Virus record (IMG/VR): IMGVR_UViG_2698536505_000013
Location: 1 to 13,229 of that record
Reading direction: 5' to 3' (one strand)
Origin: a virus
Taxonomy: Duplodnaviria; Heunggongvirae; Uroviricota; Caudoviricetes
Length of the DNA stretch: 13,229 bases
Shown: in pieces, positions 1-13,229 of the stretch
How the letters are laid out: every line of letters starts with the position of its first letter
Numbering within the stretch: the stretch's first letter is position 1
The notes under the pieces: generated by a model
Database searches by the model: none
Seen by the model: only the letters and a program-made list of their open reading frames with translations
Told to the model about the DNA's origin: nothing
Translations under genes and position numbers: made by a program

Positions 1-82
1 GCCGGGGAGGAAGGAAACTACCGGATGGAAAGAGTCCCCCTAAAGCAGACTGACAGACATCACAAATCCCCGGGTGGGGATT

Positions 83-98
83 TGTGTATAAGAGACAG
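83..98. other. Exact 16-nt match to the core of the Tn5/IS50 transposase mosaic end (TGTGTATAAGAGACAG); 17/19 to the full 19-bp end
   Basis: Direct reading: positions 80-98 are ATTTGTGTATAAGAGACAG against the mosaic end AGATGTGTATAAGAGACAG. It is immediately preceded by a perfect hairpin, AAATCCCC-gggt-GGGGATTT (64-83). Bases upstream do not match the canonical Nextera adapter arms. Confidence 0.5.
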
Positions 99-364
99 CT
101 GTGCGGAGGGGCGATCAGCAACCAGGTATATGGGATAATCGCGGATTCAGGTGCTGATACTGAATTCACCGGGAGGCACCCGGCACCATGCTTTGCCACA
201 AAAGTGTTGTTTCTGTTTTTCTCAAACTATCATCATTATCCCTTTATTTCCGGCTGCGCATGGCGTGGCCTTTTTTTTACGACCAGCCACTGGCAGATGG
301 CCATCCTGTAATTTGATTCCGGTTCCGGCTTTTTAACTCTGTTCCTGTACACGGGAGAAATTCG

Positions 365-2215
365 ATGTCGATTAAACATTATGATGTTGTCAGGGCGGCG
401 TCGCCGTCAGACCTTGCGGAAAAGCTGACACATAAACTGAAAGAGGGCTGGCAGCCGTTTGGTAGTCCGGTGGCCATAACCCCTTATACCCTGATGCAGG
501 CGATTGCAGCAGAAGGTGATGTGGTGGTCAGTGGTGCAACTGAGCCGGAGTGGTACTACGTCATCGTACTGGCCGGGCAGTCCAATGCCATGGCTTACGG
601 TGAAGGGCTTCCGCTGCCGGATTCATACGATGCTCCGGATCCGCGCATTAAACAGCTGGCGCGCCGCAGTACAGTGACGCCGGGCGGGGCTGCCTGCAGA
701 TATAACGATATTATTCCGGCCGACCACTGCCTGCATGATGTGCAGGATATGAGTACGCTGAATCATCCGAAGGCAGACCTGAGCAAAGGGCAGTATGGCT
801 GTGTCGGCCAGGGCTTACATATTGCCAAAAAACTGCTTCCGTATATCCCGAATAACGCGGGGATCCTGCTGGTACCATGCTGTCGTGGTGGTTCGGCATT
901 CACCCAGGGCGCGGAGGGGACATTCAGTGCGGACGCGGGGGCCAGCCAGGATTCGGCGCGCTGGGGTGTGGGTAAACCGTTATATCAGGACCTGATTGCG
1001 CGCACTAAAGCTGCATTACAGAAGAACCCGAAAAATGTGTTGCTGGCGGTGTGCTGGATGCAGGGAGAGTTTGACATGAGCGCCGCCACCTACGCACAGC
1101 AACCTGCGCTGTTTACAGCCATGCTGAAGCAGTTTCGTGCTGACCTCACTGTGTTTAACGCGCAGTGTCATGGTGGCAGTGCTGTAAATGTGCCGTGGAT
1201 TTGTGGTGACACGACGTATTACTGGAAAAACACCTACGGCACGCAGTACAACACCATTTACGGGGCGTACAAAAACAGGGAGAGTGATGGCGTTTATTTT
1301 GTACCCTTCATGACAGACGGTAACGGCGTCAATACCGCCACTAACGCGCCGACAGAAGATCCGGATATTCCGGCATCAGGATATTACGGTGCGGCATCGA
1401 GAACGAATGGAAACCAGGTATCATCAAACCGCCCGACACATTTCAGTTCATGGGCGCGCAGGAGCATTATTCCGGATCGTCTGGCAACCGCTATTCTGAA
1501 CGCAGCCGGGCGCACCTCAGCCTTCATCAGTGGTAAGGCACCGGAAATCAAACCCTCGCCCGGCGGCAACACACCATCGGGTCCGTCTGCAGATACGTCC
1601 GTTCGCACAATCTCCCTGCTGCCGACAGCCGGAGAGGCTGCTGCGCAGGGCTGGACCATTAAGGACGGCGGAATTCAGTTGTCGGGTGGTGTATTTAAGA
1701 TCGCCAAGCAGAGCAATAAAACCTGGTCCCTGACGCATCCGGTGGATGACGCAATTACCCTGCTGACACAGGGCGGCAGACTGACCTGTAAGTTCCGCCT
1801 GTCAGGCGCACTGACCAACAATCAGTTCGGGCTGGGGATTTATCTGTATACGGACGCTCCCGTTCCTGATGGTGTGGCGATGACGGGTACCGGTAATCCG
1901 TTCCTGATGTCGTACTTCACTCAGACCACTGACGGTAGAGTGAATCTGATGCATCACAGGAAAGCCGGAAACACGAAGCTGGGGGAGTTCGGCGATTACG
2001 GTAACGACTGGCAGACGCTGGAGCTGGTGTTCACCGCCGGCAGTGCCACGGTTACTCCGAAACTGAATGGAGTGGCTGGCCCGGCATTCCAGGTCATAAA
2101 AGACAGTCTGACACTGGGGCTGAATGCGCTGACGCTGACGGATGTTACAAAAAATGCAGCGTATGGCGTTGAGATAGAAAGTCTGGTGCTGGAGATAAAT
2201 GCACCGGCAGCATAA
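365..2215 (+). CDS. nanS-p: Prophage sialate O-acetylesterase-like protein (NanS-p type): N-terminal DUF1737-like region, SGNH-hydrolase core, C-terminal beta-rich putative carbohydrate-binding domain
   Basis: 616-aa ORF with ATG start and a GGGAGA Shine-Dalgarno upstream. It has the GQSNA block typical of the sialate O-acetylesterase/SGNH family and sits directly upstream of the holin, as the 933W-type yjhS/nanS-p gene does. Double stop TAATAA. Confidence 0.8.
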   Translation: MSIKHYDVVRAASPSDLAEKLTHKLKEGWQPFGSPVAITPYTLMQAIAAEGDVVVSGATEPEWYYVIVLAGQSNAMAYGEGLPLPDSYDAPDPRIKQLARRSTVTPGGAACRYNDIIPADHCLHDVQDMSTLNHPKADLSKGQYGCVGQGLHIAKKLLPYIPNNAGILLVPCCRGGSAFTQGAEGTFSADAGASQDSARWGVGKPLYQDLIARTKAALQKNPKNVLLAVCWMQGEFDMSAATYAQQPALFTAMLKQFRADLTVFNAQCHGGSAVNVPWICGDTTYYWKNTYGTQYNTIYGAYKNRESDGVYFVPFMTDGNGVNTATNAPTEDPDIPASGYYGAASRTNGNQVSSNRPTHFSSWARRSIIPDRLATAILNAAGRTSAFISGKAPEIKPSPGGNTPSGPSADTSVRTISLLPTAGEAAAQGWTIKDGGIQLSGGVFKIAKQSNKTWSLTHPVDDAITLLTQGGRLTCKFRLSGALTNNQFGLGIYLYTDAPVPDGVAMTGTGNPFLMSYFTQTTDGRVNLMHHRKAGNTKLGEFGDYGNDWQTLELVFTAGSATVTPKLNGVAGPAFQVIKDSLTLGLNALTLTDVTKNAAYGVEIESLVLEINAPAA

Positions 2216-2224
2216 TAAAAAAAC

Positions 2225-2259
2225 AGCCAGTACTGACTTTCGTCGGAGAAGTACTGGCT
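2225..2259. terminator. Hairpin (9-bp stem AGCCAGTAC/GTACTGGCT, 17-nt loop) directly after the nanS-p stop; A7 run on the 5' side, so a canonical intrinsic terminator only for minus-strand transcripts
   Basis: Perfect inverted repeat seen in sequence. The T-tract is on the minus strand only; the plus-strand 3' flank (AAGAAGGATAG) is not U-rich. Confidence 0.35.
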
Positions 2260-2514
2260 AAGAAGGATAGTTGGGTTTCACATGATACTTATATCTGGCA
2301 GTACATTTTCTGACAGACAGTGACGGATGTTGTCAAGATATTGTGTCATTTATAACCTGAATCAGGGGTTGGTCGGAATGTTATCTGGCATTTTTAGCAG
2401 AGCCTGAATGCCATAATCACGGCTCCCGGCGTTGGCCGTCAGTGGGTGACACTGGCGGCTTTTTGTTTTCCTTTACTTTCATTTTCTGTCGGCGGTGACG
2501 GAGACATACATCAG

Positions 2515-2721
2515 ATGGAAAAAATCACAACAGGTGTGTCATACACCACGTCAGCGGTGGGGACGGGATACTGGTTACTGCAGCTGCTGGACAAAGTCTC
2601 TCCGTCCCAGTGGGTGGCGATAGGTGTGCTGGGGAGTCTGCTGTTTGGCCTGCTGACGTATCTGACTAACCTGTATTTCAAAATCAGAGAGGACCGTCGC
2701 AAGGCTGCCCGGGGAGAGTAA
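2515..2721 (+). CDS. S: Class II holin, phage 21 S21-like pinholin (68 aa)
   Basis: Translation [68 protein letters not shown] has two transmembrane segments and a charged C-terminus, and is close to the phage 21 holin as I recall it. GGAG lies 11 nt upstream of the ATG. The ORF track's longer GTG start at 2446 is a less likely alternative. Confidence 0.85.
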
Positions 2722-2725
2722 AGCG

Positions 2726-3058
2726 ATGAAGAAAAAATACGAACTGGTTGTTAAAGGGATAAATAATTACCCGGATAAGATTACTGTTACTGTGGCACTG
2801 GAAATTGGTGGGTATCCGTCACTGTTGTTGCCAGATGTGGCGATTAGTCTTGACCGTACTGAAGGAGCCACGCTGGAGTTTTACGAAGCTGAGGCGAAAA
2901 AGCAGGCGAAGCAGTTTTTCATGGATGTTGCTGCCGGGTTATGTGAAGGGGATGGTCCGTTGCCGGAAAAGCGGCCCATCATTTTAGAGGCGCAGGATGT
3001 GTTGATAATCTACAGAGGAAAACTACCGGGAATAATTACTGGTTCTCTGAAGACTTAA
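2726..3058 (+). CDS. Conserved hypothetical protein inside the lysis cassette (YdfR/DUF1327-like, from memory); function unknown
   Basis: 110-aa ORF whose ATG is 4 nt after the holin stop, with GGGGAGAG 7 nt upstream. It occupies the holin-endolysin slot, as ydfR does in the K-12 Qin prophage. Its composition is soluble and acidic. Confidence 0.7.
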   Translation: MKKKYELVVKGINNYPDKITVTVALEIGGYPSLLLPDVAISLDRTEGATLEFYEAEAKKQAKQFFMDVAAGLCEGDGPLPEKRPIILEAQDVLIIYRGKLPGIITGSLKT

Positions 3059-3100
3059 CATATCCAGGGATTTGAAATCGATAAACCCTGATAAATATCC

Positions 3101-3634
3101 ATGAACACCAAAATCAAATACGGCCTGTCGGCTGCCGTTCTGGCGCTGATTGCCGCAGGTGCGCCTGCGCCTGAAATCCTCGACCAGTTTCTGGATGAAA
3201 AGGAAGGTAACCACACCACGGCATACCGTGATGGTGCGGGTATCTGGACCATCTGCCGTGGAGCCACCCGGGTGGATGGTAAGCCTGTCCTCCCGGGCAT
3301 GAAGTTGTCGAAGGAAAAATGCGACCAGGTTAACGCCATTGAACGTGATAAGGCGCTGGCATGGGTGGCGAAAAACATCAGAGTGCCACTGACCGAACCC
3401 CAGAAAGCGGGTATTGCGTCATTCTGTCCGTACAACATTGGTCCCGGTAAGTGTTTCCCGTCTACGTTTTACAGACGAATTAATGCAGGTGATCGAAAAG
3501 GTGCCTGCGAAGCGATTCGCTGGTGGATTAAGGACGGTGGCAGAGACTGCCGTATTCGTTCAAACAACTGTTACGGTCAGGTATCCCGTCGTGACCAGGA
3601 GAGCGCGCTGGCGTGCTGGGGAATTGACAGATAA
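3101..3634 (+). CDS. R: SAR endolysin (T4-lysozyme-like muramidase with N-terminal signal-arrest-release domain)
   Basis: 177 aa. The N-terminal Gly/Ala-rich weakly hydrophobic segment GLSAAVLALIAAGAPA is followed by the catalytic E35-x8-D44-x5-T50 spacing of T4-type lysozymes. Pinholin plus SAR endolysin is the established pairing. No obvious Shine-Dalgarno precedes the ATG. Confidence 0.9.
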   Translation: MNTKIKYGLSAAVLALIAAGAPAPEILDQFLDEKEGNHTTAYRDGAGIWTICRGATRVDGKPVLPGMKLSKEKCDQVNAIERDKALAWVAKNIRVPLTEPQKAGIASFCPYNIGPGKCFPSTFYRRINAGDRKGACEAIRWWIKDGGRDCRIRSNNCYGQVSRRDQESALACWGIDR

Positions 3635-3723
3635 GCAGAATATTTTGCTGAAAAATGCGGTTTGCTCACACGGGCGGATAACACGAAATCCTGCGAACTG
3701 GCAAAAACTAAGTGAATAAAAGT

Positions 3724-3756
3724 AAAACCCCGTTTGTTGGCCGCAAGCGGGGTTTT
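3724..3756 (+). terminator. Stem-loop (9-bp stem AAAACCCCG/CGGGGTTTT, 15-nt loop) followed by a U-rich tract, in the R-Rz intergenic insert
   Basis: Perfect inverted repeat with 3' flank TTTTGTGTTT. The large loop is atypical for an intrinsic terminator, so this may instead be an RNA stability or processing element. Confidence 0.35.
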
Positions 3757-3792
3757 GTGTTTCCTGACTCCGGAAAAGTCAAAGGAGAAAGT

Positions 3793-3930
3793 GTGTTTGA
3801 TTTTAGCAAACTGATTCGGGAGATTCGAATGATGGCTGAAAAATTATCCACCTGGAAGTTCATCCTTATCTGGCTGGTGTTTGTGATTATGGCTTCCGGT
3901 TATTTCATTGGTCAGATACGCTGGTGGTGA
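3793..3930 (+). CDS. Small single-pass membrane protein (45 aa from GTG; alternative 33 aa from ATG at 3829) between endolysin and Rz
   Basis: AAAGGAG Shine-Dalgarno lies 5 nt before the in-frame GTG. Translation ...FDFSKLIREIRMMAEKLSTWKFILIWLVFVIMASGYFIGQIRWW has one clear transmembrane helix. Its stop TGA sits 1 nt before the Rz ATG, which suggests translational coupling. Confidence 0.4.
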   Translation: MFDFSKLIREIRMMAEKLSTWKFILIWLVFVIMASGYFIGQIRWW

Positions 3931-3931
3931 A

Positions 3932-4399
3932 ATGAACCGCGTACTGTGCGTGGTCATCATTGCCCTGCTGGTGGCCTGTGGTGCGCTTAGTCTGGGGCTG
4001 AATCATTACCGTGATAACGCCATAACCTACAAAGAGCAGCGCGATAAAAAAGTCAGTGAGCTGGAGCTGGCAAATGCAACCATTACTGATATGCAGGTGC
4101 GCCAGCGCGATGTTGCTGCGCTCGATGCAAAATACTCGAGGGAATTAGCCGATGCGAGAGCTGAAAATGAAACTCTGCGTGCTGATGTTGCCGCTGGTCG
4201 TAAGCGCCTGCGGATCAACGCCACCTGCTCCGGTACCGTGCGTGAAGCCACCGGCACCTCCGGAATGGATAATGCAACCGGCCCCCGACTGGCAGACACC
4301 GCTGAACGGGATTATTTCACCCTCAGAGAGCGGTTGATGACAATGCAGAAGCAACTGGAAGGGGCACAGGACTATATCCGCACTCAGTGCCTGAAATAA
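3932..4399 (+). CDS. Rz: Inner-membrane spanin subunit (i-spanin) Rz
   Basis: Translation from the ATG at 3932 (MNRVLCVVIIALLVACGALSLGLNHYRDNAITYK...RLADTAERDYFTLRERLMTMQKQLEG...) is collinear with lambda Rz: N-terminal transmembrane segment, coiled coil. The track's TTG start at 3908 is less likely. Confidence 0.9.
   Translation: MNRVLCVVIIALLVACGALSLGLNHYRDNAITYKEQRDKKVSELELANATITDMQVRQRDVAALDAKYSRELADARAENETLRADVAAGRKRLRINATCSGTVREATGTSGMDNATGPRLADTAERDYFTLRERLMTMQKQLEGAQDYIRTQCLK
4152..4337 (+). CDS. Rz1: Outer-membrane lipoprotein spanin subunit (o-spanin) Rz1, embedded in the +1 frame of Rz
   Basis: Translation MRELKMKLCVLMLPLVVSACGS... has a lipobox (LVVSAC) and a proline-rich mature part (PPAPVPCVKPPAPPEWIMQPAPDWQTPLNGIISPSE), nearly collinear with lambda Rz1. 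It lies wholly inside Rz. An alternative start is the ATG at 4167. Confidence 0.8.
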   Translation: MRELKMKLCVLMLPLVVSACGSTPPAPVPCVKPPAPPEWIMQPAPDWQTPLNGIISPSESG

Positions 4400-4749
4400 G
4401 TTTTGTTGATGCGCCGTATCGTCGCTGTATTCCCTCATTAACAGAGACCGCAGCCCGACAGGGAGACTCCTCTGCGCGAGTGTGCGGGGATAATCAAAAA
4501 CGATACACACCGGGGTTTACCGCGTTAACGGAGCGCGGCGTTGTCCCCTCATAGTCGCCTGTCCGGTGCGATGGTGGAAGAAGCCGGATGTTTATCACTA
4601 TTAATTGATGACACAGAAATGGATTCATTGAATTTCAGCACGTTTTTGTATTCGTGTTATTGAACATCTGTTTATTTTACTTTTAACATATTGATAATAA
4701 AAAGAGCTGTAAATCTTTAGATGAGTCGATTTTGTCCGGGGAAGTTCAA

Positions 4750-4890
4750 ATGGATTTTATGCTGACGGTTTCTGGTGTGGTTATCCTGTCCATTGCTTAT
4801 ACTGCAGATAAATATGGCTGCCATTTGTTATCACGTATTGGCGCTTATTGTTCGTTGATGCTGATTTTCTCGTCGCTTTTTTTTGAGTAA
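4750..4890 (+). CDS. Hypothetical 46-aa hydrophobic peptide in the AT-rich moron gap
   Basis: ATG ORF (MDFMLTVSGVVILSIAYTADKYGCHLLSRIGAYCSLMLIFSSLFFE) with two hydrophobic stretches and a weak GGGGAAG Shine-Dalgarno-like sequence upstream. It is below the 60-aa ORF-track cutoff and found by manual reading. I do not recognise homologs. Confidence 0.25.
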   Translation: MDFMLTVSGVVILSIAYTADKYGCHLLSRIGAYCSLMLIFSSLFFE

Positions 4891-5022
4891 GTTATATTAA
4901 TTATAACAAATAATTTTCTGTGTTATTTTTTCAGGCTATCCCGTCAGAGGGGAAGCCTGTACTGCCGGGGAGCGAATGGAAAACTGATGTGTCCGGTAAC
5001 TGCGTGTTCTGTGAACACCATG

Positions 5023-5208
5023 TTACTTAATTATGTAATTCATACCCGAACTCTCTGTTGACAGCCTTCTTCTGCAGGCTTCAATAACCCACGCTGAAAA
5101 GTTACTGGACCCTTTATGCTCAAGGGCGATGTTGATCTGTTCAATCATGTGATTGGGGAAACGGATATTGCGGGTTGTGGTTCTGCGGGTCCGGTTTTTC
5201 GATGACAT
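5023..5208 (-). CDS. YlcI-like (DUF3950-type) small basic protein, putative DNA-binding; 61 aa
   Basis: Minus-strand translation MSSKNRTRRTTTRNIRFPNHMIEQINIALEHKGSSNFSAWVIEACRRRLSTESSGMNYIIK. AAGGA lies 8 nt upstream of this ATG, which is why I prefer it to the track's longer 81-aa start. From memory it resembles DLP12 YlcI. It is divergent from the HNH gene. Confidence 0.6.
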   Translation of the reverse strand: MSSKNRTRRTTTRNIRFPNHMIEQINIALEHKGSSNFSAWVIEACRRRLSTESSGMNYIIK

Positions 5209-5249
5209 ATTTATTTCCTTTACTGATTGCCATATGACGGGGATTTTAC

Positions 5250-5615
5250 ATGGCTGAGCTTCGTACACTCCAGAGCAGAATCAAAACTCTGAACACCCGA
5301 CGGGTGAATATTCTGAAGGGGGAACAGCGTCGTGTCAGTGGCAGTGCACGTGTTTCCCTCAAGCGTCATATCTGGCTCAGGGATGCCGGGCAGTGCTGTC
5401 TCTGTGGTCGTGTGGTTGACCTCTGTGACAGTGAACTCGATCACCGCATTGCACTTCAGTTCGGTGGTGGTAATGAGGAGACGAATCTCTGGACGCTCTG
5501 TACCGAATGCCATCGCCAGAAGTCAGTCAGTGAAACGGCGAGTGGTATGCCGGACCCGACGCTGCCGGAGGTGTCCGGAGGTCATGGCAGGGCAGACGAT
5601 ATCATCGGACTGTGA
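5250..5615 (+). CDS. HNH endonuclease (terminase-associated, HK97 gp74-like)
   Basis: 121 aa with paired Cys motifs (CCLCGR ... CTECH) and an HNH core (ELDHRIALQFGGGNEETNLWTLCTECHRQK). GGGGA Shine-Dalgarno. It lies immediately upstream of the packaging region and terminase genes, as in HK97-like phages. Confidence 0.9.
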   Translation: MAELRTLQSRIKTLNTRRVNILKGEQRRVSGSARVSLKRHIWLRDAGQCCLCGRVVDLCDSELDHRIALQFGGGNEETNLWTLCTECHRQKSVSETASGMPDPTLPEVSGGHGRADDIIGL

Positions 5616-5704
5616 TCCGCCCCGGGGGGGGATCATCCGGCGAAAAAAACGATCGCCCCGGACACCGCCCCCCCTCTCATGCAGAGAAAAAATTCCTGTT
5701 TCAG

Positions 5705-5833
5705 GCCAGTTAACATGTTAACTGGCTGCCCGGGCATTTTTGCGGTTTTTATCTTTATTATTCAGTTTGTTGTGCGAAAAAAATGTTAACTGGCTTTTTC
5801 AGCAAATGTTAACCAGGCAGCAGTTAACATTTG
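5705..5833. other. Candidate cos / packaging-initiation region: cluster of palindromes and repeated TGTTAAC motifs in the HNH-terS intergenic space
   Basis: 22-bp perfect palindrome GCCAGTTAACATGTTAACTGGC (5705-5726); 10-bp palindrome TGCCCGGGCA (5727-5736); AAATGTTAACTGGC (5781-5794); inverted repeat CAAATGTTAAC-n9-GTTAACATTTG (5803-5833); intervening AT-rich tract; C/G homopolymer block CCGCCCCGGGGGGGG at 5617-5631. Confidence 0.45.
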
Positions 5834-5904
5834 CGGCATGAGACGCCGGGAAAAATGGGCTGAACCATACCCGGCTGAGTGCGTTATGGACCCGGGAGGA
5901 GGCT

Positions 5905-6468
5905 GTGCTGACAACGCAAAAACGAAAATTTGCGCTGGCGCTCATGTCCGGGAAAAACAAAACAGCGTCAGCCATTGCCGCCGGTTATTCGGCGAAGACC
6001 GCCAGGGTTAAAGGCTCGCAGCTGGCAAAAGATCCGGAGGTGCTCGCGTTTATAGCCCGTAAACAGTGCGAAACGGTGGAGGTGGATGAGGTTCCTGTTT
6101 ACCGGCAGAAAAAATCAGAGCAGGAGGATAAACCCCGTCGTCGTGAGGTGGCTGCAATAACACAGCCGGACGAAAACAATCCGGAGATGCCTCCGCCCGC
6201 GGTGATATCTCATGGTATTGAATATATGGAGGATGGTCTTCCCGATCCGGTGAAAGCTATGGGGCAGATCCTGGTGGAAAACCTGATAATTGACCCGAAA
6301 CTGGCACTGGATGCGGCCTGGCGACTGGCGCAGTTCACACACCATAAAAAAGGCGATGCCGGTAAAAAATCGGCAAAAGGTGATGCCGTGAAAAAAGCGG
6401 CTAACCGTTTTGCGGTGCCACCACCTCCCCGGCTGGTGGTGAATAACCAGAATGAGGAAAGCGGATGA
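5905..6468 (+). CDS. terS: Terminase small subunit
   Basis: 187 aa with GTG start and GGGAGGAGG Shine-Dalgarno. N-terminal HTH-like segment (KRKFALALMSGKNKTASAIAAGYSAKTARVKGSQLAKDPEV) and a basic, low-complexity C-terminus. Its stop overlaps the terL start (ATGA). Confidence 0.8.
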   Translation: MLTTQKRKFALALMSGKNKTASAIAAGYSAKTARVKGSQLAKDPEVLAFIARKQCETVEVDEVPVYRQKKSEQEDKPRRREVAAITQPDENNPEMPPPAVISHGIEYMEDGLPDPVKAMGQILVENLIIDPKLALDAAWRLAQFTHHKKGDAGKKSAKGDAVKKAANRFAVPPPPRLVVNNQNEESG

Positions 6469-8126
6469 TACCTGTATGGAGCACGGCATGTCCGGACTGG
6501 GCAGAGCGCCTGAAAAAGGGGCTGTCGATTATTCCGGCTCCGATTTATCCGGACCAGGCTGCACATGCACTGGCGATTTTTAAACAACTGCGAATTGTGG
6601 ATGCACCGGGTAGCCCGACATTCGGGGAGTCCTGTGCACCGTGGGTGTTTGACCTGGTGGCGGCCCTGTTTGGCTCCTACGATGCGCAGACCGGTGTTCG
6701 CCATATCAAGGAAGTGTTTATCCTTATCCCCAAGAAAAACAGTAAGTCCACGCTGGCCGCGGGGATCATGATGACGGCGCTGTTACTGAACTGGCGGCAG
6801 GCGGCGGGCTACACCATTCTGGCCCCGACCGTGGAGGTGGCGGCTAACGCCTTCAACCCTGCCAGGGATATGGTACGACGGGACGATGATCTGGATGACC
6901 TCTGTCAGGTGCAGACACATATCCGGACCATCACCCATCGGGTGACGGACACCACCCTGAAGGTGGTGGCAGCCGATCCGAATACGGTGTCCGGTATCAA
7001 GTCCGTGGGGACACTGATTGATGAACTGTGGCTGTTTGGCAAGCAGTACAAAGCGGAAGACATGCTACGTGAAGCCATCGGCGGGCTTGCCTCCCGTCCG
7101 GAAGGATTTGTGGTGTACACAACCACCCAGTCGAATGAACCGCCTGCCGGGGTGTTCAGACAGAAACTGCAGTACGCCCGGGATGTCCGTGACGGCAAAA
7201 TTCATGATCCGCACTTTCTGCCGGTGATATTTGAACACCCTCCTGAAATGGTGGAAAGCGGGGCTCACCTGCTGATGGAAAACCTCGCCATGGTTAACCC
7301 GAATCTCGGTTATTCGGTGGATGAGGCCTTTCTGTACCGGGAGTACCGTAAAGCCCGGGAAGCCGGTGAAGAGACATTCCGGGGGTTCATGTCAAAACAC
7401 GCCAATGTGGAAATTGGTCTTGCCCTGCGCTCTGACCGCTGGGCGGGGGCTGATTTCTGGGAAGAGCAGGGCCGTTGTATCAGCCTGGACGATATCCTGC
7501 GTCGTGCTGATGTGGTGACGGTGGGGATTGACGGCGGAGGGCTGGATGATCTGCTGGGGATGTATGTGATTGGGCGTGACCGGGAGACCCGCGAATGGCT
7601 GGGCTGGGGCCATGCCTGGGCGCATGAAACCGCGGTGGTCAGACGGAAGAGTGAGGCATCCCGGTTTCAGGATTTTGTGGCCTGTGGAGACATGACGATT
7701 GTCCGTCGGGTCGGGGATGACACGGCGGAAGTGGCGGAGTATGTGCGTCGTATTCATGAGGCTGAGTTACTGGATCATATCGGTATTGACCCGTCAGGTG
7801 TGGGGCAGATTCTGGATTCACTGGCGGAAGCCGGGATCCCCGATGAGAGTGTGGTGGGGATAAGCCAGGGCTGGAAGCTGGGCGGGGCCATCAAAACCAC
7901 CGAGCGCAAACTGGCTGAGGGAGTGCTGGTGCATGGTGGTCAGCCACTGATGGCCTGGTGCGTTGGCAATGCCCGGGTGGAGCCTAAAGGTAACGCCATT
8001 CTTATCACCAAACAGGCCAGCGGACGGGGAAAAATTGACCCACTGATGGCGCTCTTCAATGCGGTGTCCCTGATGTCCCTGAATCCGGAACCGAAAAAGA
8101 AAGCGTATGAGGTTTTTTTCATATAA
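6465..8126 (+). CDS. terL: Terminase large subunit (ATPase plus nuclease)
   Basis: 553 aa, translationally coupled to terS. It has a P-loop-like segment (ILIPKKNSKSTLAAG) and C-terminal acidic nuclease-like blocks (VVTVGIDGGG, IGIDPSGVG). Its position between terS and the capsid genes supports the call. Confidence 0.9.
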   Translation: MIPVWSTACPDWAERLKKGLSIIPAPIYPDQAAHALAIFKQLRIVDAPGSPTFGESCAPWVFDLVAALFGSYDAQTGVRHIKEVFILIPKKNSKSTLAAGIMMTALLLNWRQAAGYTILAPTVEVAANAFNPARDMVRRDDDLDDLCQVQTHIRTITHRVTDTTLKVVAADPNTVSGIKSVGTLIDELWLFGKQYKAEDMLREAIGGLASRPEGFVVYTTTQSNEPPAGVFRQKLQYARDVRDGKIHDPHFLPVIFEHPPEMVESGAHLLMENLAMVNPNLGYSVDEAFLYREYRKAREAGEETFRGFMSKHANVEIGLALRSDRWAGADFWEEQGRCISLDDILRRADVVTVGIDGGGLDDLLGMYVIGRDRETREWLGWGHAWAHETAVVRRKSEASRFQDFVACGDMTIVRRVGDDTAEVAEYVRRIHEAELLDHIGIDPSGVGQILDSLAEAGIPDESVVGISQGWKLGGAIKTTERKLAEGVLVHGGQPLMAWCVGNARVEPKGNAILITKQASGRGKIDPLMALFNAVSLMSLNPEPKKKAYEVFFI

Positions 8127-8151
8127 CCCTGCTCACCCTGTAACCATCATG

Positions 8152-8177
8152 AACCGCTGCGGCGGTTTTTTTATTTT
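8152..8177 (+). terminator. Intrinsic-terminator-like hairpin (6-bp stem AACCGC/GCGGTT, 4-nt loop) with T-tract, between terL and the protease-capsid gene
   Basis: Sequence AACCGCtgcgGCGGTTTTTTTATTTTC, followed at once by the CAGGAGG Shine-Dalgarno of the next gene. Confidence 0.5.
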
Positions 8178-8189
8178 CAGGAGGCTGAT

Positions 8190-10127
8190 GTGACTCTTAA
8201 ACGGGCCTGTTCCCTACTGACGGTGAAATCCTTCAGTGAGGATGAACGGGTGATCACCGGGATTGCGTCAACGCCTTCTCCGGATCGGGATGGTGACATC
8301 CTGGAGCCGGAGGGGGCGGAGTTTGGCAGTACGATCCCGTTTCTCTGGCAGCATGACCATTCCCGCCCTGTAGGCCAGTGTACGGTGCGTCGGGTCAGGG
8401 AAGGGCTGGAAATCACGGCAATGCTGGTGAAGCCGGAGCCGGGGATGCCCTCCCAGATGGCAGCCCGGCTGGATGAGGTCTGGGCGGCCATTAAGACCGG
8501 GCTGGTCAGGGGGCTGTCCGTGGGCTTCCGTCCCCATGAATACACCTTTCTGGACGGAGGCGGACTGCATTTTCTGCGCTGGGAACTGATGGAGGTGTCT
8601 GCCGTCACCGTGCCCGCGAATGCGGAATGCACCATCCGGACCATTAAATCTTACGACCGCCCGTTTTCTGCCGCGTCCGGCAACCGGAAACCGGTGGTGA
8701 AAATCGCATCTTCTGCCGGCGCTGCGGCACAGTCAACAACCGTTTTTCATAAGGAAAAGACCATAATGAATATTGGCGAACAGATTAAAAGTTTTGAAAA
8801 CAAGCGTGCAGCGCTGGCAGCCTCCCTTGAGGAGGTCATGACCAAAGCCGCAGAGGAAGGGCGCACGCTGGATGTGGAGGAGGAAGAGCATTACGACAAC
8901 ACCGCAGCGGAAATCCGTCAGGTGGATGCGCACCTGAAGCGCCTGCGTGAACTGGAAGCCGGTAAGGCCGCCACGGCGCAGCCGGTGAAACAGGCCGGTA
9001 ACGGGAATGTGGCCGCGGTGGCTTCAGCGCCGGTGATCCGTGTGGAGCAGAAACTGGAGAAGGGGATTGGCTTCGCCCGCTTTGCCAAATCGCTGGCTGC
9101 GGCTAAAGGCGTCCGATCTGAAGCCCTGGAAGTGGCCCGTCGTCAGTATCCGGATGACAGTCGTCTGCATCATGTCCTGAAATCGGCAGTGGGCGCGGGG
9201 ACCACCACGGATCCGCAGTGGGCAGGCAGCCTGTCTGAATATCAGGAATACGCACAGGACTTTATTGATTACCTGCGTCCGCAGACCATTATCGGGCGAT
9301 TTGGTCAGGGCGGGATCCCTGCACTTCGTCAGGTGCCGTTCAATATCCGTGTGCACGCCCAGGTGTCCGGCGGTGCTGCCGGCTGGGTGGGTGAGGGTAA
9401 GGCAAAACCCCTGACGAAGTTTGATTTTGAATCCATCACCTTCAGTCATGCGAAAGTGTCGGCCATTGCGGTACTGACGGAAGAATTGATCCGTTTTTCC
9501 AGTCCGGCTGCTGATGCACTGGTCCGTAATGCGCTGGCGGAAGCGGTAGTGGCGCGTCTGGATACAGACTTTGTGGACCCGAAAAAAGCGGCGGTGGCGG
9601 ATGTCTCCCCGGCGTCCATCACCCATGATGTGAAGGGCATGGCATCAACCGGTAACCCGGATGCGGATGCCGAGGCCGCGTTTGGCCAGTTTGTGACGGC
9701 AAATCTGCAGCCCACTGGTGCTGTCTGGCTGATGTCCAGCACGAATGCCCTGGCGCTGTCCATGCGTAAAAATGCGCTGGGTCAGAAGGAATACCCGGAC
9801 ATGACCCTGCTTGGCGGCACCTTCCAGGGCCTGCCGGTGATTGTCTCCCAGTACGTGGGTGACCAGCTGGTGCTGGTGAATGCGCCGGATATTTATCTGG
9901 CTGATGACGGCGGTGTGGCGGTGGATATGTCCCGTGAAGCGTCACTGGAGATGCAGTCTGAGCCGGGCGGCGACAGCACCACACCGTCCCCGGTGGAGCT
10001 GGTTTCCATGTTCCAGACAGGCAGCGTGGCCATCCGTGCGGAGCGCTGGATCAACTGGCGTCGTCGCCGTACTGCGGCGGTGGCGGTGATCACCGGAGTG
10101 AACTACGGCAGTGCGTCCGGCGGCTGA
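8190..10127 (+). CDS. Prohead protease (HK97/S78 family) fused in frame to an HK97-fold major capsid protein
   Basis: 645 aa from GTG with AGGAGG 5 nt upstream. The N-terminal ~170 aa carry protease motifs (WQHDH, GLSVGFRP, ELMEVSAVTVPAN). From M193 (internal ATG 8766, AAGGA 10 nt upstream) the sequence looks like a capsid delta domain and HK97-like capsid body. No stop separates the two parts. Confidence 0.85.
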   Translation: MTLKRACSLLTVKSFSEDERVITGIASTPSPDRDGDILEPEGAEFGSTIPFLWQHDHSRPVGQCTVRRVREGLEITAMLVKPEPGMPSQMAARLDEVWAAIKTGLVRGLSVGFRPHEYTFLDGGGLHFLRWELMEVSAVTVPANAECTIRTIKSYDRPFSAASGNRKPVVKIASSAGAAAQSTTVFHKEKTIMNIGEQIKSFENKRAALAASLEEVMTKAAEEGRTLDVEEEEHYDNTAAEIRQVDAHLKRLRELEAGKAATAQPVKQAGNGNVAAVASAPVIRVEQKLEKGIGFARFAKSLAAAKGVRSEALEVARRQYPDDSRLHHVLKSAVGAGTTTDPQWAGSLSEYQEYAQDFIDYLRPQTIIGRFGQGGIPALRQVPFNIRVHAQVSGGAAGWVGEGKAKPLTKFDFESITFSHAKVSAIAVLTEELIRFSSPAADALVRNALAEAVVARLDTDFVDPKKAAVADVSPASITHDVKGMASTGNPDADAEAAFGQFVTANLQPTGAVWLMSSTNALALSMRKNALGQKEYPDMTLLGGTFQGLPVIVSQYVGDQLVLVNAPDIYLADDGGVAVDMSREASLEMQSEPGGDSTTPSPVELVSMFQTGSVAIRAERWINWRRRRTAAVAVITGVNYGSASGG

Positions 10128-10142
10128 GTCTGATGAGGAGGA

Positions 10143-10162
10143 CGGGAGGCGTGCGCCTCCCG
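10143..10162 (+). other. GC-rich hairpin (8-bp stem CGGGAGGC/GCCTCCCG, loop GTGC) 16 nt downstream of the capsid gene stop; no U-tract
   Basis: Perfect inverted repeat seen in sequence. It may be a transcript-stabilising 3' structure for the capsid mRNA rather than a terminator. Confidence 0.4.
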
Positions 10163-10171
10163 TAACAGGTT

Positions 10172-10393
10172 ATGGCAAAGATCCGATATCTGCAGGGCAC
10201 GCATGATGCCCGGGCCGGGGATATCCGTGATGTGGCACAGCCGTGTGCGGAGGTGCTGGTTCGCCTGGGGAAGGCGGAGTACATCACAGTGCGACGTCCG
10301 GCAGGTCAGAAAAAGAAACGTGATGCGGAGCATGGCGAATGTGGAACCTTTTGCGGCGAACCCGAAAAAACCAGAAATCAGGACGTGATGTAA
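10172..10393 (+). CDS. Hypothetical 73-aa protein between capsid and portal genes
   Basis: ATG ORF with gene-like codon usage (MAKIRYLQGTHDARAGDIRDVAQPCAEVLVRLGKAEYITVRRPAGQKKKRD...). It overlaps the proposed portal start by 55 nt and has no obvious Shine-Dalgarno, so the call is tentative. Confidence 0.3.
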   Translation: MAKIRYLQGTHDARAGDIRDVAQPCAEVLVRLGKAEYITVRRPAGQKKKRDAEHGECGTFCGEPEKTRNQDVM

Positions 10394-11703
10394 AAGAGGT
10401 GGGCTGGACCAGCCTGTTTCAGGCGGTGGCTGAGCCTTTTGCCGGTGCCTGGCAGCAGGGCGTGAAAGCCGATCCGGAAAGTGTCCTCTCCTTTCATGCG
10501 GTGTTTTCTTGCATTTCGCTGATATCCCAGGATATCGCCAAAATGCGACTGCGCCTGATGCAGACCGATACACAGGGGATCCGCCGTGAAAAACGGCAGG
10601 GGGATATTGCCCGTCTCTGTCGTCGTCCCAATGCACAGCAGAATCGTATCCAGTTTTTTGAACTGTGGCTGAACGCCAAACTGCGTCACGGCAATACGGT
10701 GGTGCTGAAAATCCGTAACTCCCGGGGGCAGATCAAAGAACTGCGTATTCTGGACTGGAGCCGGGTTGAACCTCTGGTGGCGGATGACGGCGAGGTGTTC
10801 TATCGCATTACACCGGACCGGAACTGCGGGATCACGGAGGCGGTGACGGTGCCTGCCCGGGAAGTGATCCACGACCGGTTTAACTGTTTTTTTCATCCGC
10901 TTGTGGGGCTGCCGCCGGTGTATGCCGCCGGGCTGGCGGCCACGCAGGGGCATCATATTCAGGCAAATTCAACGTCTTTTTTCAGAAATGGCGGCAGGCC
11001 GTCCGGGGTGATTGAGATCCCCGGCAGTATAACGGAAGAAAATGCGAAAAAACTGAAGAGCAACTGGGACAGCGGGTATACCGGCGAAAATGCGGGGAAA
11101 ACGGCGATCCTGAGCAACGGGGCGAAATATAACCCCACGACGTTTTCACCGGTGGATGCGCAGACGGTGGAACAACTGAAGATGACGGCTGAAATTGTCT
11201 GTTCGGTGTTCCGTGTCCCGGCCTACAAGATTGGCGTTGGCCAGCCGCCTTCCAGTGACAACGTGGAGGCGCTGGAGCAGCAGTATTATTCCCAGTGTCT
11301 GCAGACGCTGATTGAGTCCATTGAGCTGTTACTGGATGAGGCGCTGGAAACGGGGGAAAACGAGAGCACGGAGTTTGACGTCACCACGCTGCTGAGAATG
11401 GACAGCGAACGGCGCATGAAAACACTGGGTGAATCGGTGAAAAATACGCTTCTCACGCCCAATGAGGCCCGTAAACGTGAGAACCTGCCGCCCCTGGCCG
11501 GCGGTGATGCACTGTATCTTCAGCAGCAGAACTACAGTCTGGAGGCGCTGTCCCGTCGTGATGCCCGTGAAGATCCGTTTGCGTCGTCCGGGAAAAGAGT
11601 TTCAGCCCAACTGCCTGACGGCGCATCTGACGGTAATAAGGCAATCAGTGAAACAGAGCATGGTGCGTTGAAAGCGATGTTGAGGGGGATACTGAGAAAA
11701 TGA
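10339..11703 (+). CDS. Portal protein (HK97-family portal)
   Basis: 454 aa from ATG. The N-terminal region PESVLSFHAVFSCISLISQDIAKMRLRL and C-terminal blocks (FRVPAYKIGVG, LLRMDSERRMKTLGE, LTPNEARKRENLPPLAGGDALY) are typical of HK97-type portals. The start is uncertain within about 60 nt. Confidence 0.85.
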   Translation: MWNLLRRTRKNQKSGRDVKEVGWTSLFQAVAEPFAGAWQQGVKADPESVLSFHAVFSCISLISQDIAKMRLRLMQTDTQGIRREKRQGDIARLCRRPNAQQNRIQFFELWLNAKLRHGNTVVLKIRNSRGQIKELRILDWSRVEPLVADDGEVFYRITPDRNCGITEAVTVPAREVIHDRFNCFFHPLVGLPPVYAAGLAATQGHHIQANSTSFFRNGGRPSGVIEIPGSITEENAKKLKSNWDSGYTGENAGKTAILSNGAKYNPTTFSPVDAQTVEQLKMTAEIVCSVFRVPAYKIGVGQPPSSDNVEALEQQYYSQCLQTLIESIELLLDEALETGENESTEFDVTTLLRMDSERRMKTLGESVKNTLLTPNEARKRENLPPLAGGDALYLQQQNYSLEALSRRDAREDPFASSGKRVSAQLPDGASDGNKAISETEHGALKAMLRGILRK

Positions 11704-12761
11704 CGGAACGGGAACTGTCCATTATTCGTGCACTGGGCGAAGAATTCGCCACGGTGCTGGCGGATTTACAGCACACATTTGAGGAGAAGATGGCCGCGCA
11801 GGCACAAGCGTTTGAAGAGAAACTGGCTTCCCTGTCGGCGGTATTACAGAAGCATGTGACGGTGGATGAGGTACATCCGGTTCTGCAGGCGATGGTGGAT
11901 GACGCTGTGGGGACCATTCCGGTACCGCGTGATGGTCGTGATTATGATCCGGATGTACTGCAGCAGGCGGTGAATGATGCGGTTGCGAATATTCCGGTAC
12001 CGGCGGACGGCAAAAGTATCACCCCCGATGATGTGCGTCCGATGCTTGAGCAGATGGTGAAAGAGGCTGTAAGCCATATCCCTGCTCCGCGTGACGGTCG
12101 TGATTATGATCCGGATGTACTGCAGCAGGCGGTGAATGATGCGGTTGCGAATATTCCGGTACCGGCGGACGGCAAAAGTATCACCCCCGATGATGTGCGT
12201 CCGATGCTTGAGCAGATGGTGAAAGAGGCCGTAAGCCATATCCCTGCTCCGCGTGATGGTCGTGATTACGATCCGGAAGTACTGAAGCAGGCGGTTCTGG
12301 AGGCGGTGAATGCCCTTCCGGCTCCGCAGGACGGGCGTGATGCCACGGCACTGGAAGTGCTCCCCGCCATTGACGATCAAAAATCCTTTCCCCGGGGCAC
12401 GTATGCCACACACCTTGGAGGACTCTGGCGGGCGTATGAAAAAACGCACGGGATGCGGGGATGGGAATGCCTGGTTGACGGGGTGGCGGATATTGACGTC
12501 AGTATGACGGGTGAGCGGTTGTTCTCTGTGGTGATCCGGCAGAGCAGTGGCCAGTGTACGGAAAAAACATTTTCCCTGCCGGTGATGCTCTACCGCGGAG
12601 TGTTCAGAGCCGGTGAAACCTACCACCCCGGCGATACGGTGACGTGGGGGGGCTCGCTGTGGCACTGCAACAGTATGACCGCCGATAAACCGGGGGATGC
12701 GCATGCATCTGGCTGGACGCTGGCTGCCAAACGGGGACGGGATGCTGGAGGCGGAAAATGA
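11700..12761 (+). CDS. Repeat-containing structural protein: N-terminal coiled coil, six ~27-aa repeats, C-terminal carbohydrate-binding-like domain; candidate head decoration/fibre protein
   Basis: 353 aa, ATG overlapping the portal stop (ATGA), GAGGGGGA Shine-Dalgarno. The repeats have the form V..L.QAV.DAV..IP.P.DG. The C-terminus (YRGVFRAGETYHPGDTVTWGGSLWHCNSMTADKPGDAHASGWTL) resembles CBM5/12-type modules. Its stop overlaps the next gene. Confidence 0.8.
   Translation: MTERELSIIRALGEEFATVLADLQHTFEEKMAAQAQAFEEKLASLSAVLQKHVTVDEVHPVLQAMVDDAVGTIPVPRDGRDYDPDVLQQAVNDAVANIPVPADGKSITPDDVRPMLEQMVKEAVSHIPAPRDGRDYDPDVLQQAVNDAVANIPVPADGKSITPDDVRPMLEQMVKEAVSHIPAPRDGRDYDPEVLKQAVLEAVNALPAPQDGRDATALEVLPAIDDQKSFPRGTYATHLGGLWRAYEKTHGMRGWECLVDGVADIDVSMTGERLFSVVIRQSSGQCTEKTFSLPVMLYRGVFRAGETYHPGDTVTWGGSLWHCNSMTADKPGDAHASGWTLAAKRGRDAGGGK
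11925..12248 (+). repeat. In-frame tandem duplication, 2 x 162 bp (160/162 identical), plus a diverged partial third copy (12249-~12340)
   Basis: Copy 1 is 11925-12086 and copy 2 is 12087-12248. They differ at two positions (gatggt/gacggt and gaggct/gaggcc). Each encodes a 54-aa unit, PRDGRDYDPDVLQQAVNDAVANIPVPADGKSITPDDVRPMLEQMVKEAVSHIPA. Confidence 0.95.
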
Positions 12762-13084
12762 CGGCATTACTGACACTGGAAGAGATCAAGGCACATCTGC
12801 GTGTCGACTATGACGCGGATGATGACATGCTGATGGACAAGGTTCGTCAGGCTACCGCCGTGCTGCTGGCCTACATTCAGGGCAGCCGGGATAAGGTGAT
12901 TCGTGAGGACGGTGAGCTGATCCCGGGCGAGGCATTAACCCGGATGAAGGGGGCTGCCATGCGACTGACCGGGATGCTGTACCGGAATCCGGATCTTGCT
13001 GAGCGGGAAGACCTCGTGCAGGGGGAACTGCCGTTTTCTGTGTCCGTGCTGATTTACGATTTGCGTTGTCCGACGGTGTTATGA
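12758..13084 (+). CDS. Head-tail connector / adaptor protein (gp6-like)
   Basis: 108 aa, ATG overlapping the upstream stop (ATGA), GGAGG Shine-Dalgarno. The N-terminus MTALLTLEEIKAHLRVDYDADDDMLMDKV matches the characteristic start of gp6-like connector proteins. Confidence 0.8.
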   Translation: MTALLTLEEIKAHLRVDYDADDDMLMDKVRQATAVLLAYIQGSRDKVIREDGELIPGEALTRMKGAAMRLTGMLYRNPDLAEREDLVQGELPFSVSVLIYDLRCPTVL

Positions 13085-13229
13085 GGAGGGAGGAATGGCA
13101 ATATCGTAAGCGACTCGTCAGAACCGTATTGATATTTACTGAGAGCTCAGATCAACTTTCCAGGGCAACAGATCGCGTACCCGGTTTGCCGGCCAGTCCT
13201 GGATATGTTCAATGACGTAACGCAGCCAC

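Follow-up and report, generated by a model that had tools for sequence, protein, structure and literature searches.

A mosaic-end-like sequence at the edge of a lambdoid prophage contig and its assignment to the insertion sequence ISEc13

The window, which means here the whole 13,229-bp stretch of viral DNA that was analysed, carries near its first base a sequence closely resembling the end of transposon Tn5. Such a sequence could be the end of a genuine insertion sequence, a remnant of a transposase adapter or a native prophage sequence with accidental similarity, and the answer decides whether the first 98 bases belong with the prophage genes that follow. The plus strand reads ATTTGTGTATAAGAGACAG at positions 80-98. 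Its reverse complement, CTGTCTCTTATACACAAAT, was the sole site in the 13,229-bp window within three mismatches of the mosaic end CTGTCTCTTATACACATCT. It differs from the mosaic end at two bases (17/19), having AA instead of TC at positions 17-18, and shows the same degree of identity (17/19) to the IS50 outside end CTGACTCTTATACACAAGT. The outside and inside ends were compared with a real IS50 copy on a Citrobacter plasmid (locus L009), and the oligonucleotide table of PMC3347997 served to confirm the reference sequences of the mosaic and outside ends. The preliminary description had reported an exact 16/16 match to the mosaic end at 83-98, a 17/19 match of the 19-mer at 80-98 to both ends and a very low probability of chance origin. 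Direct comparison supported all three, with only 0.01 chance matches expected.

Identity of bases 1-98

The segment formed by bases 1-98 was found in 1,608 of 5,426 complete E. coli genomes (about 30%), where it lies at unrelated loci of chromosomes and plasmids and can occur as often as 31 times in one genome. At every place that was opened, it formed the end of an element whose gene is labelled 'IS4-like element ISEc13 family transposase' in RefSeq, and the name ISEc13 used here rests on this RefSeq/PGAP label. In these annotated copies the 19-mer sits at the IS boundary and is accompanied by target duplications. Bases 1-98 are 100% identical to the annotated copies and represent, on the minus strand, nucleotides 1-98 of the IS, the contig holding only these 98 nt of the element. 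They form part of the 5' untranslated leader of the transposase gene, the start codon of which lies at IS nucleotide 166, beyond the contig. The outermost 19 bp (80-98, minus strand) constitute the terminal inverted repeat CTGTCTCTTATACACAAAT, which agrees with the consensus of the IS50 subgroup besides its likeness to the outside and mosaic ends, and is a putative binding and cleavage site of the transposase by analogy with Tn5. Inside the repeat, the stretch TTATACACA occupies window 83-91 on the minus strand; in IS50 this stretch is presumably a DnaA box. On the basis of these matches, bases 1-98 are almost certainly the transposase-proximal, outside-end-like end of ISEc13, inserted in a lambdoid prophage. 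This terminus at the contig edge is that of an already known element and is ordinary as such.

The assignment to ISEc13 bears directly on the suspicion that the segment is a tagmentation artefact, that is, a leftover Nextera mosaic end joined to genomic DNA where the contig stops. The 16/16 mosaic-end match close to a contig end speaks for such an origin, and against it stand several observations. A Nextera or EZ-Tn5 product would carry the exact 19-nt mosaic end joined to an adapter arm, whereas the match here is 17/19 and the bases preceding position 80 differ from the two Nextera arms at 11 of 14 and 9 of 15 positions. The absence of canonical arms from the flank, remarked on earlier, was thereby reproduced. 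All 98 nt, including the 79 nt upstream of the 19-mer, are ISEc13 sequence of 1,608 complete genomes, in which the 19-mer lies at an annotated IS boundary with target duplications. The same segment is also present in E2348/69 (NC_011601.1), which we take to be a capillary-sequenced genome predating Nextera. An adapter origin, one of the two readings that had been offered for the segment, is therefore exceedingly improbable, and the other reading, a genuine IS50/IS4-family terminus with the interior of the element to the left of position 98, outside the window, proved to be the appropriate one, the element being ISEc13. The resemblance to the mosaic end reflects homology, because the mosaic end was engineered by combining the two IS50 ends (PMC3347997), of which the ISEc13 ends are natural homologues. 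The ISEc13 end shares 16 contiguous bases with the mosaic end and naturally has T at position 4, one of the bases that the mosaic end derives from the inside end, but it continues into IS-specific interior sequence and not into adapter arms.

That the segment stands beside prophage DNA is the only point in favour of a native prophage sequence with a chance likeness to a Tn5 end. Bases 1-110 had no match among 50,697 phage records, and homology to phages and to E. coli prophages began exactly at base 99 in every match. Related prophages lack bases 1-98 and read straight across the site, and the segment is multicopy at unrelated chromosomal and plasmid loci. Hence the probability of a native prophage sequence is negligible.

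The window is a complete contig, CYAI01000055.1 of the draft assembly GCA_001277655.1 (13,229 bp; bases 1700-13229 identical), to which the 353-aa protein encoded in the window led, so that the contig edge supposed in the preliminary description is real. It contains late genes of a prophage (esterase, lysis, terminase, capsid, portal and connector genes) between two different IS ends. The first prophage gene downstream of the IS end (365-2215, plus strand) encodes a 616-aa carbohydrate esterase with SASA, DUF1737 and DUF6645 assignments; it gives the context and does not belong to the IS. It is followed in order by lysis, terminase, capsid and portal genes. On the left, the outermost 98 nt of the contig are ISEc13 sequence, and on the right the outermost 124 nt belong to an ISCro1-like element of the IS66 family. 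The right-hand IS end (13106-13229) begins with GTAAGCGACTCG (starting GTAAGCG), and uninterrupted relatives read GGCAATATC|TGCAGGTCG (TGCAGG...) at this junction. The head-tail connector gene ends at 13084, shortly before the point of insertion of the IS66-family element. Two other draft contigs, CYEY01000002.1 and CYEG01000073.1, break in the same IS66-family element at the same junction. The contig breaks thus coincide with multicopy IS repeats, which a short-read assembler probably failed to resolve. The rest of ISEc13 is missing because the window is a whole draft contig that ends inside a multicopy IS.

The junction at 98/99 and its unoccupied counterparts

Prophages identical to the window downstream of the IS read uninterrupted through the site as ...GGTGAATCCCC-CTGTGCGG-AGGGGCGATCAGC..., and therefore the break at 98/99 is a junction between IS and target. 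The 8-bp sequence CTGTGCGG at 99-106 (plus strand) is the right-hand copy of the target-site duplication. It is present only once in the unoccupied prophages, the flanks being identical, and it flanks both ends of a full copy in E2348/69. It is followed at 107-111 (plus strand) by AGGGG, the right half of a CCCC...GGGG target hairpin that the insertion has split, as recognized from the empty-site sequence and from 14 independent sites. The left half of this hairpin, ...GAATCCCC, lies outside the contig, past the opposite end of the IS. In unoccupied prophages the complete empty site is gaatccccCTGTGCGGaggggcg. The contigs found to encode the esterase of the window were all long, and at this position they were either unoccupied, which made them empty-site controls, or had another module upstream.

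A full ISEc13 copy of 1,550 bp occupies the same site in the EPEC strain E2348/69 (NC_011601.1 1443100-1444649; locus L001 2549-4098). It has the orientation and the site seen in the window and carries the 8-bp direct repeat CTGTGCGG at both ends. Window bases 1-110 show 100% identity to E2348/69 and to three other assemblies of that lineage. The copy is situated in a lambdoid prophage with a Q antiterminator and two tRNA genes on one side and an esterase gene on the other. Comparison of this locus (L001 4113-4467) with window 113-365 showed that the first 90 bp or so after the IS are common, with four substitutions, and that thereafter, up to the esterase start (about 190-370), no similarity remains, the two loci differing by an insertion of about 100 bp and by unrelated sequence. 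Judged from the aligned sequences, the E2348/69 locus is a related prophage of a different variant from that in the window. The site common to both could stem either from one old insertion followed by recombination or from two independent insertions into one hairpin.

A clean break at 98/99 had been named beforehand as a sign of a chimera. The break is clean, yet it is an IS-to-target junction at the exact terminus of the IS, followed by the 8-mer that is duplicated in E2348/69. A different question is whether a true ISEc13 end was wrongly joined, during assembly, to a prophage locus that is free of the IS in that strain. The repeats at both contig ends speak for such a misjoin, and the exact junction with its flank occurs in no other record searched: the IS plus flank beyond about position 112 was absent from the collection of complete E. 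coli genomes, and the exact junction was absent from viral contigs (searched with a 50-mer) and from a one-genome-per-species set and metagenome contigs (each searched with a 30-mer). Against this, a join at the very last base of the IS is unexpected for a misjoin, the 8-mer followed by AGGG and preceded by CCCC in the empty site is the motif of 14 of 14 independent insertions, and the position coincides with that of the E2348/69 insertion. Misassembly is consequently very unlikely, if a shade less so than an adapter residue or a native sequence. The continuity across 98/99 in this strain rests on the precision of the junction, the target motif and the E2348/69 precedent. Bases 1-98 are not prophage DNA, and most likely they nevertheless truly adjoin the prophage in this strain.

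A course of events for the insertion can be proposed by homology with Tn5. The ISEc13 transposase would bind the 19-bp repeat and its partner end and pair both ends, and a precise cut at ...CAG| would then excise the element. The target here would be the hairpin CCCC-CTGTGCGG-AGGGG. The 3' ends of the element would be joined to staggered target positions, and subsequent repair would produce the duplication of CTGTGCGG. The left junction of the same insertion would be expected to read ...GGTGAATCCCCCTGTGCGG followed by CTGTCTCTTGATCAG. This presumes that the ISEc13 transposase acts by the cut-and-paste chemistry of Tn5, with a hairpin intermediate, as its homology to the Tn5 enzyme over the full length and its conserved catalytic residues suggest.

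Anatomy of ISEc13 and its relation to IS50

The full copy in E2348/69 supplied the parts of the element that lie beyond the contig. The transposase gene is on the minus strand of L001 and starts 165 bp inside the end that corresponds to the window. The distal end reads CTGTCTCTTGATCAGATCT and is identical at 19/19 positions to the inside end of IS50, both GATC sites included. The IS4-family transposase and the inverted partner end, which the preliminary description had proposed to look for, are thus found in full copies, with the start codon about 165 bp inside and the partner end about 1.5 kb away; within the window, no inside-end-like partner end was detected. A scan of the full IS gave no match to a sigma-70 consensus promoter.

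The transposase is a single uninterrupted ORF of 457 aa. The Tn5 transposase structures (PDB 1MUH, 1MUS and 4DM0) matched it over the full length with E = 7e-83, and in the Pfam search the Tnp_DNA_bind and DDE_Tnp_1 families matched while Dimer_Tnp_Tn5 remained just below the cut-off. Its identity to the IS50R transposase is 39-42%. The residues D93, D193 and E323 of ISEc13 align with the Tn5 residues D97, D188 and E326, and Y316, R319 and K330 with Y319, R322 and K333. Met56, the start of the Tn5 inhibitor, has no conserved counterpart in ISEc13.

The IS50 subgroup of the IS4 family is described by a size of 1350-1550 bp, direct repeats of 8-9 bp, a DDE transposase with the motif Y-(2)-R-(3)-E-(6)-K and ends of the form CW------Y---CA-A--W- (PMC2266710). 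The full ISEc13 copy L001 is 1,550 bp long and encodes a DDE transposase with the YREK motif. The duplication is mostly 8 bp, with sites of 10 and 11 bp also existing. Both terminal repeats, CTGTCTCTTATACACAAAT and CTGTCTCTTGATCAGATCT, conform to the end consensus at positions 1, 2, 9, 13, 14, 16 and 19. ISEc13 is accordingly a member of the IS50 subgroup and a natural relative of IS50/Tn5.

The overall organization of ISEc13 is that of IS50, with a single transposase ORF that starts near the outside-end-like repeat and stops inside the inside-end repeat. The distal end agrees with the inside end at all 19 positions and the proximal end with the outside end at 17 of 19. The last-named identity, along with the 17/19 to the mosaic end, is what could recommend IS50/Tn5 itself, or a laboratory mini-Tn5 or EZ-Tn5 insertion, as the source of bases 1-98. 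However, the end differs from that of IS50 at two positions, the interior is unrelated, and DNA identity is only 53% overall. ISEc13 has an extra leader of about 80 nt and a length of 1,550 bp compared with 1,534 bp for IS50. The transposases are only about 40% identical, and the duplication, mostly 8 bp in ISEc13, was 9 bp at the one IS50 copy examined. The strict CCCT/AGGG target context of ISEc13 is a further difference from IS50/Tn5. An IS50 or Tn5-derived insertion has practically no probability, and the segment is best regarded as ISEc13.

The two elements also differ in the structure of their ends, since the leader at the outside end of IS50 folds no better than shuffled sequence while ISEc13 has strong hairpins at both ends. 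Window 61-86 forms a perfect hairpin with an 11-bp stem, CACAAATCCCC GGGT GGGGATTTGTG, the arms being 61-71 and 76-86. Its folding energy was -18.2 / -18.6 kcal/mol, with z-scores of -4.1 / -4.9 against shuffles, and it shares 7 bp with the inner part of the terminal repeat. A perfect hairpin beside the 19-mer had been seen earlier and considered native; it is longer than was then described, and it is native in the sense that it belongs to the leader of ISEc13 and not to the phage. A second hairpin, with a 13-bp stem and -21 kcal/mol, overlaps the inside end. This distal palindrome (L001 2549-2581) is perfect over 13 bp, GTCTCTTGATCAG atctc CTGATCAAGAGAC, and also encodes the C-terminus and stop codon of the transposase. 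A terminator scan called neither of the end hairpins because no T-run follows either of them, and a simple role as intrinsic terminator is for that reason unsupported for ISEc13 itself. The most likely role of the hairpin at 61-86, proposed with low confidence, is to reduce read-through into the transposase gene, whether by transcription or by translation.

A relative from the IS4 family on the Vibrio owensii plasmid CP030800.1 (L021 395-450 and 1855-1899) encodes a transposase 52% identical to that of ISEc13. Its proximal 19-bp end is identical to that of ISEc13, its distal end has three mismatches to the IS50 inside end, and hairpins occur at the same positions at both ends. The proximal hairpin has a different stem sequence and is followed by T8, unlike that of ISEc13 which has no T-run, and the distal palindrome shows a compensatory change from CAG/CTG to CAC/GTG. 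The structures were kept while the sequence changed between ISEc13 and the Vibrio relative, which argues that the hairpins function. The relative lies within a terminator-like hairpin that closely follows a RelE/ParE toxin gene, and its target duplication is 9 bp.

Target choice of ISEc13 and implications

Target context was examined at window 95-111 and at the junctions of loci L001, L003-L008 and L010-L020. The target analysis comprised 14 independent insertions of ISEc13, nine of which were chosen without flank-similarity bias. Locus L013 (NZ_CP134805.1 209883-213595) was left out of it. This locus holds a degenerate copy, a pseudogene with an internal stop, with 11 extra bases, CTGTCTTACAG, outside the inside end and no recognisable target duplication. 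Counted from the duplication, positions -4 and -2 were C and positions +2 and +4 were G at all 14 sites, and the consensus reads CCCT | duplication | AGGG. Ten sites had a duplication of 8 bp and two sites one of 9 bp, and lengths of 10 and 11 bp occurred once each. The 10- and 11-bp duplications were verified by means of the reconstructed empty sites, which agree with the lysP-cirA and dgcJ loci of other E. coli genomes, where no insertion interrupts them (100% identity over 180 nt). With these longer duplications, CCCT and AGGG still directly abut both junctions. When folded, the reconstructed empty sites gave hairpins with a mean of -18.1 kcal/mol compared with -7.5 kcal/mol for random 44-mers from the same loci. 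The GC-rich target hairpins are mostly situated between neighbouring gene ends, where they are terminator-like, or in BoxC-like repeats.

These features point, quite tentatively, to a mode of target choice in ISEc13 and its relatives that differs from that of Tn5. Joining might occur directly 3' of CCCT on each strand, between the CCCT and AGGG half-sites of GC-rich hairpins, so that the spacing of the two half-sites and not a fixed stagger would set a duplication of 8-11 bp; at present this is a possible reading, with the greater probability lying elsewhere. The conserved end hairpins could contribute to the same target biology; they might, for instance, insulate the IS or stand in for the terminator that the insertion destroys. 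The literature found on ISEc13 consists of resistome and mobilome listings with no biology described. Concerning the targeting of terminators or hairpins by insertion sequences, nothing on the IS50 subgroup was found in the searchable literature, to which ISfinder and much of the Tn5 literature do not belong. Targeting of CCCT/AGGG half-sites may be a new observation.

An ISEc13 end naturally begins with the same 16 nt as the Nextera adapter sequence, and about 30% of the complete E. coli genomes carry the element. Read trimmers with a short Nextera seed (e.g. CTGTCTCTTATA) will clip genuine reads that enter the ISEc13 end from the flank, and naive adapter screens of assemblies will flag ISEc13 ends as contamination. 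Within the prophage, ISEc13 separates the late genes from the regulatory region, which in E2348/69 holds the Q and tRNA genes, and it runs antisense to late transcription; this position could affect the expression of the late genes of the prophage.

What the first reader, a model, noticed from the sequence alone, without database searches (positions are those of the whole stretch)
3635..3931. Insert between endolysin and spanins: stem-loop plus a small membrane peptide coupled to Rz
In lambda-type cassettes R abuts Rz. Here a ~300-bp insert carries a 9-bp-stem hairpin with a U-rich tail (3724-3763) and a 45-aa single-transmembrane ORF (3793-3930) with a strong AAAGGAG Shine-Dalgarno, whose stop lies 1 nt before the Rz ATG. 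Related Stx phages carry an antirepressor-like gene at this position (from memory), so this could be a deletion remnant. Alternatively the peptide could be an extra lysis-cassette component such as an antiholin, spanin modulator or membrane-targeted moron.
Basis: partly seen in the sequence, partly recalled or inferred. Interest (0 to 1): 0.45.

Follow-up and report, generated by a model that had tools for sequence, protein, structure and literature searches.

The report
Portable mini membrane-protein cassette before Rz
The 300-base insert between the phage lysozyme and spanin genes is not debris: most of it is a small, self-contained, horizontally mobile gene cassette (a conserved RNA hairpin plus a 45-residue membrane protein) that recurs at this spot in many phages; its function is still unknown.

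Summary
There are 297 nt between the R stop (3634) and the Rz ATG (3932). They contain a strong hairpin (3723-3757) and a 45-codon GTG-started ORF (3793-3930) whose stop lies 1 nt before Rz.

It is not an ant remnant. Hairpin and ORF form one portable ~220-nt cassette (about 3711-3930). The cassette occurs in Escherichia, Salmonella, Citrobacter, Yersinia, Pantoea, Edwardsiella and Pseudomonas phages and in an Azoarcus MAG. The ORF (phrog_6632, unknown function) is under purifying selection: dN/dS 0.04-0.3 with dS saturated. The hairpin covaries: 8 of 12 pairs show double changes, and 0/500 shuffles reach the score.

The cassette usually sits between an endolysin (four Pfam families plus one unassigned) and an i-spanin. 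It also sits in baseplate and tail clusters. Unrelated mini-TM ORFs fill the same slot in 933W-type phages.

Codons 2-13 carry extra nucleotide-level constraint. This fits a minus-strand extended -10 (TGCTAAAAT, 22/22 lineages) that would give a ~80-nt antisense RNA ending at the hairpin. It also fits an internal SD plus invariant ATG14.

Best reading: a tightly gated, late-expressed inner-membrane accessory protein, probably lysis-related. Expression, the antisense RNA and the function are all untested.

The parts
2506..2721 (+). class II (phage 21 S-type) holin
   Evidence: PF04971 E 1e-32; phrog_9876/phrog_20 holin
3101..3634 (+). R, SAR-type T4-lysozyme-like endolysin
   Evidence: PF00959 E 1.4e-24, phrog_7; the hydrophobic N-terminus MNTKIKYGLSAAVLALIAAGAPAP is read directly from the sequence
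3635..3728 (+). R-linked spacer shared with ant-type (933W) cassettes; not part of the portable cassette except for its A-rich end
   Evidence: 93% identity to 933W runs through 3728 and then stops
3711..3930 (+). portable cassette as a whole: A-tract, hairpin 1, U-tract, SD leader, 45-codon ORF. The left edge is approximate.
   Evidence: The same architecture sits behind unrelated upstream genes in 12 genera
3723..3757 (.). hairpin 1: 15-bp stem with a 9-bp G+C core, flanked by an A-run (3711-3727) and a U-run (3753-3762). It has the form of a bidirectional intrinsic terminator.
   Evidence: dG -21.3, z -4.2. Covariation: 94.8% of cells paired, 8/12 pairs with double changes, 0/500 shuffles, slid controls at most 61.5%
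3766..3787 (+). leader that can occlude the SD: CUCC 3768-3771 with GGAG 3784-3787, or GACU 3766-3769 with AGUC 3777-3780. SD AAAGGAG is at 3781-3787.
   Evidence: MFE and P(paired) 0.44-0.98 across lineages. Lineage-specific arm pairs are seen by eye. The formal covariation test is inconclusive.
3793..3930 (+). 45-aa membrane protein gene (phrog_6632; PGAP WP_000459342.1), GTG start. Its last 8 nt, GGTGGTGA (3923-3930), serve as the Rz SD.
   Evidence: phrog_6632 E 8e-30; dN/dS 0.04-0.3; GTG in 145 and TTG in 22 of 176 copies; AF2 two-helix model
3818..3834 (+). candidate internal start: SD-like GGGAG (3818-3822) and the invariant ATG of codon 14 (3832-3834). It would give a 32-aa product (3832-3930).
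   Evidence: It is the strongest internal anti-SD site of the ORF in nearly all lineages, -5.7 to -8.4 kcal/mol. It is kept as AGGGG or AAGGAA where the amino acids differ. Several gene callers pick this start (P0022, P0126).
3800..3808 (-). predicted extended -10 promoter TGCTAAAAT, built from codons 3-6 (GAT TTT AGC AAA)
   Evidence: Present in 22/22 lineages including a Pseudomonas phage and the Azoarcus MAG. Per-lineage expectation under synonymous redraw is 0.04-0.21. Ser is always AGC, Asp GAT, Phe TTT.
3716..3794 (-). predicted ~80-nt cis-antisense RNA: anti-SD 5' end, stem-loop, A-rich linker, hairpin 1 as terminator, U tail. Not shown to exist.
   Evidence: Inferred from the promoter motif plus the conserved A-tract that gives the minus-strand U tail. 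Folds with z -2.9 to -4.2 in four lineages.
3932..4399 (+). Rz i-spanin, start coupled to the small ORF (TGAaATG)
   Evidence: PF03245 E 3e-50, phrog_13
4152..4337 (+). Rz1 o-spanin, embedded in Rz
   Evidence: PF06085 E 1.5e-19

Best explanation
SHOWN. The insert has two parts: a 94-nt spacer that travels with this R gene, and a ~220-nt portable cassette. The cassette encodes a conserved 45-residue inner-membrane protein with a short amphipathic N-terminal helix and one C-terminal transmembrane helix. The gene comes with its own RNA leader: a covarying G+C-rich hairpin between an A-run and a U-run (intrinsic-terminator form in both orientations), a stretch able to cover the Shine-Dalgarno, and a weak GTG/TTG start. 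Its last codons supply the ribosome-binding site of the next gene, and its stop abuts that gene's ATG. The cassette can therefore sit inside an operon and hand ribosomes on, here to Rz. INFERRED. The cassette has no plus-strand promoter. The protein can only be made from the Q-antiterminated late transcript, which reads through the hairpin. In a lysogen it is kept off by the terminator, the SD occlusion and the weak start. A predicted ~80-nt antisense RNA adds to this. It would be fired from an extended -10 promoter written into codons 3-6 and ended by the same hairpin. It is complementary to the SD and start codon. An internal SD plus invariant ATG14 may give a second, 32-residue product. MOST LIKELY ROLE (inference from position only): a dispensable accessory factor that acts in the inner membrane at the end of infection, modulating holin- or spanin-dependent lysis.
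For: Real gene: 45 codons in 157/176 copies and no frame-breaking indels; dN/dS 0.04-0.3 with dS >1. An exhaustive HMM search finds 40 cluster representatives, all 32-86 aa. phrog_6632 E 8e-30. One cassette: hairpin, leader and ORF occur together behind unrelated genes in Escherichia, Citrobacter, Edwardsiella, Yersinia, Izhakiella, Sodalis, Brenneria, Pantoea, Symbiopectobacterium, an Azoarcus MAG and Pseudomonas phage YMC11/02/R656. Hairpin function: strong covariation. Coupling: the stop is 1-14 nt before the next ATG in most contexts. No plus-strand promoter-like site in the interval. Lysis link: the upstream neighbour is PF00959 lysozyme, GH108+PG_binding_3, Peptidase_M15_4, GH19 or a 138-aa protein in the endolysin position. 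The downstream neighbour is PF03245 Rz, DUF2514 or an unassigned TM/coiled-coil protein. It lies unannotated between lysozyme gp67 and Rz gp68 of the isolated phage SPN3UB. Unrelated mini-TM ORFs occupy the same slot: phrog_4906 in 933W and Sakai, and four in a row in L166. Extra constraint: synonymous codon entropy is 0.49 bits for codons 2-13 against 1.13 for codons 15-42 (p 0.0014). TGnTAnnnT is kept in 22/22 lineages. The internal SD is kept where the amino acids change.
Against: There is no expression evidence of any kind. The peptide is absent from every searched main text and from two Ribo-seq supplements. The best-studied EHEC strain, Sakai, has the ant type in the three prophages examined (Sp6, Sp10, Sp15), so its CRAC and Ribo-seq data are probably uninformative. 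About a fifth of the loci put the cassette in baseplate, tail-fibre, internal-virion-protein or polyvalent-protein contexts with no lysis gene adjacent. Many relatives with the same S-R-Rz lack it (Qin), and ant uses the same site, so the slot may simply tolerate insertions. The -35 of the predicted promoter is weak (3/6). A TGnTAnnnT motif is not rare by chance in a single sequence. The SD-occluding hairpin is thermodynamically weak (z about 0) and did not pass a covariation test. A strong plus-strand terminator is hard to reconcile with the baseplate contexts, where antitermination is not known (my recollection for P2/Mu-like late operons, not tested here). No homology to any holin, antiholin, releasin, defence or toxin family.
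Confidence: 0.5

Rival explanations
1. Moron-type accessory gene unrelated to lysis. A small inner-membrane protein, for example a superinfection-exclusion or host-membrane modulator, is dropped into whichever late-operon junctions tolerate insertions. The endolysin-spanin junction would simply be the commonest permissive site.
For: It is polymorphic among otherwise similar cassettes. It occurs in baseplate, tail-fibre, LPD38 and T7-gp14-like contexts. The same slot also takes ant. Small single-TM exclusion proteins encoded by morons are known (HK97 gp15, from memory).
Against: No plus-strand promoter, and a terminator lies upstream rather than downstream. It therefore should not be expressed from the prophage, as classical morons are. 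It recurs in front of three i-spanin families and behind four or five endolysin families. No PADLOC hit.
Confidence: 0.25
2. Selfish type I toxin-antitoxin-like cassette. The peptide is a membrane toxin and the minus-strand RNA is its antitoxin. The unit spreads between phages and persists by addiction or by abortive-infection-like effects rather than by helping lysis.
For: A hydrophobic peptide under 50 aa, SD occlusion, a weak start, a predicted antisense RNA across the translation-initiation region with its own terminator, and mobility across genera and contexts.
Against: The toxin mRNA has no promoter of its own. The ORF is always co-oriented with and coupled to late genes. No match to Rfam or to known toxin families; the ohsC-like hit has E 1.5 and rests only on the terminator. 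The antisense RNA is unverified.
Confidence: 0.12
3. The hairpin is an ordinary terminator or sRNA 3' end belonging to R or to the upstream spacer. The ORF next to it is an unrelated neighbour, or merely a coupling ORF whose translation matters but whose product does not, as reported for orf45 of the Gifsy-1 isrK locus.
For: The spacer 3635-3728 is conserved with 933W. Coupling ORFs of this kind exist (PMC4825925).
Against: The hairpin travels with the ORF behind unrelated genes, not with R. Protein-level purifying selection holds across saturated synonymous divergence. This contrasts with isrK orf45, whose nucleotide sequence is reported as conserved while its amino-acid sequence varies.
Confidence: 0.05
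4. Deletion remnant of the antirepressor-type insert of 933W-like phages.
For: ant sits in the same interval in 933W and in Sakai Sp6, Sp10 and Sp15. The extreme ends of the two modules resemble each other: the A-rich left end, and CTGGTGG(T/G)GTGA before Rz.
Against: No nucleotide or six-frame similarity between window 3729-3928 and the 933W module or two Ant proteins. The ORF family is independent and widespread.
Confidence: 0.01

Closest known systems
Accessory membrane proteins of lysis cassettes placed between endolysin and spanin, e.g. P2 LysA in Y-K-lysA-lysB/lysC (from memory: Ziermann et al. 1994), and the extra holin-like proteins of P1 (PMC9025707, seen in the search list only)
   Same: A non-essential membrane protein in the slot between the endolysin and the i-spanin, co-transcribed late. 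This is a precedent for a timing or modulating role.
   Different: There is no sequence relationship. This protein has 45 aa and one TM helix, whereas LysA as I recall it is larger and multi-spanning. It carries its own RNA leader, is mobile between phage modules, and is also found outside lysis cassettes.
Dual-start holin/antiholin genes (lambda S105/S107 with the sdi stem-loop; phage 21 S68/S71)
   Same: A small membrane protein in the lysis region, an RNA structure at the start site, and possibly two in-frame starts giving products that differ at a charged N-terminus.
   Different: The starts are 13 codons apart rather than 2-3. There is a single C-terminal TM helix. The cassette already has an S21-type holin (2506-2721). 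No holin family matches. The dual start is only inferred.
Type I toxin-antitoxin loci (hok/sok, ldr/rdl, shoB/ohsC, zor/orz) and phage cis-antisense control of a start site (P22 sar RNA on ant)
   Same: A hydrophobic peptide under 60 aa with a sequestered SD. A predicted short antisense RNA covers the translation-initiation region and ends in an intrinsic terminator.
   Different: The peptide mRNA has no promoter of its own. The ORF is embedded in and coupled to late operons. No Rfam match. The antisense RNA is unverified.
Morons of lambdoid phages (Juhala et al. 2000; bor, lom, HK97 gp15)
   Same: Extra DNA between conserved late genes, present or absent among relatives, encoding a small envelope protein.
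   Different: A classical moron is an autonomous promoter-gene-terminator unit expressed from the prophage. Here no plus-strand promoter was found, the terminator-like hairpin is upstream, and the 3' end is built for translational coupling.
phrog_4906 mini-TM ORF of 933W-type cassettes (ECs_1966, ECs_5713, ECs_5741 in Sakai)
   Same: 44-48 aa, one TM helix, directly upstream of and close to the Rz ATG; it can stand next to the phrog_6632 gene (L166).
   Different: Not homologous (hhalign probability 0.2%). Found only in E. coli. Coupled to ant (TGATG overlap). No hairpin leader.
Gifsy-1 isrK-orf45-anrP-isrJ (PMC4825925)
   Same: A 45-codon ORF after a terminator hairpin, an occluded RBS, coupling to the next gene, and association with an antirepressor-type gene in related phages.
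   Different: It is a different locus (downstream of antQ) with different sequence and ATG starts, and its amino-acid sequence is reported as not conserved. No isrK or isrJ Rfam hit in the window or in Salmonella loci carrying this cassette.

Membership tests
phrog_6632 (phage protein family of unknown function) | full-length match to the family HMM | tested here: met
   E 8e-30, residues 1-45 on profile positions 1-45 of 45
Intrinsic (Rho-independent) terminator | G+C-rich stem-loop followed directly by a U-run | tested here: met
   15-bp stem, dG -21.3, tail UUUUGUGUUU. The minus strand has the same stem and the tail UUUUACUUUUAUU. Covariation supports the stem.
Intrinsic (Rho-independent) terminator | actually terminates transcription, and is read through by Q-modified polymerase | not testable with these tools
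   Needs in vitro transcription or a reporter assay.
Holin / antiholin | homology to a described holin family | tested here: not met
   No Pfam, NCBIfam or lysis-category PHROG match
Holin / antiholin | small membrane protein encoded in the lysis cassette | tested here: met
   One predicted TM helix, between R and Rz here and in most loci
Holin / antiholin | dual-start motif giving two products | tested here: inconclusive
   An internal SD and ATG14 are conserved, but no translation data exist.
Holin / antiholin | permeabilises the membrane or sets the lysis time | not testable with these tools
   Needs expression and deletion experiments.
Type I toxin-antitoxin | hydrophobic peptide under 60 aa | tested here: met
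   45 aa, TM helix at residues ~23-42
Type I toxin-antitoxin | antisense RNA gene overlapping the toxin mRNA | tested here: inconclusive
   A conserved extended -10 plus a terminator at the right distance. No transcript evidence.
Type I toxin-antitoxin | toxin transcribed from its own promoter | tested here: not met
   No plus-strand promoter-like site in the cassette. No conserved plus-strand -10 by inspection of 44 distinct leader sequences.
Type I toxin-antitoxin | match to a described toxin or antitoxin family | tested here: not met
   Rfam gathering search: none. The best hit near the hairpin is ohsC at E 1.5, resting on the terminator only. Pfam: none.
Moron (autonomous promoter-gene-terminator unit) | present or absent between conserved late genes of related phages | tested here: met
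   Qin has none, 933W has ant, and this window has the cassette
Moron (autonomous promoter-gene-terminator unit) | own promoter upstream and terminator downstream of the gene | tested here: not met
   The hairpin is upstream; the stop abuts the next ATG; no promoter was found
Remnant of the ant (P22_AR_N antirepressor) insert | residual nucleotide or protein similarity to ant modules | tested here: not met
   blastn and blastx give only chance matches
isrK / isrJ sRNA locus of Gifsy-1 | Rfam isrK or isrJ match next to the ORF | tested here: not met
   None in the window at E up to 10, nor in 12 related loci at gathering score
Mu-type releasin (DUF2730) | DUF2730 match and an N-terminal membrane tether with a cytoplasmic domain | tested here: not met
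   No Pfam hit. The TM helix is C-terminal. The cassette also accompanies endolysins of families other than this SAR lysozyme (GH108, M15, GH19); whether those have signal-anchor N-termini was not examined.

The most novel reading that the evidence does not exclude
The cassette is a previously unrecognised class of self-regulated micro-gene that moves between phage late operons. A 45-aa membrane-active protein would have two translational isoforms. Its own coding sequence would house the promoter of an antisense RNA that, with a shared bidirectional terminator, silences it in lysogens. Its product would be a new lysis-cassette component acting with the i-spanin or on lysis timing. Together with the unrelated mini-TM ORFs that stack in the same slot, this would mean the canonical holin-endolysin-spanin scheme of lambdoid and Stx phages lacks a recurrent fourth player.
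Probability: 0.2. Interest if true: 0.8.

Novelty: new variant of a known kind. Interest (0 to 1): 0.55.

Why it matters
Lysis of Stx phages releases Shiga toxin. Their S-R-Rz cassettes are treated as complete (the survey in PMC8136144 does not mention this ORF). A conserved membrane protein sits between endolysin and spanin in 871 of 5426 complete E. coli genomes and in many Stx1, Stx2a and Stx2c phages. It could affect lysis timing and hence toxin and phage yield. More generally, the cassette is a compact example of how a tiny gene can carry its own RNA-level control and coupling signals and so insert into operons without polarity. If the antisense promoter inside codons 3-6 is real, it is also a clear case of a coding sequence constrained by a promoter for its own regulator. 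All of this is directly testable with a few constructs in H-19B, SPN3UB or STEC lysogens.

Tried and rejected
1. Rfam, whole window at gathering score and 3550-4000 at E up to 10: nothing meaningful; the rimP, ohsC and similar hits rest on the terminator.
2. AgvB/AsxR anti-sRNAs: they lie at the moron site after pR', not here.
3. Gifsy-1 IsrK-orf45-anrP, recalled from memory as a possible match: the paper shows a different locus and ORF, and there are no isrK/isrJ hits.
4. Tree et al. 2014 Hfq-CRAC Table S2: the only nearby peaks (EcOnc10/11/12) map downstream of Rz. The three Sakai prophages examined (Sp6, Sp10, Sp15) have the ant type, so no information there.
5. Peptide strings in full texts and in the supplements of Venturini 2020 and Huecker 2017: no hit.
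6. Salmonella STnc1380 and STnc2080: by their reported coordinates and the description, they are not at a lysis cassette.
7. Pfam, NCBIfam and PADLOC for the peptide and three other mini-TM ORFs: nothing.
8. Homology between phrog_6632 and phrog_4906: hhalign probability 0.2%.
9. SD-occluding hairpin: the MFE is not different from shuffles, and the covariation test on a MAFFT alignment does not exceed the controls; two informative rows were out of register. I therefore call it plausible, not shown.
10. Ant-remnant idea: rejected.
11. Fold search with the 45-aa model was not run, because a two-helix peptide gives meaningless matches.
Full report
CONTEXT. The window is the late region of a Stx-phage-type lambdoid prophage. 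In order it carries:
- a NanS-p-type esterase (365-2215);
- an S21-type class II holin (2506-2721);
- a DUF1327 ORF (2726-3058);
- a SAR-type lysozyme R (3101-3634);
- the insert (3635-3931);
- Rz (3932-4399) with Rz1 embedded (4152-4337);
- an HNH gene and a run of large plus-strand ORFs consistent with packaging and head genes (not analysed here).
The 361 bases around the insert are 100% identical in many Stx2a, Stx2c and Stx1a phages and 99.2% identical in H-19B. At least 80% of them are present in 871 of 5426 complete E. coli genomes.

OBSERVATION.
- The hairpin's 9-bp G+C core extends to 15 pairs (3723-3757). Its dG is -21.3 kcal/mol and z is -4.2. An A-run lies on its 5' side and a U-run on its 3' side, so it has terminator form on both strands.
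- The ORF runs from GTG 3793 to TGA 3930, with AAAGGAG 5 nt upstream.
- One base separates its stop from the Rz ATG.
- PGAP already calls it a hypothetical protein (WP_000459342.1). One phage record extends it to 72 aa, starting within the spacer upstream of the hairpin. Most phage records leave it unannotated.

NOT A REMNANT.
- Compared with 933W, homology runs from R through 3728, stops, and resumes at the Rz start.
- In 933W the intervening ~0.9 kb holds ant.
- The 200 nt of this window that replace it match neither that module nor Ant proteins in any frame.

A REAL GENE.
- Homologues of the peptide exist in E. albertii, E. fergusonii and Salmonella.
- One-genome-per-species and IMG/VR scans add Citrobacter, Edwardsiella, Yersinia, Izhakiella, Sodalis, Brenneria, Pantoea, Symbiopectobacterium, Serratia and an Azoarcus MAG.
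- Isolated phages that carry it include SPN3UB, FSL SP-016, SEN34, TL-2011c and two Pseudomonas siphoviruses.
- Among 176 copies, 157 have exactly 45 codons. The start is GTG in 145 and TTG in 22.
- Pairwise dN/dS is 0.04-0.3 while dS is at or beyond saturation.
- An exhaustive profile search of 1.84 billion representatives finds 40 members, all 32-86 aa. This is a stand-alone small-protein family.
- It equals phrog_6632 (unknown function). It has no Pfam, NCBIfam or PADLOC match.
- AlphaFold2 gives two helices (4-17 and 20-44, pLDDT 86).
- The conserved motif SKLIRELRxMxEKLPxW(K/R)F reads as an amphipathic helix ahead of the TM helix.
- The charge distribution suggests an N-in, C-out topology. 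This is my reading, not a test.

ONE CASSETTE. Taking 110 nt upstream of each homologue shows the same architecture behind unrelated genes:
- an A-rich run;
- a G+C hairpin whose inner stem differs from lineage to lineage but stays complementary;
- a U-rich run (UUUCUNNUUUCU);
- a short helix or anti-SD stretch ending in the SD;
- the start codon.
On a 27-sequence alignment the hairpin has 94.8% of cells paired and 8 of 12 pairs with changes on both sides. No shuffle of 500 reaches the observed values, and slid controls reach at most 61.5%.

The 3' end, CGCTGGTGGTGA or TAG, is followed within 1-14 nt by the next gene's ATG in most contexts.

The Pseudomonas phage copy keeps every element. Its second helix has changed from CCUUG/CAAGG to CAUG/CAUG.

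The second helix is weak. Its MFE is not better than that of shuffles. My formal covariation test was inconclusive. I treat SD occlusion as plausible only.

WHERE IT SITS. Among 173 loci, many of them near-identical E. coli prophages, the neighbours are as follows.
- Upstream in 131 loci: a PF00959 SAR lysozyme.
- Upstream elsewhere in lysis contexts: GH108+PG_binding_3, Peptidase_M15_4, GH19, or a 138-aa protein in the endolysin position.
- Downstream in lysis contexts: PF03245 Rz, DUF2514, or an unassigned TM/coiled-coil protein.
- A second recurrent site is the baseplate, between a gpV-like spike and the next wedge gene, in two subfamilies. SEN34_23 is an example.
- Single cases follow a tail-fibre gene, DUF2612, an LPD38 polyvalent protein, a T7-gp14-like protein, a TonB_C lipoprotein and an Ant gene.

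The slot before Rz attracts other mini-TM ORFs.
- 933W and Sakai Sp6, Sp10 and Sp15 have ant, then a 48-aa TM ORF (phrog_4906, coupled by TGATG), then Rz.
- That family is not homologous to phrog_6632 and is confined to E. coli.
- Locus L166 has four small TM ORFs in a row between R and Rz.

A SECOND LAYER OF INFORMATION IN CODONS 2-13.
- Synonymous positions are nearly frozen there. Asp3 is always GAT, Phe4 TTT, Ser5 AGC (20/20 of six possible codons), Arg12 CGA (20/20) and Glu10 GAG (19/20).
- Codons 15-42 vary freely. Mean synonymous codon entropy is 0.49 against 1.13 bits, p 0.0014.

Two features fit this constraint.
(a) On the minus strand, codons 3-6 read TGCTAAAAT, an extended -10.
- It is kept in 22 of 22 lineages. 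These include the Azoarcus copy, where the amino acids differ (TGATAAAAT), and the Pseudomonas phage.
- Redrawing synonymous codons gives the motif with probability 0.04-0.21 per lineage.
- The lineages are related, so the product of these probabilities overstates significance.
- Transcription from this promoter would start at about the start codon, run across the SD and the U-tract, and end at hairpin 1. The conserved 5' A-run supplies the U tail on that strand.
- The result would be a ~80-nt RNA with an anti-SD 5' end, a stem-loop, an A-rich linker and a terminator.
(b) Codons 9-10 form GGGAG, 9 nt before the invariant ATG of codon 14.
- It is the strongest internal anti-SD site of the ORF.
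- It survives as AGGGG or AAGGAA where the residues change.
- This suggests a second, 32-aa product.
Neither the RNA nor the second start has experimental support.

MECHANISM, WITH STATUS.
- Shown: the cassette, the gene, the hairpin, the coupling geometry and the positional bias.
- Inferred: the cassette has no plus-strand promoter, so expression should depend on late transcription that reads through the hairpin, which here means Q-modified polymerase.
- Inferred: in lysogens several weak-to-strong barriers would keep a presumably harmful membrane peptide off. These are the terminator, SD occlusion, the GTG start and the predicted antisense RNA.
- Inferred from position: an accessory inner-membrane role late in infection, most likely in lysis.
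- Caveat: the non-lysis contexts, its dispensability and the use of the same site by ant keep a generic 'membrane moron' reading alive. I recall that lysis genes can lie among structural genes in other phages (for example the T7 holin), so those contexts may not exclude a lysis role either.

LITERATURE CHECKS.
- A remembered parallel, Gifsy-1 isrK-orf45-anrP, proved to be a different locus and ORF.
- The EHEC Hfq-CRAC sRNA list has nothing in this interval, and the three Sakai prophages examined lack the cassette.
- Small-protein and Ribo-seq supplements do not contain the peptide.
- A survey of Stx-phage lysis cassettes does not mention it.

VERDICT. It is an uncharacterised but widespread mini-gene cassette with its own RNA signals. 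I rate it a new variant of a known kind (accessory or moron-like late gene in a lysis cassette), interest 0.55. The function and the antisense RNA are the open, cheaply testable questions.

Noticed in passing
window ~4473-4521, minus strand (within the 3929-4588 block, 92% identical to Sakai Sp10): This stretch corresponds to the Hfq-CRAC peak EcOnc11 of E. coli O157 Sakai (copies EcOnc10 and EcOnc12 lie in Sp12 and Sp9). It is an unannotated candidate sRNA site about 75-120 nt downstream of Rz, antisense to the late operon.
   Followed up: partly
window 2216-2445 (terminator-like hairpin 2434-2460): The gap between the NanS-p esterase and the holin is where a 2026 preprint places the prophage sRNAs PasA, PasC and PasD1. 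A terminator-like hairpin with a T-run lies just before the holin. Rfam finds nothing in the window.
   Followed up: no
window 3635-3728: A 94-nt spacer after the R stop is 93% identical in cassettes that continue with this mini-gene and in those that continue with ant (933W). It is conserved independently of what follows, and its function is unknown.
   Followed up: partly
L004 (933W) 5424-5570; Sakai ECs_1966, ECs_5713, ECs_5741: The ant-type insert ends with its own 48-aa single-TM ORF (phrog_4906). Its start overlaps the ant stop (TGATG) and it stops 7 nt before the Rz ATG. It is not homologous to the window's ORF.
   Followed up: yes
L166 3001-3486: An E. coli prophage has four small single-TM ORFs in a row between R and Rz: a 44-aa variant of this family, a phrog_4906 member, and two short paralogues. 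The last one ends in IRWW and stops 1 nt before Rz.
   Followed up: partly
L181 (Pseudomonas phage YMC11/02/R656) 2418-2647: gp058 (48 aa) lies among small ORFs between tail genes. It carries the complete cassette architecture, including GAT TTT AGC at codons 2-4, which gives TGCTAAAAT on the minus strand.
   Followed up: yes
L112-L114, about 3004-3389: Two tandem, diverged copies of the small ORF lack the upstream hairpin and the minus-strand -10 motif. They may be decaying duplicates.
   Followed up: no
window 2726-3058: A DUF1327 ORF (YdfR-like, 110 aa) lies between the holin and the endolysin. It is another conserved lysis-cassette passenger of unknown function.
   Followed up: no
L183 (Salmonella phage SPN3UB) 2001-2135: The small ORF lies unannotated in the ~400-nt gap between lysozyme gp67 and Rz gp68 of an isolated, sequenced phage. 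In most of the listed phage records that contain it, no feature is annotated under it.
   Followed up: yes

Follow-up and report, generated by a model that had tools for sequence, protein, structure and literature searches.

A candidate pseudoknotted RNA and an exchangeable cargo slot in the lysis-packaging gap of a lambdoid late operon

The window, by which we mean the whole 13,229-nt stretch of viral DNA analysed here, belongs to an E. coli prophage. Between its lysis genes and its packaging genes a GC-rich segment (block A) was found that looks like a conserved folded RNA with an H-type pseudoknot, as judged from the comparison of its copies. It lies in an 850-bp gap that continues with an AT-rich segment (block B) and with ylcI, a small gene on the opposite strand. 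The description of the gap as a mosaic junction in the late operon of a lambdoid phage, with the RNA of block A, the cargo of block B and ylcI as its three parts, seems to us evenly balanced between right and wrong. The moron slot, the 46-aa gene in block B and YlcI are ordinary, already annotated features of E. coli prophages. The structured element is the part that would matter: there is comparative support for a complex pseudoknotted fold, and it belongs to no Rfam family.

The gap extends from the end of Rz (position 4399; Pfam Phage_lysis, 3.5e-50) to the start of an HNH gene (position 5250; PF01844), which forms its downstream edge. Block boundaries were derived from blastn comparison of the window with six relatives (Table 1). 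The GC content is 0.59 in block A and 0.36 in block B, compared with 0.546 over the whole window. The 46-aa ORF and ylcI, both of which are real annotated genes, account for 327 of the 850 bases; they converge, and ylcI is divergent from the HNH gene with 41 bp between the two. The remaining small ORFs of the gap are without a family match, with the exception of a 55-aa ORF over block A. These results agree with the first-pass annotation, which had described a low-coding gap between lysis and packaging, a GC-rich stretch (4400-4570, here measured at GC 0.579) followed by an AT-rich one (4600-4950, here GC 0.33), a hydrophobic 46-aa ORF on the plus strand and a 61-aa YlcI/DUF3950 ORF on the minus strand, divergent from the HNH gene. 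The GC-rich block had been noted there for its composition only; comparison makes it the most conserved block and the structured RNA candidate. Some part of 4300-5350 is matched by 3919 complete E. coli genomes, and the block counts given below refer to 5426 genomes.

Table 1. Features of the gap between Rz and the HNH gene, in positions of the window
Feature	Position	Strand	Basis or context
Block A, conserved non-coding structured RNA candidate, ~178 nt	4412..4589	+	comparison, covariation
5' domain of block A, long hairpin	4416..4506	+	model alignment
P1	4416-4422 with 4500-4506	+	5' domain
P2	4428-4438 with 4482-4492	+	5' domain
P3a	4449-4453 with 4472-4476	+	5' domain
P3b	4454-4456 with 4461-4463	+	5' domain
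Variable hairpin of block A	4512..4548	+	pairing kept across lineages
P4	4512-4514 with 4546-4548	+	variable hairpin
P5	4520-4524 with 4534-4538	+	variable hairpin
Putative H-type pseudoknot of block A	4549..4589	+	compensatory changes
Stem S1, one mismatch	4549-4558 with 4568-4577	+	pseudoknot
Stem S2	4561-4567 with 4583-4589	+	pseudoknot
Block B, AT-rich exchangeable cargo, 36% GC	4590..5053		blastn boundaries
Part of block B with the highest conservation, candidate promoter or regulatory site	4660..4706		upstream of ORF
Gene for 46-aa protein with two hydrophobic segments	4750..4890	+	ORF, RefSeq
Two weak AU-rich hairpins and U-run, weak terminator at best	4891..4931	+	fold energy
ylcI, 61-aa YlcI/YnfO (DUF3950)	5023..5208	-	antisense to late operon
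ylcI leader and candidate promoter	5209..5338	-	promoter-like match, chance level

Block A is widespread. It occurs in 1891 of the 5426 complete E. coli genomes (35%) at 4522 places, several copies per genome being frequent, and in none of the 40 records listed does an annotated feature lie beneath the match; an annotation as RNA was never seen. It is also contained in 398 phage records with identities down to ~75%, and is found in Shiga-toxin phages. The lambda copy (~46863-47042) is unannotated and lies between bor and lambdap78; the literature yielded nothing relevant on the block A sequence or on this interval. A covariance model gave a single match in the window, namely block A (219 bits), and the weakest matches were the lambda and K-12 copies (130-134 bits). 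A scan of genome contigs for block A returned seven loci, mostly from Escherichia. A homologue of Rz, bor or orf74 is present at most 1.5 kb upstream of block A in 116 of 119 loci, and the strand of Rz is always that of block A. The distances are variable, with 15-1386 nt from Rz to block A and 113-1650 nt from block A to the terminase gene, and cargo is inserted both upstream and downstream of it. Its presence is independent of the terminase type. Conservation begins ~4 nt 5' of P1 and ends at the last base of S2, and the flanks on both sides are unrelated between copies.

The proposed fold comprises a 5' domain, a variable hairpin and a pseudoknot (Table 1). In an alignment of 45 non-redundant sequences, 96.1% of the cells pair and 16 pairs change on both sides, compared with 6.9 ± 1.7 after shuffling (0/500) and 6-11 in slid controls. 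With 90 distinct model-aligned copies, pairing was 96.8% and both-sided change was seen at 18 of 50 pairs, compared with 9.2 ± 1.5 after shuffling (0/500). Many of the compensatory cells trace to a few clades, and we estimate the number of independent compensatory events at ~6-8. Most of P1 does not vary, the exceptions being alternation of U-A with U-G and of C-G with U-G, and P2 is 98% paired with both-sided change at four pairs; in the window copy P2 has one mismatch, T4435 opposite C4485. In the variable hairpin, arm length and sequence depend on the lineage while pairing is kept, and four of the five P5 pairs show both-sided changes.

The strands of the two remaining stems follow in the order S1 5', S2 5', S1 3', S2 3', i.e. 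the stems are interleaved as in an H-type pseudoknot, and loop 3 is purine-rich (GGUGGAAGAA). Both stems are 91-97% paired. Compensatory changes were observed at five of seven S2 pairs, and four S1 pairs are changed on both sides; S2 had been left out of the covariance model behind the alignment. Among the 90 copies, the S1 replacements were G-U to C-G (29), U-A to C-G (12) and C-G to A-U (7), and in S2 G-C is replaced by U-A in 21. Two stretches are unpaired and invariant, AAUCAAAAAC and GGAAGAA in loop 3. Single-sequence folding was uninformative for block A (z -0.89 and +0.68), the window copy (z -0.89) folding no better than shuffled sequences. Two further pairings were tried and rejected. 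A second GUCGC (4420-4424) as partner of the S1 3' strand showed no covariation and places G opposite G in 15 of 45 sequences, and of an inner helix CAGAG/CUCUG the three central positions pair in only 25-27 of 45. By inspection, S1 of the lambda and K-12 copies pairs poorly.

The pairing depends on the strand on which it is scored, with 96.1% on the plus and 83.9% on the minus strand, and block A contains 289 G-U cells compared with 24 A-C cells. This excess of G-U over A-C assigns the candidate RNA to the plus, late-operon strand. Conservation at the DNA level only, to link phage modules in recombination, to bind a protein or to form a structure as single-stranded DNA, is an unlikely alternative. 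Consistent with it, block A lies exactly at the mosaic joint of exchangeable modules and carries 11-nt direct repeats at its 5' end (CGTATCGTCGC / CGTATTCCCGC; three of them in locus L005), and its fold energy is unremarkable. Single-stranded DNA, too, tolerates pairs of G with T. However, compensation in six helices, an interleaved pseudoknot included, would not be expected for a duplex-DNA site or a linker, and the asymmetry of 289 to 24 cells favours a single-stranded form of the plus strand.

That block A is instead a protein-coding gene can be dismissed almost entirely, even though some phage records call it an 'Rz-like spanin' or a 'hypothetical protein'. The 55-aa ORF (4387-4554) matches phrog_6954 ('Rz-like spanin') at 1.4e-16, and a CDS is annotated across block A in phages PA2, P27 and others. 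However, these calls disagree on strand, frame and extent among records, and most records have no annotation over block A. The copies vary from 165 to 184 nt with indels that are not multiples of three, no open frame is common to all of them, and the variable columns are spread over the codon phases as 31/32/28, i.e. with no third-position bias. Frame, indels and periodicity thus led to rejection of a protein gene despite the phrog_6954 match, and this PHROG was probably built from spurious ORF calls.

The first-pass annotation had also raised a prophage small RNA and suggested a check against known families. Rfam 15 gave nothing at the gathering score over the whole window, nothing relevant at E values up to 5 for 4300-5950, and nothing relevant at E values up to 1 for five diverse copies of block A including that of lambda. 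The models searched included AgvB, AsxR, Esr41, STnc100, IsrK, riboswitches and ribozymes; those for AgvB, AsxR, Esr41 and STnc100 had no match in the window, and the Pas RNAs were set apart by their description. For the AT-rich block, which has no Rfam match and whose promoter and terminator signals do not exceed chance, the small RNA proposal did not hold. AgvB, AsxR, PasA-D, Esr41 and STnc100 come from the same kind of prophage as block A and are multi-copy in EHEC. They lie at the pR' or Q-to-holin site and measure 50-90 nt, with an intrinsic terminator at their end (PMC4104026; bioRxiv 10.64898/2026.05.13.724894), unlike block A, which is ~178 nt long and has no terminator. Position and terminators rule out Pas, AgvB and AsxR as identities of block A.

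While the fold is backed by comparison, the function of block A is something we can only infer from sequence. No conserved promoter, terminator or U-tail of its own was found in block A, which requires it to be part of a longer RNA, and it would be transcribed on the plus strand within the Q-dependent late transcript. There it may act in cis and form a boundary that resists nucleases or serves in processing, which would set the stability of the lysis-gene mRNA relative to the following untranslated stretch with its antisense gene. Variable distances to Rz and terminase, and cargo on both sides, speak against this: block A has no fixed place directly behind the lysis genes, and the boundary idea is thereby weakened. 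In lambda, bor, lambdap78 and lambdap79 are tabulated as non-essential, and the block A copy between bor and lambdap78 falls outside the tested genes (PMC10695390).

Tentatively, and with more doubt than confidence, we propose that block A represents an undescribed class of phage RNA with a pseudoknotted fold that targets host machinery in the lytic phase. If true, it may withstand ribonucleases or redirect them, alter RNA polymerase or Rho, or tie up a host factor, and the right arm of lambda, whose genome is the best studied of any phage, would have concealed a functional non-coding element. Such an element, present in about one third of complete E. coli genomes, in lambda and in Shiga-toxin phages, and either unannotated or mis-annotated as a 'spanin', would be a new RNA player in lambdoid late gene expression. 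If functional, it would also correct spurious protein annotations and mark the left edge of a cargo hot spot.

It seems rather unlikely that block A becomes a stable non-coding RNA with a role in trans, be it as sponge or decoy of a host protein or RNA or against a host defence, whether it is freed from the late transcript or initiated at an unrecognised promoter. Such an RNA would fit the self-contained nature of block A, where conservation ends exactly at the structural ends and insertions are tolerated on both sides. The invariant unpaired AAUCAAAAAC and the GGAAGAA of loop 3 would be possible contact sites, and in locus L028 a second copy lies at a distance of 950 nt from the first. Prophages of such phages often encode regulatory RNAs (PMC4104026; bioRxiv 10.64898/2026.05.13.724894). 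On the other hand, the missing promoter, terminator and U-tail argue against a free RNA, and all described Pas RNAs and anti-sRNAs differ from block A in this respect (PMC4104026).

A co-transcriptional action on RNA polymerase or Rho, like that of the put RNAs of HK022 or by another kind of processive antitermination, is likewise improbable. In that case block A would keep the late transcript running through the untranslated, antisense-gene-rich stretch to the packaging genes. In all loci examined block A is sense to the late operon and upstream of the packaging genes, it opens a stretch without translation in the late direction, and it is not tied to one type of terminase. It also contains a conserved AUUAAC that is loosely boxA-like by inspection; however, these bases are paired in P2. 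Similar to the put RNAs and to other cis-acting phage RNAs and nuclease-resistant pseudoknots, block A is structured and embedded in an operon, with stems and a pseudoknot, but it lies in a late rather than an early operon and has no Rfam similarity to put or other known elements. Moreover, Q-modified polymerase of lambda reads through terminators anyway, which makes the need for an antiterminating block A unclear.

To the right of block A, block B appears to be exchangeable cargo, and the interval from block A to ylcI would be a hot spot for it. In BP-4795 and Lys8385Vzw, blastn similarity to the window is lost at 4588 and regained at 5054-5074, and the site holds other DNA in these two phages, in K-12 DLP12 and in lambda. 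Of the 5426 E. coli genomes, 734 contain block B; most of these have it only once, and its identity is at least 95% in all but one. Over 76 loci, at least seven different contents of the slot from block A to ylcI were counted: segments of ~40, 250 and 890 nt, a segment of 640 nt that encodes a TonB_C-like lipoprotein, the 46-aa ORF, YbcV, and YbcV together with YbcW. Morons known from lambdoid phages are bor of lambda, stx and the anti-sRNA genes downstream of pR'; such elements were reportedly treated by Juhala et al. in 2000. Block B resembles them in being present or absent between conserved late genes, in its atypically low GC content and in its association with small envelope-related genes, the slot of relatives holding YbcV, YbcW, a lipoprotein or nothing. 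It differs from them in that no promoter or terminator was found above chance, and from bor in particular in that the 46-aa gene is oriented with the late genes and block B also supplies the 3' end of ylcI. The earlier designation of the gap as a moron region stands in part, namely with respect to a variable accessory site. The statement that lambda carries bor in the equivalent region was confirmed. A proposed search for Bor and Lom came back empty, as tblastn of the window found no homologue of Bor, nor of YbcV or YbcW, and the small ORFs had no Pfam or PHROG match to the Bor, Lom, YbcV or YbcW families.

Compared with a diverged allele (SHP24/L110), the stretch at 4660..4706 is 91.5% identical, the ORF 82% and the downstream part 64%. 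The promoter scan of block B gave a sole match on the minus strand (4713 to 4685, 9/12) and none on the plus strand at the scan threshold; promoter-like matches in the region were at chance level (3 compared with 2.1 expected). By inspection, TTGAAC and TAACAT with an 18-nt spacer can be read on the plus strand of this stretch (8/12). The hairpins at 4891..4931 fold with -5.3 kcal/mol (z -0.99), and the diverged allele has no equivalent fold.

The 46-aa ORF looks, from its sequence conservation, like a real small membrane-protein gene. Its product (MDFMLTVSGVVILSIAYTADKYGCHLLSRIGAYCSLMLIFSSLFFE) is found as exactly the same protein on at least 1000 contigs and is the RefSeq hypothetical protein WP_000347013.1, also of 46 aa. 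The ATG is preceded by GGGGAAG, and a 52-aa extension is possible from TTG 4732. A 45-aa allele with 82% DNA identity keeps the start codon, Shine-Dalgarno sequence, frame and both hydrophobic segments, and dN/dS is 0.32. The gene is present in only two phage records. No homologues were found outside E. coli, no match in Pfam, PHROGs or PADLOC, and no entry in part of the Sakai small-gene tables from ribosome profiling. The product would be a two-segment inner-membrane peptide, its gene being transcribed in the late direction and perhaps from its own promoter as well. It is very unlikely that the AT-rich block works as a prophage small-RNA locus or like a type I toxin-antitoxin system, with the peptide as a membrane toxin checked by an RNA from the conserved upstream AT-rich region. 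The peptide is small, hydrophobic and of two segments, conservation is higher in the 47 bp upstream than in the ORF, and a promoter-like match lies on the opposite strand. However, that match is at chance level and its transcript would run away from the ORF, overlapping it only if the ORF starts further upstream. There is also no match to an Rfam or toxin family, and the ORF, being sense to the late operon, would in any case be expressed in every induced cell.

At the right end of the gap, YlcI matches PF13132 with 70.8 bits (cut-off 25; E 8.4e-20) and phrog_949 at 6.9e-32. We know of no function for the YlcI/YnfO family. Members of this family occur in the K-12 cryptic prophages DLP12 and Qin. 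As in K-12, ylcI immediately precedes the small terminase gene with unchanged orientation and is convergent with a small plus-strand gene, which is ybcW in K-12 and the 46-aa gene here. The ybcW-ylcI genes form a convergent overlapping pair (PMC12288877). Unlike for K-12 ylcI, the module downstream is of the HNH/HK97 packaging type and not Nu1, and the C-terminal tail differs. Residues 1-49 form a near-invariant core and the tail is hypervariable; the last ~10 codons are encoded by block B, and the tail may thus be whatever the neighbouring cargo supplies.

The AF2 monomer of YlcI has two helices (19-32 and 34-52) after an extended N-terminus, with a pLDDT of 62. Its N-I-R-F-P motif followed by two helices aligns with N-L-R-W-P of Arc, and the top Foldseek matches are the DNA-binding domains of NikR and Arc. 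Unlike true members of the Arc/Mnt/CopG/NikR group, YlcI gives matches to them that are not significant (E 3.7-7.7; hhalign probability against Arc 2%). A HicB-like antitoxin PHROG was matched weakly (0.003), and there was no PDB sequence match and no PADLOC match. From the model, YlcI is probably a ribbon-helix-helix DNA binder, an assignment that is not statistically supported. It would be a small DNA-binding protein transcribed against the late operon and, like bor of lambda, presumably made from the prophage. The earlier suggestion that YlcI binds at 5209-5249 found no comparative support, the sequence upstream of ylcI being unrelated between HNH-type and Nu1-type phages. A promoter-like site (CTGACA, 17 nt, CAGAAT; 5338 to 5310) inside the 5' end of the HNH gene is kept in BP-4795 and absent from Nu1-type phages. 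The annotated start of ylcI is ATG 5208, behind AAGGA, and an 81-aa extension can be read from GTG 5268.

The window spans the late region of a lambdoid E. coli prophage. The gap between Rz and HNH (4400-5249) was divided into blocks by blastn of the window against six relatives. The GC-rich block A was retained in all six. Block B, which is AT-rich, was swapped for unrelated DNA in BP-4795 (266 bp) and Lys8385Vzw (653 bp), and block C comprises the DUF3950 core of ylcI and HNH. The composition described in the first-pass annotation was confirmed, with a GC content of 0.58 (4400-4570) versus 0.33 (4600-4950) and 0.546 for the window. Both of its small genes were recovered as well: the 46-aa ORF corresponds to the RefSeq hypothetical protein WP_000347013.1, and the minus-strand 61-aa gene matches DUF3950 (8.4e-20). 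Block A occurs in 1891 of 5426 complete E. coli genomes, at 4522 places, and in 398 phage records with identity down to about 75%, including 933W-like Stx phages, lambda-like phages and a Salmonella phage. Further copies lie in K-12 DLP12 (L007 2505-2685) and in lambda between bor and lambdap78 (46,863-47,042; L140 1464-1643). None of the 40 E. coli records listed has an annotation beneath block A. Block B was found in 734 of the 5426 genomes, usually as a single copy and with at least 95% identity in all but one.

Coordinates of features in the window
Feature	Position	Remark
616-aa ORF	365-2215	upstream of holin; phrog_143, match over full length
Holin	about 2446-2721	
YdfR-like gene	2726-3058	
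Lysozyme	3101-3634	
72-aa ORF	3712-3930	GTG start; between lysozyme gene and Rz
Rz	3908-4399	
Rz1	4152-4337	embedded in Rz
Block A (blastn)	about 4409-4588	
Block B (blastn)	4589 to 5054-5074	
46-aa ORF	4750-4890	plus strand
ylcI	5023-5208	minus strand
HNH	5250-5615	
Palindrome and two repeats	5617-5692	just past HNH stop
Repeat region	5700-5835	HNH to small terminase gene
22-bp palindrome	5705-5726	
Small terminase	5905-6468	
Large terminase	6465-8126	
Capsid gene	8190-10127	

Block A is a well-supported candidate, on comparative sequence evidence, for a new structured RNA family common to this prophage and lambda. In a ten-sequence alignment, double changes keep the hairpins and indels are not multiples of three. 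Pattern scans collected 139 loci with 91 unique versions, and 45 sequences that are mutually less than 96% identical were aligned. On this alignment, RNAalifold gave a long-range helix and several hairpins. By inspection, the 5′ helix P2 was refined to a continuous 11-bp helix, and an H-type pseudoknot of two stems was found, with strands in the order S1 5′, S2 5′, S1 3′, S2 3′. Among the 45 sequences, 96.1% of cells pair in the proposed structure. Both-side changes were observed in 16 pairs, compared to 6.9 ± 1.7 in shuffles (0/500) and 6-11 with slid partners, and the covariation score was 0.166 versus at most 0.069 in slid controls. A covariance model built without S2 detected exactly one copy in the window (219 bits) and one per relative. 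A second count used 91 model-aligned hits from the 90 sources searched, 90 of them distinct. In these distinct copies 96.8% of cells pair, both-side changes occur in 18 of 50 pairs versus 9.2 ± 1.5 (0/500), and five of the seven pairs of S2, which was not fitted in the alignment, are compensatory. The compensatory cells stem from a limited number of clades, and the window copy folded alone is no better than shuffles. Since G-U cells outnumber A-C cells (289 versus 24), the folded strand is the plus strand, the sense of the late operon. The lambda and K-12 copies are the lowest scoring and most divergent (130-134 bits), with a shortened middle hairpin and an S1 that is poorly paired by eye; they may be decaying or folding differently. 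No Rfam family matches block A, and a literature search found no paper printing its sequence. It is this candidate RNA that makes an otherwise unremarkable stretch more interesting.

Most copies carry two related 11-nt units, CGTATCGTCGC and CGTATTCCCGC, at the 5′ end. The repeat has a period of one helical turn and shares sequence with the 5′ strands of P1 and P2. Lys8385Vzw has three tandem CGTATCGTCGC units there (L005 2342-2375), and one viral contig (L028) carries two same-strand copies of block A, 950 nt apart (5052-5244, 6002-6194).

A protein gene was also considered for block A and is ruled out: copies are between 165 and 184 nt long, variable columns are divided among the codon phases as 31/32/28, and every reading frame is interrupted in at least one copy. 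A 55-aa ORF over block A does match a PHROG labelled ‘Rz-like spanin’ (phrog_6954), and CDSs of that name are called over it in phage PA2 (gp73, L009 1535-1738) and phage P27 (NC_049925). The match and these scattered annotations are best read as spurious calls. phrog_6954 seems to have been built from such ORFs, and the label is probably an annotation error that has been propagated.

Of the 119 loci whose upstream sequence reaches far enough, 116 have a homologue of Rz, bor or orf74 no more than 1.5 kb upstream of block A, and Rz and block A always share a strand. Downstream, the neighbours vary (YbcV, YlcI, Nu1-type or 933W-type terminase, the 46-aa ORF). Cargo lies on either side, which is more in keeping with an autonomous module than with a strict 3′ terminus of the lysis cassette. 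Conservation extends from a few bases before P1 to the last S2 base, and the flanks are unrelated. This leaves no room for a conserved promoter or terminator, and the RNA must therefore belong to a longer transcript; going by established lambda biology, the simplest candidate is the Q-dependent late one. Tentatively, the most likely role on such a transcript would be that of a cis-acting stability or processing boundary. Alternatively, block A could yield a stable RNA acting in trans, or could affect polymerase or Rho co-transcriptionally; an explanation at the DNA level is a further alternative.

Between block A and ylcI lies a slot for which 76 loci show at least seven different fillings: about 40 nt (17 loci), 250 nt (2), the 46-aa ORF (15), YbcV (20), 640 nt with a lipoprotein of TonB_C-like annotation (12), 890 nt (1) and YbcV plus YbcW (9). 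In Lys8385Vzw (L005 2659-3000), the alternative cargo in this slot has a gene whose product, about 108-113 aa long and annotated ‘protein TonB’, carries a lipoprotein signal (LVMGC). SHP24 and L110 carry a diverged block B allele (about 77-82% identity) with a 45-aa ORF. This ORF still has its start codon and Shine-Dalgarno sequence, the two hydrophobic segments and, in the centre, the motif ADKYG..LLSRIGAYC. dN/dS between the two ORFs is 0.32. Upstream of the 46-aa ORF, 4660-4706 is 91.5% identical to SHP24/L110, compared to 64% downstream. No homologue of the 46-aa protein was found beyond E. coli, and no family or defence model matched it. Promoter and terminator scans around the ORF stayed at chance level, and the hairpin 3′ of it is weak. 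Judged from its sequence, the 46-aa ORF is thus a plausible small membrane-protein moron; superinfection exclusion or envelope modification would be guesses by analogy with other morons. The moron interpretation of the gap is partly supported. The AT-rich block gave no support for a small RNA. Many members of the 46-aa protein cluster are partial (25-44 aa) because their contigs stop within the ORF. Assemblies from short reads apparently break in block B, which would be expected where a repeat or a mosaic boundary lies.

The YlcI family comprises 836 relatives at E ≤0.001. Residues 1-49 are nearly invariant, the tail varies in length and sequence, and the mosaic joint lies directly behind the DUF3950 domain. 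Where the slot has the 40-nt filling, ylcI reads into the antisense of block A, which supplies the codons of the tail (P0062; window ORF 4494-4628). The model shows an extended N-terminus followed by two helices (pLDDT 62); together with the motif it would be compatible with a ribbon-helix-helix fold. NikR and Arc came out as the closest folds, and none of these indications is significant. Upstream of ylcI, HNH-type and Nu1-type phages share no related sequence, which makes a conserved operator at 5209-5249, where YlcI binding had been proposed, unlikely. Lambda (NC_001416) encodes an intact 64-aa YlcI/DUF3950 homologue on the complementary strand (48,109-48,303; L140 2710-2904), about 200 bp from cos and unannotated in the RefSeq record.

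Close relatives of the window in RefSeq and phage BP-4795 are annotated alike. phrog_143, matched by the 616-aa ORF, is of unknown function. We take the position of this ORF to be that of the NanS-p sialate esterase genes in Stx phages, near which pR′-site small RNAs (AgvB, AsxR, Pas) would presumably be expected; an Rfam search of the window matched no family, including near this ORF. The last 45 residues of the 72-aa ORF match phrog_6632 (unknown function), and relatives have an antirepressor (Ant) gene in its place. The repeat region before the small terminase gene, which the first-pass annotation had proposed as a YlcI target, contains at least five copies of AATGTTAAC(TGGC) in both orientations and, among them, the perfect 22-bp palindrome GCCAGTTAACATGTTAACTGGC. 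These repeats are probably terminase or cos-region binding sites. The G/C-run palindrome CCGCCCCGGGGGGG past HNH, followed by two TCATNCNGNGAAAAAA copies 44 nt apart, may belong to the cos site.

Follow-up and report, generated by a model that had tools for sequence, protein, structure and literature searches.

Phages SPP1 and Mu encode, directly after the portal gene, proteins (gp7 and F, respectively) that attach to the portal within the capsid and in some phages form a fusion with it, and the portal of phage P22 has a long helical C-terminal extension, the barrel, that projects into the capsid. The fibritin of phage T4 (wac) is a whisker encoded by a neck gene; it has an N-terminal anchor, a stalk made of short helical segments with loops between them and a distinct C-terminal domain, and is dispensable. 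An N-terminal anchor, a repetitive stalk and a distal domain resembling a carbohydrate-binding module (CBM) are also found in the tail fibres of Agrobacterium phage 7-7-1 (9rkv), in gp47 of Pseudomonas phage Pa193 (9b45) and in BFVD proteins named 'collagen triple helix repeat', and chitin- or cellulose-binding CBM5/12 modules are known from Serratia ChiB, Streptomyces griseus ChiC and Erwinia EGZ. The gene described here, ORF X, lies in a window of 13,229 nucleotides (the whole stretch of DNA that was analysed, from IMG/VR record IMGVR_UViG_2698536505_000013). It shares with gp7 and F the position directly after the portal gene but has no sequence relationship to these proteins or to the P22 portal barrel, none of which has a repeat stalk or a CBM-like tip, and the Mu F domain (PF04233, Phage_Mu_F) was not found in ORF X at E<=1 in a Pfam scan. 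Its layout and its location among the neck genes are those of T4 fibritin, to which no homology was detected and which, unlike X, has longer coiled-coil segments, a C-terminal foldon and no link to the portal C-terminus. Phage fibres with collagen stalks have the same anchor, stalk and tip, but they are encoded in tail modules, belong to the tail or baseplate and have fast-evolving tips, whereas X lies beside the portal gene, is sometimes fused to it and has a conserved tip. The CBM5/12 module appears to be duplicated in tandem within the 143-aa domain of X, with a conserved core of its own, and is carried by a phage protein rather than a glycoside hydrolase; its Pfam score is below the cut-off, and sugar binding is putative. 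PHROG 1289, PHROG 2271 and PF28083 catalogue the X sequence only, and no functional study of the protein was found in the literature.

The features of the locus are as follows.

10339..11703, + strand: portal gene of the HK97 family, 454 aa (Pfam Phage_portal, E=7e-81).
11684..11688, + strand: tract of five G (G5), recognized by comparison of junctions; in relatives with six (G6), portal and ORF X are in one frame.
11700..12761, + strand: ORF X, 353 aa, proposed portal-partner stalk protein, with an ATGA overlap at either end.
11700..11915, + strand: N-terminal helical region of ORF X, aa 1-72 (helix 3-50, helix 55-72), a putative anchor or oligomerisation segment.
11916..12314, + strand: acidic stalk of variable length, five units of A25/B29/A25/B29/A25 aa, each a PxPxDG loop plus a helix of 13-17 aa.
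11925..12248, + strand: two 162-nt units (54 aa, A+B), 160/162 identical, with a third, partial copy to 12295.
12330..12758, + strand: conserved all-beta C-terminal domain, aa 211-353 (Y230, W243, W255, Y308, W321, W339).
12606..12674, + strand: stretch resembling Pfam CBM_5_12, aa 303-325, sub-threshold (18.9 bits, gathering score 26.2, E=0.0015).
12758..13084, + strand: head-tail connector (gp6-like, Ad1; Pfam Phage_connect_1, E=1e-7; PHROG 40).

The ATG of ORF X overlaps the portal stop codon (ATGA, 11700-11703) and its stop codon overlaps the connector ATG (ATGA, 12758-12761), as expected from the initial annotation, which placed a separate, translationally coupled gene between the two; the overlaps exist at both ends, and coupling itself is taken up below as a step of the proposed mechanism. 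An antisense ORF of 310 aa (11844-12776) is without support and was dismissed as a shadow ORF of the gene on the + strand. The head module has no separate scaffold gene; in a Pfam scan, the protease, a scaffold-like region and the major capsid protein (MCP) are parts of one ORF. An IS66-family element interrupts this prophage copy just downstream, so that it probably makes no virions itself.

Portal, X and Ad1 follow one another, each stop overlapping the next start, in prophages of E. coli, Pseudomonas syringae and Variovorax, in Rhizobium phage RHph_X2_26 and in Stenotrophomonas phage SOVA965. Three Pseudomonas aeruginosa phages also have a homologue. X starts separately in the Pseudomonas, Variovorax, Rhizobium and Stenotrophomonas elements, distant homologues having ordinary starts led by a Shine-Dalgarno sequence and no G tract. 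Among the 150 best representatives, most members of the family stand alone, are 200-500 aa long and end in the domain, and none is fused to the downstream connector. A separate X gene is the norm of the family and its ancestral and selected arrangement. Phages of Moraxella, Burkholderia and Ralstonia have this head module without X, which makes X an accessory gene. The 405-aa homologues of Enterobacter and Cronobacter bear the NCBI name 'gp6-like head-tail connector', and no connector domain was found in them by precomputed Pfam annotation or, in one of them (P0278), by a Pfam scan. In one contig a PKD-domain gene adjoins X. Approximately 1,250 of the 5,426 complete E. coli genomes carry the locus, often several times, and Shiga-toxin phages are among its carriers.

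Portal and ORF X form one 'portal protein' of 807-1021 aa in about two thirds of the related E. coli prophage copies, a fact that the initial annotation overlooked, and a single base, G5 instead of G6 at 11684-11688, separates the window from these fused relatives. In-frame fusions of 807, 861 and 1021 aa occur in E. coli and of 859 aa in phages 2851 and WGPS6, and an independent fusion of 1237 aa with a different junction is found on metagenome contigs of 115 kb; judged from these junctions, the fusion of portal to X arose at least twice. In IMG/VR, G5 was found in 48 contigs and G6 in 41, and a search for G4 and G7 alleles there returned none; in RefSeq complete E. coli genomes, G5 occurs at approximately 712 places (370 genomes) and G6 at 1338. 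Phase variation of the tract was rejected given the lack of G4 and G7 in IMG/VR and a G state that mostly tracks lineage; only three or four tight clusters are mixed for G5 and G6, which could reflect recent changes or read errors. Sequencing error as the origin of G5 was rejected given the number of places and genomes and the diversity of the lineages. The split form is also carried by phage BP-4795, which is viable, as is phage 2851. The plaque-forming phage phi330 was considered as a test of viability and set aside as unreliable, its G6 record having additional frameshifts both at this locus and in essential genes of the tail; virion mass-spectrometry data for this phage are public as PXD061229. 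Fused forms retain the internal ATG of X, and free X might still be made from them, in which case fusion could simply be tolerated.

PHROG 1289 matches ORF X over its full length and PHROG 2271 (an 859-aa 'portal') spans portal and ORF X; the 'portal' label of both derives from fused forms, in which the portal domain covers only residues ~45-388, and the portal domain (PF04860/TIGR01537; Phage_portal, portal_HK97) was not found in ORF X. Relatives of X carry PF28083 in precomputed Pfam annotation, the Pfam scans performed here did not return PF28083, and NCBIfam gave no match for ORF X. The NCBI annotation pipeline, PGAP, gives the label 'phage portal protein, frameshifted' to a locus in NZ_CP148357 that is 98% identical, which is a misleading pseudogene call.

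The last ~55 residues of the portal are a flexible tail rich in Ser, Ala and Pro, with a short amphipathic segment (ALKAMLRGILRK) at its end. In an alignment of portal tails this amphipathic end was present in five X-bearing portals and absent from three X-less ones, and the 1237-aa fusion has a comparable segment upstream of its junction; the co-occurrence with X rests on only eight or nine portals and could partly reflect overlap with the translation-start region of X. The two independent fusions tie ORF X to the portal C-terminal tail, which in published portal structures faces the capsid interior.

AF2 predicts a long N-terminal helix (aa 3-50, pLDDT above 90; 89-97 over aa 1-50), which upholds the helical part of the coiled coil proposed initially, followed by helix/loop repeats of lower confidence and an all-beta C-terminal domain (pLDDT ~97). 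Two sequence motifs suggest that this domain, the tip, consists of two CBM5/12-like modules in tandem, and its six listed aromatic residues are nearly invariant in the family. The tip has the small antiparallel beta fold (~45 aa) typical of CBM_5_12, and fold comparison supports the resemblance; by sequence, ORF X misses the gathering threshold of CBM_5_12 (PF02839), homologue P0128 passes it with 28.6 bits, and other homologues score 18-23 bits. The best structural matches of the tip outside chitinases are tail fibres (9rkv, 8fqc, 9b45), and many collagen-repeat phage proteins in BFVD are among the matches. Gly-X-Y collagen repeats (PF01391) are absent from the ORF X protein by inspection of its sequence and by Pfam scan, and are present in homologues P0128 (PF01391, E=3e-21) and the SOVA965 protein. 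Both the CBM5/12-like C-terminus and the fibre-like layout recognized in the initial annotation are borne out, the former by AF2 and fold comparison with Pfam only sub-threshold, the latter also by these true collagen repeats. In a PDB sequence search with the whole protein, designed helical repeat proteins were the only matches, and these were due to chance. The possibility that the tip binds DNA was considered and is unlikely: the protein as a whole has a pI of 4.8 and a net charge of -21, which is acidic, and the tip is close to neutral, with a family median pI of 6.2.

Between 11925 and 12295, Tandem Repeats Finder (TRF) detects 2.3 copies of a 162-nt period with 97% matches and a score of 707, and in the best register 11925-12086 matches 12087-12248 at 160 of 162 positions, far beyond chance. 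The six units led by PxPxDG (aa 73-97, 98-126, 127-151, 152-180, 181-205 and 206-232) alternate between 25-aa (A) and 29-aa (B) types. The near-perfect duplication and the six units thus agree with the earlier description, and so does the expectation of a hotspot for length change: the 54-aa unit is present in 0 to at least 5 copies among relatives, and the X part is 245, 299, 353, 407, 461, 515 or 569 aa long among 96 loci. In-frame, head-to-tail 162-nt units whose number differs among close relatives constitute a variable-number tandem repeat. Assembly collapse was also anticipated, and short-read assemblies do break at the array: portal proteins labelled 'partial' are found by the hundred on contigs of 1.6-6 kb. 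Mean identity of units is 95.3% within arrays versus 93.0% between arrays, and the A/B array is also found in Pseudomonas and Enterobacter homologues; instead of the recent duplication first supposed, ongoing turnover of an old array is the better description.

The tip has a pN/pS of 0.20 in the split form (G5) and 0.16 in the fused form and is under purifying selection in both; selection on the N-terminal helical region is weaker (0.40-0.65). ORF X is open, with at least 245 aa, in 36 of 39 complete G5 copies. Among the E. coli, Pseudomonas and Variovorax elements, tip identity is 56-64% versus 45-60% for TerL, MCP and portal, and on these identities no other part of the head module is as well conserved as the tip. 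Such conservation argues against the binding of host-specific or mucosal glycans that had been suggested for it, and would point to a ligand common to all of these hosts.

The reading preferred here, with slightly less than even confidence, is that the product of ORF X is an accessory, non-essential component of the virion that works together with the portal, rather than a piece of the portal or a receptor fibre specific to one host. Translated by coupling of its start to the portal stop, ORF X would be made in portal-like amounts, and its N-terminal helix would dock on the amphipathic segment that ends the flexible C-terminal tail of the portal. In many E. coli relatives one extra G has made the connection covalent, and an unrelated lineage arrived at the same arrangement independently. 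From the anchor would extend the acidic stalk of loop-plus-helix units, whose number may shift freely by unequal recombination; the collagen-like triple helix that replaces it in other lineages suggests trimers. The tip, a predicted tandem CBM5/12-like beta domain, has as candidate ligands a peptidoglycan-type glycan or a conserved virion component. Since portal C-termini face the capsid lumen, the most economical placement of ORF X would be the lumenal side of the portal vertex. Against this placement, the other known stalks of collagen-like or segmented-helix type that end in CBM5/12-like tips belong to external phage fibres. The fully specified form of the lumenal placement is doubtful: the protein would hang from the portal crown inside the capsid, as a free protein in G5 phages and covalently bound in G6 phages, with its acidic stalk along the portal axis and a tip, binding peptidoglycan-type glycan, that exits via the tail when the phage infects or that works at the mouth of the channel.

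The initial annotation suggested a capsid- or neck-associated decoration or fibre protein. As an external whisker of the neck or portal vertex, it would consist of trimeric fibres that are anchored at the head-tail junction by the N-terminal helix and project outward, and the tip would help adsorption by binding a glycan on a surface or in the environment. An external position is favoured by the fibre-type layout of anchor helix, collagen-like or segmented-helix stalk and CBM-like tip, by the tail-fibre and BFVD structural matches and by the PKD-domain gene adjoining X in one contig; the freely varying stalk length and the location of X among the neck genes also suit a whisker. Such a whisker is a poor fit with at least two independent in-frame fusions to a portal end that lies inside the capsid, and its tip is more conserved than TerL, portal and MCP, the opposite of what is usual for host-specific receptor-binding tips; the hosts, moreover, include plant and soil bacteria, which rules out mucosal glycans as the general ligand. 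On balance, an external whisker seems unlikely.

An assembly factor lost from the mature virion, either a portal chaperone or a scaffold-like helper and possibly removed by the S78 prohead protease to which the capsid protein is joined, would be consistent with the stop/start coupling to the portal gene, the linkage to the portal tail, the head module that lacks a separate scaffold gene and the related modules that lack X. The conserved, aromatic-rich CBM-like tip and the collagen-like stalks are unlike known scaffolds and chaperones, and no sign of cleavage was found in anything examined here; such a factor is improbable.

Ribosomal slippage in G5 phages would produce some portal-X fusion beside the short portal and set the ratio of plain to extended subunits. 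The last codons of the portal, AGG GGG AUA CUG AGA AAA UGA, are mostly rare in E. coli. Two possible -1 slips can be read from the sequence, one of tRNA-Gly on G_GGG ahead of the rare AUA and one of tRNA-Lys on A_AAA ahead of UGA; either would bring the ribosome into the X frame and restore a junction of the G6 type. The features of a programmed frameshift are lacking: no stable downstream stimulatory RNA structure (fold z-score -0.5) and no Rfam match were found, distant homologues with separate Shine-Dalgarno-led starts have no such tract, and G6 phages read the same bases as plain in-frame codons. Slippage is quite improbable. Least probable, and largely refuted, is a decaying fragment of a frameshifted portal gene, for which the PGAP label and the single-G difference from intact long portals would speak, against the open frame and constrained tip of G5 lineages that are diverse and widespread, the split form of phage BP-4795 and the separate X gene of distant elements.

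The 'portals' of 800-1,200 aa are portal-plus-partner fusions, and recognition of this sets right how a very common prophage gene is annotated. The repeat array explains why contigs break here in short-read assemblies of EHEC prophages, and could serve as a typing marker. The split and fused alleles, together with the series of repeat numbers, are a ready-made set of genetic variants, and they raise a structural question, namely what role a fibre-like protein tipped with a glycan module plays on the C-terminal tail of a portal. If the lumenal placement is true, the family would be a new class of fibre-like internal or ejected phage protein, and G5 and G6 would be a natural experiment comparing a tethered with a releasable form.

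The window corresponds to the late region of a lambdoid E. coli prophage of the Stx-phage type; the records nearest to it, at 92-98% identity, are converting phages for Stx1a, Stx2a and Stx2c together with EHEC prophages. Its genes are laid out as follows.

365-2215, gene with DUF1737 and SASA esterase domains
After the esterase gene, lysis genes
After the lysis genes and before the protease/capsid fusion, HNH, TerS and TerL genes
8190-10127, fusion of prohead protease and major capsid protein
Between the protease/capsid fusion and the portal gene, a small ORF
10339-11703, HK97-family portal
11700-12761, + strand, ORF X
12758-13084, gp6-like (Ad1) head-tail connector

In the head-closure gene, homology to related prophages stops after 11 nt, and the final 124 nt of the window (13106-13229) are occupied by one end of an ISCro1-like element of the IS66 family; this copy of the prophage, interrupted in its morphogenesis module, therefore probably cannot make particles, and the conclusions on X are based on its family rather than on the window copy. 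The 616-aa product of 365-2215 combines DUF1737, a SASA sialate-O-acetylesterase domain and DUF6645, and is presumably an esterase of the NanS-p type typical of Stx phages. Peptidase_S78 protease and HK97-type capsid protein form a single 645-aa ORF with a coiled-coil-like linker, a fusion also present in Pseudomonas and metagenomic relatives, and the head module of the window lacks a separate gene for a scaffold. A 27-nt tandem duplication (6348-6401; 2.0 copies, 85% matches) lies in the small terminase gene, in its 3' part. For phage phi24B, a 2026 preprint reports that a processed esterase decorates the capsid.

ORF X lies between portal and connector, as the initial annotation had it; it encodes 353 aa and overlaps both neighbouring genes by ATGA stop/start motifs. 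The 11-mer GAAAATGACGG, spanning the ATGA overlap, is present unchanged at both ends of X (11693-11703 and 12751-12761); recombination between the two copies would excise X exactly and couple portal directly to connector. In the AF2 prediction, a long helix at the N-terminus (aa 3-50) and another helix are followed by five units of loop plus helix, modelled with modest confidence, and by a C-terminal all-beta domain (the tip) of very high confidence. Profile searches of the X protein found no portal domain, and Pfam CBM_5_12 matched aa 303-325 with 18.9 bits, under its threshold of 26.2 bits. The X protein has an acidic pI of 4.8, and its tip is close to neutral. Across the family an N-terminal helix is joined to a repetitive stalk and a conserved tip, the stalk being made either of PxPxDG-helix units or of a collagen-like Gly-X-Y run, as in a homologue designated P0128 (Pfam Collagen, E=3e-21) and the homologue of phage SOVA965. 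The design is fibre-like, and the collagen-type members imply trimers.

The 162-bp tandem duplication noticed initially is recovered by TRF (period 162 nt, 11925-12295, 2.3 copies, 97% matches), the two full units agree at 160 of 162 positions in the best register, and the protein contains six PxPxDG-led units of alternately 25 aa (A) and 29 aa (B). Recent duplication is an apt description of this pair but not of the array, which is old and still undergoes unequal exchange: in homologues from Pseudomonas and Enterobacter, A and B units alternate in the same way, each homologue having its own near-identical copies. Units are 95.3% identical within an array versus 93.0% between arrays, and a metagenomic homologue has approximately 25 units. 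The expected length variation is evident among 96 related loci, where the X part measures 245, 299, 353, 407, 461, 515 or 569 aa and contains from zero to at least five A+B units (most commonly three; two in the window). Portal proteins labelled "partial" are numerous on contigs of 1.6-6 kb, which fits the anticipated assembly breaks.

The tip of the E. coli window is 56-64% identical to those of Pseudomonas, Variovorax and metagenomic modules, more than TerL (48-57%), capsid protein (45-60%), portal (48-51%) or connector (33-46%) in the same comparison. Host-specific receptor-binding tips are usually the fastest-varying. This conservation points to a ligand that would be common to all these systems, either a peptidoglycan-type glycan or a conserved part of the virion; it does not bear out the mucosal glycans proposed initially. 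The conservation of the tip across E. coli, Pseudomonas and Variovorax likewise speaks against O-antigen and capsule as ligands.

X appears to be tied to the portal by the conserved order portal-X-connector with its stop/start overlaps, by repeated fusion to the portal C-terminus (at least two origins, the second giving a 1237-aa protein whose junction is different and which occurs on 115-kb contigs from two sources), and by a short amphipathic segment that the X-bearing portals examined carry at the extreme end of their tails. This segment is missing from the portals of Moraxella, Burkholderia and Ralstonia phages, in which the connector gene directly follows the portal; thus, X is an accessory gene. 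In published portal structures the C-terminus is located inside the capsid, as part of the crown. Long ORFs that are intact and under selection in hundreds of genomes, together with phage 2851, which has the fused form and which we take to be infectious, suggest that the fused proteins are functional portals, and if so, X begins on the lumenal side. Our tentative preference is for X as an accessory stalk tethered to the portal tail and probably lumenal. The main rival, in which X is an external whisker, draws on an architecture and structural neighbours that are those of external fibres and on the internal ATG retained by fused genes, from which free X may still be produced; we consider it the less likely of the two. 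The components of the putative tethered stalk are of kinds already known (CBM5/12-like modules, repeat stalks, and portal-adjacent or portal-fused minor proteins); the literature search found no description of their combination, of the link to the portal tail or of the extreme conservation of the tip.

Whether portal and X are read as one gene depends on a homopolymer, which is the sole difference at the junction: five G (G5) at 11684-11688 in the window versus six (G6) in fused forms. PHROG 2271 is an 859-aa "portal" profile spanning both genes, and at a 98%-identical locus in RefSeq the PGAP label is a single "phage portal protein, frameshifted." Portal and X form one intact ORF of 807, 861 or 1021 aa in other E. 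coli prophages and of 859 aa in phages 2851 and WGPS6. The TTG codon that precedes the G tract (11682), where other copies carry TTC, is rare, with exact matches in 4 complete E. coli genome records versus approximately 367 for TTC-G5. The final seven portal codons (11683-11703, AGG GGG AUA CUG AGA AAA UGA), mostly rare in E. coli, overlie the tract, and related Stx phages such as phi330 (46784-47027 of its record) carry tRNA-Ile and tRNA-Arg genes. Exact-pattern scans of IMG/VR found G5 in 48 contigs, G6 in 41, and no G4 or G7 allele; an allele-specific search of complete E. coli genomes found G5 in approximately 712 places (370 genomes) and G6 in 1338 places (752 genomes). The G state mostly tracks lineage. 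Several results say that neither state is broken: both alleles are common, diversity is greater among G5 lineages, X is open at 245 aa or more in 36 of 39 complete G5 copies, pN/pS of the C-terminal 148 codons is 0.20 (G5) and 0.16 (G6), and phage BP-4795 carries the split form. A fused product might also be made from G5 by ribosomal slippage at G_GGG before the rare AUA or at A_AAA before UGA, both readable directly from the sequence, but no supporting RNA structure was found and distant homologues have no such tract.

A full HMMER scan with the tip domain matched 5355 cluster representatives, and most of the best 150 of these are separate proteins, 200-500 aa long, that carry the domain at their C-terminal end. 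Homologues of X lie between portal and connector in Pseudomonas syringae and Variovorax prophages, one metagenomic contig, Rhizobium phage RHph_X2_26 and Stenotrophomonas phage SOVA965; wherever the DNA was readable they have a start of their own, and three of them show a Shine-Dalgarno-like sequence there. The Rhizobium phage also has an SGNH-hydrolase-type gene directly upstream of its portal (151-1365 of its record). Because a separate X gene is normal outside E. coli, the G5 layout mirrors the ancestral arrangement, G6 is the derived state in which the two genes are fused in frame, and calling the split locus a pseudogene is misleading. On the metagenome contig of the homologue P0270, a 368-aa PKD-domain protein is encoded between portal and this homologue, which suggests that the gap from portal to connector serves as an insertion site for accessory virion genes.
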